Shown in pieces: positions 1 through 45,453 of a stretch of 45,453 nucleotides of DNA; position 1 is the first letter of the stretch, and each line of letters opens with the position of its first letter. The notes beneath the pieces are model-generated. The model was not told the DNA's origin. It searched no databases and saw only the letters and a program-made list of their open reading frames with translations. The position numbers and the translations under genes are program-made. This DNA is from an uncultured Eubacteriales bacterium. GTDB taxonomy: Bacteria > Bacillota_I > Bacilli_A > RF39 > UBA660. The stretch is from contig ONSL01000003.1 in NCBI GenBank assembly GCA_900320505.1, forward strand, positions 1-45,453, in the 5' to 3' direction.

Positions 1-133
1 ATTATATATTTTTACCACTTAAATGCAACTTTTAGGTTTGAATAGGTAAATGCAATATTTATTAGTTTTTAAGGTAGCATTTACTTTTACAATTGAGAAG
101 AGATATTCATGTGTATCTCTTTTTCTTTTACAC

Positions 134-163
134 TTGAAATTTATGTGTGTTTTATTATATAAT
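134..163 (+). promoter_or_regulatory. sigma-A promoter of the T-box/valS operon
   Basis: TTGAAA 134-139 and TATAAT 158-163, 18-bp spacer. Confidence 0.55.
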
Positions 164-169
164 ACTTTT

Positions 170-350
170 ATCAAGTGATGATGCTTGAGGTGATATATAA
201 ACTGTTTTTAGAGAAGCTATGGCTGGTGAAAATAGTTAAATAGTTGTATATCTTGTTGCAAGCAGAGCTTTTAGGGTTGTTCCTTTATAGACTTTAGAGT
301 ATAAATTAAGGTGGTACCACGGTTTTCGTCCTTTGGCATCATCTTTTTTT
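170..350 (+). promoter_or_regulatory. T-box riboswitch (Val) upstream of HD-HD-valS
   Basis: Stem I AGAGA...GGTGAAA motifs at ~209-230; T-box AAGGTGGTACCACG at 308-321; antiterminator ACG-GTTTT-CGT-CCTT; poly-T; candidate specifier GTT at 255-257. Confidence 0.9.
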
Positions 351-369
351 ATATTAGGAGGTGAGAAGT

Positions 370-1104
370 ATGGATGATATTGATAAGTTATTTTTAGAAT
401 ATACTAGTAAATATGACTTTCCTGAATGCAGGTTTAAAGTAGAGCATTCTTTTAGGGTTAAAGATTTCGCTATGTCTATTGCAGAAAGTCTTAATTTTTC
501 AGAAGAAGATAAAAGGCTTGTTTACAAGGCTAGTTTACTTCATGATATAGGAAGATTTGAACAGTTTAAAAGATATCATAATTTTCGAGATAGAGATAAT
601 GAATATCATGGAGATATTGGTATTAAGGTTTTATTAAATAATGATTTAATCGATAAATTTTCAGAAAATAGTTTTGAAAGAAAGACAATTCTTAAGGTTT
701 GTAAATATCATGGAACTATGGATGAGCTTGGTGATTCTAAAGAAGATACTATTATAAAAATAGTTAGAGATAGTGATAAGATTGATATTTTAAATAGTGC
801 TTTAAAAGGAGAGATTGTTCTTCATATTGAAAATGCTAATGTATCAGATTATGCTAAAGAAACTTTTAATAATCATACTCTTTTAAATTTAAAGGAGATG
901 GCAACTCCTGCAGATAGATTTGTCGTGTGGCTTTGCTTTACATTTGATTTTAATTTTAAATATACTTTTAAATATTTAAAGGATACTAAATTACTTGATA
1001 AATTAATTATTAAATATATTAATAAAACAGATAATCAAAGTACTAAAGATGTTTATAAGGATATGGGACGAGTGATTAATAAGTATATAGAGGAGCATAT
1101 ATAA
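370..1104 (+). CDS. HD-domain phosphohydrolase
   Basis: H...HD (LLHDIGRF), YHG and RDSDKID motifs; ATG 370 follows RBS AGGAGGTG (ORF track starts at GTG 361). Confidence 0.85.
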   Translation: MDDIDKLFLEYTSKYDFPECRFKVEHSFRVKDFAMSIAESLNFSEEDKRLVYKASLLHDIGRFEQFKRYHNFRDRDNEYHGDIGIKVLLNNDLIDKFSENSFERKTILKVCKYHGTMDELGDSKEDTIIKIVRDSDKIDILNSALKGEIVLHIENANVSDYAKETFNNHTLLNLKEMATPADRFVVWLCFTFDFNFKYTFKYLKDTKLLDKLIIKYINKTDNQSTKDVYKDMGRVINKYIEEHI

Positions 1105-1817
1105 TGGATTACGAGATTAAATTATTTAATGATTATTATGATACTTTTGATATGAGTAAAGAAGTTAAAATTTATGATAAATATTCTCATACTATGCGAG
1201 TCGTTAATTATGCAGAAGATATTGCTAGAAGTTTAAATTTAAGTGATTCAGATGTTACTCTTGCTAAAATTTGTGCACTTTTCCATGATATTGGTAGATT
1301 TCCTGAATGGGCAATTTATCATACTTATGATGATTCTAAAGCTTTTGATCATGGTGATAAATCATATGAAATACTTAAGTCTTTTAATTATGATAATCCT
1401 ATTGTTTTAAAGGCGATTAAATATCATAACAAGTATAGTATTCCAGATAATTTAAGTGATAGAGAAGCACTTTTTGCAAAGATTACAAGGGATGCTGATA
1501 AAATAGATATTATGGATAGGCAGGGTAATTATCTTACTGATGATAATTATACATGTAATAAAAAAATTCTTAATGCATTTAAAGAACATAGAGAACTTAA
1601 AAATAGTGATACATTAAGTAGTGGTAGTATGAATGTTGCACTTAGATGTGTTGCATTTATATTTGATATAAATTTTAAAAAGAGTTTTGAAATTATAAAT
1701 CAAAAAAATTTGGTTAATAAAAAACTTGATATGCTTTATGATAAATTTAAAAAAGATGAATTATTAGAAATAAAAGATATTTGTGATAAATATATGGAGG
1801 AGATGTTAATATGTTAG
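1104..1817 (+). CDS. HD-domain phosphohydrolase, paralog of the preceding gene
   Basis: HTMRV, FHDIGRF, DHG and RDADKID motifs; TAATG coupling with upstream gene. Confidence 0.85.
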   Translation: MDYEIKLFNDYYDTFDMSKEVKIYDKYSHTMRVVNYAEDIARSLNLSDSDVTLAKICALFHDIGRFPEWAIYHTYDDSKAFDHGDKSYEILKSFNYDNPIVLKAIKYHNKYSIPDNLSDREALFAKITRDADKIDIMDRQGNYLTDDNYTCNKKILNAFKEHRELKNSDTLSSGSMNVALRCVAFIFDINFKKSFEIINQKNLVNKKLDMLYDKFKKDELLEIKDICDKYMEEMLIC

Positions 1818-4345
1818 ATAAAAAATATAATCATGAAAAAGTAGAAGAAAATAAATATAAAGAGTGGATAGATAAAGGTTATTTTAAGTGTGATCCTACA
1901 TCTAAAAAGAAGCCTTTTTCAATAGTACTTCCACCACCTAATGTTACAGGTAAACTTCATTTAGGTCATGCTTGGGATGTTACACTTCAAGATATAATTA
2001 TAAGATATAAGAGAATGGAAGGCTATGATTGTTTATGGCTTCCTGGTATGGATCATGCTGCTATTGCAACAGAAGCTAAAGTTGTTAAAAGATTAAAAGA
2101 TGAGCAGGGTAAGACAAAAAGTGAAGTTGGAAGAGATAAGTTTTTGGATGAATGCTGGAAGTGGACAAAAGAGCATTCTGACACAATAAGAGCTCAATGG
2201 GCAAAACTTGGAATAAGTCTTGATTATTCTAAAGAACGCTTTACTTTAGATGATGGTATTTCTAAAGCAGTAAGACGTGTTTTTGTCAATTATTACAATA
2301 AAGGATTAATATACAGAGGAGAGAGGATGATCAACTGGGATCCTGCTGCTAAAACTGCTCTTTCTAATGAAGAGGTTATCTATAGTGAGGAAAAGAGTGC
2401 ATTTTATCATTTGAAGTATAAGCTTGCAGATAGTGATGATTATCTTGACGTTGCAACAACTCGTCCTGAAACTCTTTTTGGAGATACCGCAGTTGCTGTA
2501 AATAAAGATGACAAAAGATATAAGAAGTTTATTGGTAAAAATGTTATTCTTCCTATTATGAATAAAGAAATACCAGTTATTGCAGATCCTCATGCAGATA
2601 TGGAAAAAGGAACTGGTGTTGTTAAGATTACTCCTGCTCATGATCCTAACGATTATGAAGTTGGAAAAAGACATAATCTAGAAGTCATTCAAATAATGAA
2701 TGATGATGCTACAATGAATGATAATGTTCCTTTAAAATATAGAGGACTTACTAGAGAAGCATGTAGAGAACAAGTTGTACATGATTTAGATGATTTAGGA
2801 CTTCTTTTAAAGACTGAACCAATTGTTCATGAGGTTGGTCATTCTGAGAGAACTGGTGTTATGGTTGAACCAATGATAAAAAAACAATGGTTTGTAAAGA
2901 TGAGACCTCTTGCAGATAAGGTTCTTGAGAATCAAAAAGATCCAAAGACAAAGGTTCATTTTATTCCACCTCGTTATGAAAAAACTATGAATCACTGGAT
3001 GGAAATAACATATGACTGGTGTATTTCAAGACAACTTTGGTGGGGACATAGAATTCCTGCTTGGTATAAAGACGATAAAGTATATGTTGGAATGGAAGCT
3101 CCTAAAGAAGAAGGATGGGTTCAAGATCCAGATGTTTTAGATACTTGGTTTTCATCAGCTTTGTGGCCATTTGCGACACTTGGATGGCCTGATAATACTG
3201 ATTTGCTAAAGAGATATTATCCTAATAATGTTTTAACAACAGGATATGATATTATTCCTTTCTGGGTAAATAGAATGACTTTCCAAGGAGAAAATTTACT
3301 TGGAAAAAGACCATTTGAATACTGTCTAATACATGGTTTAATTCGTGATAAACAAGGAAGAAAATTTAGTAAGAGTTTAGGTAATGGAATTGATCCATTT
3401 GATATGATTGAAAAGTATGGCGCTGATGCTTTAAGATTTTATCTTGCAACTGATGTTGCTAATGGAACTGATATGAGGTTTGATGAGGATAAAATTAAAG
3501 CTAATTGGAATTTTATCAATAAGATATGGAATGCTTCTAGATTTTTTTTAATGAATATAGAAGATTTAAAAGAAATAAAATTTGATAATTTAAAGAATGA
3601 AGATAAATGGATTTTAACTAAATTTGAAAAGTGTGTTGATGAAGAAAAAAAATTTATGGATAAGTTCCAATTTAATAATGCTGGTGCATCTATTTACAAC
3701 TTTACTTGGAATTATTTCTGTGATTATTATATAGAGATGGCTAAATATAGTTTAGATAATCAAACTACAAAATCTGTTCTTCTATACGTACTTACTGGAA
3801 TACTTAAGATGCTTCATCCATTTATGCCTTTTGTAACAGAAGAAATATATCAAATGTTACCAGTAAAAGATGCTGAAAGTATTATGATTTCAGATTATCC
3901 TAGAAGAGAGAAGAAGTATATATTTAGTGAGGAAGAATCTGCAGTAGATGATGGAATAGAGTTTATTAAAAACTTTAGAAATATTAAAGCTGAAAATAAT
4001 ATGACTAAAGATTTAAAGGTTATGTTTGATACAGAAGATGACAATAACTTAATTGTTAAGATGTTAAAGCTTGATAATTCACTAGTTGATAAACCAACAG
4101 GAGCGAAAGCATATAAGGTATTTTCTAATAGAGTTAAAGCAACTATTTTCTTTGATAAAGTTGAAACAGAAGCTGATAAGAAGATGAAAGAGGCACAGAT
4201 TGAAGGGTTAAAAAATTCTATTGCAAGAAGAGAAAAACTGCTTGCAAATCCAAATTATGTTAATAAGGCACCAGAAAAGATTGTCAATATGGATAAACAG
4301 AAACTTGAAGAAGAGAAGAAAAAACTTGAAGAATTAACAAAGTAG
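1811..4345 (+). CDS. valS: valine--tRNA ligase
   Basis: PPPNVTGKLHLGH, ATTRPET, DWCISRQLWWGH, KFSKS (KMSKS variant), C-terminal coiled coil; upstream T-box. Confidence 0.98.
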   Translation: MLDKKYNHEKVEENKYKEWIDKGYFKCDPTSKKKPFSIVLPPPNVTGKLHLGHAWDVTLQDIIIRYKRMEGYDCLWLPGMDHAAIATEAKVVKRLKDEQGKTKSEVGRDKFLDECWKWTKEHSDTIRAQWAKLGISLDYSKERFTLDDGISKAVRRVFVNYYNKGLIYRGERMINWDPAAKTALSNEEVIYSEEKSAFYHLKYKLADSDDYLDVATTRPETLFGDTAVAVNKDDKRYKKFIGKNVILPIMNKEIPVIADPHADMEKGTGVVKITPAHDPNDYEVGKRHNLEVIQIMNDDATMNDNVPLKYRGLTREACREQVVHDLDDLGLLLKTEPIVHEVGHSERTGVMVEPMIKKQWFVKMRPLADKVLENQKDPKTKVHFIPPRYEKTMNHWMEITYDWCISRQLWWGHRIPAWYKDDKVYVGMEAPKEEGWVQDPDVLDTWFSSALWPFATLGWPDNTDLLKRYYPNNVLTTGYDIIPFWVNRMTFQGENLLGKRPFEYCLIHGLIRDKQGRKFSKSLGNGIDPFDMIEKYGADALRFYLATDVANGTDMRFDEDKIKANWNFINKIWNASRFFLMNIEDLKEIKFDNLKNEDKWILTKFEKCVDEEKKFMDKFQFNNAGASIYNFTWNYFCDYYIEMAKYSLDNQTTKSVLLYVLTGILKMLHPFMPFVTEEIYQMLPVKDAESIMISDYPRREKKYIFSEEESAVDDGIEFIKNFRNIKAENNMTKDLKVMFDTEDDNNLIVKMLKLDNSLVDKPTGAKAYKVFSNRVKATIFFDKVETEADKKMKEAQIEGLKNSIARREKLLANPNYVNKAPEKIVNMDKQKLEEEKKKLEELTK

Positions 4346-4357
4346 GATATTTATTAT

Positions 4358-4714
4358 ATGAAGAAAAAAATCTTAAGCAAAACATAAAAATAAAAAATAT
4401 GCTTTAAAAATATTTTTAGACGATAAGAAGAATTTAGTAGAATATTACTTTGATATTATTAAAGAAAGTGTAGTAGATGATAATAAGATTCCATATTTTA
4501 TAGAGATGCTTATTTAGATATTACAATCTTTAGAGATGGAACAATTAATATTATCGATAGAGATTAACTTGATGATGCTTCAAAAAACGGCGATATATCA
4601 AAAGAAGATTATGACATTACTTTAGTTGTTGCAGATAAGTTATTAGATGAAATAAAGAATAAGACAAATGATTTATTAAATATTAAATATTTAAAATATT
4701 TGAAAGGTATGTAA
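4358..4714 (+). pseudogene. decayed DUF402-family (nucleoside di/triphosphatase-like) gene
   Basis: Hand translation: YALKIFLDDKKNLVEYYFDIIK..IPYF / frameshift / RDAYLDITIFRDGTINIIDRD*LDDASKNGDISKEDYD...; matches the DUF402 YxD..DxxLD..DxDEL pattern, with a frameshift and an in-frame TAA. Confidence 0.65.
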
Positions 4715-4716
4715 TT

Positions 4717-4740
4717 AGAACCATTTATATGGTTCTTTTT
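4717..4740 (+). terminator. intrinsic terminator
   Basis: AGAACCA/TGGTTCT stem followed by T-run. Confidence 0.7.
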
Positions 4741-4784
4741 ATTGCATTTATTTTTTTATTATTATATTATAAGTACTGAAAGAA

Positions 4785-6839
4785 GTGTTTTATATGGTGC
4801 ATGAATTACTTTCTCCTGCTGGAAATATGGAATGTTTAAAAGCTGCAGTTAATGCTGGTGCAGATGCTGTTTATTTAGGCCTTAAAAATTTTAGTGCTAG
4901 ATCTTTTGCAGGTAATTTTACAAGTGATGAATTTATAGATGCTATTTCTTACTGTCATTTAAGAGGTGTTAAAGTGTATGTTACTATGAATACTTTAGTT
5001 AAAGATGATGAAGTGGATGACTTTTTATCTTCAATTGACTTTATATATGAAAATGGTGCAGATGCTGTTCTTATGCAAGATTTTGGTATGATGATGCTTG
5101 TTAGAAAGTTATATCCTAGTTTTCCTATTCATGCATCTACTCAATTTAATAATTCTTCAATTGATACTATTAAATTTTTATATAATCTCGGTATTAAAAG
5201 AGTAGTAGTTTCAAGAGAACTTTCTCTATATGAAATTAACAGTATTGATGTTCCAGTTGAAATTGAATGCTTTATTCATGGAGCATTATGTGTATGCTAT
5301 TCTGGACTTTGCTTAATGTCTTCTATGATAGGTGGTAGGTCTGCAAATAGAGGTGCTTGTGCATATCCTTGCAGAATGATGTATAAACTTTATGATAATG
5401 ATGGCAAACTTTATAATTACAATTATCTTTTATCTACTAAAGAGTTAAATACTGCTCCTTCATTTCAAGAACTTTTAGATAGTAATATTTTAAGCTTTAA
5501 AATTGAAGGTAGAATGAAGAGCCCTGCTTATGTTTATTTTGTTACTAAATTTTATAGAAATATAATTGATGGTAAAGGTTATACTGATAAAGATGTTGAT
5601 ACTTTAAAGATTTTATTTAATAGATCTTTCACTACTGGTCATTTATTTAATCAAAATATTATTAATGGTAAATATTCTTCTCATAGAGGACTTCGTATTG
5701 GAATAGTTAAGAGTATAAATAAAAGATATATAGAACTTGATGTAGAATGTTTAAGACAAGGTGATGGTATTAGAATAGGTGATAAAGGTCTTACAGTTAA
5801 TTATTTATATGATAAAAAGTTTAATTTAATTAATGAAGCGAAAGGTATATGCTTTATTCGAAATACTTTTAAGGCTAGTAAAGAAGATACAGTTTATTTA
5901 ACTAGTAGTTTATATTTAAATAATAAGATACTTGACTATAAATATAAGAAAATTCCTGTTAATGTTTATGTTGATGCAAGAGTTGGACATAAACTCTTAA
6001 TTGATATTAATGGTATAAATACATATGGAAGTGTAGTTGATAAGGCTTTAAAAAAGAATACAAGTAAAGATGATATTTACTCTAAAGTTAATAAACTTGG
6101 TGATACACCTTATTATATAAGCAGTTTTAAATGTGATATTAGTGAAAACTCCTTTGTACCTCTTTCTTCTTTAAATAATTTAAGAAGAGATGCTATTAAA
6201 AATTATGAAGACAGTGTGTTAAAGCTAGATAGGGATTCTAAAAAAAGTATATCTTTTGAAAAGTTAGATATTCCTAGAACTTTTTATAAGTCTTTGGTTA
6301 TTAAAAACTCAAGTGAAATATCTTCTTCTTATGATAGATTTTATACTAGTAATTTTGATTTGTATAATAAACTTAAGGACAAATATGATATTTATTATAT
6401 CGAGGAAAGATGTTTATTTAAAAATAAAAATATTAAGCATAGTTTAAGAAATTATTATGGTATGCCAAATTTATCTATCTCAGATTATTCCTTTAATGTT
6501 TATAATATTTATACTGTATATTTTTTAGAAAAGCTTGGATATAAATGCGTTACTTTGAGTCCTGAATTAAATAGTTTTGAATGTGATAATTTGATTAATA
6601 ATTTTTATAATAAATTTAAGTTTTATCCAAATGTTGAAGTCCTTTATCATACAAGAGTTCTTGATATGACTATTAAGGGTAATGTTTTAAATATTGATTG
6701 TCGCAGATCCTATACTTTGGTTAATAAAGATAATTTAAAGTTTAAAGTTATTTATGATGGAAGACTTACTTATATTTATAATTTTGATTATACCAATGTT
6801 AATGCTAAATGTAATAAGAGATTTGATGATAGCATTTAA
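4785..6839 (+). CDS. U32 peptidase-family protein (RlhA-like Fe-S RNA hydroxylase, long form)
   Basis: ELLSPAG, GADAVYLG, HGALCVCYSGLC, NRGACAYPCR and KIEGRMKS motifs; long C-terminal extension. Confidence 0.88.
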   Translation: MFYMVHELLSPAGNMECLKAAVNAGADAVYLGLKNFSARSFAGNFTSDEFIDAISYCHLRGVKVYVTMNTLVKDDEVDDFLSSIDFIYENGADAVLMQDFGMMMLVRKLYPSFPIHASTQFNNSSIDTIKFLYNLGIKRVVVSRELSLYEINSIDVPVEIECFIHGALCVCYSGLCLMSSMIGGRSANRGACAYPCRMMYKLYDNDGKLYNYNYLLSTKELNTAPSFQELLDSNILSFKIEGRMKSPAYVYFVTKFYRNIIDGKGYTDKDVDTLKILFNRSFTTGHLFNQNIINGKYSSHRGLRIGIVKSINKRYIELDVECLRQGDGIRIGDKGLTVNYLYDKKFNLINEAKGICFIRNTFKASKEDTVYLTSSLYLNNKILDYKYKKIPVNVYVDARVGHKLLIDINGINTYGSVVDKALKKNTSKDDIYSKVNKLGDTPYYISSFKCDISENSFVPLSSLNNLRRDAIKNYEDSVLKLDRDSKKSISFEKLDIPRTFYKSLVIKNSSEISSSYDRFYTSNFDLYNKLKDKYDIYYIEERCLFKNKNIKHSLRNYYGMPNLSISDYSFNVYNIYTVYFLEKLGYKCVTLSPELNSFECDNLINNFYNKFKFYPNVEVLYHTRVLDMTIKGNVLNIDCRRSYTLVNKDNLKFKVIYDGRLTYIYNFDYTNVNAKCNKRFDDSI

Positions 6840-6872
6840 TAAATAATATTCATATAATACTTGGGTGATTAT

Positions 6873-7154
6873 ATGAATATTTCTTTTGACGAATATAAAA
6901 ATAAATATACTAGTGGTATTACTGTAGATGTTAGGGATGGATTTAAATATAATATCAGACATATTAATAGTTCTATAAATATTCCTGTTAATGATATTCT
7001 TTCTAATGTTAATATTTTAGATAAGAATAAAACATATTTTTTAATATGTGATAGTGGTAAGGTAAGTTTAAAGTTAAGTAGACTTCTTAATAATATTGGT
7101 TTTAATACTTATAGTATAGATGGTGGTTATAATAATATTAGATATATGATATAA
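6873..7154 (+). CDS. rhodanese-like domain protein
   Basis: VDVR, HI..SINIP, ICDSG and DGGY motifs. Confidence 0.85.
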   Translation: MNISFDEYKNKYTSGITVDVRDGFKYNIRHINSSINIPVNDILSNVNILDKNKTYFLICDSGKVSLKLSRLLNNIGFNTYSIDGGYNNIRYMI

Positions 7155-7179
7155 AGACTAGCGTTGTTAGTCTTTTTTT
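7154..7179 (+). terminator. intrinsic terminator
   Basis: AAGACTAGC/GTTAGTCTT stem plus T-run. Confidence 0.75.
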
Positions 7180-7253
7180 ACACTTAACACTTTGCAAGTT
7201 GTTACAAATAGACTAAAGTTTTTTCAAGAAGATTATATTAGAATATATCAAGA

Positions 7254-7487
7254 ATGAATAATAATAATTCGTATAACAAAAGTATATCTATATTAGAAGA
7301 TAAGTATAATGAAGTAAAAAATGAGTTTCAAAATTTATATGATAATTATTAATTTTATAGTACAGACTATTCTTAATTTATAAATAGAATTAATTATTTA
7401 GCCTCTATTTTATCTTCTTATGGAATTAAAACTGATGATGCTTTAAAACTTAATGATGATTTAAATTTCTTAAGAAAAAAATTATAG
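7254..7487 (+). pseudogene. probable decayed hypothetical gene
   Basis: One protein-like frame broken by two in-frame TAA (MNNNNSYNKSISILEDKY...DNY*FYSTDYS*FINRINYLAS...). Confidence 0.35.
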
Positions 7488-7574
7488 GTTTAGAGAAAAA
7501 TATTAGTAATTCTGCAAAGAAAAAATTAAAAAAAATAAATTTATATGATAAAATTAGATAAGAAGGTGATTTAA

Positions 7575-8660
7575 ATGGAAATGGTTATTATTATATTACT
7601 TATCGTTGTTATTATACTTTTGATAGTTAATATTATTTCATCTCATATGAGCAGGCTTAATAATGCTGACGTTACTGAAAGACTTGGTAAGTTTGAAGTA
7701 GATATTATGAAAGAACTTGATGATTTTAGAGATAATTTTAGCAAGAGCATTACAACTGATTTTGATAAGTTAAACGATACAATAGAGAAGAGATTAATGC
7801 TTATAAATGATAAGGTTAATGAAAGACTTGATACTAATTTTGAAAAGACAAATAAAACTTTCATTAATGTTTTAGAGCGACTTTCTAAAATAGACGAGGC
7901 TCAAAAGAAAATTGATAATCTATCTTCTGATATAGTAAGTTTGGAAAGTGTTCTTACTGATAAGAAGAGTAGGGGTATATTTGGTGAGGTTAACTTAAAG
8001 CATATTTTTGTTTCTGTCTTTGGAGAAAATAATGACAAGATATATAGACTTCAATATACTCTTTCTAATGGTTATATAGCAGATTCTGTTCTTTTTGCAC
8101 CAGAGCCTCTTGGAACTATCGCAATTGATTCTAAATTTCCACTTGAAAATTATCAAAAGATGGTTGACCAGAAAAATATGAAAGATAGGGATTATTATAC
8201 AAAACTATTTAAGCAAGATGTTAAAAAGCATATTGATGCTATTTCAGATAAATATATAGTACCAGGTGAAACTGCAGATCAAGCTATTATGTTTTTACCA
8301 GCAGAAGCAATTTTTGCTGAGATTAATGCATATCATCAAGACATAATTGATTATGCTTATAAAAAGCATGTTTGGATTACTAGTCCTACAACTCTTATTT
8401 CAACTCTTACTGTTGTTGAAATGATTATTAAAAATATGGAAAGGGATAAGTATACTAAAGTTATTCATGATGAACTTAATAAATTAGGAGTTGAGTTTTC
8501 TAGGTATAAGGAACGTTGGGATAAACTTTCTCGTTCAATTGCTACAGTTAATAAAGATGTAGAAAACTTTTCAATTACTACTGATAAGATTTCTAAAAAA
8601 TTTGATCTTATTAGCAAGGCTGATATTAAAGAACTTTCAAATAGTGATAATTCTAAATAA
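7575..8660 (+). CDS. rmuC: DNA recombination protein RmuC
   Basis: N-terminal TM, coiled coil, RGIFGE, IDSKFPLENY, MFLPAE and SPTT motifs. Confidence 0.93.
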   Translation: MEMVIIILLIVVIILLIVNIISSHMSRLNNADVTERLGKFEVDIMKELDDFRDNFSKSITTDFDKLNDTIEKRLMLINDKVNERLDTNFEKTNKTFINVLERLSKIDEAQKKIDNLSSDIVSLESVLTDKKSRGIFGEVNLKHIFVSVFGENNDKIYRLQYTLSNGYIADSVLFAPEPLGTIAIDSKFPLENYQKMVDQKNMKDRDYYTKLFKQDVKKHIDAISDKYIVPGETADQAIMFLPAEAIFAEINAYHQDIIDYAYKKHVWITSPTTLISTLTVVEMIIKNMERDKYTKVIHDELNKLGVEFSRYKERWDKLSRSIATVNKDVENFSITTDKISKKFDLISKADIKELSNSDNSK

Positions 8661-8689
8661 GACTTCATATAATTAATGAGGTCTTTTTT
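8659..8689 (+). terminator. intrinsic terminator after rmuC
   Basis: AAGACTTCAT/ATGAGGTCTT stem plus T-run. Confidence 0.65.
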
Positions 8690-8878
8690 ATGCTTTTATT
8701 TATAATTGGTTTTCTTTTTATGATTTATGGTAATTTTTTTATTATTTCATACATGAAACTTTTAAATACTGAATATAATATATTTAGTTACATAGCTTTT
8801 TTACTTCATAGAGGAGAAGTTTATTTTTTATTTATTGGTTTATTTTTAGTTTTATTATCTTTAAGAAAGAAGGGGTAA
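8690..8878 (+). CDS. small membrane protein
   Basis: 62-aa ORF with two hydrophobic segments; ends just upstream of the next gene. Confidence 0.5.
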   Translation: MLLFIIGFLFMIYGNFFIISYMKLLNTEYNIFSYIAFLLHRGEVYFLFIGLFLVLLSLRKKG

Positions 8879-8879
8879 T

Positions 8880-9515
8880 ATGCTTTTTATTTATGATTTG
8901 CTTATTAATTTTAATGATAAACTTTATTCCTTTTATGAATGGAATAAGAGTGATAAAGTATTAGAGATTAAATATATGCCTATTTTTAAGATTAAATCTA
9001 AAGATTTATATAATTTAGTTAATTATAAGTGTAAGGTGTCTAATGATTTTCTTTTGAAAATTCATAATAAAACAAGTACTTATTATGAGAAGATAGATTA
9101 TGCTAATTTGTTTACTGACTCAAAAAAGGTATATGCTTTTAAATATGATAGTCTTGGTAATGTTATTTCTTATAGTAGTCTTTTACTTGATGAAGAAGAT
9201 GATACTTTAAATAATTCTTTAAAACTTAATAATAGTAATATTTCTTATACTATATTATCTAAAAATAGTATTATTAGTAATAAATTAAGATATATTGAAG
9301 ATATGGATTCTTATAATATAAAATATTTAAATGATATTTATAAAAATAAAAAATATGATGAGATTGAATATCTTTATAGAGAGTTATTTAATAATTTTGA
9401 TAGCTCTTCTATAGATTTTAAGTATAATAAGCTTTTATATTCAGATAGTTCTTATAAATTAAATAAAATTATTAATAATATTAATAAAATTAAGTCTAGT
9501 AATATGTCAATTTAG
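8880..9515 (+). CDS. DUF3603 (YjbA-like) family protein
   Basis: YDLLINF..YSFYEW..D, P.FK, LFTD and SxLLxxEE pattern. Confidence 0.6.
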   Translation: MLFIYDLLINFNDKLYSFYEWNKSDKVLEIKYMPIFKIKSKDLYNLVNYKCKVSNDFLLKIHNKTSTYYEKIDYANLFTDSKKVYAFKYDSLGNVISYSSLLLDEEDDTLNNSLKLNNSNISYTILSKNSIISNKLRYIEDMDSYNIKYLNDIYKNKKYDEIEYLYRELFNNFDSSSIDFKYNKLLYSDSSYKLNKIINNINKIKSSNMSI

Positions 9516-9562
9516 TTTTATTAAATTTTACTTTATGGTAAACTATATGTATGGAGGATTAT

Positions 9563-10291
9563 ATGTATAGTTTTTATTATGTTTGTTATTACTTTATGCT
9601 TTTCTTTATTATGTCTATTGTAGGATATATTGCTGAATGTTCTTTTGTCAGTTTAGGTAATAAGAAAGTTACTTTGAATCGTGGATTTTTAATGGGACCT
9701 TATATTCCAATATATGGAGTAGGTGCCTGCTCAATGGTAATATTTTTCAAGAAGTATTTATCTGATCCTATTGTATTTTTCTTTATGACTTCTGTTATAT
9801 GCTCTTTTATAGAATATATTACAAGTTATGTTATGGAAAAGCTTTTTGGTGTTAGATGGTGGGATTATACTGATGAAAGATTTAATGTAAATGGCAGGAT
9901 ATGTTTAAAAAATTCATTTTTATTTGGACTTGCTGGTCTTGTTTTTATGTATACTCTATATCCTGTTATTAATTTATTCCTTTTTGGTATTCCTTATAAA
10001 GCTTTAATTATTATGGCAATAATATGCTTTATTATATTTGCATCTGATTTTATATTTACAGTTAAAGCTCTTATAAATGTTAAAAGCAGTTTAAAGAATA
10101 TTAAAGGTGATGCAACAGAAGAAATTCATGAAAAGATTTCTGAAAACTTAAAGAAACATCAATTTCAGTTCAATAGACTTATTAAATCACATCCTGGTAT
10201 TGAAAGATTTAATGGTGAAGCATTTAATGAATTTAGAAATAGAATGATTGAAATTAGAAATAATATGAAACAAAATAAAATCTCTAAATAG
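9563..10291 (+). CDS. putative ABC-transporter permease (CmpB/DUF1113-like membrane protein)
   Basis: NRGFLMGPYIPIYG, RWWDY and NGRICL motifs; RBS GGAGG before ATG 9563. Confidence 0.85.
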   Translation: MYSFYYVCYYFMLFFIMSIVGYIAECSFVSLGNKKVTLNRGFLMGPYIPIYGVGACSMVIFFKKYLSDPIVFFFMTSVICSFIEYITSYVMEKLFGVRWWDYTDERFNVNGRICLKNSFLFGLAGLVFMYTLYPVINLFLFGIPYKALIIMAIICFIIFASDFIFTVKALINVKSSLKNIKGDATEEIHEKISENLKKHQFQFNRLIKSHPGIERFNGEAFNEFRNRMIEIRNNMKQNKISK

Positions 10292-10348
10292 GAGATTTTT
10301 TTTACTTTATGTGATATACTAGTTTTTACGTTTTGAGGAGAGAGTATT

Positions 10349-10987
10349 TTGGAAAAGAGAAGTTGGGATTTTTATTATTTTCTTGCTAAAGCATATTTTG
10401 ATCATTTTGGTAATCTACTTATTACTCAAAAGTTTATTACTTCTGATGGTTATACGTATGATGCAACTGGTGTAAAGTTAGGTGCTTGGATAAATAGGCA
10501 AAGAATTCTTTATAAAAATCATAAATTAAGTATTGAAAAGATTAATTTATTAAATAGTATTGGTATGGCTTGGAAAACATCAAATGTAGATGATGAGAGA
10601 TGGAATTATATGTTTCTTAAGGCACAAGATTATTTTATGAAATACAAGAGTTTAGATATGCCATATAATTTTGTTACTGAAGATAATGAAAGGCTTGCTA
10701 AATGGTTAAATATGCAGATTGCTACTTATCTTGGCACTACAGGGACTAGTTTAAGTTTTAGAAGAATCATGTTACTTGAAAGTATCAATATAGAATGGTT
10801 TAATTCTAACAAAGATTTTAAATTGCAGAAGGAAGAAATTAACAATACTAATAAAAGAAGAAAGAAGAAGGAAATTAGAAGTAGATTTATAAGCTTTCTT
10901 ACAAGGTATGATTCATCTTCATTGCCTAACAAAGAAGGATTAAATAAGAGATTTATTTACACTTTAGATAATAAAAATATAAAGTAA
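10349..10987 (+). CDS. stand-alone helicase-associated (HA) repeat protein
   Basis: Two repeats of W..yy..A..Y....G.L......DG..LG.W...QR.......L...I..L.SIG..W; TTG start after GAGGAG. Confidence 0.8.
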   Translation: MEKRSWDFYYFLAKAYFDHFGNLLITQKFITSDGYTYDATGVKLGAWINRQRILYKNHKLSIEKINLLNSIGMAWKTSNVDDERWNYMFLKAQDYFMKYKSLDMPYNFVTEDNERLAKWLNMQIATYLGTTGTSLSFRRIMLLESINIEWFNSNKDFKLQKEEINNTNKRRKKKEIRSRFISFLTRYDSSSLPNKEGLNKRFIYTLDNKNIK

Positions 10988-11152
10988 TTATGCTTTATGT
11001 TTATTTATTCTTTTTAATATTAGTTTCTTATCCATATTATTTTCTACTTAGATAATTTTATTTCCTTATTTGCTATATATGCTGTCTCATTATCAGCACT
11101 AGAGTCTAATTTAAGTATTGATAGGATATAAGTGATTTAAATAAAATATAAA

Positions 11153-11428
11153 TTATTTTTCATAATGTGTCCACATTCTATATATTAATATTTCTTTTTT
11201 TCCTTCATCAACTTTATACACAATACGGTGTTGTCTATTAATTCTTCTTGAATAAAATCCTAATAAATCCCCAGTAAGTTTTTCATAACTAGGTGGGTAA
11301 CAAAAAGGATCATCAATCATACGAGTTAAAATATTAATTGCAATTTTATCAAGCTCAGCATTTTTTAAATTTTTCTTATCCTTTATAGCTTTCTTGGAAA
11401 ACTTTATTTCATAATTACCATTCTTCAT
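11153..11428 (-). CDS. yoeB: Txe/YoeB family toxin
   Basis: EKLTGDLLGFYSRRINRQHRIVY, C-terminal THYE. Confidence 0.92.
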   Translation of the reverse strand: MKNGNYEIKFSKKAIKDKKNLKNAELDKIAINILTRMIDDPFCYPPSYEKLTGDLLGFYSRRINRQHRIVYKVDEGKKEILIYRMWTHYEK

Positions 11429-11672
11429 CAGGATTAAACCTTTCTGACTTACTCCAATCCTCATTCTCATCTATTTTTTTAATTTCATCAACATAACCTG
11501 GAATTGATGATAAGTATAATGTTTCTTCGATTCCTTTCCATTCATCCTCTGAAATTAGTACTGCATTTTTTCCTTTATTATTTACTATTGTTATAGGATT
11601 ATATCCAACATTAACGTCTGATACTAACTGATAAATATTCTTTCTTGCATTTGTTATATTAATAGTATTCAT
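11415..11672 (-). CDS. yefM: Phd/YefM family antitoxin
   Basis: NITNARKN, NAVLISEDEW..IEETLYL; overlaps toxin start. Confidence 0.92.
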   Translation of the reverse strand: MNTINITNARKNIYQLVSDVNVGYNPITIVNNKGKNAVLISEDEWKGIEETLYLSSIPGYVDEIKKIDENEDWSKSERFNPDEEW

Positions 11673-11690
11673 ATTTTTCACCTCACCTAT

Positions 11691-11719
11691 ATTATAACGT
11701 ACTTTAATACGTACGTCAA
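11691..11719 (-). promoter_or_regulatory. TA promoter with palindromic operator in the spacer
   Basis: Minus strand TTGACG (11719-11714), 17 bp, TATAAT (11696-11691); inverted repeat ACGTAC-N8-GTACGT at 11697-11716. Confidence 0.8.
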
Positions 11720-11732
11720 TAGAAATATTAAT

Positions 11733-11764
11733 AAAAAAAGAAATAGTCTTAAAACTACTTCTTT
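11733..11764 (-). terminator. terminator downstream of tRNA-Met
   Basis: Minus-strand AAAGAAGTAGT/ACTATTTCTTT stem plus T-run. Confidence 0.7.
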
Positions 11765-11774
11765 AATTACTAAA

Positions 11775-11851
11775 TGGTAGCGCCGGTGAGATTCGAACTT
11801 ACGACCTATCGGGTATGAACCGATTGCTCTAGCCAACTGAGCTACAGCGCC
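11775..11851 (-). tRNA. tRNA-Met (CAT), elongator type
   Basis: GGCGCTGTAGCTCAGTTGGCTAGAGCAATCGGTTCATACCCGATAGGTCGTAAGTTCGAATCTCACCGGCGCTACCA; cloverleaf with encoded CCA; resembles Bacillus elongator tRNA-Met and lacks the initiator GGG/CCC anticodon stem. Confidence 0.93.
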
Positions 11852-11864
11852 ATCAGACATATAA

Positions 11865-11916
11865 ATTATAACAAATAAAATTATATCTTGCAATAGTTTT
11901 TGATCTTTTCTATAAT
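11865..11916. promoter_or_regulatory. divergent promoters sharing a palindromic -35 (TTGCAA)
   Basis: TTGCAA 11888-11893 with TATAAT 17 bp away on each strand (11911-11916 plus; 11870-11865 minus). Confidence 0.65.
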
Positions 11917-11934
11917 TATATTAGGTGTAAGGTT

Positions 11935-12780
11935 ATGAAAAGATTTATAAATTTTTTGTTTTCTTTAATTATTTTTGTATCTTTATTTCTATTAACTATT
12001 GTTATTAATTTAAATTTTCTTTTTAAAGGTTCTAATCTTAAGAAAATTAACGAAAATATAGATTATACAGAACTTATTAATTTATCTGGTAAAAATATAG
12101 GTATAGAAAATGATTTAAATAATATTTATAATAATTTAATTTTGATTAAGTTAGATAGTAAAAAGATAGATGAAATATATAATAGTAGGTATTTAAAATA
12201 TTCTATTTATAGTATAGAAAATAGTTCTATTAATTATCTTCTTTATAATAAGAAATATGACGCTTTAGATGAAAATGAGCTTAATGAGATTAGCAAAAAA
12301 TATAGTAATGATGATGACTTTAACAAAGCTTTTCCTTTATTTAATAAGGTACTTATTAATTTCAGTATGAAAGCTAAAGAAAGTATTGATAGTATTCCAA
12401 GCAAATATTTGAAAGTTATAAGATTTATGTTTAGCAATAATTTTAAAATTATACTTATTACTATTATTACTATTTCTTGTATAATTCTTATATTTATAGA
12501 TAAAGAAAAGTTTATTCCAAATATTTTTGTTCCTAGTTTAATTCTTGGAATACTTGAGCTTTTGATAGTGTTCTTTGCTCCTAATTTAATATATAAGTAT
12601 TTAGATGAGTTTATATATGTTGTTATAAATCCTTATCTTTCAAGTTTTAATAGAACACTTTTAATTACTAGTTTGATTATTATGATTGTTAGTGTAATAT
12701 ATCTTGCTATATATGATAGAACTGAAAGCAAAAGTAAGATTGTTTTAAAGAAAAAGATAAGAAATAAAAATATTGAATAA
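11935..12780 (+). CDS. hypothetical membrane protein (~4 TM)
   Basis: N-terminal TM, soluble loop, three C-terminal hydrophobic segments. Confidence 0.7.
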   Translation: MKRFINFLFSLIIFVSLFLLTIVINLNFLFKGSNLKKINENIDYTELINLSGKNIGIENDLNNIYNNLILIKLDSKKIDEIYNSRYLKYSIYSIENSSINYLLYNKKYDALDENELNEISKKYSNDDDFNKAFPLFNKVLINFSMKAKESIDSIPSKYLKVIRFMFSNNFKIILITIITISCIILIFIDKEKFIPNIFVPSLILGILELLIVFFAPNLIYKYLDEFIYVVINPYLSSFNRTLLITSLIIMIVSVIYLAIYDRTESKSKIVLKKKIRNKNIE

Positions 12781-12838
12781 ATTTGAAAGTATGATATAAT
12801 TAATAATAGTTAAAGAATAATATTTGGAGGATTTAATT

Positions 12839-13267
12839 ATGGCATTAAATAATTTTAAGAAATTTTTCGGTGGGGATGTAGAAGAAACAGAGAATGAGGG
12901 AGGAGTAGATGAAGAATTCTATTCAGTAACTAGAGATGGTTATAAAGAAGAAAATGGTACTGGTGGATCTAAGGTTATGCTTCTAGAACCACGTGCTTAT
13001 TCTGAGTCTCAACAAATTGCTGATTATTTAAAGACAAGAAACTCTGTTGTTGTTAATCTAAAGAGAGTTACACCCGATCAGGCTAAAAGAATAGTTGATT
13101 TCTTAAGCGGTACTATATATGCTATCGGTGGTGATCTTAAAAAGTTAGGTGGAGGTATATTTTTATGTACTCCAAATAATGTAAATGTTGAAGGCAAAAT
13201 TACTGATGAAAATATGAAGAAAGAAGAAAAAGAAGAGAAAAAAGAGGAGGACGAATTTAACTGGTAA
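12839..13267 (+). CDS. sepF: cell division protein SepF
   Basis: [32 protein letters not shown]; RBS GGAGG. Confidence 0.95.
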
Positions 13268-13286
13268 TGCTTGCTAGGGGGTTCAT

Positions 13287-13652
13287 ATGGAGAAGTTTAG
13301 TCTTGAAGTAAATGGTTATAATAGAGAAGAGGTAAATAATTTTATTTCCTCTCTTTTAGCTCGTAATGAAGGATTAGTTGATTTATGTAGTAAGCAGCAG
13401 CAAGAACTTGCTAGTCTTCAAAAAGAACTTTATGAATATAAGAGTTCAAATGATAAATCAACTATTATCAATGATGCAAAGATGATGTCTAGTAGAATAT
13501 TAAATGAATCTTTGTTAAAAGCAGATGAGATAGATAAAAATAATGAGTTATTAAAGAAAAATATGGGTATTTTAATGAGACGTATGAATGTTTTGATAGA
13601 TCAAGAAAAAGCTATTTTGAAGGAATTTGATGATTTAGGTAAGATGGAGTAG
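13287..13652 (+). CDS. divIVA: DivIVA-domain protein
   Basis: F...NGYNREEV..F N-terminus followed by coiled coil; sepF-divIVA-ileS synteny. Confidence 0.8.
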   Translation: MEKFSLEVNGYNREEVNNFISSLLARNEGLVDLCSKQQQELASLQKELYEYKSSNDKSTIINDAKMMSSRILNESLLKADEIDKNNELLKKNMGILMRRMNVLIDQEKAILKEFDDLGKME

Positions 13653-13709
13653 TTATTTACTATTTCTTTTTTGTTCTGATACAATATGCTAAATTTATGG
13701 AGGATAATT

Positions 13710-15164
13710 ATGAATACTGATTTTGAAATTAAAAATAATATTGAAAATTTAAAACAACGACTTTATTTAGAAGTATATGATTATAATGAAGAAGCAAGAC
13801 GCCTTCCTGATATAAAATCTAGGCTTGATTTACTTTCTTCTATATGTGAAATGCTTAAGAATAATGATTTAAATAATAATGATTTATTAGGACTTTTTCT
13901 TTTGATTGAAAATGCTTATCCTAAAGATATTTATGAATATTATGAAAAGAAGCTTCTAAATTATGTTCTTTCTAAAAATGATCTTCGTGAAAATAGTGAG
14001 TATTTTGAAAAAGAAATAAATAATTCTAAAAGTAATTTTAATAGTATTCGTTCATCTATTAATAAAGATTTTGAAAGCGAATTAATTAAATATCGTAAGT
14101 GTAAAAATTTTGTTTATAAGAATAAAAAAAGAATTATTTCTTATAGAAAAATCATTAGTGGTTTTAAATTCAATACTGTTATTGATAAAGATGAACTCGA
14201 TGCTCTTATGTGCTATTTTAATGAAAATGATGTTCCAGTTTCTAAAATTACCTTATTTCTAGAAATTATTAAAGAACATAATTTATCAATTAAAAATCCT
14301 ACTCAAAAGATTTATAAATCTGGTTTTGAAATGCTTCTTGATAAATATCATGAACTTCAAATAGATTATAAATATGAAAATGAAGAATTAGATGGTAAGA
14401 TTAATAATTATATGGCACTTATTTCAAACGATGATTTTGTAGAAAATGTTAAGTGTTTGCCTAAAGTTACTAGAGGAGAGGTTACTTTGGAAGAATATGA
14501 TTATATATACATATCTATTCTTAATAATATTGCTAAAGAAATTAGTGATTTAAAGATGGATTTATGTGATTCTTATACTAATTCAGATGATGCAGAACTT
14601 AATAAAGTTATATTTTCAGTTTATAGAGATTATAAAGATAGATATAATGTTGTATTTAAAGAGTATAGAACAGATAGAGAAAAATATCTTGAAAGAGAAA
14701 AATTAAATGATGAGATTAATATGACATATAATCCAGAAAATGAGTATGAAAAGAATGTTATTTTCTTAAAAAATAATGGAAAAGTTTATTTGGATAGTGA
14801 TATGAAAGATATTCCAGAAGAGTATTATAGTAGAGTCTATGATCTACTTGATGGTTTTAGAAATGGTACACTTGGTAGTAGAAGTGTTAAACCTTTAGTC
14901 AATAATGATGAATTTAAAAGTTTTAGAGAATTAAAGGATGATCAGGTTAGAATAGTGTATAAAGAGATTGGTAATAATTGTTATCTTATATTAGGTGTGG
15001 GAGTAAAAAAAGCTAATAGTGATGTGTTCTTGCTAAAGAAGCTTACTAAAAGATATAAGAAATTAAGTGATACTGAAATTAAAGAACTTGAAAATGAAAG
15101 TTCATCATATTTTGATGAAATTAAAAAATTTGTTTTAGAAAATGGTAGAAAAGGTAATAGATAA
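13710..15164 (+). CDS. large helical protein with C-terminal RelE/ParE-like domain
   Basis: C-terminal VKPL....FRELKDDQVRIVY......YLILGVGVKK resembles RelE/Gp49; RBS GGAGG before ATG 13710. Confidence 0.6.
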   Translation: MNTDFEIKNNIENLKQRLYLEVYDYNEEARRLPDIKSRLDLLSSICEMLKNNDLNNNDLLGLFLLIENAYPKDIYEYYEKKLLNYVLSKNDLRENSEYFEKEINNSKSNFNSIRSSINKDFESELIKYRKCKNFVYKNKKRIISYRKIISGFKFNTVIDKDELDALMCYFNENDVPVSKITLFLEIIKEHNLSIKNPTQKIYKSGFEMLLDKYHELQIDYKYENEELDGKINNYMALISNDDFVENVKCLPKVTRGEVTLEEYDYIYISILNNIAKEISDLKMDLCDSYTNSDDAELNKVIFSVYRDYKDRYNVVFKEYRTDREKYLEREKLNDEINMTYNPENEYEKNVIFLKNNGKVYLDSDMKDIPEEYYSRVYDLLDGFRNGTLGSRSVKPLVNNDEFKSFRELKDDQVRIVYKEIGNNCYLILGVGVKKANSDVFLLKKLTKRYKKLSDTEIKELENESSSYFDEIKKFVLENGRKGNR

Positions 15165-15167
15165 TTC

Positions 15168-15196
15168 TTGATAAAGTTAATTTAGTGTGATAGAAT
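15168..15196 (+). promoter_or_regulatory. sigma-A promoter for the ileS leader
   Basis: TTGATA, 17 bp, TG-A-TAGAAT. Confidence 0.65.
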
Positions 15197-15202
15197 TGTG
15201 TT

Positions 15203-15402
15203 GTTAAGCAGATAAAGGAAGACGGAAATAATTGAAAATTTAAAGAGAGCATATGTTTGGTGTAAATATGCAATTAGTAAATTATTTTAGATCACTTCTT
15301 TTTGCAATATATTAAAAGTATATTCGGGTAGCTCTGTTAAAAGCTTTAAAGTATTAATTAAGGTGGTACCACGGTTTTCGTCCTTTGGCATCATCTTTTT
15401 TT
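15203..15402 (+). promoter_or_regulatory. T-box riboswitch (Ile)
   Basis: AGAGA...GGTGTAA stem I motifs, specifier ATC at 15291-15293, T-box AGGTGGTACCACG at 15361-15373. Confidence 0.92.
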
Positions 15403-15419
15403 ATTTATAGGAGGATATT

Positions 15420-18400
15420 ATGGAATTTCAAAAGTTGGAAAAAGGAAAAGATAGTGTAATTGAAAGTAAGATAAGTGATTACTGGGATAGTATTAATATT
15501 TTAAATAGAAGTATTGAAACTAGAAATAATGGTAAGAAATGGGTGTTTTATGATGGACCTATTTATGCTAATGCTAAGCCTGGTATTCATCATGTATTTG
15601 CAAAAACTATTAAAGATGCTTTTTGTAAGTATAAGACTATGAATGGTTATAGAGTAGAGAGAAAGATAGGTCTTGATACTCATGGACTTCCAATAGAAGT
15701 TAATGTTGAGAAAAAATTAGGCTTTAAGGGTAAAAGCGATATTGAAAAATTCGGTATAGAAAATTTCTGCAGGGAATGCAATAAAGCAACTCTTACTAAT
15801 ACTTCTGAAGTCGATAGAGTAACTCGTATGATGGGTCAATTTATCGATACTAAAAATCCTTATATTACTTGTTCCAATGATTATATAGAATCTGAATGGT
15901 GGATTTTAAAGGAAATGGATAAGAAAGGACTTTTATATCATTCAAATAAAGTTCTTCCTTATTGTCCTAGATGTGGTACAGAACTTTCTCAAAATGAAGT
16001 TGCTCAAGAGTATCATGAAGATACAGTAAATACTGTTTATGTCCCATTTAAGATTAAAGAAAAAGATGAATATTTTCTTGTTTGGACAACTACTCCATGG
16101 ACTTTAATTGCTAATCTTGCTTTATGTGTTAATCCAGATATGGATTATGCTTTAGTTGAAAGTCAAGGAAATAAGTTTATTCTTGCTAAAGATTTAGTAG
16201 GTAGTTTATTTGATGATTACAAGATAATTAAAGAAATGAAAGGTGATAGTTTAGTTGGAACTGAATATGAACAATTGATGCCTTTTGTTAAAGTCAGTGG
16301 TAAAGCTTTTACTGTTGTTGCTGATTCTTATGTTACTAACGCAGATGGTACTGGTGTTGTTCATATTGCTCCTGCTTATGGAGAAGATGATGCAAGGGTA
16401 TGCAAAGAAAATGGTATTACTTTTGTAAATCCAGTAGGAAAGGATGGATGTTATACTGAAGGTCCTTGGAAAGGCTCTCTAGTTACTAGTCCTGATCTTG
16501 AAATTGAAATAATTAAATGGTTAAAAGAAAATGGAAAGTTATTTAGAAAACAAAAGTTAAAACATAATTATCCTCACTGCTGGAGATGTAAGAGTCCACT
16601 TATCTATTATGCTAAACCTGCTTGGTATATTAAAACAACTGCATATAAAGATAAGATTATAGAAGCTAATAAGAAAGTTAATTGGTATCCGTCTTTTGTT
16701 GGAGAAAAACGTTTTGCAAATTGGCTTGAAAATATGGTTGATTGGGGAATTTCCAGAAATAGATATTGGGGTTGCCCAATGCCTATTTGGACTTGTGATT
16801 GTGGCGAAAGAGTTGTTATAGGTTCTAGAGAAGAACTTCAAGAAAAAATTGTTGAAGATGTAGATGTTTCTAAACTAGAATTACATAGACCATATGTTGA
16901 TAATCTTCATATAAAATGTCCTAAGTGTGGTAAATTAATGAATAGAGTTCCAGACGTTCTAGATGTTTGGTTTGATAGTGGCTCTATGCCTTATGCACAG
17001 TGGCATTATCCATTTGAAAACAAGGAAAAGTTTAAAGACCAATTTCCTGCTGATTTTATTGCAGAAGGTGTTGATCAAACTCGTGGATGGTTTTATGTTT
17101 TAATTGTTATTTCAACTATTTTATCAGGTGAAAGTTCATTTAAAAATGTTGTTGTTAATGATATGATGCTTGATAAAAATGGTAAGAAGATGAGTAAATC
17201 AATTGGTAATATTATTGATCCTGTTGAAATAATGACTAAATATGGTGCTGATACTATAAGATTTTATATGATGTATGTTTCTCCTGTTTGGACACCTTTA
17301 AAATTTTCTGAAGAAGGAGTTAAGGAAGTCTATTCTAAATACACATCTACTATGAAAAATCTTTATTCATTTTTTGAAATGTATGCTAATGCTGATCATA
17401 TAGATCCTAGAGAATATGATGTTAAAATTGAAAATAGAGAACTAATTGATAAATGGCTTCTTTCTAAACTTAATAAGTTAATTAAAAATGTTAGAGAAGC
17501 TTATGATGAGTTTGATCTTAATAAGGTTGCAAGACTTGTTGTACCATTTATAAATGATGATTTTTCTAACTGGTATATTAGATCTACTAGAAGAAGATTC
17601 TGGGATTCTGAATTAACTTTATCCAAAAAAGCTGTTTATAAAACTACATACGAGGTTCTTCTAGCTCTTGTAAAGATTTGCGCTCCACTTACACCTTTTG
17701 TTACTGAAGAAATTTATAGAAAGTTAACTGGAGAAGAGTCTGTTCATCTTGAAAGTTTCCCAGAATATAATGAGGAACTTGTCAATGATGAGGCAGAAGA
17801 GAGAATGGATCTTGTAAGAGAGGTTTGCTCACTTGGTAGAAATGCAAGAGAGACTGCTGAGATAAAGGTTAGACAGCCAATTAAAACTTTAATACTTCCA
17901 TATGGCAATAAGGCAATTATTGGTGATCTTCTTCCAATTATAAAAGAGGAATTAAATGTAAAAGAAGTAGAATTCGTTAAAGATATGGATAAGTATCTTG
18001 AGTATTCAGTTAAACCTAATTTTAAAGAGGTTGGTAAGATTCTAGGACCAAGAGTTTCTCTATTCAAAGAGTATCTTGAAAATATTTCAAAAGAAGATAT
18101 TGAAAAATTGAAAGAAGGAGAACTTCATATTTCACTTGGAGGAGATTCTTATACAATAACTCCTTCTATGGTGCTTATTGATTTAAAAGAAAAAGAGGGA
18201 TTTGCTTCTAAAACTTCTAATATGACTAGTGTTGTTCTTGACACTAATTTAACTGATGATTTAATACTTGAAGGACTTGCAAGAGAATTTGTAAGAACAG
18301 TTCAGGCATTAAGAAAAGAAAAAGATCTTGTAATTACTGATCACATAAATATTTATTATGATGGTGATAAGGATCTTGATAGGATGCTTTCAGAGTTTGA

Positions 18401-18509
18401 TTCATATGTTAAGGGTGAAACTCTTGCAAATGATATTGTTTCTAAAAAGACTTCTAAAGAATATGAACTTAATGGACATAAATGCAGTATTGATATTGAA
18501 AAAATATAA
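15420..18509 (+). CDS. ileS: isoleucine--tRNA ligase, type 2
   Basis: YDGP..AN.KPGIHH, WTTTPWT, DWGISRNRYWG, EGVDQTRGWF, KMSKS; 1029 aa with the IleRS2 C-terminus and no C-terminal Zn finger. Confidence 0.97.
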   Translation: MEFQKLEKGKDSVIESKISDYWDSINILNRSIETRNNGKKWVFYDGPIYANAKPGIHHVFAKTIKDAFCKYKTMNGYRVERKIGLDTHGLPIEVNVEKKLGFKGKSDIEKFGIENFCRECNKATLTNTSEVDRVTRMMGQFIDTKNPYITCSNDYIESEWWILKEMDKKGLLYHSNKVLPYCPRCGTELSQNEVAQEYHEDTVNTVYVPFKIKEKDEYFLVWTTTPWTLIANLALCVNPDMDYALVESQGNKFILAKDLVGSLFDDYKIIKEMKGDSLVGTEYEQLMPFVKVSGKAFTVVADSYVTNADGTGVVHIAPAYGEDDARVCKENGITFVNPVGKDGCYTEGPWKGSLVTSPDLEIEIIKWLKENGKLFRKQKLKHNYPHCWRCKSPLIYYAKPAWYIKTTAYKDKIIEANKKVNWYPSFVGEKRFANWLENMVDWGISRNRYWGCPMPIWTCDCGERVVIGSREELQEKIVEDVDVSKLELHRPYVDNLHIKCPKCGKLMNRVPDVLDVWFDSGSMPYAQWHYPFENKEKFKDQFPADFIAEGVDQTRGWFYVLIVISTILSGESSFKNVVVNDMMLDKNGKKMSKSIGNIIDPVEIMTKYGADTIRFYMMYVSPVWTPLKFSEEGVKEVYSKYTSTMKNLYSFFEMYANADHIDPREYDVKIENRELIDKWLLSKLNKLIKNVREAYDEFDLNKVARLVVPFINDDFSNWYIRSTRRRFWDSELTLSKKAVYKTTYEVLLALVKICAPLTPFVTEEIYRKLTGEESVHLESFPEYNEELVNDEAEERMDLVREVCSLGRNARETAEIKVRQPIKTLILPYGNKAIIGDLLPIIKEELNVKEVEFVKDMDKYLEYSVKPNFKEVGKILGPRVSLFKEYLENISKEDIEKLKEGELHISLGGDSYTITPSMVLIDLKEKEGFASKTSNMTSVVLDTNLTDDLILEGLAREFVRTVQALRKEKDLVITDHINIYYDGDKDLDRMLSEFDSYVKGETLANDIVSKKTSKEYELNGHKCSIDIEKI

Positions 18510-18571
18510 ATTTTATATATAATTTATTCACTTAAGAGATTAAGTTATGTATTATTTTCATATAATGTATT

Positions 18572-18661
18572 TGTTAATAATTAATGTTATTAACATAAAA
18601 AGTAGCGATTCCGGCTATGACAGGAACTTAAAAAAGCACTAGAGTTTTATACTCTAGTTTT
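18572..18661 (+). ncRNA. candidate ~90-nt small RNA (hairpin, possible pseudoknot, terminator)
   Basis: TATAAT 18561-18566; hairpin 18572-18595; TAGC/GCTA stem whose loop TTCC is complementary to GGAA 18623-18626; terminator 18638-18661. Confidence 0.3.
18638..18661 (+). terminator. intrinsic terminator
   Basis: ACTAGAGT/ACTCTAGT stem plus T-run. Confidence 0.75.
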
Positions 18662-18698
18662 ATTTTTTTATTTATTGTATAATATTTGTGGTGATATT

Positions 18699-19565
18699 AT
18701 GTTATTAATTGGTAGTCATGTTGGATATAATAGTAAGGATGGGCTTCTTGGTAGTTGTAAAGAAGCAGCATCTTATGGTGAAAATGTTTTTATGTTTTAT
18801 ACAGGTGCTCCTCAAAATACTGTTAGGAGTTCAATAGATATTAGTAAGAGAGACGAAGCTTTTAAATTTATGGAAGAAAATGGTATTGTTAAAGATAAAG
18901 TTATAGTACATGCTCCTTATATTATTAATCTTGCTAATACTGAAAAATATGATTTTGCAGTTTCATTTTTAAAGGCTGAATGTAAAAGGGTAGAGGAACT
19001 TGGCGTGCACTATCTTGTTCTTCATCCTGGAAGTCATGTTGGCCTTGGAAGAGATACTGCGATTTCTAATATAATAAATGGTTTAAATGAAGTTCTTCCA
19101 GAAACTAGTGTTACTATTCTTCTTGAGACTATGGCTGGAAAAGGCACTGAAGTTGGAAAAACAATTGAAGATATTAAAGAAATGATAAATGGTGTTAATT
19201 ATAAAAATATTGGTGTATGTTTAGATACCTGTCATTTAAATGATGCAGGATATGATATGTCAGATTTTTCTTCTTATTTAGATTCGTTTGATAAAGAAAT
19301 TGGCATTTCATATATAAAATGTGTTCATGTAAATGATAGCAAGAATCCTTTAGGTGCACATAAGGATAGACATGATAATATTGGATATGGTACTATTGGT
19401 TTTCAAAATTTAATTAACATTATTTATGATGAAAGACTTAAAGATGCTCCTAAAATTTTAGAAACTCCTTATATAAATAAAAAACCTCCATATAAATATG
19501 AAATAGAGGAAATTAAAAATAAAACTTTTAATAAAGATTTAATAGATATAGTTACTAATAGTTAA
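18699..19565 (+). CDS. nfo: endonuclease IV
   Basis: HAPYIINLA, LHPGSH, ETMAGKG, DTCH, H.NDSK and DRH motifs. Confidence 0.96.
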   Translation: MLLIGSHVGYNSKDGLLGSCKEAASYGENVFMFYTGAPQNTVRSSIDISKRDEAFKFMEENGIVKDKVIVHAPYIINLANTEKYDFAVSFLKAECKRVEELGVHYLVLHPGSHVGLGRDTAISNIINGLNEVLPETSVTILLETMAGKGTEVGKTIEDIKEMINGVNYKNIGVCLDTCHLNDAGYDMSDFSSYLDSFDKEIGISYIKCVHVNDSKNPLGAHKDRHDNIGYGTIGFQNLINIIYDERLKDAPKILETPYINKKPPYKYEIEEIKNKTFNKDLIDIVTNS

Positions 19566-19816
19566 AGATATTTATCTCTTAATTCAATATATAGATTTAG
19601 TATTTTATCTAGATCTTTTTTATTAACTTTATCATATAGATAATTTAATGATGTTTTATAATCTTTATTTAATAAGTCATTATAGTATGTTTTAACTGCT
19701 TTATTTATATATTTTGATTCTTCTTCTGATATTTCTATATTTTTTATGTAAAGAAGTCCTCTTACTAAATATGGATTTAAATAGTTAATATTGTTTTTTA
19801 TTAATTTTATTATCAT
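19562..19816 (-). CDS. small protein, possibly DUF2624 (YqfT-like)
   Basis: 84-aa ORF convergent with nfo, in the same position as Bacillus yqfT; I.ISEEE..I pattern. Confidence 0.5.
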   Translation of the reverse strand: MIIKLIKNNINYLNPYLVRGLLYIKNIEISEEESKYINKAVKTYYNDLLNKDYKTSLNYLYDKVNKKDLDKILNLYIELRDKYL

Positions 19817-19890
19817 TTTATCAATCCTTTTTTAAAATATATGCACATTACTTTTAAAATATGTGTTAAACTAATAGATGAGGGAATATT

Positions 19891-21969
19891 ATGGCTAAAA
19901 AGAAAAATAATATAAAAAATAAAATAGGACGTAAGTTTGTTTATGCTGATAGTACTTTTGAAGTTAGAGTACTAGTTTTTATGATGCTTATAATTATTTT
20001 ATTTATAATTCTTTTTATAAAGCTTTTTGATGTTACTGTTTTAAATAACAAAAAATATAAAGAAAGTTTAGATGTTCTTTCTAATAATGTTATTGAAGGA
20101 GATTCTACTCCAAGGGGCAGAATACTTGATAGAAATTATAATGTAATTGTTGATAATAAAGCAGTTAATGTTATTTTTTATAAAAAAAGTAAGAATGTTA
20201 CTACTAATAAGGAAATAAAACTTGCTTATGAAGTTTCTAGTATGCTTTCTCTTCCTTATGAGAAGGTTACTGATGATATGTTAAGAGAATTTTACTATTT
20301 AAACAATAAAGATAAGTTAAGAAAAAGAATTACAAAAAGTGAATGGAAGAAGAAAGAAGAAAGAAAGATTTCAAATAACGATATAGAAGATTTGGAAAAG
20401 AAGAGAATTACTGCAGCAGAGGTTAATTCAATGACTGATAGTGATAGACATGCAGCATATTTATATTATCTTATGAATAAGGGGTATACTTATTCTGAAA
20501 AAACTATTAAAAGTGGAGATAGTTTAACAGATAGTGAGTTTGCTTATATTGCGGAAAATACTCAAAAATTAGATGGTTTTGGTACTAAAACTGATTGGGA
20601 AAGAACATATCCTTATGGTGATACTTTTAGGACAATACTTGGTAATGTTTCTACATCTTCTCAAGGTATTCCTAGCAACTTAAAGGATTATTATTTATCT
20701 CAAGGATATTCTTTAAATGATAGAGTAGGTTTAAGTTATCTTGAAAAAGAATATGAAAGTTATTTAAAAGGTACTAAAGGAAAATATGAACTTTTAAATT
20801 CTTATGAACTTAAAGAAATTAAAAGTGGTAAGCGAGGCAATGATATTGTTCTAACTATTGATATTAATTTGCAAAGAGAACTTGAAAATATTTTAAGTGA
20901 AGAAGTTAGAAGAGCGAAGAGCGAAGCTAATACAAATTATTATGATCATTCTAGTGTTATCATACAGGATCCAAATACAGGAGAGATTCTTGCAATGTCT
21001 TCTAAAAAGATTGTTGGTGATAAAATAGTTGATAATACTGAAAGTATAATTACTAATGCTATTACTCCTGGCTCTGTTGTTAAGGGTGCTTCTATGCTAG
21101 TTGGATATAATACAGGTGCAATTAAAATAGGAGAAAAAATTGTTGATGAATGTATCAAAGTTGCAGGTGCTCCTCAAAAATGTTCATTTAGAACTTTAGG
21201 ATTAATTGATGATATCACTGCACTTGCTAAATCTTCTAATGTATATCAGTTTAAAACTGCAATTAGGGTTAATGGTCAAGAATATCATTATGGAATGAAA
21301 CTTAATTTCAATCAGAAAGCTTTTGATACTTATAGAAATATGTATCATCAGTTTGGTCTTGGCGTTAAGACTGGTATTGATCTTGATGGTGAGTCAAGTG
21401 GTGTTACTGCTAAAGATACTAAAGCAGGTAACTTGCTAGATTATGTTATGGGACAGTATGAAGCTTATACTCCAATTGAACTTTCGCAGTATGTTACTAC
21501 TATTGCAAATGGTGGAGATAGACTTCAGCCTCATTTGTTAAAAGAGGTTAGGGAGTCTAGTGAAACAAAAGAACTTGGAAAGGTTATTTATAAGAAAGAT
21601 AAAAACGTTTTAAACAAGATTGATACTAAACCTGAATATATGGCAAGAGTTAAAGAAGGATTCTATGCTGTTATGCATTCAAATGGTGGTTATGGTGTTG
21701 GATATGTTAATCCTAATTTAGATGCTGCTGGTAAAACTGGTACAAGTCAAAGCTTTAAGGATACTAATGGTGATGGTAAAAATGATACTGAAACTATTAC
21801 TAGTAGTTTTGTTGGATATCTTCCTACAAATAATCCTAAAATTTCTATTGTTGTAACAAGTCCTGATTCTTCATATCCTAATTCATCAAATTCATTTACT
21901 TCTTTGGTTACTTTACATATAACAAAGGCTGTTACAAGTAAATATGCTGAAATGTTTCCATTAAGTTAG
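19891..21969 (+). CDS. class B penicillin-binding protein (PbpA/PBP2-like)
   Basis: N-terminal TM, RGRILDRN, SVVK (SxxK), SSN and KTGT motifs. Confidence 0.93.
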   Translation: MAKKKNNIKNKIGRKFVYADSTFEVRVLVFMMLIIILFIILFIKLFDVTVLNNKKYKESLDVLSNNVIEGDSTPRGRILDRNYNVIVDNKAVNVIFYKKSKNVTTNKEIKLAYEVSSMLSLPYEKVTDDMLREFYYLNNKDKLRKRITKSEWKKKEERKISNNDIEDLEKKRITAAEVNSMTDSDRHAAYLYYLMNKGYTYSEKTIKSGDSLTDSEFAYIAENTQKLDGFGTKTDWERTYPYGDTFRTILGNVSTSSQGIPSNLKDYYLSQGYSLNDRVGLSYLEKEYESYLKGTKGKYELLNSYELKEIKSGKRGNDIVLTIDINLQRELENILSEEVRRAKSEANTNYYDHSSVIIQDPNTGEILAMSSKKIVGDKIVDNTESIITNAITPGSVVKGASMLVGYNTGAIKIGEKIVDECIKVAGAPQKCSFRTLGLIDDITALAKSSNVYQFKTAIRVNGQEYHYGMKLNFNQKAFDTYRNMYHQFGLGVKTGIDLDGESSGVTAKDTKAGNLLDYVMGQYEAYTPIELSQYVTTIANGGDRLQPHLLKEVRESSETKELGKVIYKKDKNVLNKIDTKPEYMARVKEGFYAVMHSNGGYGVGYVNPNLDAAGKTGTSQSFKDTNGDGKNDTETITSSFVGYLPTNNPKISIVVTSPDSSYPNSSNSFTSLVTLHITKAVTSKYAEMFPLS

Positions 21970-22055
21970 AAACATTTCTTTTTTGTAAATATAAAAAAAA
22001 TAATTGTTCATATCAAAGTTATGTTATATAATTATGTTAAAGGGTAAGTGATACT

Positions 22056-23258
22056 ATGAATAATAATGATAATAATAAAACTAATAATACTAATAATGAA
22101 AATCAAACTATAATTAATATACCTGGTGTTATAATTCCACCACAAAAGACAGAGAATGGTACAGTAATTTCAAGCACAGTTGATGATAGAAATGAAGTTC
22201 AAAAAGAAAAGGATGCAAGTACAGTTAATTCTGCTGTTCCTAATTCTAATCCTGCTCCTAGACCTGAAGATCTTATTCCAAGTGGTGATATGGCACCTGT
22301 TGACCCTACAAAGAAAGGAATTTTAAATGCAAGTAGTGTAAATACTACTAATGCTTCTAGTAATGTAAGCTCTAATAATGCTAATAGTGTTAATGCTAGT
22401 ACAACACCTTTAGGCACTCTTCCAATTAATGATTCAAGTCTTCCTCCAGTTACAACAACAGAGCTTGATAAGCATGGAAAGCCTATAAAGAAGAAAAAGA
22501 AAAAATCAGTTGGAACCATCATGGTTAATAGTTCTCTTGTTGGAATTATTGTTCTTTTACTTATGGCAATTGGGTATTTTGTTTATAACGATTATTTAAA
22601 ACCTAAACCTAAAGTAGATCCTGTTAAGGAGTATCAAAGAAAAAGAACTGTTAATAAAAATAGTTATATTGTAAATATGCTTTATGATTTTGTTAATTTA
22701 GATGGATGTGGAGAACAGATCAGTTTCTTCTATGGAAGTAATAATAGTGTTAATCTTTCAAATTTAACTGATGAGAATAAAAATTATTTAGCATATAGAA
22801 TGCTTCTTAATAAGTCATTTAGTACTAAAAATTGTGCAACTTATCCTAAAGCACTTCATTCAAATAATCCTCTTGGCCTTTGGTATTGTGGTTCTTATGA
22901 CGAGACAGGAAAAGAGGAAGAAACTAGAGTATTTTCTTCTAAAGACCTAAAAAATATTGTTGAAAGAATGTTTGGCGATGGAACTTATAAAGCTAAAAGC
23001 TTTTCTGTTTCGGCTTCTGCTAGATTTATGTATAATGAAACTAATGATAATTATGTTTATCAAACATTTAATGGTGATAATAGATGTACACCTCATACAA
23101 ATACTTTAGTTAGTGCTAGTATGCAAGGCGATAATTTAACTATTGTTGTTAAAGTTACTAATAATGAAAATAAGAATGAATCTCTTTTCCACTATACATT
23201 TACTGAAACTGATGATGGCAATTATTATTTCAATAATTTAACTATTACAGGAGTATAA
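22056..23258 (+). CDS. hypothetical single-pass membrane protein
   Basis: Asn/Pro/Ser-rich N-terminus, poly-Lys, one TM, Cys-containing C-terminal domain. Confidence 0.7.
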   Translation: MNNNDNNKTNNTNNENQTIINIPGVIIPPQKTENGTVISSTVDDRNEVQKEKDASTVNSAVPNSNPAPRPEDLIPSGDMAPVDPTKKGILNASSVNTTNASSNVSSNNANSVNASTTPLGTLPINDSSLPPVTTTELDKHGKPIKKKKKKSVGTIMVNSSLVGIIVLLLMAIGYFVYNDYLKPKPKVDPVKEYQRKRTVNKNSYIVNMLYDFVNLDGCGEQISFFYGSNNSVNLSNLTDENKNYLAYRMLLNKSFSTKNCATYPKALHSNNPLGLWYCGSYDETGKEEETRVFSSKDLKNIVERMFGDGTYKAKSFSVSASARFMYNETNDNYVYQTFNGDNRCTPHTNTLVSASMQGDNLTIVVKVTNNENKNESLFHYTFTETDDGNYYFNNLTITGV

Positions 23259-23307
23259 TTCGACATTTTAATTTCTTCATATTTGTTACTATAATTTTGG
23301 TGATAAT

Positions 23308-23739
23308 ATGAAGAAATTTTTTTTATCGGTTATTTTTACTATTATACTTGGTATTTTTGTAGGAAAAGAACTTTGTACTACTATTAGTGCAAAAGAATAT
23401 AAAACTCTTTACATATTAGAGATTGGTTCTTATCTTGATTATAATGATGCTTTACGTGATACCTCCATGATAAATAATAAAATAATTATGAAAGATTCTT
23501 CATCTTATGATGTATATATTGGTGCATCTTTCAATAAGAGCAATTTAAATAAACTTATGAAAATCTATAAAAAATATAATTTTACTTATTTTATAAAAGA
23601 GGAGGAAATTAGGGATAAAGAATTTATTAAAAATATGAATAATTTTGATTTAATTATGAAAAGTAGTAAGAAAAATAGTGATATTTTAGAAATAAATGGC
23701 ATAATTTTATCATATTTTGAAGAAAAATTCATAAAATAG
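23308..23739 (+). CDS. membrane-anchored hypothetical protein (possibly SPOR/SpoIIB-like)
   Basis: N-terminal TM; Y.LEIGSY motif; position upstream of radC. Confidence 0.55.
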   Translation: MKKFFLSVIFTIILGIFVGKELCTTISAKEYKTLYILEIGSYLDYNDALRDTSMINNKIIMKDSSSYDVYIGASFNKSNLNKLMKIYKKYNFTYFIKEEEIRDKEFIKNMNNFDLIMKSSKKNSDILEINGIILSYFEEKFIK

Positions 23740-23785
23740 CGAATTTTCTTCTTTTTTTTTCGAATAATATAATAGGAGGGTTTTT

Positions 23786-24460
23786 ATGATAAAAGATATA
23801 CCATTAAATAATAGACCAGTTGAAAGGTTAATAAGATATGGAGGCAGTAGTCTTTCTGATAGTGAAGTTCTTGCTATTATATTAAAGAGTGGTACTAAAA
23901 ATGAAAGTGTACTTGATCTTGCTAATAACATTATTAATAAGTATGGTAGTATTTCTAATTTAAAAAATATTAATATAAATACTTTAAAAAATATAAAAGG
24001 GATTGGGGAGAAGAAAGCAGCAAGTATATTGGCAGCTCTTGAACTTGGAAGAAGAGTTTATTTAAAAGAAGAAAAAGAAAAAGTTATTCTTAAGAATGCA
24101 GAAGATATATTTAACTATACTAGATACATTTTTAATTCTCTTATGCAAGAAGAGTTTTATGCTCTTTATTTTAATAATAAGCAGGAGTTAATTGGGATAA
24201 AACTACTTTTTAAGGGAACTTATAATAGATCTTTAGTTCATCCTAGGGAGATTTTTAAGGAAGCTTATTTAGAGTCTGCTTCTAGAATTGTTTGCATGCA
24301 TAATCATCCATCTGGTAATACTAATCCATCGGTTGAAGACAGAAATTTAACTCATAATTTGATTGAAATAGGTAAAATAACTGGTGTTCCAATAGTTGAC
24401 CATATTATTGTTTCTGATAATTCTTATTTTTCTTTTTATGAGCATAATATTTTAAAGTAA
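23786..24460 (+). CDS. radC: RadC (JAB-domain) protein
   Basis: RP.ERL, LSD.E.LAI.L..G, HPREIF, HNHPSG and DHII motifs. Confidence 0.96.
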   Translation: MIKDIPLNNRPVERLIRYGGSSLSDSEVLAIILKSGTKNESVLDLANNIINKYGSISNLKNININTLKNIKGIGEKKAASILAALELGRRVYLKEEKEKVILKNAEDIFNYTRYIFNSLMQEEFYALYFNNKQELIGIKLLFKGTYNRSLVHPREIFKEAYLESASRIVCMHNHPSGNTNPSVEDRNLTHNLIEIGKITGVPIVDHIIVSDNSYFSFYEHNILK

Positions 24461-24513
24461 ATCTTTTATTTTAGTAATATTTATAATATAATAAACGTTG
24501 AAGGAATGATTAT

Positions 24514-25314
24514 ATGTATTTAAAAAAAGAAAACAATAAACGTCGCAAAGTAGTTGTTATAGTAATTGCTATAGCATGTATTTTTGCAGTTATATTTTAT
24601 TCATTAATGTCAAACAGAAAGATGGGATTTGTTGAGAAGGGGTTAAAGACTGTTACAACATCCATTGAAAAAGTACTTGCATATCCTTTTACTGCACTTA
24701 ATGCTGATAAAGGACGTGATATGAGTAAAAGTTATATAATACAAAAAAATGTTAATGCATCTCTTGAGAAGGAAATAGAAGAACTTAAAAATGCACTTGA
24801 ACTTAATAAGACTCTTACTGAATATAAGCCTGTTAATGCGACTGTTCTTTCTAGAAATAAGGGATATTTTTACAATACTTTATTAGTTGATAAGGGATCT
24901 AAAGATGGCATTAAAGATGATATGGCTGTTGTTACACAAGATGGTTTAATTGGTAAAACTATTAATACTACTCCTAATGGAACTTCTATTAAATTAATTA
25001 CATCAAATGATCTTAACTTTAAAGTATCTGTTTCTATTATGACTGATATGGGTGATTCTTTTGCAATTCTTAATGGATATGATAAAGATGAAAATACTGT
25101 TAAAGTAACTGGGGTTGATAAGGATGCAAATATCAAAGTAGGAGATAAAGTTTTAACAAGCGGATTAAGTTCTAAATTTCCAAGGGGCATTTATATAGGT
25201 GAGGTTAAAAAGATTAAGAGTGATAAGTATGATTTGAGTCATACATTATATGTGAAGACTAAAGTTGATTTTAACAATATTCATTATGTTACTATTTTGA
25301 AGGAGAATAAGTAA
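24514..25314 (+). CDS. mreC: rod shape-determining protein MreC
   Basis: TM, coiled coil, DKGSKDGI, TSGL...FP.GI.IG. Confidence 0.93.
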   Translation: MYLKKENNKRRKVVVIVIAIACIFAVIFYSLMSNRKMGFVEKGLKTVTTSIEKVLAYPFTALNADKGRDMSKSYIIQKNVNASLEKEIEELKNALELNKTLTEYKPVNATVLSRNKGYFYNTLLVDKGSKDGIKDDMAVVTQDGLIGKTINTTPNGTSIKLITSNDLNFKVSVSIMTDMGDSFAILNGYDKDENTVKVTGVDKDANIKVGDKVLTSGLSSKFPRGIYIGEVKKIKSDKYDLSHTLYVKTKVDFNNIHYVTILKENK

Positions 25315-25811
25315 TGTCTATTTTTATATTTTCTCTTTTAGGAATTGTATTTGATTTTATATTTAATCTTTTTTTACCTTATTTATCTAATAGCTTATCT
25401 ATTTTTAATACTTGCTTTTCAATAATTACTATTTTTCTTGTTTATCCTCTTTTTAAAGAAGACAAAAATTATATTATATATACTGTTATTTATGGTATAA
25501 TTTATGATTTGTTTTTTACTAATTTATTTATGTATGATGCAATTATATTTGGGGTACTTGGTTTTATTACTATTTATATTAATTCTAATTTTGAAAAGAA
25601 TATATTTAGTAATATGCTATACATTTTAATAGAATTATTTATATACTTTGGTATATATGTATTTTTCTTATTTATATTTAATGTAGTTCCTGTATCATTT
25701 TATAAGTTTATATATTTATTTATACATAGTATTATTTCTAATATAATATATGGAACTATTATTTATTTAATAGTTGGAAAATTAAAGGAAAGAAAGTCTT
25801 TACGTTACTAA
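25314..25811 (+). CDS. mreD: rod shape-determining protein MreD
   Basis: Polytopic 165-aa protein coupled to mreC; G.IYD motif. Confidence 0.8.
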   Translation: MSIFIFSLLGIVFDFIFNLFLPYLSNSLSIFNTCFSIITIFLVYPLFKEDKNYIIYTVIYGIIYDLFFTNLFMYDAIIFGVLGFITIYINSNFEKNIFSNMLYILIELFIYFGIYVFFLFIFNVVPVSFYKFIYLFIHSIISNIIYGTIIYLIVGKLKERKSLRY

Positions 25812-25870
25812 AAAGAAAAATAATGTTTTCTTTTTTTTCTTTTTAATATATAATGTTTTAGGAGGATTTT

Positions 25871-27316
25871 ATGAAGAAGTTAAGAGAATTATATGATATA
25901 GATAGTGATGTAGAAATAAAAGATATTAAGATAAATTCTAAAGAGGTTGAAAAGGGAGATTTATTTATCTGTACGATGGGTGTTAAAGCTGATAGACATG
26001 ATTTTATTGATGATGCAATAGAACATGGTGCAGCAGCTATTGTTGTAAGTCGCGATGGAATAAAAAAATCTGTTCCAGTTATCAAAGTAGAAGATACTAA
26101 TAAGGAACTTCCACTTCTTTGCCAAAGATTTTATGATCACCCTGAACGTGAGCTTAAAGTAATTGGTGTTACTGGAACTGATGGAAAGACTAGTACTTCT
26201 ACTATTATTGAAACTTTAATTGGAAAAAATAGATGCGGATATATGGGAACAAATGGTTATCAATATAATGATAAAGTAGGTGATACTGGAAATACAACTC
26301 CAGATGCTCCTATACTTTATAAGATGATGAGAATTATGGTAGATAATGGAATGAAGTATTTAGCAATGGAAGCATCATCTGAGGCATTTTTCAGAGGAAG
26401 AATGCAAAATCTTGAATTTGATACAGGAGTATATACAAATATAACTAGGGAACATTTAAATATACATGGAACTTTTGAAAATTATATAAAGTGTAAATCT
26501 ATGCTTATGTCTCAAACTAAAAAGAGTGGTTGCTGCATCTTAAATAAAGATGATGAACATTTTGAAGATATGAGAAAAGCTGCTAATGGTAAGGTACTTA
26601 CATATGGTAAGGATGAAGATAATACTTTAAGGATTAAAGATTATAAGGTAACCCCATATCATACACTAATCACTTATACTTATGAAGGAAAAGATTATGA
26701 TGTTGATAGTCCACTTCTTGCTGAATTTAATGTGTATAATTTAGCAGCTGGAATGCTTGCTTGTCTTTCTGAAGGATTTACAATGGAGGAGTTAATTCCA
26801 AATGTTAAGAATATATTTGTATCTGGAAGAATGGATTTGTTAAAAACTGATACTCCTTATTATGTAATGGTTGATTATGCGCATACTCCTAATGGAATTG
26901 CAAATCTGTTAAAATTTGTTCATACACTTGATATAAATAGATCAATAGTTGTTATTGGTAGTGCGGGAGAACGTGATCCTTATAAAAGACCTGTTATGGG
27001 AGAGACTGTTTTAAATGGAGCATCTTTTGGAATATTTACATATGAAGATCCTAGATCAGAAGATCCTAAGGATATTGCTGAACAACTTGTTTCAACTGCT
27101 AAAAAAGATCATGATAATTACAAAATAATTGTTGATAGGAGAGAAGCTATTAGGGAAGCTATTAATATGGCAAAAGATAAAGATATGGTTTTGATTCTTG
27201 GAAAAGGTAATGAAACATATCAAAAATTAAAAGATAAAACAATATATTTTAATGATGAAGAAGAAGCATATGAGGCTGTTCGATTAAGAAAAGAAAGAGA
27301 AAAAGTTACTGAATAA
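25871..27316 (+). CDS. murE: UDP-MurNAc-tripeptide synthetase
   Basis: GVTGTDGKTST, NTTP, MEASS, DYAHTP, EDPR and GKG.E motifs. Confidence 0.95.
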   Translation: MKKLRELYDIDSDVEIKDIKINSKEVEKGDLFICTMGVKADRHDFIDDAIEHGAAAIVVSRDGIKKSVPVIKVEDTNKELPLLCQRFYDHPERELKVIGVTGTDGKTSTSTIIETLIGKNRCGYMGTNGYQYNDKVGDTGNTTPDAPILYKMMRIMVDNGMKYLAMEASSEAFFRGRMQNLEFDTGVYTNITREHLNIHGTFENYIKCKSMLMSQTKKSGCCILNKDDEHFEDMRKAANGKVLTYGKDEDNTLRIKDYKVTPYHTLITYTYEGKDYDVDSPLLAEFNVYNLAAGMLACLSEGFTMEELIPNVKNIFVSGRMDLLKTDTPYYVMVDYAHTPNGIANLLKFVHTLDINRSIVVIGSAGERDPYKRPVMGETVLNGASFGIFTYEDPRSEDPKDIAEQLVSTAKKDHDNYKIIVDRREAIREAINMAKDKDMVLILGKGNETYQKLKDKTIYFNDEEEAYEAVRLRKEREKVTE

Positions 27317-27326
27317 GTAACTTTTT
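27301..27326 (+). terminator. terminator overlapping the murE stop
   Basis: AAAAGTTACT/AGTAACTTTT inverted repeat. Confidence 0.7.
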
Positions 27327-27367
27327 ATTTTATTTACATTTTGTTTATTAAACTTTACAATATGATA

Positions 27368-27396
27368 TTTACATTCATTTTTTTAAATGATATACT
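27368..27396 (+). promoter_or_regulatory. promoter of the WXG100-like operon
   Basis: TTTACA, 17 bp, TG-A-TATACT. Confidence 0.55.
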
Positions 27397-27452
27397 TTTA
27401 TTGTAAAGATAAGGTATATGATACGTGCCTTAGATTGAAGGAGGGAATATTT

Positions 27453-27743
27453 ATGAATGGTACATTTAGTATCGATACATCTGCTGTAAGTCAAAGCGGT
27501 GCAAAATTTCAAGAGTTATCTCGTGAGTATAATAATTATATGACTCAATTAAGATCTACTATTGAAGATTTAGGATCAAATTGGCATAGTGATGTTTACA
27601 ATAAGTTTGTATCAGTATATGAGAAAAATGCTGAAACAATCGATCAAATGAGCAAGGCTTTCGCTTCATTTGGAGATATGCTGACATCTACAAGTAATTC
27701 AGTTAATAGAATAACTCAAGATCTTAGTGATAATATTAATTAA
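27453..27743 (+). CDS. WXG100-like (EsxA-like) protein
   Basis: 96 aa from ATG 27453 (RBS AAGGAGGG); helix-turn-helix with central L...W-H-S turn. Confidence 0.75.
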   Translation: MNGTFSIDTSAVSQSGAKFQELSREYNNYMTQLRSTIEDLGSNWHSDVYNKFVSVYEKNAETIDQMSKAFASFGDMLTSTSNSVNRITQDLSDNIN

Positions 27744-27763
27744 TAATAGGGAGGAATTAAGAT

Positions 27764-28078
27764 ATGAATCAATCATTTAATCAAGCTAAAGCAATTCAAG
27801 ATGCTGAACAAATTTTAAGCATTGCTAATAGAGTTGAAAGCTTATTTACTGAAGCTGAAACTGAAAAGAACAAATTAATGAATTCTTGGCAATCAGAAAA
27901 ATCAGCAGATGCTGCATTTAGAACATTTGATACATATAGAGCTAATTTTGAAGGATTTTTAGGAGAAATTAAAAATCTTGCAAATCAAATTTATATGGCT
28001 AGCGATGCTTATAAAGCTGCTGATAATAGTGCTGCTAAGATTGCTGATGAAACTTTTAAAGTTGAACCAACAGATTAA
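27764..28078 (+). CDS. WXG100-like protein with YxxxD motif
   Basis: 104 aa; central L...W-Q-S; C-terminal YKAAD. Confidence 0.75.
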   Translation: MNQSFNQAKAIQDAEQILSIANRVESLFTEAETEKNKLMNSWQSEKSADAAFRTFDTYRANFEGFLGEIKNLANQIYMASDAYKAADNSAAKIADETFKVEPTD

Positions 28079-28101
28079 TAAGTCAATATATTGCTAATGC
28101 A

Positions 28102-28144
28102 ATATATTGTAAGTGAAAGAGTTTCTCTTTCATTTACAATATAT
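28102..28144 (+). promoter_or_regulatory. long intergenic stem-loop
   Basis: ATATATTGTAAGTGAAAGAG-TTT-CTCTTTCATTTACAATATAT, 20-bp stem with one G-U and no U-tail. Confidence 0.7.
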
Positions 28145-28174
28145 AACATAAGTAGAGGAAAGGTAGGAAAAAAT

Positions 28175-28870
28175 ATGGCATCTAAAAAGAAGACTATTTC
28201 TAGCAGTACAAAAAAAATCTCAAATCCATTTAATGTAGATTATTTACACACTGACGCTCATGGTTTACTTGCTAAAGTAAAAGCAAAGTATGATGAGTGT
28301 TTTGATGCTGCTGATTATATAAAGAAGGATACTGCGATAGAGGATGCAAATGACAAGATTATAAAGCTTAATAATACTATAAGAGAACTTGAAGAGATTG
28401 CATCATCAAAAGATGAAGAAACTTATACACTTAAAGATGTAGAACAAGTACCAATGCAAGCTAAAGCAGTACTTAATGAACTTAACCCAAGTGGAAAAAG
28501 CGGTAAACCTGACGTTATAATGAATCTTCAAAACGGAGTAAAACAGATTGCAGCATCTTATTTTCAAAAGGAACAAGATGATATATCTAAGTTCATTTTA
28601 TATGCAAAGTCTGTATATAATTTATGTGATACAAAGAAGACTAAAAATAATGCAAAGAAAGTTGATGCAATAAAGCTTGAAATAAAAAAGTATTATGCAA
28701 TTAAAGCTAATAAGAAAATGGAAAAGGCAAAGTTTGGGGAAAAGGTTTGCAAAGAGTCTTATGATGTTGTTATGTCAATACATGAAAGTGGCGTTGTGGC
28801 ATCAAGTTATGTATCAATAGGTCCTCTTTCTTCAAAAGATTCTGGATCATCGAAGGGAGGCTCAAAATAA
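28175..28870 (+). CDS. cassette protein X1 (helical, unknown function)
   Basis: ATG 28175 after GGAAAGGTAGG; homologous to the C-terminal part of 30535..31593. Confidence 0.75.
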   Translation: MASKKKTISSSTKKISNPFNVDYLHTDAHGLLAKVKAKYDECFDAADYIKKDTAIEDANDKIIKLNNTIRELEEIASSKDEETYTLKDVEQVPMQAKAVLNELNPSGKSGKPDVIMNLQNGVKQIAASYFQKEQDDISKFILYAKSVYNLCDTKKTKNNAKKVDAIKLEIKKYYAIKANKKMEKAKFGEKVCKESYDVVMSIHESGVVASSYVSIGPLSSKDSGSSKGGSK

Positions 28871-30144
28871 TGAATCAAGATTTAACAGTAAATGAACAAA
28901 AGCTTAGTATGGCTATAGAAGATTTTGAAAATGCAAAAAATACTTTGAATACTACAAAAGATATTGATTCATCAAATTTTAAAAAGCCTACAAGTGAAGG
29001 ATTAAAAGATTCAAGCACAAGTACTTGGAAAGATGTCTTTAATAATGGCAATCAATATTTTGCAAAAGCTAATGAACAAATATCAAATGCTATTGCTAAA
29101 ATAAATGCTGCAACTAATAATTTTAATAGTGCTATTGATAAGAAAAGAGTAGTTGATCAAGAAAAAGAGGATGAGAGTAAAGATCTTCAAACTTTAATTG
29201 ATTCTGGCAGATATAGCATTTCTCTTAAAAATACAAAGACTTTTATAGCAGAAGATGGAGTTACATCTATGCTTACTGGAACTATTGTTGCAACTAGCAA
29301 GAAGACTGGTAAACAAATTGATTTTGATTTTGAAAAGGAAATTGGAAAGAAAGAAACTTCTTCAGATGATAATTCAAATAAACCTGCTGATAATAGTGAA
29401 GAAACTCCTCAGAATGATAATCAAAATACACAACCTGCTTCACAACCAGAACAAAAGCCATTGGAACAACAAAATGTACAACCTGTTCAAAATACAAATA
29501 ATAATGGAGGAGAAAAACCATCTTTAACACCGCAAAGTAGAGGAAGACAAACTGGCACTGTTTCATATAGTCCAAGACAAAATTCTAGTAGTGGAAATAA
29601 TGGAGGTAGCGGTGCAAGTAGTGCTTCAGGACAAACAGCTAATGCAACTCCTGCTGCTAGCACAAATTCTACTGATACTACTACTTCAAATAAACCTATT
29701 ACAAGTGAGGATGCTGCAAATGAAACAACTGATTTGTTTGATGATGGAGCAGAGCTTCTTGATGATACACCAACAAAGAGTACTAGTTCATCTGGTGGAT
29801 CAGTAATTGGTGCAGTTGCTGCTGCAGCTGGTATTGCTGGAGCTGCTGGAATAGGTGTTAAACTTTATAAAGACAGAAGAGAAAATAGTGATTTAGATTT
29901 AGATGAAGATAGACCTACTAATGATAATAAATTCTGGACTGATGAAGATAGCAATGTAATAAATAGTGAAAAAGAATCTTACGGAAATTCTGATACACTT
30001 GATAATGGAGAATTAAAGCCATTAGAAAACCCAAAATATAAAGCATCAGATAATGGATATGAAACACCTAAGGACGAAGACAAAGATTTATCAAATGATA
30101 CATGGGAAATGCCTGATAAGAATGTAAATTTATTTGGAAATTAG
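28870..30144 (+). CDS. cassette protein Y1 (helical N-terminus, low-complexity linker, Gly/Ala-rich hydrophobic segment); putative T7SS substrate
   Basis: TAATG coupling to X1; homologous to 31608..33008; VIGAVAAAAGIAGAAGIGV segment. Confidence 0.7.
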   Translation: MNQDLTVNEQKLSMAIEDFENAKNTLNTTKDIDSSNFKKPTSEGLKDSSTSTWKDVFNNGNQYFAKANEQISNAIAKINAATNNFNSAIDKKRVVDQEKEDESKDLQTLIDSGRYSISLKNTKTFIAEDGVTSMLTGTIVATSKKTGKQIDFDFEKEIGKKETSSDDNSNKPADNSEETPQNDNQNTQPASQPEQKPLEQQNVQPVQNTNNNGGEKPSLTPQSRGRQTGTVSYSPRQNSSSGNNGGSGASSASGQTANATPAASTNSTDTTTSNKPITSEDAANETTDLFDDGAELLDDTPTKSTSSSGGSVIGAVAAAAGIAGAAGIGVKLYKDRRENSDLDLDEDRPTNDNKFWTDEDSNVINSEKESYGNSDTLDNGELKPLENPKYKASDNGYETPKDEDKDLSNDTWEMPDKNVNLFGN

Positions 30145-30160
30145 TTAGGAGCTTGATATT

Positions 30161-30517
30161 ATGAATAATGAATTTTTACCAATAGGATCAATAGTTCTCC
30201 TAAATGGTGGTACAAAGAAATTAATGATTACTGGATTTTGCTCAATACCAAGAAATAATAGACATAAGCTTTATGATTATATTGGTTGCTATTATCCAGA
30301 AGGTGTTATTGATTCTAATGAAGTATGTATGTTTAACAATGATCAAATTGCAAGTATAATATTCAAAGGTTATGAGTCTGACGAAGAAGCTGAACTTCGT
30401 AAAAAAATACATGATAAATTAAGCACAATAACACTTGACAGCGATCATAATATAATAGATAAAGTGATTGATATACAAGAAGAACCAGAGTTTTCAGTAG
30501 ACTCAGGGTTAATATAG
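30161..30517 (+). CDS. DUF4176 family protein
   Basis: LPIGSIVLL, LMITG, YDY.GC.YPEG, FN..QI..I.F.GY...EE. Confidence 0.93.
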   Translation: MNNEFLPIGSIVLLNGGTKKLMITGFCSIPRNNRHKLYDYIGCYYPEGVIDSNEVCMFNNDQIASIIFKGYESDEEAELRKKIHDKLSTITLDSDHNIIDKVIDIQEEPEFSVDSGLI

Positions 30518-30534
30518 AAAGAGGGTAGAAGAGT

Positions 30535-31593
30535 ATGGCAAAGTCAAAAGGTTATACAGGAATAAAATATGAAAATCATGGTGTAGGATTTCAAAATTAT
30601 TATTATAAAAATGGCAAGCTTGTTTCTGAAAACACATATTATGCCACTGGTGATCATAATGTCGCTTCACACGAAAGATTTAAGGGTGAAGAATTAATAA
30701 GGAAACAGATAAAAAATAAGACTTTTACTGGAAACTTTAAAGGTAAGTATTATCATAATGGAAAAAAATATGATAGTTATAATGCATATCTTAAATCTAT
30801 TAAAAAAGTAAAAAGATCTGGCAGTGGTAATGGCTCTGGCTCTGGTGGTGGAAGATCCGGAGGAGGCAGAACTGTTTCTAGTTCTGGATCAAGATCTGGC
30901 TCTGGTAGTAAAGGTGGTGGAAGTTCAAGTACACCTAAGAAGAAAATTTCAAATCCATATCAAATTCCGTATGAAAAAACTAATGCTCATGGAATATTAA
31001 ATTATGTTAAAACGGAATATTATAAGATATTTGATGCTACTGGTCATATAGATAACACTGAAGAATTTGGTAAATTAGATGATGCTATAAATAATTTAAG
31101 AACTAGTATTAAAGATTTAAATAGTCTTGCAGATGAGAATGTTACAGCAATTACATTAGATGCATTAAAGGTTGTTCCAGAATATGTTAAAGATATCTTA
31201 GATAAATTAAGTCCAAGTGGAAGCACTGATGTTTCTGATGTTGAGAAAGATTTGGTAAGTGCTGCTGCTAAGATTACATCATCTTATTATAAAAAGGAAT
31301 GCGAAGATATTGATTATTTTGTTAAAGAAGCTGCATCTGCTAAAGAGCTTTGTGACACTAAGATAACAAGTAATAATAAGGCTAAAGTAAAGGAAATTAA
31401 AGGTGCAATTGATAAAATAATAAGTAAAGCCAATAAAAGAAGAAGTTATGCTAGCAGTCTTTATTCTACTTGTTATTCTGCAACTACATATGATGTCATA
31501 CAAGGTATATATAGTGGCTCTAATGCAACAGCAGCTGATCATGAAAGATATGTAACAACATCTGTTACAGAAGTAAGTAATTTAAGGGTATAA
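30535..31593 (+). CDS. cassette protein X2 (extra basic Tyr-rich N-domain, Gly/Ser linker, X domain)
   Basis: KKISNP, AHG, L.PSG, SY..KE..DI and LCDTK.T.NN shared with X1. Confidence 0.75.
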   Translation: MAKSKGYTGIKYENHGVGFQNYYYKNGKLVSENTYYATGDHNVASHERFKGEELIRKQIKNKTFTGNFKGKYYHNGKKYDSYNAYLKSIKKVKRSGSGNGSGSGGGRSGGGRTVSSSGSRSGSGSKGGGSSSTPKKKISNPYQIPYEKTNAHGILNYVKTEYYKIFDATGHIDNTEEFGKLDDAINNLRTSIKDLNSLADENVTAITLDALKVVPEYVKDILDKLSPSGSTDVSDVEKDLVSAAAKITSSYYKKECEDIDYFVKEAASAKELCDTKITSNNKAKVKEIKGAIDKIISKANKRRSYASSLYSTCYSATTYDVIQGIYSGSNATAADHERYVTTSVTEVSNLRV

Positions 31594-31607
31594 GGAGGTA
31601 ATGAATT

Positions 31608-33008
31608 ATGGATAATGGATATTCAATTAAGTATCAAACAGTTGATCAAGTAGTCGATGAATTAACAAAAATATATAATTCATTAAACTCTCTTAATCTT
31701 TCAAGTTTTTCTAGTTATGGATGCTTTAAATTAGCTACTAATAATGGTAATAATTTCCAGGGAATTAAAGAGTCTGGAAATAAGTATAAATCTGTATTTG
31801 ATTCAAAAGATAAATATTTTAGATCAGCTGATAATAAAATACAGTCCGCATTAACTGAAATAAATAGTAGAAAGAGTAGTCTTACTGGTATATCAACAGA
31901 AACAAATCAAGCTGAAGATGAAAGTGTTGATAACTCGACAGCAGCTGCACAAAAAGGTAATGAGAGTAGTAATCTTTCTAAACCAACAGCTTCATCAGTT
32001 TTATTTGATAGTGATGATTATCAAATTTCACTTTTAACTGGTTCTACGACATCTAGTGCGATTCTTTCAATTCTTGATAAGAAGTCAGGTAAAACATATA
32101 CAGTTGGTGATGGTGATGTAAAAAAAGATGATAGTGATTCGAATGCAGATTCTACTAAACCATCGGATGAAAGCACAACTCCAACAGATACTGAAAAGAC
32201 TTCAGATGATTTAGCAAAAGAAAAAATTGAGGAAATACATAAAGAGGATTCTGATTGGGAGACAACTAAGTCTGAACTTGATAAGAAACTTTCTAATAAC
32301 GAAATAACTCTTGATGATTATAGGAAACAGGAAAGCGAGCATTATACTAGACATAATGCACTTGTTGACGAGCTTCCTACAGATGCTGATGCATCAAAAG
32401 TTGTTACTGTAAATGACAAAATGACTGCTTCAGAAAAACTTCAAGCATATGATGATCAATATAATTTGAAATTAAGTAAATATCATAAAGATTTAAGCAA
32501 GTATAATGAAGAGTGGACTAATGCAACAGATCAGGCAGGAAGAGATGCTGCTATGGCAAAGATTAATGCCGCTTCTAATCAGGCTACTAAGGACGCTCAT
32601 ACTCTTGAAACACAACAGTTTAAAGAACTTCCTAATTTGGCTGCTGAATATGATTCAAAGATTGCTGCAGCAAAAAAGGCTGGTAATACATCTTTAGTTG
32701 ATCAGTTAAAGACTGCTTGGGAACAAAAGAAATATGCTATAGAATATGCATATCACACTGGAACAGGAGATAATACTCCATCTGGAGCTACACTTAAGAA
32801 TGCCGGCATTGGTGCTGCTGCTGCAATACCTCTAGCTGGTATGAGTATTAATTCATTATATAAGAAGAATAAAGAGAAAAAAGAAGAGGCTCAAAGTAAT
32901 AATAGTGTTAATACATCTCATTATGATAGATTTAAGCCTAGTGATATAGAATCATTATATAGTGCTACTTCAAGTAATAAGAATGATGATTACTTTAAAT
33001 TACAATAA
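31608..33008 (+). CDS. cassette protein Y2; putative T7SS substrate
   Basis: K.VF....YF..A...I..A...IN, EDES, DS..Y.ISL, KK.GK and Gly/Ala segment plus LYK shared with Y1. Confidence 0.7.
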   Translation: MDNGYSIKYQTVDQVVDELTKIYNSLNSLNLSSFSSYGCFKLATNNGNNFQGIKESGNKYKSVFDSKDKYFRSADNKIQSALTEINSRKSSLTGISTETNQAEDESVDNSTAAAQKGNESSNLSKPTASSVLFDSDDYQISLLTGSTTSSAILSILDKKSGKTYTVGDGDVKKDDSDSNADSTKPSDESTTPTDTEKTSDDLAKEKIEEIHKEDSDWETTKSELDKKLSNNEITLDDYRKQESEHYTRHNALVDELPTDADASKVVTVNDKMTASEKLQAYDDQYNLKLSKYHKDLSKYNEEWTNATDQAGRDAAMAKINAASNQATKDAHTLETQQFKELPNLAAEYDSKIAAAKKAGNTSLVDQLKTAWEQKKYAIEYAYHTGTGDNTPSGATLKNAGIGAAAAIPLAGMSINSLYKKNKEKKEEAQSNNSVNTSHYDRFKPSDIESLYSATSSNKNDDYFKLQ

Positions 33009-33019
33009 GGAGGGGTAAA

Positions 33020-33367
33020 ATGGGAGATAGACTATTCTTACCAATAGGATCCATAGTGCTTCTAAAGGGTGGTACTAAGAAGGTAATGATTACAGGATTT
33101 TGTTCTATTCCTAATAATAATAAAAATAAGCTCTATGACTATTCTGGATGTATGTATCCAGAAGGATTTATAAATACAAATGAAGTATGTTTGTTTAATA
33201 ATAGTCAGATTGATAAAGTATATTTTATTGGATATACAGATAAAGAAGAAAAAGAGTTTCAGGTAAAATTAAAAGATTTAGTTCAAAGTCTTCATTTAAA
33301 GGCAACTCAGGATTCTGGACCTAATACAGGAGATTCACAGTATTCAGTTGATAGAGGAGCTTTTTAG
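33020..33367 (+). CDS. DUF4176 family protein
   Basis: LPIGSIVLLKGG, MITG, YDYSGCMYPEG; close paralog of 30161..30517. Confidence 0.93.
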   Translation: MGDRLFLPIGSIVLLKGGTKKVMITGFCSIPNNNKNKLYDYSGCMYPEGFINTNEVCLFNNSQIDKVYFIGYTDKEEKEFQVKLKDLVQSLHLKATQDSGPNTGDSQYSVDRGAF

Positions 33368-33368
33368 A

Positions 33369-33398
33369 GAGTGTCATTTAAAGTGGTACTCTTTTTTT
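33369..33398 (+). terminator. terminator closing the WXG100-like operon
   Basis: GAGTGTCAT/GTGGTACTC stem (with G-U pairs) plus T7. Confidence 0.7.
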
Positions 33399-33470
33399 AT
33401 TTGTAATATTGATTAAAGACTATAAATATGCTATTATTTTGATGAAAAACTAGAAAAATGGAGGTCATTT

Positions 33471-35270
33471 ATGGATATAAAACATATTAGAAATTTTTCT
33501 ATAATTGCTCATATTGATCATGGAAAATCAACTCTTGCTGATAGAATTATGGAAGCATGTGGTGAGTTTGATAGTAGAAGTGAGAGTCAAATTCTTGATT
33601 CAATGGATATTGAAAGGGAACGTGGTATTACAATTAAGTTAAATACTGCTACTATGAAGTATAAATATAATGGAGAAGAGTACTTACTTAATCTTATTGA
33701 TACTCCAGGACATGTTGATTTTTCTTATGAGGTTTCTAGAAGTCTTGCTGCATCAGATGGTGCAATTTTACTAGTTGATGGTACTCAAGGAATAGAGGCT
33801 CAAACTCTTGCTAATCTTTTTCTAGCTCTTGATAATAATTTGGAAATAATTCCTGTTATTAATAAAATAGATCTTCCAAGTAGTGATGTAGAGAAGGTAA
33901 CAGAAGAACTTTTAGATTTAGGTCTTTTCGAAAAAAATGATATTTTAAAGGTAAGTGCTAAGACTGGACAAGGTGTTAAAGAACTTATAGATAGAATTGT
34001 TGAAAAAGTACCTTGCCCTAAAGGAGATGATAAGGCTCCTCTTGAGGCATTAATCTTTGATAGTAAATTTGATAGTTATAGAGGTGTTGTTATTTCAGCT
34101 CGTATTTTTAATGGTACTTTAAAAGTTGGCGATACAATAAAGATGCATGAAAGTGATAAAGAATATATTGTAACAGAACTATTAATAACAACTCCAAATG
34201 AAGAAAATGTTAAATCTTTATCAGCAGGTGAAGTTGGTCATATAGTAGCTAGTATAAAGGATATTGAAAGTGTACATGTCGGAGATACTATAACTTCTAA
34301 AGAACATTATACTGATAAGGTTCTTCCTGGTTATAAAAAGATGAAACCTATGGTTTATTCTGGACTTTATCCAATAGATAGTAATAAATTCGAAAGTTTA
34401 AGAGATTTTCTTTCTAAATTAAAGTTAAATGATGCTGCACTTGAATATAGTCCTGAAACTTCTAAAGCATTAGGATATGGTTTTAGATGTGGTTTTTTAG
34501 GACTTTTACATATGGATATAGTGAAGGAACGTATTTCACGTGAAGCAGGAATTGATATTATTACAACAGCACCATCTGTTATATATAAAGTTATTTTAAC
34601 AAGTGGAGAAACACTTGAAATAAGTAGTCCATCTGATATGCCTGATGCTAGTAAAATAAAAGAGATGGAAGAGCCTTTTATACTCACTAATATATTTGTG
34701 CCTAGTGATTTTATAGGACCTATTATGGAACTTTGTCAGAATAGAAGAGGTGAATTTAAAAATATAGAATACATAAGTAAAACAAGGGTAAATATACATT
34801 ATGTTCTTCCTCTTTCTGAAATTGTGTATGACTTTTTTGATAAATTAAAAAGTATAACAAAAGGATATGCATCATTTGATTATGAAGTAATAGGATATCG
34901 CCCTAGTAAACTTGTTAAGCTTGATATTATGTTAAATGGTGAAATTATTGATGCTCTTTCTGTAATCGTTCATAAAGATGAAGCTTATGAAAGAGGAAAA
35001 AGGGTATGTGAAAACTTAAAGGAAAATATACCACGTCAATTATTCGAAATTCCTATTCAAGCAAGTATTGGATCTAAAATAATTGCAAGAGAGACTGTAA
35101 AAGCTTTAAGAAAAGATGTCCTTGCAAAATGCTATGGTGGAGATATTACAAGAAAGAAGAAATTACTTGAAAAACAAAAAGCTGGTAAAAAGAAGATGAA
35201 GCAGATAGGATCAGTTTATCTTCCAGAAGAAGCATTTATGAGTGTTTTAGAGGTTGATAAGAATGAGTAA
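33471..35270 (+). CDS. lepA: translation elongation factor 4
   Basis: [26 protein letters not shown] and AKCYGGDI motifs. Confidence 0.98.
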
Positions 35271-35508
35271 GAATGTAGATGGTAAGATATTACTTGTTGT
35301 AAATAAGTTTTTAGACTATAATTCTACACTTACTGATATGGAATTATCAGAAATGCTTAATATTCCAAAGTCTAGTGTAACAAGATATTTAACTTCTAAA
35401 AGAACTAGAGAGCTTATAGGTGATGATAATTTTGCATATATAAAAGAAGCTAGAAGAGTTAATAGGAGACTAGGTAATAAAAAAGGTGGAGAAAAGAGCA
35501 GAAAGTAG
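35263..35508 (+). CDS. small helix-turn-helix protein
   Basis: [24 protein letters not shown] pattern; overlaps lepA stop. Confidence 0.65.
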
Positions 35509-35517
35509 GTTAGAAGT

Positions 35518-36606
35518 ATGAAAAGTAATATTAAACATTTATATATTCATATTCCTTTCTGTTCTTCAATATGTGCATATTGTGCTTTTACTAAATTTTA
35601 TTATAGTGAAGATTTAGTTATTAGATATCTTTCTGCTCTTTCAAAAGAAATTAATGAAAAATACAAGGGAGATGAACTTGACACTATATATATAGGAGGA
35701 GGTACTCCATCATCTTTAAGTATTCATGCTCTTTCTATGTTAAAAGATATTACAGATAAGTTAAATAAAAGCAAGACTTGTGAATTTACTTTTGAGGTTA
35801 ATCCTGATGTTTCTTTTGATAAACTTGATATAATTAAATCTATTGGTGTTAATAGGTTAAGTATAGGTATTGAAACAATTAATAATAAATTTTATAAAAG
35901 TATAGAAAGATTTAATGATAAGAGAAAAATTGTTAAGTTAATTAGTTACTGTAAAAAGTTATTTCCAAATATAAGTGTTGATTTAATGTATGGCTTTAGT
36001 AGTGAAACAGTTGATGATTTAGATAAAGATTTAGATTTTGTACTTTCACTTGGTATTAATCATATATCTATTTATGCACTTCAAGTAGAGGAGCATACAA
36101 AGCTTTATATTAATAAGTATAACGAGCTTGATGATGAAAGACTAAATAAGATGTATTACCATATAGATGATAAATTAAGAAGCTACGGTTACAATCATTA
36201 TGAGATAAGTAATTTTGCAAAAGAAGGCTTTGAATCAAGACACAATAATTCGTATTGGGAGAATAAAATGTACTATGGATTTGGTGTTGGTGCGTCTGGA
36301 TATATAGGTGATGTTAGATATAGAAATACAAATAACTTATTAAATTATGAAAATGGAAAATATATCACAGAGTATGAAAAACTTGAAATTTATGATAAAA
36401 TGGTTTATGAAATGATACTTGGATTAAGATTAAAGAAAGGTGTTTCAATTAAAGGTTTTAAGAAAAAGTATCACAAAGATATATTTGATGCTTTTAAGAT
36501 AGATGATCTTATAAAAGAGGGATGTCTTGAAGTTAAAAATGATAGAATTTATATCCCAGTTAAGTACTGGTTTGTAGAAAATAGTATATTAGAAAGGTTT
36601 GTATAA
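35518..36606 (+). CDS. hemW: radical SAM heme chaperone HemW
   Basis: YIHIPFC...C.YC.F, GGGTPS, YEISNF and HN..YW motifs; lepA synteny. Confidence 0.92.
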   Translation: MKSNIKHLYIHIPFCSSICAYCAFTKFYYSEDLVIRYLSALSKEINEKYKGDELDTIYIGGGTPSSLSIHALSMLKDITDKLNKSKTCEFTFEVNPDVSFDKLDIIKSIGVNRLSIGIETINNKFYKSIERFNDKRKIVKLISYCKKLFPNISVDLMYGFSSETVDDLDKDLDFVLSLGINHISIYALQVEEHTKLYINKYNELDDERLNKMYYHIDDKLRSYGYNHYEISNFAKEGFESRHNNSYWENKMYYGFGVGASGYIGDVRYRNTNNLLNYENGKYITEYEKLEIYDKMVYEMILGLRLKKGVSIKGFKKKYHKDIFDAFKIDDLIKEGCLEVKNDRIYIPVKYWFVENSILERFV

Positions 36607-36607
36607 T

Positions 36608-37189
36608 ATGGAAAAATATGAATATTTTAAAAATGAGATAAATTATTTAAAAAATGATGATATAAAAGATGCAATGAAGTATATGATTAATAAGCTCCCT
36701 GATTATTTTTTTCATGTTCCAGCATCATCAACTGGAAAGTATCATCCAAAATATGCTCTTGGAGATGGAGGACTTTTGAGGCATACTAAAGCAGCATGCA
36801 GGATTGCATATGAACTTTTATCAGACCCATCAATTGGTGATCATTATACAGGAAGAGAAAAAGATTTAATGATTATGGCACTTGCTTTGCATGATGGATT
36901 AAAACTTGGTAATCCAGAAGAAAGATATACAAGATTTGATCATCCAATTTTAATGGCAAATTTTGTTATGGAAAATAAGGATAAACTTAATTTAAAAGAA
37001 AATGAACCTGAACTTTTAAGAGACGTAATAAAGACTCATATGGGTCCTTGGACAACTGATTATAATGGTAATGAAGTTCTAGAAAAACCTAAAACAAAGT
37101 ATCAAAATTTTGTACACATGTGTGATTATCTAGCAAGTCGTAAGAGTATTTTATTAGAATTTGATAAAGATAATAATGTAATTTACTAA
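36608..37189 (+). CDS. HD-domain protein (YhaM-HD-like)
   Basis: PASSTGKYHP, GGL.RHT, LHD..K, HMG and H.CDY motifs. Confidence 0.85.
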   Translation: MEKYEYFKNEINYLKNDDIKDAMKYMINKLPDYFFHVPASSTGKYHPKYALGDGGLLRHTKAACRIAYELLSDPSIGDHYTGREKDLMIMALALHDGLKLGNPEERYTRFDHPILMANFVMENKDKLNLKENEPELLRDVIKTHMGPWTTDYNGNEVLEKPKTKYQNFVHMCDYLASRKSILLEFDKDNNVIY

Positions 37190-37203
37190 AGGAGGTTTGT
37201 TTT

Positions 37204-39000
37204 ATGATACAGCTACCACTTGATATTGGTCTTTCTGTAAGAGAACAGATTGATAATTATAGAAGAAAAAATAATATTCCAGAGCCAGATGAGGTTAAAA
37301 AAATATACAATAAACAAACGGAATTTATGGAAGATGAATTAAAATATGTAACTTCTTTAAGAATAGATTCTGAAGTCCTTGATTATATAGATTTATTTCC
37401 AAATTTAAAATCAATTAATTTTGAAGGCGTTAATGAAATTTCAAATGAAGAATTAACGGATATTTTAAATAAATATCCTAATTTAGAGTCATTAAAAGTA
37501 AAAAATGAGAGTTGTATACAAAGAATTGATTTATCTAATCTTAATAATTTAAAAGAACTTGAAATTATTTCTAATCAAAATTTAAGAGTGGTGGATGGGT
37601 TAGATGATAAAAATCTAGAGAAAATTACTTTTTACAATAATGAATTATTTGGAAAAAAAGATACAGAAAATTTTTGCAAAATAATATATGATAATGCTTA
37701 TAATGGCTCAGAATGTAATATAGATGTTCTTTATATGGATGATTTTCTAAAATATTTAAAAGAGAATAATTTAAAACTTGAATTTGTTAAAGACAATATT
37801 TCATGGAGTGAAGAATTAAAGTATGGAGCTTATTCTAATCAGGATAGTATAACATATACAACTGATGAATTAAAAAAGGCATATGATAAAGCAAGAAAAA
37901 TAGTTAAAAAATATATTAGAACTGGAGACTCACAAGAAGAAAGATTTGCTATTCTTTATGAATGGATGTGTGAGAATGTCAAATATGACTATGATGCAAT
38001 AGATAAAGGATATACTAATTCAAAAGATGGCATTGCAAGAGGTAGAAAGAATGGAACAAATGGATCTGTTAATGCACTTCTTTATGGTGAATGTGTATGC
38101 CAGGGATATACAAAGACAATGGAGATGCTTTTAAGAATTTGTGGTGTAAGATCATATGATACTGCTTGTATAATTAATGATAAGAAAATTCCAGAAATTA
38201 GTATTGATGGTAAAAAAGCTGCAGATCACTCTGATCACTCAATACTTAAAGTAAATTTAGGTGGAAGGATATATTATAGTGATGTTACTTGGGATGCTGC
38301 AAGATTTCAAAAAGGAGAGGAAAGAAAGTATTTTCTTCTTTCTAAAGAAGATATTGAAAAGAATCATAAACTTGTTGGTGAGGGCGGAGTATTTAGTGCA
38401 AGAGAAAGTGTAAGTAAAGAAAGAATGAACGAGCTTTTGTCTTTTGCAAAAAAAAGAATAAAAGAATCGGATAAGGAAAATACACCAAGCATTTTTCTTT
38501 CGGATTATGAAAAGAGATATGCTATGATTGTAGAAAAAATTGAAGAGCTTATGATAGTAAATTCTAAAACTCCACTTCCAAATTTTGAAAAAGATTTAAG
38601 AATATTACTTGATGCAAGAGATGAAGTAAAAAAAGATATAGAAAAGTTTATGAATAAAGAAAAAGAAAAACATAAAAAATCTATTAAGGAAGTAGAACAG
38701 TTACTTGGTACAGAAATATCTGATAAAAAATTAGTATATGATGAAGAATTAAAGGCTCCTAGAGTAGTTTTAAAAGATAAACTTGAGCTTGCTAAAGAGG
38801 AAGGACTTAATAAGCAAAGACTACGTGAACTTTATTATGAAGGAAAAATAGAATTAAAAAAATACTCTAATATTGGTTTAGAGCTTACACATGAGTACGA
38901 GAATTTAAAAAAGAAAGCACCTAATCATAATAATAATGATTTAGATGCTATGCTTAATTCTGATGCTTTAGAAAATGATAAGGGTCAGTCTTTAAAATAA
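37204..39000 (+). CDS. LRR plus transglutaminase-like (Cys-His-Asp) protein
   Basis: N-terminal FPNLKSI/YPNLESL/LNNLKEL repeats; NVKYD, VCQGY, DHS and SDVTWD motifs. Confidence 0.8.
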   Translation: MIQLPLDIGLSVREQIDNYRRKNNIPEPDEVKKIYNKQTEFMEDELKYVTSLRIDSEVLDYIDLFPNLKSINFEGVNEISNEELTDILNKYPNLESLKVKNESCIQRIDLSNLNNLKELEIISNQNLRVVDGLDDKNLEKITFYNNELFGKKDTENFCKIIYDNAYNGSECNIDVLYMDDFLKYLKENNLKLEFVKDNISWSEELKYGAYSNQDSITYTTDELKKAYDKARKIVKKYIRTGDSQEERFAILYEWMCENVKYDYDAIDKGYTNSKDGIARGRKNGTNGSVNALLYGECVCQGYTKTMEMLLRICGVRSYDTACIINDKKIPEISIDGKKAADHSDHSILKVNLGGRIYYSDVTWDAARFQKGEERKYFLLSKEDIEKNHKLVGEGGVFSARESVSKERMNELLSFAKKRIKESDKENTPSIFLSDYEKRYAMIVEKIEELMIVNSKTPLPNFEKDLRILLDARDEVKKDIEKFMNKEKEKHKKSIKEVEQLLGTEISDKKLVYDEELKAPRVVLKDKLELAKEEGLNKQRLRELYYEGKIELKKYSNIGLELTHEYENLKKKAPNHNNNDLDAMLNSDALENDKGQSLK

Positions 39001-39719
39001 CATTCAATTATTTTATTAACATTATAAAAGTATTCAAGATATGTAAAATGTGATCCATCTTTGAAACTTATTAGGCTACTATTTTTTATAAGTTTATTTA
39101 ACTTCTTTCCGTCTTTAATTGGAGTAATACTATCTTTTTCTCCCCATATAATTAAGGTATCAACCTTAATTTTTTTATAGTATTTTTTTAAGTTTTCTTT
39201 AACAATATTTTTAAATGTATTTTTCATATTTTCATTTAATGCTTTATAGTCAGGTGATGCGTATTTTAAAAATATTTCTTTTCTTTTTCTTTTAAATAGT
39301 TTTATTTTTACTTTATATATTATTTCTTTTACTTTTGTTTTTATACTTTTTCCTTTAAAACCTGCAACATCCATTAAGACAAGTCTTTTAACTTTTATAT
39401 TATATTTACCTATTAAAATACTTGCAATTCTTCCACCAAATGAATGAGCGATTACGTATAAATTATTTATATTATTATGTTTTATAAATTCTTTTACTAC
39501 ATAGGCATAATTATATATAGTTAGATCTCTATTTGGAAATTTAGAGTTTCCAAAGCCTATATTATGTACTATGTAAATATTATAGTTTTTAAAGTAACTA
39601 GATATATTATAAAATGTATTAAATGTTTCTCCCCAACCAGGAAGTATTAAAATATTTTTATTTTTATTTCTATTAATAAATTCAACATAAAGGTTTATAT
39701 CATTATATCTGTAATACAT
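38985..39719 (-). CDS. alpha/beta hydrolase
   Basis: LPGWG, GFG.S, AHSFGG, WGEKD..TP and SHF motifs. Confidence 0.9.
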   Translation of the reverse strand: MYYRYNDINLYVEFINRNKNKNILILPGWGETFNTFYNISSYFKNYNIYIVHNIGFGNSKFPNRDLTIYNYAYVVKEFIKHNNINNLYVIAHSFGGRIASILIGKYNIKVKRLVLMDVAGFKGKSIKTKVKEIIYKVKIKLFKRKRKEIFLKYASPDYKALNENMKNTFKNIVKENLKKYYKKIKVDTLIIWGEKDSITPIKDGKKLNKLIKNSSLISFKDGSHFTYLEYFYNVNKIIECYFKD

Positions 39720-39742
39720 AAAATCACCTATAGTAATTTATG

Positions 39743-40300
39743 CTATAGGTTTTTAAATGTTATATTATTTTTTATAAGTTTTTCTTTATCTTTTTTTGTT
39801 ATACTCACTGTTAGAACTATATTTTCATCAAATTTTTTATCTATAATATTATCTTTATTTATAAGTGATAAAATTCTGTCAAGTTCTTTATAATTTGTTT
39901 TAATCTCTATTTTTTCTTTTTTCTCAATCTTTCTTAAATTTTCACTATTTATTACATTTTTTGCTGCAAGAGAATATGCTCTTATTAGACCACCAGCTCC
40001 TAATTTTATACCACCAAAATATCTTATTACGACTATTAAAACATTATCAAGATTATTTTTTTCTATAATATTTAGTATTGGACTTCCTGCTGTGCCAGAT
40101 GGCTCATTATCATCATCTTTTTTTATAATATTATCTATTTTATATGCATATGTATAATGAGTTGCTTTTTTATATTTTTCTTTTAGATCATTTAATATAT
40201 TATTTACATCATCAACACTTTTAACATTATAGATAAAACTATAAAACTTTGAGTTTTTAATTTCATAATAGTATGATGCTTTCTCAATAATTTCGTACAT
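39743..40300 (-). CDS. yigZ: YigZ/IMPACT family protein
   Basis: IK.SKF, ATH..YAY, DD.EPSGTAG and RYFGGIKLGAGGLIRAY motifs. Confidence 0.93.
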   Translation of the reverse strand: MYEIIEKASYYYEIKNSKFYSFIYNVKSVDDVNNILNDLKEKYKKATHYTYAYKIDNIIKKDDDNEPSGTAGSPILNIIEKNNLDNVLIVVIRYFGGIKLGAGGLIRAYSLAAKNVINSENLRKIEKKEKIEIKTNYKELDRILSLINKDNIIDKKFDENIVLTVSITKKDKEKLIKNNITFKNL

Positions 40301-40380
40301 ATAATCACCAATATTATTATATAATATTACTTTAACTTAAGTAAATAATCTGTTATACTAAAAAAGGAAAGGGATTTTTT

Positions 40381-41508
40381 ATGGATAATAAAGATAAATT
40401 AGATTATAAAAAGATAAATAAATGTGTTTCTACTTATGATCGTTTAGGTAAAATACTAATTACACTTGTTACCATTTTAATTGTAATAGGTATTATTTAT
40501 ATACTTAATAAGTTAAATGTATTAGGTATAATAGGGGATTTCTTAAAACTTTTAATACCTTTATTTGCAGGTATTGTAATTGCATGGCTTTTAAATCCTT
40601 TGATTGATAAAATGTCAAAACATATTCCAAGAATTCTTGCTTGTATAATTACTTATATAATTGTAATTGGAATAATTGCTCTAATATTCTATCTTATAAT
40701 ACCTGGTATTGTTGAAGAGGGATCTAGTCTTTTAAAGAATATTCCTAAATATATAAAGGAAATAAATAAATTTATTAAAAATACATTTAAAAATAATGAT
40801 GATGCTAAAGACAAAATAATAACATTTATAAATAGTACATATAAAAGTGTATCTAAAAGCGCTGGTACAAAGATAATTAATGGAACAGTTTCTGCTATAT
40901 CTTTTATTGCAAAAGCTGTGTTAACACTTATGATAAGCTTTTATTTATCATATGATTATCATAAACTAAATAAAGGTTTAAAAAAGTATATTCCAGATAG
41001 ATATATGAATGGATTTAATGATTTATCAAAGAGAATAAATACTTCATTAAGATCATATGTAAATGGTGTTTTAATGGTTATGCTTTTTGTTTTTATAACA
41101 CAATCTATTGGATTTACACTTGCAGGACTTAAGAGTCCACTCGTTTTTGCTCTTTTCTGTGCGCTTACAGATATAATTCCATATTTTGGACCATGGATTG
41201 GAGCGATACCTGCACTTGTTATGGCAGCGGTTATTGGTCCTTGGACATTCTTATTTACATGTATTTCTATAGTTGTTTGTCAAACACTTGAAAATAATTT
41301 CTATCAACCTTTAATTATGGGACATTCAATGAGTCTTCATCCAGTAACTATTATGCTTGGACTTGTAATATTTGGACATTTCTTTGGAGCAATTGGCATG
41401 ATAATTGCAACACCAGTTATTGCAACTATTAAGATAATACTTGGATTTGTAAATGAAAAGGTTGATTTCTATGGAAAAATAAAGAATTATAAAAGAAAAA
41501 ATGCATAA
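40381..41508 (+). CDS. AI-2E family transporter
   Basis: L.P.I, IPYFGP, Q.LENN..QP..MG..M.LHP motifs; multi-TM. Confidence 0.92.
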   Translation: MDNKDKLDYKKINKCVSTYDRLGKILITLVTILIVIGIIYILNKLNVLGIIGDFLKLLIPLFAGIVIAWLLNPLIDKMSKHIPRILACIITYIIVIGIIALIFYLIIPGIVEEGSSLLKNIPKYIKEINKFIKNTFKNNDDAKDKIITFINSTYKSVSKSAGTKIINGTVSAISFIAKAVLTLMISFYLSYDYHKLNKGLKKYIPDRYMNGFNDLSKRINTSLRSYVNGVLMVMLFVFITQSIGFTLAGLKSPLVFALFCALTDIIPYFGPWIGAIPALVMAAVIGPWTFLFTCISIVVCQTLENNFYQPLIMGHSMSLHPVTIMLGLVIFGHFFGAIGMIIATPVIATIKIILGFVNEKVDFYGKIKNYKRKNA

Positions 41509-41539
41509 ATGTGTTATAATTTAAGAGGAGATGATTATA

Positions 41540-41977
41540 GTGATAGAAAAATTACAAAATGAAATGGTTAAGGCTTTAAAGTCTGGAGAAAAAGAAAGAC
41601 TTACAGTATTAAGAGGGCTTAAAGCATCTATTATGAAAGAAAAAATAGATAATAAAAAGGAAGAAAATGATGATTTAGTTATCGACTGTGCATCACGTGA
41701 AATAAAGAGTTTAAATGAATCTATTTCTGAATTTGCTAAGGGTGGTAGAGACGATTTAGTACAAAAAGCTGAATTTGAAAAGACTGTTTTACAAGAGTTT
41801 TTACCTGAACAACTTTCAGAGGAAGAAGTAAACAAAATAATAGATGATGCTTTTTCTAAGATTAATCCTAAATCTATGAAAGATATGGGAACTATTATGA
41901 AAGAAGTAACACCAAATTTAAAAGGAAAAGCAGATATGAGTATAGTTTCAAGTAAAGTAAAGAGTAAATTAATGTAA
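41540..41977 (+). CDS. yqeY: GatB/YqeY domain protein
   Basis: GR.DL, FLPEQLSEEE, DMG..MK and GKAD motifs; GTG start after GAGGAG. Confidence 0.92.
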   Translation: MIEKLQNEMVKALKSGEKERLTVLRGLKASIMKEKIDNKKEENDDLVIDCASREIKSLNESISEFAKGGRDDLVQKAEFEKTVLQEFLPEQLSEEEVNKIIDDAFSKINPKSMKDMGTIMKEVTPNLKGKADMSIVSSKVKSKLM

Positions 41978-42039
41978 TACTCTTTTTTTTATGAAAAATT
42001 TCTGTTATAATCATTATTAGAATAAAGGGATGTGTTTAT

Positions 42040-43854
42040 ATGGACCAGGATGTTTTATATATATTTAAATATAATGCTACTGATACAAATGGGAAAAAAG
42101 AAAATAGTTATTTTTTAGCATCTTCTAAGGATGATTGTGAACTATTTCTTGATGTTTTAGGATATAAAAATATTGAAGTAATGCCACTTGGTTCAGATGA
42201 AGCAAAACCCGATTTAAATAAAGCAGTCGATGAAGGAGAACTTGACGATAACTTTACAATTTTATCTGATGATTTAAAGGATAATAAAAGTTTATTTGAT
42301 AGTGTTGTTGATGTTGCTAAAAATGCTAGTTCAAATAAAAAAATCTTTCAGAGACTTGCATATTTTATATATAAAGGTGATACCTTAACTGTAAGTATGC
42401 AAAAACTTGGTAATGTTTTTCCTAAAGAGATTATTGATGAAGTAAGTATGGGAGAACTTGGCGGAAATATTTCTAGTCATCTTGCTAATTTAATTAGAAA
42501 GTATGGAGCAACTAAAGGCAAAAGTAAGAAAAAGAAGAAAAAAGGAGGACTTTTCTCTTTTAGCAAAAAAGAAGAAAAGAAAGAGTCTATTGCTGGTATT
42601 GATCTTCATGATGATTCTGAAAAGATTGCAGCAGATTATAAGGCTAAGATGTATCCATTTAAGTTTACTGCAGTTGATGAAAATGGAAAGAAGAAGACTG
42701 GATATTTTGATGCTGAAAGTATAGATGATTGTGCTAAATTTTTAGAGCATTCAGGTTATACAAATATACATGTTGAACCTAAGAAAAGCTACGATGTTCA
42801 AATAATTCTTGATAATAAGATTAATTTAAATAATATATCTTTTGATTTAACACAATTATCAACTTATTTGAAAGCTGGTATTCCACTTGTTGAGGCAGTT
42901 GACATACTTTCAAAACAAACTAAAAACGTTGTTAGTAGAACTGCATATAGCAGGCTTGTTTATGATCTTTTAAAGGGTGATAGTTTAAGTACTGCAATGC
43001 TTCATCAAGGAAATGTATTTCCTAAGCTTTTAATAAATATGATAAAGTCTGCTGAAATGACTGGTGATCTTTCGTCAGTACTTGATGATATGGCAGAGTA
43101 TTATGAAGATGTTGCTCAAACAAAGAAGTCAATGAAAAGTGCAATGACATATCCACTTTTTGTATTAGTACTTGCAATTGGTGTTCTTGTATTTATGCTT
43201 GTAAAACTTGTTCCACAGTTTGTTGTTTTGTATCAGTCTAATGGGGCAGATTTACCTGCAATTACTCAGTTTGTTGTTAATCAAAGTAATTTCTTAGTTC
43301 ATAACTGGATGTATATAGTTGGTGTTATTGCTTTAATTATAATAGTTTTTGTTGCTTGTTATAAAAATATGAAAGATTTTAGGAAAGGAGTACAGACTAC
43401 AGCAATGCATCTTCCTGGACTTGGTAATTTAATAATTTATAATGAGGTATATAATTTTACTAAAACTTTTGCGTCACTTTTGAATCATGGTGTTTTTATA
43501 ACAGATAGTATGCAAATACTTTCAAATATTACAACTAATGAGGTTTATAAAGAATTGATTAATAAGACAATGGTTAACCTTGCAAAAGGTGAAAAGATAT
43601 CTGATTCATTTAAAAATGAATGGGCATTTCCAACAGTTGCTTATCATATGCTTGTAACTGGTGAATCAACAGGACAACTTGGCTTAATGATGGAAAAGGT
43701 TTCACAACATTATAAGGAAATGTATAAGTCAATGGTAGAACAATTTAAGAGTATGATAGAGCCTGTTATGATTGTTTTAGTTGCTGGTATAGTAGGTGTT
43801 ATTTTACTTTCAATTGTTACACCAATGTTTGATATCTATAATCAAATTAATTAG
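42040..43854 (+). CDS. pilC: type IV pilus/T2SS F-family platform protein (PilC-like) with duplicated N-terminal module
   Basis: AGIPL, AE.TG.L, AMTYP, GE.TG.L and IEP motifs; extra ~200-aa degenerate copy at the N-terminus. Confidence 0.88.
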   Translation: MDQDVLYIFKYNATDTNGKKENSYFLASSKDDCELFLDVLGYKNIEVMPLGSDEAKPDLNKAVDEGELDDNFTILSDDLKDNKSLFDSVVDVAKNASSNKKIFQRLAYFIYKGDTLTVSMQKLGNVFPKEIIDEVSMGELGGNISSHLANLIRKYGATKGKSKKKKKKGGLFSFSKKEEKKESIAGIDLHDDSEKIAADYKAKMYPFKFTAVDENGKKKTGYFDAESIDDCAKFLEHSGYTNIHVEPKKSYDVQIILDNKINLNNISFDLTQLSTYLKAGIPLVEAVDILSKQTKNVVSRTAYSRLVYDLLKGDSLSTAMLHQGNVFPKLLINMIKSAEMTGDLSSVLDDMAEYYEDVAQTKKSMKSAMTYPLFVLVLAIGVLVFMLVKLVPQFVVLYQSNGADLPAITQFVVNQSNFLVHNWMYIVGVIALIIIVFVACYKNMKDFRKGVQTTAMHLPGLGNLIIYNEVYNFTKTFASLLNHGVFITDSMQILSNITTNEVYKELINKTMVNLAKGEKISDSFKNEWAFPTVAYHMLVTGESTGQLGLMMEKVSQHYKEMYKSMVEQFKSMIEPVMIVLVAGIVGVILLSIVTPMFDIYNQIN

Positions 43855-43870
43855 AAAGGAAGAGAAAATT

Positions 43871-44647
43871 ATGGATATATTATACATGGTTTTCTTTTTT
43901 ATTTTAGGAAGTATTATGGGCTCTTTTTATGCAGTAGTTGGTTTAAGACTTCCTAAGAAAGAAAACTTTATTAATTCTAGGTCACACTGTGATACTTGCA
44001 AACGTGAACTTGCTTTTTATGATATGATACCAATTCTTTCATATATTATATATAGAGGAAGATGTAGGTATTGCAAAGCTAAAATACCACCAATACTTTT
44101 TCTTTCAGAGATATCAACAGGACTTCTTTTCATGGTTTCTTATTATAGCTTTGGATTTTCAATAGATCTTTTAGTAGCTCTTGGTATTGTATCCCTGCTT
44201 ATTATAGTAATTGTTAGTGATGTATCATATTTTATAATACCTGATGAAGTTCTTATATTTTTTACAATATATTTTATAGTTTTTGATTTTATAAAATTAG
44301 GATTTTCTGGGACTTGCCATAGAATATTAGGTGCTATATTTTTGTTTTTACTTATGTATGCAATATCTCTTATTGGAAAAGCAATATTTAAAAAGGAAGC
44401 ACTTGGTGGGGGAGATGTTAAACTTTTATTTTTGTTTGGCCTGGTATTAGAACCAGTACTTGGGGTTTTTTCAATATTTCTTGGAAGCTTAATAGCTCTT
44501 CCAGTTGCTATTATAATTCTCTTAACAAATAAAGAGCATATTGTTCCTTTTGGACCATTTCTTTTGATAGCTTTTTTAATAATTTATTTTAGTAAGATAA
44601 GTGTTAGTGACTTTATAAATTTTTTAAGGTTTACTAGTATGAAATAA
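43871..44647 (+). CDS. prepilin peptidase (ComC/PilD, peptidase A24)
   Basis: RS.CD.C, GRCRYC, SD, GGGD.KL and PFGPF motifs. Confidence 0.93.
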   Translation: MDILYMVFFFILGSIMGSFYAVVGLRLPKKENFINSRSHCDTCKRELAFYDMIPILSYIIYRGRCRYCKAKIPPILFLSEISTGLLFMVSYYSFGFSIDLLVALGIVSLLIIVIVSDVSYFIIPDEVLIFFTIYFIVFDFIKLGFSGTCHRILGAIFLFLLMYAISLIGKAIFKKEALGGGDVKLLFLFGLVLEPVLGVFSIFLGSLIALPVAIIILLTNKEHIVPFGPFLLIAFLIIYFSKISVSDFINFLRFTSMK

Positions 44648-44723
44648 TTTTTTATTAATTCGTTGATATATAAGGATTTTAAAATTTTTAATAAAAAAAT
44701 TAAATTTTTTTAAAAAAATAATG

Positions 44724-44753
44724 TTGACTTTTTCTGAAAAAGGAGTATAGTAT
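44724..44753 (+). promoter_or_regulatory. strong sigma-A promoter with AT-rich UP region
   Basis: TTGACT 44724-44729; TATAGT/TAGTAT at 44746-44753; A/T tracts upstream. Confidence 0.65.
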
Positions 44754-44757
44754 TAAT

Positions 44758-45206
44758 TAAGTAAATGATGTTTATATCTTTGATACATTTGTTATCATAG
44801 ATATAATAATATCTTATCTAATTCATTTACTTATATGATTTGTGAAGAAGGTAAACTTCAAAGTAGAAAGTCGTTAGTAATTACCTAGTTGGGTTTTGAG
44901 TTTAGTCTTTAGTTTTCTTTAGATTTTACTTTTAATCTTTATCTAGAACGACTGGTAAACCGGTATATAGTATTTATATATTATGTACTGAGTGGGATAG
45001 GCCTCCTGCTTGTTATCATTCTTTATTACGTATCTAGTATACAAGATATGTAAGAGCCTGATAATCGAAAGATTATTGTTCTACTAAAAAGAATGCAAGT
45101 TCATGATTTATTAATTTGAGAAAGTTACTCTGATAAGAAGTTTATATATTATTTATATATGAGCTAAACTAGAAAAGGTTAAATCTATTGGTTTAATCTT
45201 TTTTTT
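44758..45206 (+). ncRNA. large structured non-coding RNA of unassigned family
   Basis: No ORF in the track; bounded by promoter and terminator; about ten complementary helices including long-range ones (see findings). Confidence 0.6.
45173..45206 (+). terminator. intrinsic terminator
   Basis: AAAAGGTTAAA/TTTAATCTTTT stem followed by T-run. Confidence 0.7.
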
Positions 45207-45301
45207 ATATAATAGGAAAGTCATGAAAAAATTTTAAATATTCCTTTTAATATCAACAATTTGCCCGTATAATAAGATTAGTTATAAAGGTGGTGGTTCG
45301 C

Positions 45302-45453
45302 TTGAAAATATATAAAGCTTATAAGTTTAGAATGTATCCTGATAAGGATACAGGGATTAAACTTAATTCATTTATGGGGACAAGTAGATTTATATATAAC
45401 CACTACTTATATTTAAAAGATAAATATTATAATGAGTTAAATATTAATTATAA
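45302..45453 (+). mobile_element. tnpB: 5' fragment of IS200/IS605-family TnpB (truncated by window end)
   Basis: TTG start after AAAGGTGGTGG; YKAYKFRMYP...KLNSFMGTSRFIYNHYL matches the OrfB N-terminal HTH. Confidence 0.85.

Follow-up and report, generated by a model that had tools for sequence, protein, structure and literature searches.

Among the closest described counterparts of the locus reported here are the LXG modules of type VIIb secretion systems (T7SSb, a class of type VII systems, T7SS), in which lap1, lap2, a DUF4176 gene (ltc or lcp), an LXG toxin gene and an immunity gene form one unit, as for TelA and TelB of Streptococcus intermedius. As in our locus, small helical WXG100-like genes precede the gene for a large cargo protein, the module includes a DUF4176 gene, the cargo protein has a disordered middle, and the module depends on an ATPase of the EssC type whose gene may be close by or elsewhere. 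To our knowledge, all well-studied T7SSb cargo is either a soluble WXG100 protein or an LXG-type toxin with its immunity protein. TelE (S. gallolyticus), EsxX and TspA (S. aureus) combine an LXG domain with one hydrophobic helix, rich in Gly and Ala, close to the C-terminus and are paired with dedicated immunity proteins (DUF5085 pairs or the polytopic ExiCD, TsaI and DUF443 proteins). DUF4176 proteins have been presented as toxin-specific cytoplasmic chaperones, the small ones as proposed binders of membrane-inserting helices, in an account that places the domain only in T7SS contexts (PMC12478183). Genes of the small class (70–130 aa; PDB 9dcs) are reported to adjoin mostly DUF443 immunity genes and only rarely toxins (Gkragkopoulou et al. 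2025). The T7SS subtypes c–j, as outlined in a recent survey, do without EssB and EsaA, relying on an ATPase, a WXG100 protein and a ubiquitin-like protein, and have WXG100-like genes beside candidate cargo, as does our locus (Garrett et al. 2024, PMC11217815).

We analyzed a 45,453-nt stretch of DNA, referred to as the window, from a 1.2 Mb metagenome-assembled genome of an uncultured bacterium of the gut; the assembly is 81.6% complete. Between murE (MurE profile, 463 bits against a cut-off of 373) and lepA (LepA profile, 942 bits against 534) lies an island of eight ORFs, all on the + strand (27453–33367), composed of a WXG100-like pair and two paralogous X-Y-DUF4176 cassettes:

27333..27396, + strand: two overlapping sigma-70-like promoter matches 5' of the operon, from a consensus scan only (10/12 hexamer positions each)
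ATG at 27453, + strand: start of WXG-a, preceded by the ribosome-binding site GGAGGG
27453..27743, + strand: WXG-a, 96 aa, WXG100 protein (Pfam)
27764..28078, + strand: WXG-b, 104 aa, WXG100-like (Pfam score under cut-off)
28084..28109, + strand: perfect 11-bp inverted repeat (RNA hairpin) in the gap between WXG-b and X1
28175..28870, + strand: X1, 231 aa, all-alpha orphan protein with an ATG start backed by a ribosome-binding site
28870..30144, + strand: Y1, 424 aa
29797–29859, + strand: Gly/Ala-rich transmembrane (TM) helix of Y1 (about residues 310–330), followed by KLYKDRRE and a 94-aa acidic tail
30161..30517, + strand: DUF4176-1, 118 aa, small class (Pfam)
30535..31593, + strand: X2, 352 aa
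31608..33008, + strand: Y2, 466 aa
32802–32861, + strand: TM helix of Y2 (about residues 399–418), followed by KKNKEKK and a 48-aa tail
33020..33367, + strand: DUF4176-2, 115 aa, small class (Pfam)
33366..33394, + strand: terminator-like hairpin and T-run at the unit's end ahead of lepA

A preliminary description had read this interval as one promoter-to-terminator unit carrying a duplicated, diverged cassette, with no essC, esaA or essB in the window. The interval does hold a single such unit, flanked by murE and lepA and bounded by promoter-like and terminator-like sites, and paralogy is evident for X (37% identity over 193 aa, E = 4e-31), for Y (27% over 145 N-terminal aa, E = 2e-5) and for DUF4176 (55%, E = 2e-43). 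The window contains no EssC, the only TIGR03928 matches in the genome being on contigs C68 and C38. The hairpin in the gap between WXG-b and X1 has a folding energy of −12.5 kcal/mol (z = −3.85), with equally good folds in 0/200 shuffles. The whole eight-gene island recurs 5' of lepA in a related metagenome contig, with orthologue identities of 48.2% for X1, 48.0% for Y1, 33.4% for X2 and 32.5% for Y2, compared with 84.6% for lepA; by these identities, the divergence of X and Y between the two islands far outpaces that of lepA. Locus searches with two narrower alignments returned one locus each.

Measured against LXG modules, the island differs in that its DUF4176 genes are of the small class and lie 3' rather than 5' of the cargo gene, its partner X is 231–352 aa long and belongs to an orphan family, it lacks an LXG domain (Pfam), a toxin domain and an immunity gene, and the C-terminus of its cargo is conserved while the N-terminus varies. 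It departs from published contexts of small DUF4176 genes in that both copies lie directly 3' of a gene for cargo with a TM helix.

The secretion ATPase was found elsewhere in the genome, on contig C68, where a genome-wide search suggested by the preliminary description identified an EssC (TIGR03928, 1038 bits against 778) with FHA (43.7 bits) and FtsK_SpoIIIE (154 bits) domains; a point of difference from the systems of subtypes c–j is that this protein clears the cut-off of the T7SSb-type NCBIfam model and carries FHA. In a sample of 201 genomes of the host family, EssC was present in 49/54 genomes with DUF4176 versus 31/147 without, which bears out the earlier proposal of a T7SS-linked substrate unit. 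EssC scored over the cut-off in 77 of the 201 genomes (80 at E ≤ 1e-50) and YukC/EssB in none of them, the source genome included, nor was the N-terminal domain of EsaA found in the source genome. An 83-aa ORF 3' of essC, a candidate YukD, had no Pfam match. Since EssC occurs in about 40% of the sampled genomes with no recognizable EssB, this family of small-genome gut Bacilli may run a reduced T7SS. The association is incomplete: EssC was not found in 5/25 genomes with a Y-tail match, including a 95% complete genome (G025) that has a strong match and an adjacent DUF4176 gene.

Profile searches also covered the toxin and immunity families expected of LXG systems. LXG (PF04740) had no match in Y1, Y2, X1 or X2 at E ≤ 1, none in the source genome at E ≤ 0.01 and none among 26 neighbors of DUF4176 genes in relatives, and neither Pfam nor NCBIfam placed a toxin family in X or Y, consistent with the earlier claim that Y has no toxin domain. 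That no immunity ORF lies between Y and DUF4176 likewise stands, as the gaps of 16 nt (Y1) and 11 nt (Y2) leave no room for one; the island holds no polytopic ORF and no ORF free to serve in immunity. Candidates were also absent from the orthologous loci L044 and L061 and from the type-A loci of four other genera. In the source genome, which is incomplete, DUF443 matched below cut-off only, and DUF5085 gave no match, a weak negative in that its control matched in no control genome. Conserved polytopic ORFs past the cassettes at L041–L043 were rejected as immunity genes because they resemble the 5' end of a gene for a sensor kinase, one of them presumably carrying a HisKA-like motif. The source genome has four sortase genes.

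The preliminary description had called the first two genes a WXG100 pair, which holds for WXG-a (PF06013, 32.0 bits against a cut-off of 27.3; 37.1 bits for its orthologue in G200) and not for WXG-b, which we term WXG100-like because its score (23.3 bits) is below the cut-off. The W-x-G turn motif is replaced by W-H-S in WXG-a and W-Q-S in WXG-b; the Trp of the hairpin turn is invariant across 13 aligned relatives. The two proteins have no detectable similarity to each other, and WXG-a scores 14.7 bits against DUF3130, below its cut-off of 25. WXG-a is 87.5% identical to its L061 orthologue. Because the genome has no other WXG100 matches, the pair may be the organism's core EsxA/EsxB-type substrates.

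Partner protein X belongs to no described family. X1 and X2 have no Pfam or NCBIfam match at E ≤ 0.01 and none to profiles of Lap targeting factors (DUF3130, DUF3958 and others); a word-index search with X1 returned itself alone, an X profile reached at best E = 0.051 among PDB sequences, and the best ESM Atlas score for X1 was an uninformative 0.83. The family numbers eight proteins among 1.84 billion representatives, and the one query used found no X in the 200 other family genomes, in line with the earlier label of lineage-specific. The AF2 model of X1, a weak one (mean pLDDT 59.5, 2 sequences), is all-alpha with a hairpin at residues 111–204 (pLDDT 80–88); Foldseek found nothing in the PDB at E ≤ 0.001, and VIA wide gave generic helical matches (best Z 10.4, CorA, where about 13 is the bar for helical folds). 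In X2 the X core (residues about 133–330) comes after an N-terminal extension rich in Tyr and a Gly/Ser linker, and the family shares the invariant residues Y129, K132, E133 and D136 (X1 numbering). The X1 stop overlaps the Y1 start at nt 28870. A longer X1 ORF starting from TTG at 28091 is disfavored relative to the ATG at 28175 with its ribosome-binding site. Each genome's two X genes resemble one another and not their counterparts in other genera; phmmer, run on 11 proteins taken from the X position in various genera, linked only within-genome pairs and one further pair.

Cargo protein Y is equally undescribed, with no Pfam or NCBIfam family at E ≤ 0.01 for Y1 or Y2; neither X nor Y matched a described family in the family databases or in word-index searches, nor did X among PDB sequences, which supports the preliminary description on this point. 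The N-termini carry no hydrophobic signal, and Y has no signal peptide. In Y1, an N-terminal domain of helix-loop-helix plus beta-hairpin (residues 9–153) precedes a low-complexity linker, and the linker region is disordered. The N-terminal part is 300 aa long and reaches about 1350 aa in relatives. Whole Y1 retrieved itself and one other protein (P0003) from the word index, residues 1–165 reached an uninformative 0.82 in the ESM Atlas, and hhalign gave a probability of 0.6% for the Y N-terminus against the WXG100 alignment. The AF2 model of Y1, again weak (mean pLDDT 48, 3 sequences), has helices at 9–30 and 50–111 and three strands, with no helix called over the TM stretch; its two long helices and beta-hairpin leave a structural likeness to LXG possible at this low confidence. 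Foldseek returned nothing from the PDB at E ≤ 0.001, and VIA wide only generic helical matches (best Z 9.0, below the bar of about 13), among them HP0062 (Z 8.8) and EsxA:EsxB (4lws, Z 7.7, rank 50).

Near its C-terminus each Y has a single Gly/Ala-rich hydrophobic helix, a feature that the preliminary description did not mention. Gly plus Ala make up 40–63% of the helix in 11/11 aligned Y C-termini, with 4–13 small-xxx-small pairs in each and strict GxxxG motifs numbering only 0–2 per helix. At least four Lys/Arg fall within eight residues past the helix in 10/11, and the tails that follow are 47–123 aa long with a net charge of −13 to −27 in 9/11; in TelE, EsxX and TspA the helix is not continued in this way by a Lys/Arg cluster and long tail. 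A tail-anchored Y with its N-terminus inside was rejected on account of the Lys/Arg cluster past the helix and the tail length. Y1 resembles both same-genus Y proteins only in its TM-plus-tail part (38–40% identity), and a word-index search with the Y1 tail returned itself, P0003 and P0011. Between Y and its L061 orthologue, dN is 0.57 in the N-terminal part, 0.88 in the middle and 0.23 in the C-terminal part. The C-terminal module, rather than the N-terminus, is the part of Y conserved across genera.

The two DUF4176 genes match PF13780 (90.8 bits for DUF4176-1 and 100.1 for DUF4176-2 against a cut-off of 25), and a profile of 24 family members matches 9dcs (E = 6.7e-18), which is of the same size class as the island copies. 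A Y-tail profile matched in 25/201 family genomes, and 12 of 17 matches at E ≤ 1e-8 end within 180 nt upstream of a same-strand DUF4176 match, these pairs coming from 10 genomes of 10 genera. Nine of the 25 genomes, mostly those with weak matches, have no DUF4176, and a same-genus genome has a second cassette without it. In a Mantel (mirror-tree) comparison of 10 pairs, Y-tail and DUF4176 identities were not significantly correlated (r = 0.12, reached by 1046/5000 permutations), and in one genome (G093) two Y tails that are 66% identical accompany DUF4176 genes only 39% identical. Chaperone specificity may therefore lie outside the TM helix and tail of Y.

Taking these observations together, we tentatively favor, at somewhat less than an even chance, a reading in which the Y proteins are T7SS-exported surface proteins anchored with the N-terminus outside and the C-terminus inside, each served by a helical partner (X) and a chaperone of the DUF4176 family. 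The island would then encode substrates for a T7SS of reduced make-up, the WXG100 pair probably being the core ones, and each cassette would supply the cargo Y together with its own helical partner X and, as chaperone, a small DUF4176 protein. Gene content, paralogy, the pattern of conservation, the linkage to EssC and DUF4176 and the lack of known toxin and immunity families are observed here, whereas all binding steps, the export route and the topology are inferred. By analogy with Lap proteins on LXG domains, X would pack on the N-terminal helix-loop-helix of Y, and its invariant YxxxE may supply an export motif. The role given to X is argued from X-Y translational coupling and equal divergence rates. 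DUF4176, cytoplasmic and unexported in studied systems, would prevent a hydrophobic or amphipathic part of Y from coming out of solution ahead of export, and EssC, not Sec, would carry the N-terminal part outward. Y would end up as a surface fibril held in the membrane of the cell that makes it, its tail remaining inside; this orientation is favored because Y lacks a signal peptide and because Lys/Arg residues cluster right after its Gly/Ala-rich helix. The preliminary description had already guessed at surface display or targeting to the membrane, and these same three features fit that guess. We know of no case in which a T7SS channel lets a TM helix escape laterally.

Y is laid out like the sortase-anchored fibrillar surface proteins of Gram-positive bacteria (M-protein type), in which a variable N-terminal head sits on a stalk that is helical or of low complexity, followed by a segment rich in Ser and Thr, a hydrophobic helix and a stop of positive charge; in contrast to them, Y has neither signal peptide nor LPXTG, continues in a long tail past the helix and is linked to T7SS genes. 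A fuller version, possible and still less than probable, is display independent of Sec and sortase, in which a T7SS reduced to EssC and a ubiquitin-like protein, with EssB and EsaA lacking, would pass the large N-terminal parts of signal-less proteins to the outside, the conserved Gly/Ala helix and Lys/Arg stop would anchor them, DUF4176 would act as pre-insertion chaperone and X as export adaptor, and the rapidly evolving heads would serve uncultured gut Bacilli as adhesins or antigenically variable fibers.

The same helix would suit secreted glycine-zipper toxins of the TelE, EsxX and TspA kind that depolarize membranes, with a non-canonical targeting domain. On this view X would act in targeting as Lap proteins do; in the producer, DUF4176 would cover the zipper, serving at once as chaperone and cytoplasmic antidote, and the exported helix would insert into a competitor's membrane. 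We regard this as a serious though doubtful possibility. The composition of the helix and its small-xxx-small pairs in all 11 sequences speak for it, as do the fast evolution of X and Y and the duplicated cassette, both like polymorphic toxins. Published parallels include TelE (514 aa), whose zipper spans residues 458–480 and whose middle and C-terminal regions are described as requiring a DUF4176 protein for their stability (10.64898/2026.03.12.711312), and EsxX, whose zipper is reportedly kept bound to a protein of the cytoplasm until it is exported (PMC12744356); T7SSb cargo known so far is also characterized as mostly antibacterial (PMC13492133). Against toxins stand the lack of an LXG domain and of any immunity candidate at the island, its orthologues, the four-genus type-A loci or the genome (with DUF5085 a weak negative), the scarcity of strict GxxxG, and a Lys/Arg cluster with a long, mostly acidic tail that would be awkward to insert from outside. 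The variable N-terminus and conserved C-terminus of Y are, moreover, the reverse of the polymorphic-toxin pattern.

Two further readings weigh less. The absence of YukC/EssB alongside 77 EssC genomes, and of the EsaA N-terminal domain from the source genome, raises the prospect that Y, either alone or together with X, is no cargo and instead an accessory part of the membrane apparatus of a T7SS lacking EssB, EsaA and EssA, a conduit or stator that crosses the wall as an analogue of EsaA or TsdI; for other subtypes, that survey lists among the proposed components proteins that cross the membrane once and large proteins whose TM helix is C-terminal (PMC11217815). We consider this improbable: Y tails occur in only 25/201 genomes versus 80 with EssC (E ≤ 1e-50), Y is duplicated and retains 32–48% identity between close relatives against 87.5% for WXG-a, its genes lie apart from essC, and TsdI has a Sec signal peptide whereas Y has none. 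Slightly less probable still is that the cassettes are not T7SS cargo, Y being an ordinary bitopic protein inserted by YidC or Sec, X its cytoplasmic partner, and WXG100 and DUF4176 chance or regulatory neighbors. The five Y-tail genomes without a detected EssC, the lack of any T7SS family profile match in X or Y and the putative status of export itself are compatible with it; the single operon with the genome's only WXG100 genes, the Y-DUF4176 pair kept across genera, a charge distribution that predicts a large outside N-terminal part with no signal peptide, and the solely T7SS contexts given for DUF4176 (PMC12478183) oppose it.

Judged by their sequences, the large island proteins resemble cell-surface fibers or membrane-inserting toxins and fall outside described cargo families. 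The clients of small DUF4176 proteins have so far only been speculated upon (membrane-inserting helices, in the 2025 study), and in many genera a small DUF4176 gene lies directly 3' of a cargo gene with such a TM helix, which makes Y and DUF4176 a concrete test pair. Cargo that combines a conserved membrane anchor with a variable head and lacks an immunity gene would widen the role of the T7SS, either to surface display or to a new toxin layout.

[quoted passage not shown] It lies in a chromosomal stretch (window GC ~27%) whose plus strand reads MreC, a probable MreD, MurE (463 bits, NCBIfam, cut-off 373), eight tightly packed ORFs, LepA (942 bits) and HemW, with the following features:

27333-27396, upstream of the island, promoter-like hexamers (consensus scan)
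27453-27743, + strand, WXG-a (gene 1), its ATG at 27453 preceded by a GGAGGG ribosome-binding site
28084-28109, perfect 11-bp inverted repeat within the 96-nt gap between WXG-b (gene 2) and X1
28175-28870, + strand, X1
28870-30144, + strand, Y1, followed by the first DUF4176 gene (gene 5)
30535-31593, + strand, X2
31608-33008, + strand, Y2, followed by the second DUF4176 gene (gene 8)
33366-33394, 13-bp hairpin and T-run, terminator-like (consensus scan)

The promoter and terminator calls are consensus matches only: the scan gave 49 promoter-like sites where 34.9 were expected, and 2 terminator-like sites where the expectation was 1.7. WXG-a scored 32.0 bits as WXG100 (Pfam, cut-off 27.3), WXG-b fell under that cut-off at 23.3 bits and is only WXG100-like, and the two DUF4176 proteins scored 90.8 and 100.1 bits (Pfam). 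X1, Y1, X2 and Y2 matched no credible Pfam family, and NCBIfam gave nothing further. X1 and X2 are paralogues (37% identity across 193 aa, E = 4e-31), as are Y1 and Y2 (27% identity in the first 145 aa, E = 2e-5), and the DUF4176 copies are 55% identical. These scores and identities, together with the layout, bear out the WXG pair and duplicated X-Y-DUF4176 cassette proposed in the preliminary description. X1 most likely starts at the ATG at 28175, preceded by GAGGAAAGG, rather than at an upstream TTG. As RNA, the repeat at 28084-28109 folds at -12.5 kcal/mol (z = -3.85, equalled by 0 of 200 shuffles) and has no T-run 3' of it on the plus strand; it might act in RNA processing or attenuation, uncoupling WXG expression from the cassettes. 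Elsewhere in the window, GC skew is uniformly positive apart from two 1-kb bins with negative skew, 11001-12000 and 39001-40000, which probably reflect minus-strand genes.

The window, contig C86, belongs to a MAG of 1.2 Mb (88 contigs, 81.6% complete), and a genome search for an EssC/FtsK-type ATPase located EssC on contig C68 (locus L001; 1531 aa, FHA and FtsK domains, TIGR03928 at 1038 bits against a cut-off of 778), refuting the possibility, raised earlier, that the genome lacks any T7 ATPase. Downstream of essC lie ORFs of 83 aa and 73 aa without a Pfam match, then an Abi_2 gene. The island's two WXG100 matches are the only ones in the genome, which also holds four sortase genes. In this 81.6% complete assembly we found no YukC/EssB, EsaA N-terminal domain or LXG toxin domain, and no DUF443 match above its cut-off; DUF5085 was also not found, a weak negative given that its control matched in no control genome. 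Across a sample of 201 genomes from 200 genera of the same family, mostly incomplete MAGs whose kinship makes distribution counts descriptive, EssC exceeded its cut-off in 77 (80 at E ≤ 1e-50), DUF4176 occurred in 54 and YukC/EssB exceeded its cut-off in none. EssC was present in 49 of the 54 genomes with DUF4176 vs 31 of the 147 without it. Several family genomes carry essC in two to three copies, with three in G200, a genome of the same genus. The T7SS machine of this genome and its family appears reduced, comparable to the EssB-less subtypes in the available text of Garrett et al. 2024 (PMC11217815).

A feature that the preliminary description had not recorded is a single hydrophobic Gly/Ala-rich helix close to the C-terminus of each Y (residues ~310-330 in Y1, 399-418 in Y2), followed directly by KLYKDRRE in Y1 or KKNKEKK in Y2 and then by a tail. 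Across 11 Y C-termini from seven genomes, helix Gly+Ala content was 40-63%, at least four Lys/Arg fell within the eight residues past the helix in 10 of 11, and tails spanned 47-123 aa (nine of the 11 had a net charge between -13 and -27), with a recurring aromatic motif near the end (ND[TS]W, DKYQAG, DDYF). Y1 aligned with both G200 Y proteins in this C-terminal module only (38-40% identity, E = 1e-20 and 2e-16), their N-termini being unrelated in pairwise comparison, which is the reverse of the conservation pattern of LXG toxins. A shallow, low-confidence AF2 model of Y1 (three sequences, mean pLDDT 48) places helices at 9-30 and 50-111, separated by a loop, and three strands within 115-153 (pLDDT 50-79), falling below 50 past residue 155; the middle region is enriched in Ser, Thr, Asn, Gln and Pro. 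Fold searches with Y1 returned only helical-hairpin look-alikes under the noise bar, and profile comparison of the Y N-terminus with WXG100 proteins was negative.

By the established positive-inside rule, this layout predicts a topology with the Y N-terminus out and the tail in. None of the Y proteins has an N-terminal hydrophobic signal, so the 300 to ~1350 residues that precede the helix would require a dedicated exporter.

We tentatively favour an end state in which Y would be a surface protein anchored in the membrane, because the Lys/Arg cluster resembles a stop-transfer signal, the tail is long and conserved, the head is variable and the stalk low-complexity, the C-terminus is conserved, and no immunity candidate was found in the window island, in the orthologous islands of G200 (L044) and a metagenome contig (L061), or in the loci of four other genera. 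A serious rival, which we rate as possible though somewhat doubtful, is that Y is a secreted glycine-zipper toxin: TelE combines a C-terminal zipper with dependence on a DUF4176 protein (available text of 10.64898/2026.03.12.711312), and EsxX has its zipper masked within the cytoplasm until it is exported (available text of PMC12744356). That Y is instead a component of the T7SS machine is very unlikely given its patchy distribution, duplication and fast divergence. Our partial literature search returned no paper on T7SS cargo whose C-terminus bears a conserved membrane anchor; the supplementary gene-neighbourhood data of PMC12478183 and PMC11217815 may be relevant here and might already include such an arrangement.

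It is established that DUF4176 proteins act in the cytoplasm as chaperones specific to their cargo, and small ones have been proposed to bind membrane-inserting helices (both from the portion of PMC12478183 available). A profile of nine Y C-termini, run on the 201 family genomes, matched 32 places in 25 genomes at E ≤ 0.001. At E ≤ 1e-8 there were 17 places, and 12 of them end at most 180 nt upstream of a same-strand DUF4176 match; these 12 come from the window's own genome (two), G200 (one of two), G093 (two), G171, G156, G096, G025, G053, G021 and G113. The five unpaired places comprise the second G200 cassette, followed by lepA instead, two on short contigs of G188, a genome that gave no DUF4176 match, one in G020, and one in G185 with DUF4176 1.8 kb distant; a weaker G185 match (7e-7) also adjoins DUF4176. 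X, Y and DUF4176 probably form a functional trio. The second G200 cassette (L044 4433-5605) has X and Y with no DUF4176 before lepA; either both Y proteins, which have similar tails, share a single chaperone, or a DUF4176 gene was lost. G025 (L019, ~95% complete) carries a Y-type gene and adjoining DUF4176, but a search for EssC at E ≤ 1e-50 gave no match there.

Y tails and their partner DUF4176 proteins showed no covariation in identity across 10 pairs (Mantel r = 0.12, reached by 1046 of 5000 permutations), and the two G093 cassettes have tails 66% identical and DUF4176 genes 39% identical. This result went against the simplest chaperone model, so the site that determines specificity may be located N-terminal to the helix. 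Past residue 150, the 18-mer of Y1 with the highest amphipathicity is DAANETTDLFDDGAELLD, at residue 281, which is conserved in the L061 orthologue and G200; this stretch (residues 281-298, DLFDDGAELLDD) is a candidate DUF4176 client site beside the transmembrane helix.

DUF4176 has a second context in the family, in which a 145-190-aa helical protein and then a small DUF4176 precede a 470-730+-aa protein (L010, L022, L024, L030, L031, L035, L038, L048, L052). This resembles the lap-ltc-LXG gene order, and the large proteins had no Pfam LXG match. A LysM domain (57.4 bits) is present in the helical protein of L052 (2349-2921, - strand). In three genera the last DUF4176 gene is directly followed by a conserved ORF (~104 aa, TM helix at its N-terminus) that precedes a sensor-kinase-like gene:

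L041, 14028-14342
L043, 14239-14556
L042, 13307-13615

X is an orphan helical family. A word-index search of 5.8 billion proteins returned no protein but X1, and the other 200 family genomes gave nothing credible, three matches at E = 0.006-0.01 being rejected as short and inside unrelated long ORFs. A profile of the X1/X2 core, run with HMMER over 1.84 billion representatives, retrieved eight proteins at E ≤ 0.001, X1 and X2 included; the other six had no Pfam family, and our partial literature search found no paper on the family. All eight share Y129, K132, E133 and D136 (X1 numbering), that is, Y-x-x-K-E-x-x-D, which includes YxxxE. YxxxD/E and FxxxD are export motifs in T7SS substrates and Lap1, as given in the available text of PMC13492133, and the resemblance may serve as a lead only; in the X1 model the motif lies within a long helix, which counts against this reading. 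That AF2 model, also shallow and of low confidence (two sequences, mean pLDDT 59.5, pTM 0.47), shows only alpha-helices, including a long hairpin (111-204, pLDDT 80-88), and fold searches returned generic bundles only. X2 and four relatives have Tyr-rich N-terminal extensions and low-complexity linkers. In four of the eight members (X2, with its N-terminus at 30535-30930, and the related proteins P0006, P0008 and P0009), a Tyr-rich extension (YYYKNGK, GKYYHNGKKY and similar) and then a Gly/Ser/Thr/Lys linker precede the core; the extensions matched no known repeat family.

The island recurs at lepA in relatives. Gene content and order are fully kept in L061 (WXG-a, WXG-b, X1', Y1', DUF4176, X2', Y2', DUF4176, lepA), and G200 (L044, identical to L060) has two WXG genes, a 178-aa ORF, a 529-aa TM ORF, DUF4176, a 181-aa ORF, a 390-aa TM ORF and lepA. 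In 3 of 3 relatives lepA immediately follows the island, and the neighbour on the upstream side of the island is different each time.

Table. Identity between the window and L061, and dN/dS (Nei-Gojobori; figures rough, dS near saturation).
Gene; identity; dN/dS
lepA; 84.6%; 0.12
WXG-a; 87.5%; 0.09
WXG-b; 71.2%
DUF4176-1; 72.9%
DUF4176-2; 64.3%
X1; 48.2%; 0.34
Y1, whole; 48.0%; 0.62
Y1, N-terminus; dN/dS 0.57
Y1, middle; dN/dS 1.15
Y1, C-terminus; dN/dS 0.35
X2; 33.4%; 0.62
Y2; 32.5%; 0.66

Within each cassette, X and Y diverge in step and far faster than the other island genes or lepA, a pattern that fits X and Y being exposed proteins fitted to each other.

Follow-up and report, generated by a model that had tools for sequence, protein, structure and literature searches.

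A predicted large structured RNA with two covariation-supported pseudoknots, known so far from one genus of uncultured gut Bacilli

Introduction

To our knowledge, very few large bacterial RNAs (>400 nt) without an assigned function have been described, and each of these that we know to have been studied has led to unexpected biology, i.e. to ribozymes, guide RNAs or RNA-only cages. OLE RNA has a length of about 610 nt, and GOLLD RNA, of about 800 nt, is often phage-borne.

In the sections of Kretsch et al. (PMC12286853) that are drawn on here, ROOL RNA is described as forming RNA-only nanocages that are held together partly by kissing loops. For OLE RNA, the change of the loop word GGCC in L9.3 to GAUC or AGCU is treated in these sections as covariation evidence for a symmetric kissing loop, and the cryo-EM structure shows the intermolecular kissing loop; such switching is taken there as intermolecular evidence because the adjacent letters of one loop cannot pair within the chain (PMC12286853, same sections).

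Here we describe a locus at positions 44758-45206 (+ strand) of a DNA stretch of 45,453 nt (the window), which is the entire contig C86 of a metagenome-assembled genome (MAG; 1.2 Mb, 88 contigs, 81.6% complete). A first-pass annotation made from the sequence alone had proposed at this site an independently transcribed, ornate and possibly new RNA. The proposal is borne out by the analysis below, in which the locus emerges as almost certainly a real structured RNA gene, and the family to which it belongs is known so far from one genus only.

Family members and distribution

Three partial covariance models were used in the searches (R1, R2 and R3; R2 was built from 12 sequences). A total of 12 distinct members of 408-639 nt were found, ten of them in the genomes of 7 of the 11 species of one genus and two on metagenome contigs. 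The RNA is thus large, as in the first-pass assignment to the size class of OLE, ROOL and GOLLD, but it sits at the small end of that class. The genome under study contains two copies and G002 three, and there is one copy each in G007, G003, G008, G004 and G009; the second copy of this genome lies on contig C81 and has 69% identity (BLAST). The G003 copy, a weak match to R1, represents a longer, diverged form, which as BLAST query retrieved the copies in G008, G004 and G009. Six members, which fall into two paralogue groups, are assigned to type A, the two from metagenome contigs to type C, and the remaining four, whose 5' domain is much larger, to type B.

With one genome taken per GTDB species, a search for an IUPAC pattern drawn from the best-conserved segment yielded 15 loci, of which eight score with the model, all of them in MAGs of uncultured Bacilli or uncultured Clostridiales, and seven do not. 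Among metagenome contigs, the pattern identified 18 loci; 13 do not score, and the five that do include three with scores equal to those of known copies and two that were new. The pattern loci in viral contigs (3/3) failed to score as family members.

Occurrence within the genus is patchy (7/11 species): the RNA was not found in G001, G005, G006 and G010 (90-94% complete) with R1, with R2 or by BLAST with either type. With R2, there was no credible match in 150 other genera of the family, in 150 genomes sampled from the class or in 150 genomes from the phylum, and the sole hit among 150 genomes of the order was G003, which belongs to this genus; the phage, plasmid and viral collections gave no matches. 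As the wider scans were samples searched with strict filters, absence outside the genus is stated as 'not found in those searched'. Several weak hits were inspected by eye and rejected: the model hits G091 and G128 (family sample), L075 and L079, and G420 (phylum sample) all read as coding sequence without the other motifs of the family. A BLAST hit in G001 is likewise located within coding sequence.

The syntenic site is empty in two of the RNA-negative species (G010 and G006), in which the SpoU and thioredoxin-like genes are adjacent with a short terminator region between them. The gap downstream of the SpoU gene was also compared at 19 loci of other genera, where it is ORF-free and measures 349 nt at most; three of these gaps were folded and showed no excess structure, save for one that reads as a tRNA, and nothing comparable to the RNA was found at the 19 loci. 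Because the RNA was not found in 4/11 species and the syntenic site is empty in two of these, the RNA appears to be dispensable or replaceable.

Gene unit and fold stability

The RNA gene (44758-45206, +) comprises about 449 nt, with a predicted start about 7 nt past the -10 box and an end at the T run of its terminator. It is preceded by a sigma-70-type promoter (44724-44751, +; -35 TTGACT, 16-nt spacer, -10 TATAGT), which agrees with the consensus in 10/12 letters. A -35 box TTGAC(T/A) with a -10 box 16-17 nt downstream was located by eye ahead of 12/12 members. The stretch directly upstream of the promoter at 44724-44751 is A/T-rich. The intrinsic terminator (45173-45206, +) consists of an A/U-rich hairpin of 15 bp with eight T after it, as predicted in the minimum-free-energy (MFE) fold and by RNAalifold; it was missed by a consensus scan because the stem contains fewer than three G-C pairs. 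The 3' end of 12/12 members is a hairpin with a T run. No + strand ORF of at least 30 aa is predicted inside 44758-45206, and the longest start-to-stop frame, measured on the RNA strand, varies between 19 and 58 codons across the 12 members and is not conserved. The near-consensus promoter, the terminator and the ORF-free interior had each been claimed for this copy at first pass, and the three claims stand, the first two with counterparts in 12/12 members. The ORF-free stretch as a whole runs from a prepilin peptidase gene (43868-44647) to the contig end.

The MFE of 44758-45206 on the + strand is -119 kcal/mol versus -84.3 +/- 4.9 kcal/mol in 100 dinucleotide shuffles (z -7.06; 0/100 as good), and the reverse complement gives z -0.95, with 16/100 shuffles as good. 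The observed structure is therefore regarded as real and strand-specific, which substantiates the ornate fold described previously. For the type B RNA of G003, the corresponding z values are -6.31 (sense) and -3.80 (antisense). Furthermore, the members contain G-U pairs that are compatible with the + strand only, e.g. in 6/12 members at one pair of helix P5. The G+C content of the region is about 26-30%, a composition at which hairpins are easily drawn.

Secondary structure and covariation

The helices are described in 5' to 3' order (all on the + strand). The P1 domain (44758-44833) is built of a stem (44758-44768/44823-44833) around a variable apical part; the stem was found with 8-11 bp and in several spellings in 12/12 members by per-sequence helix search, and RNAalifold pairs 7-15/70-78 with compensatory changes. 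In types A and C the domain is about 45-80 nt long, and in type B its length is about 155-205 nt. A pairing of its interior with the 3' region (44812-44818/45132-45138; PKa) is predicted as a second pseudoknot, which is additional to the structure first drawn. The long-range core-closing helix P2 (44835-44843/45096-45105) has one bulge in this copy; it was found with 4-10 bp and at least five spellings in 12/12 members by helix search, and with pairs 89-98/364-374 by RNAalifold. The following hairpin, P3 (44844-47/44856-59), has an invariant 4-bp stem and a conserved A-rich loop of 7-8 nt, and since its four pairs never vary in 12/12 members, its structure is read from conservation only; it had been proposed as 44843-47/44856-60, which holds as a hairpin but not in its exact pairs.

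The pseudoknot helix P4 (44862-44868/45079-45085) forms in 12/12 members. P5 (44869-75/44947-53) closes a three-way junction, within which lie P6 (44877-44884; a palindrome or short hairpin) and P7 (44885-44946), a variable hairpin. In the 12-sequence alignment, four of the seven pairs of P5 are changed on both sides, with 100% of the cells paired, and five of the seven pairs at the base of P7 are changed on both sides. The joining segment J (44953-44961; TGGTAAACC in this copy) is a conserved block of the alignment, and precedes P8 (44962-44989), a variable hairpin for which RNAalifold pairs 220-227/249-256 with compensatory changes, and the hairpin P9 (44989-45012), the loop of which (44998-45003) holds a self-complementary GGCC. 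P11 (45017-45024/45088-45095) crosses P4, so as to give a pseudoknot core, and was found with 6-8 bp and nine spellings in 12/12 members by per-sequence helix search. The hairpin P10 (45026-35/45044-53) contains a loop palindrome, GTATAC, at 45037-45042. The hairpin P12 (45060-66/45071-77) has a GAAA loop in this copy; loop and length differ among members, with an insert of about 130 nt in one member, and five of its six pairs are changed on both sides among eight members. The 3' tail includes a 3-bp hairpin with a conserved A-rich loop (P13, 45118-45130), which is nearly invariant and hence weakly supported as a helix, and a variable hairpin (P14, 45139-45170) followed by a conserved CTAAACT-like word (45164-45170). 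The most sequence-conserved parts of the RNA are unpaired, i.e. the A-rich P3 loop, J, the P13 loop and the YAAAC-like word. The last of these occurs both in J and in the 3' tail ahead of the terminator. All ten helices listed in the first-pass annotation were recovered, either by RNAalifold (6 members) or by the per-sequence helix search (12 members).

RNAalifold of the six type A members predicted 101 pairs, 33 of which are kept via changes on both sides. For a test of the 5' segment, P3, P5, P6 and P7 were imposed on the 12-sequence alignment: 97.7% of 262 cells are standard pairs versus 84.7 +/- 1.5% after partner shuffling (0/500 as high), 10/22 pairs are changed on both sides, and pairing drops to 28-43% when the partner is slid by 1-3 columns. 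For the 3' segment, 80.3% of cells are paired versus 68.6% in shuffles (0/500), and 16/27 pairs are changed on both sides; these figures cover the 8/12 members of types A and C, because R3 (types A and C) missed type B at E up to 1, and come from a model-fitted alignment that leans towards structure by construction. Since the sequences are related, the shuffle tests overstate significance, and since the 12 sequences represent about four clades of one genus, the number of independent compensatory events is small.

The long-range pairings were examined sequence by sequence. A MAFFT full-length alignment misplaces the type B strands of P1, PKa, P2 and P11, and because the type B long-range strands were thus out of register, a per-sequence helix search was adopted, in which the best ungapped helix of each sequence is taken between homologous windows set by conserved anchors. 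With wide windows, the search chose other pairings for P11 in 5/12 and for P4 in 1/12 members; the final search used narrower windows, and placed P1, PKa, P2, P4, P5, P11 and P10 at the expected positions in 12/12 members, in several spellings. Support for the pseudoknots consists of this search together with shuffle and cross-type controls; in the latter, the 5' window of one type was paired with the 3' window of another (88 combinations). The mean complementarity within the same sequence versus across types was 6.92 versus 4.31 for P4, 7.21 versus 4.76 for P5, 7.42 versus 5.08 for P11, 7.96 versus 5.98 for PKa, 6.67 versus 5.11 for P2, and 9.04 versus 7.59 for P1.

P4 is spelled AGTAGAA/TTCTACT in most members and AACAGGC/GCCTGTT in the four type B members. 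PKa has 7-11 bp in 12/12 members; its extensions differ, and its core word is CTTATC/GATAAG, with ATTATC/GATAAT in type B and CTTACC/GGTAAG in one metagenome member. The crossing of P4 and P11 follows from the order of their strands (44862 < 45017 < 45085 < 45088), and both of these pairings, which had been proposed as a potential pseudoknot, are kept by compensatory changes in 12/12 members. At 45079-45105, the 3' strands of P4, P11 and P2 lie next to one another; therefore, one short strand would zip three distant segments. As predicted from sequence comparison, the helices and both pseudoknots are supported by covariation, and the follow-up once suggested for this locus, by homologues and covariation, has returned 12 members in which the core helices, including the pseudoknot, covary.

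Presence in RNA libraries

In an index of public sequencing runs, 20 rows hold at least half of the sampled words of the stretch, and six of these rows are on record as RNA; wherever a row names its source, this is a ruminant or gut metagenome. The contigs of four RNA libraries (X9, X11, X19 and X20) were compared with 43800-45453; the contigs of X9 and X11 are identical and were counted as one data set, giving three studies in all. Mismatch-free contigs jointly cover 44769-45187 (100% identity), i.e. contigs of X9/X11 at 44770-44869 and 44874-45187, of X19 at 44769-44900 and 44871-45165, and of X20 at 44787-45120, each with no mismatch. Further contigs of X19 and X20 continue into letters that match the paralogue on C81, and further X9/X11 contigs match the G007-type copy. 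No contig of the four libraries was found on 43800-44751 or 45200-45453, and these uncovered parts carry no weight. The contigs are uninformative on the ends, strand and level of the RNA, and carry-over of DNA into RNA libraries is possible; with this reservation, the comparison, which had been advised as a metatranscriptome check, turned out in favour of the gene, and the contigs are consistent with transcription of several family members.

Palindromic loops and proposed mechanism

Two hairpin loops carry self-complementary words, each at a constant place. In the loop of P10 (L10), the word is GTATAC in 8/12 members (types A and C) and GCTAGC in 4/12 (type B), so that four of six letters differ and the palindrome is kept; it always stands 1-2 nt ahead of the 3' strand of P10. 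The loop of P9 (L9) contains GGCC in 10/12 and AGCT in 2/12 members; AGCT is present in the second paralogues of this genome and of G002, the other copies of which have GGCC. L9 and L10 are thus self-complementary and covary to stay so, in the usage of the sections of PMC12286853 cited above. P6 is palindromic in types A and C (loops AATT, AGCT and CATG), and in type B it is an ordinary 5-bp hairpin with a 3-nt loop that is not self-complementary. Independent switches number one or two per loop. Palindromes of 6 nt that contain G/C are not rare, at 4-12 per member versus about 3.5-4.3 in shuffles, so that the case for kissing depends on where the words stand and on one or two concerted switches. 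With its 5-7 nt, L9 leaves little room for a 4-bp loop-loop helix.

We propose the following sequence of events as a working model. Transcription would start at a strong sigma-70 promoter belonging to the RNA gene itself and stop at the intrinsic terminator, and the RNA would fold into about 14 helices. The 27-nt stretch 45079-45105 would pair in turn with three upstream segments to form P4, P11 and P2, with the crossing of P4 and P11 giving a pseudoknotted core, and PKa would join the 3' tail to an internal loop within the P1 domain at the 5' end. This fold would expose the conserved A-rich loops together with L9 (GGCC/AGCT) and L10 (GTATAC/GCTAGC), which may make symmetric loop-loop (kissing) contacts between copies of the RNA. 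The product might then be a dimer or higher homo-oligomer, i.e. a scaffold or particle rather than a regulator of the adjoining gene. We regard self-association through L9/L10 as a tentative suggestion, somewhat less probable than its absence, which is drawn by analogy with the described kissing loops. A real cellular role is argued for by the retention of two or three copies of a costly structured RNA gene in uncultured gut Bacilli with reduced genomes. On balance, we lean towards a new, large, stand-alone and trans-acting RNA, possibly homo-oligomeric, as the best explanation overall.

The strongest competitor, though an unlikely one in our estimate, is a monomeric component of a ribonucleoprotein or a ribozyme, the partner or substrate of which is encoded elsewhere and the palindromic loops of which serve as protein or tertiary contacts. 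Such a function would suit an RNA whose best-conserved parts are single-stranded A-rich loops and joints and whose core is a compact double pseudoknot, and OLE, the closest analogue, is reported to work with proteins. However, no protein gene is consistently linked to the RNA among the 12 copies, the SpoU and thioredoxin-like genes also stand side by side in species without the RNA, and Rfam recognises no self-cleavage or ligand motif.

Genomic context and other explanations

The neighbours of this copy are genes for a prepilin peptidase (Pfam A24_N_bact and Peptidase_A24) and an IS605 TnpB. Other copies adjoin genes for glycyl-tRNA synthetase; aspartyl-tRNA synthetase; SMC and a DHH-DRTGG-CBS protein; an AAA ATPase and a repeat protein; an FHA-domain protein; a collagen-repeat protein; or a tRNA and a HAD hydrolase. 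A tRNA gene is found beside the RNA in 1/12 copies. A SpoU-family methylase gene stands tail to tail with the RNA in five copies (G007, both metagenome contigs, G003 and G008), and a gene for a thioredoxin-like lipoprotein is located upstream of the RNA in G007 and on both metagenome contigs. Of the flanking proteins, 25 were scanned and gave matches to ordinary families only.

An IS605-family element adjoins the RNA, its left end and the N-terminus of its TnpB both starting directly at the T run of the terminator (about 45197), and copies of one paralogue group occupy non-orthologous sites in sister species, so that the gene must have been duplicated or moved repeatedly. Both observations, as well as the patchy occurrence within the genus, would fit an RNA of a mobile element, e.g. 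an IS605/TnpB guide or accessory RNA, or a selfish dispersed repeat. TnpB is, however, a neighbour of 1/12 copies only, and at least five further contigs of this genome carry the same IS end and lack the RNA. The RNA also lies upstream of the left end of the element, whereas TnpB guide RNAs derive from the element's 3' end (3' end of tnpB, right end), and this position, like the single TnpB neighbour, is at odds with an omega RNA. By eye, no terminal repeats, target duplications or element boundaries were seen when filled and empty sites were compared, and the searched phage, plasmid and viral collections held no match. The IS605-family element at about 45197 is a chance neighbour, and we consider an origin of the RNA in a mobile element quite improbable.

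A strongly diverged member of OLE, ROOL, GOLLD, raiA or another described family, missed by the Rfam models, could share with ROOL the rumen habitat, a similar size class and pseudoknots, and self-complementary loop words with OLE, where L9.3 is the instance given in the cited sections of PMC12286853. This reading has very little probability in view of the Rfam searches. In a cmscan of the window with Rfam 15 (4227 families), the sole match was a tRNA (11778-11851). When the 854 bases around the RNA were scanned with relaxed filters and E up to 10, two sub-threshold chance matches appeared (snoR442, 18.9 bits versus a threshold of 50; manA-II, 17.5 versus 100) and nothing else; six homologous loci, including type B, gave nothing on the RNA at E up to 1. 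The thresholds for membership in Rfam families, including OLE, ROOL, GOLLD, raiA, HEARO, the group I/II introns, RNase P, tmRNA, SRP and 6S, were not reached. ROOL (RF03087) had 0 matches in the whole genome at E up to 10, a search that alone proves little because its control matched in 0/14 genomes.

The genome carries its RNase P RNA at G000:C34:7026-7329 (255.7 bits), and 6S RNA on C52, tmRNA on C64 and SRP RNA on C37, all above the cut-offs; 44758-45206 is thus not the sole candidate for any of these four, and their exclusion on the basis of missing signatures was correct. The accompanying claim that no known family is recognisable also survived the Rfam check, even at E up to 10. No description was found by a word search of the literature, which cannot catch an unnamed sequence. 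Taken together, the RNA is very probably absent from the known families.

A cis-acting leader or riboswitch for a downstream gene was considered, as the RNA ends in a terminator hairpin, like attenuators, and two copies precede aminoacyl-tRNA synthetase genes. This reading is rejected, with a very high degree of probability, because the RNA has its own terminator and the downstream genes are unrelated or convergent: convergent orientation is found in at least 5/12 copies and is frequent overall, with the SpoU methylase convergent in three type A/C and two type B copies. Among the 12 copies, the RNA does not form a constant 5' UTR of a conserved same-strand gene; at the glycyl-tRNA synthetase copy, a separate promoter and leader were seen by eye to follow the RNA, and the terminator has a constitutive form, no alternative antiterminator having been noted. 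Chance pairing in A/T-rich intergenic DNA, the outcome named at first pass as one that would overturn the proposal, was suggested by the ease with which hairpins are drawn at about 26-30% G+C, and is refuted, with practically no probability left to it, by z -7.06 with strand asymmetry and by 12 homologues that keep the helices via compensatory changes.

Implications and comparison with known RNAs

The family is of a size suited to cryo-EM and chemical probing, its two pseudoknots are well supported, and the predicted self-association is directly testable with natural specificity variants. In its boldest form, which we consider speculative and rather doubtful, the family, with a double-pseudoknotted RNA of 410-640 nt, would be a fourth natural RNA-only assembly after OLE, ROOL and GOLLD, held by symmetric kissing loops and with orthogonal particles of paralogues coexisting. 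If this were true, paralogues of one minimal-genome cell with different L9 codes (GGCC versus AGCT) would make up two orthogonal RNA particles. The restriction to one genus limits the general reach of the finding, and suggests that many lineage-specific large RNAs are still unseen in MAGs.

RNase P RNA of type B is of similar length and also has a long-range pseudoknot helix in its core; it differs in that P1 is a pairing of the 5' and 3' ends, whereas P1 of the RNA described here is a local hairpin, and the RNase P model gives no score. GOLLD is likewise large and ornate and, as stated in the cited sections of PMC12286853, has a symmetric kissing loop that covaries; it differs in that the present RNA has no Rfam match. 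ROOL (RF03087) shares with the family the rumen origin, an ornate multi-helix fold with a pseudoknot and a patchy distribution; in contrast to ROOL, no phage or plasmid copies were found here, 1/12 copies lie beside a tRNA gene, and the ROOL model (574 positions) has no match at the locus at E up to 10.

The likeness to OLE RNA (RF01071) is found in a large, stand-alone and highly structured RNA with its own promoter in Gram-positive-type bacteria, and in a self-complementary tetranucleotide of a hairpin loop that switches between GGCC and AGCU among members (PMC12286853, cited sections). Unlike OLE, the family is shorter (408-639 nt), its hosts are gut commensal MAGs and not extremophiles, and the 25 flanking proteins scanned belong to ordinary families only; the OLE model has no match here, and the helix order of the two RNAs is not comparable by eye. 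We regard the RNA as a new class of large ornate RNA, which fails the covariance models of OLE, ROOL and GOLLD and resembles these RNAs in kind.

Alternative pairing and repeated motifs within the RNA

The 5' strand of hairpin P9 (window 44989-44997) is complementary to the 3' strand of the pseudoknot helix P4 (45079-45085) as well as to its own partner strand in types A and C, and this pairing was the one chosen in 4 of the 12 family members by a per-sequence helix search; type B lacks the complementarity between these two strands. In types A and C, P4 and P9 may therefore be in competition, which might allow a conformational switch.

The RNA also carries a YAAAC-like word twice, once in the conserved joining segment J (window 44956-44960) and once just 5' of the terminator (45165-45169). 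Both words tend to vary jointly from type to type: type A has TAAAC, and most of type B has CAAAC. The two copies could represent a pair of sites for one partner.

Genomic context of the family members

In the member from genome G009, of the same genus, the P12 hairpin region (positions 728-968 of its locus, L030) holds an insert of approximately 130 nt, and the RNA copy is followed by a tRNA gene (L030 1357-1444; 50.7 bits); this is the sole family copy that adjoins a tRNA. Another tRNA gene (63.9 bits) is located at window 11778-11851 on the reverse strand and bears no relation to the RNA gene.

At locus L002 on contig C81, the interval that separates the paralogous RNA copy from a gene for glycyl-tRNA synthetase (Pfam tRNA-synt_2b, HGTP_anticodon) holds a separate putative promoter and a putative T-box-like leader (about 1250-1420, reverse strand), both read by eye.

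RNA-library runs and contig end

The contigs of RNA-library runs X9 and X11 that cover part of the RNA gene are identical in length, depth and position. The two runs belong to different studies on record and have different library descriptions; they are probably a single data set that was deposited twice.

An element of the IS200/IS605 family (window 45197-45453) has its left end at the T run of the RNA terminator and continues past the contig end; the part present includes the first 54 codons of its TnpB (Pfam HTH_OrfB_IS605, E 5.3e-12). This left end recurs on at least five other contigs of the same genome (C10, C57, C75, C27 and C52), often at their ends, and the element therefore probably breaks the assembly.
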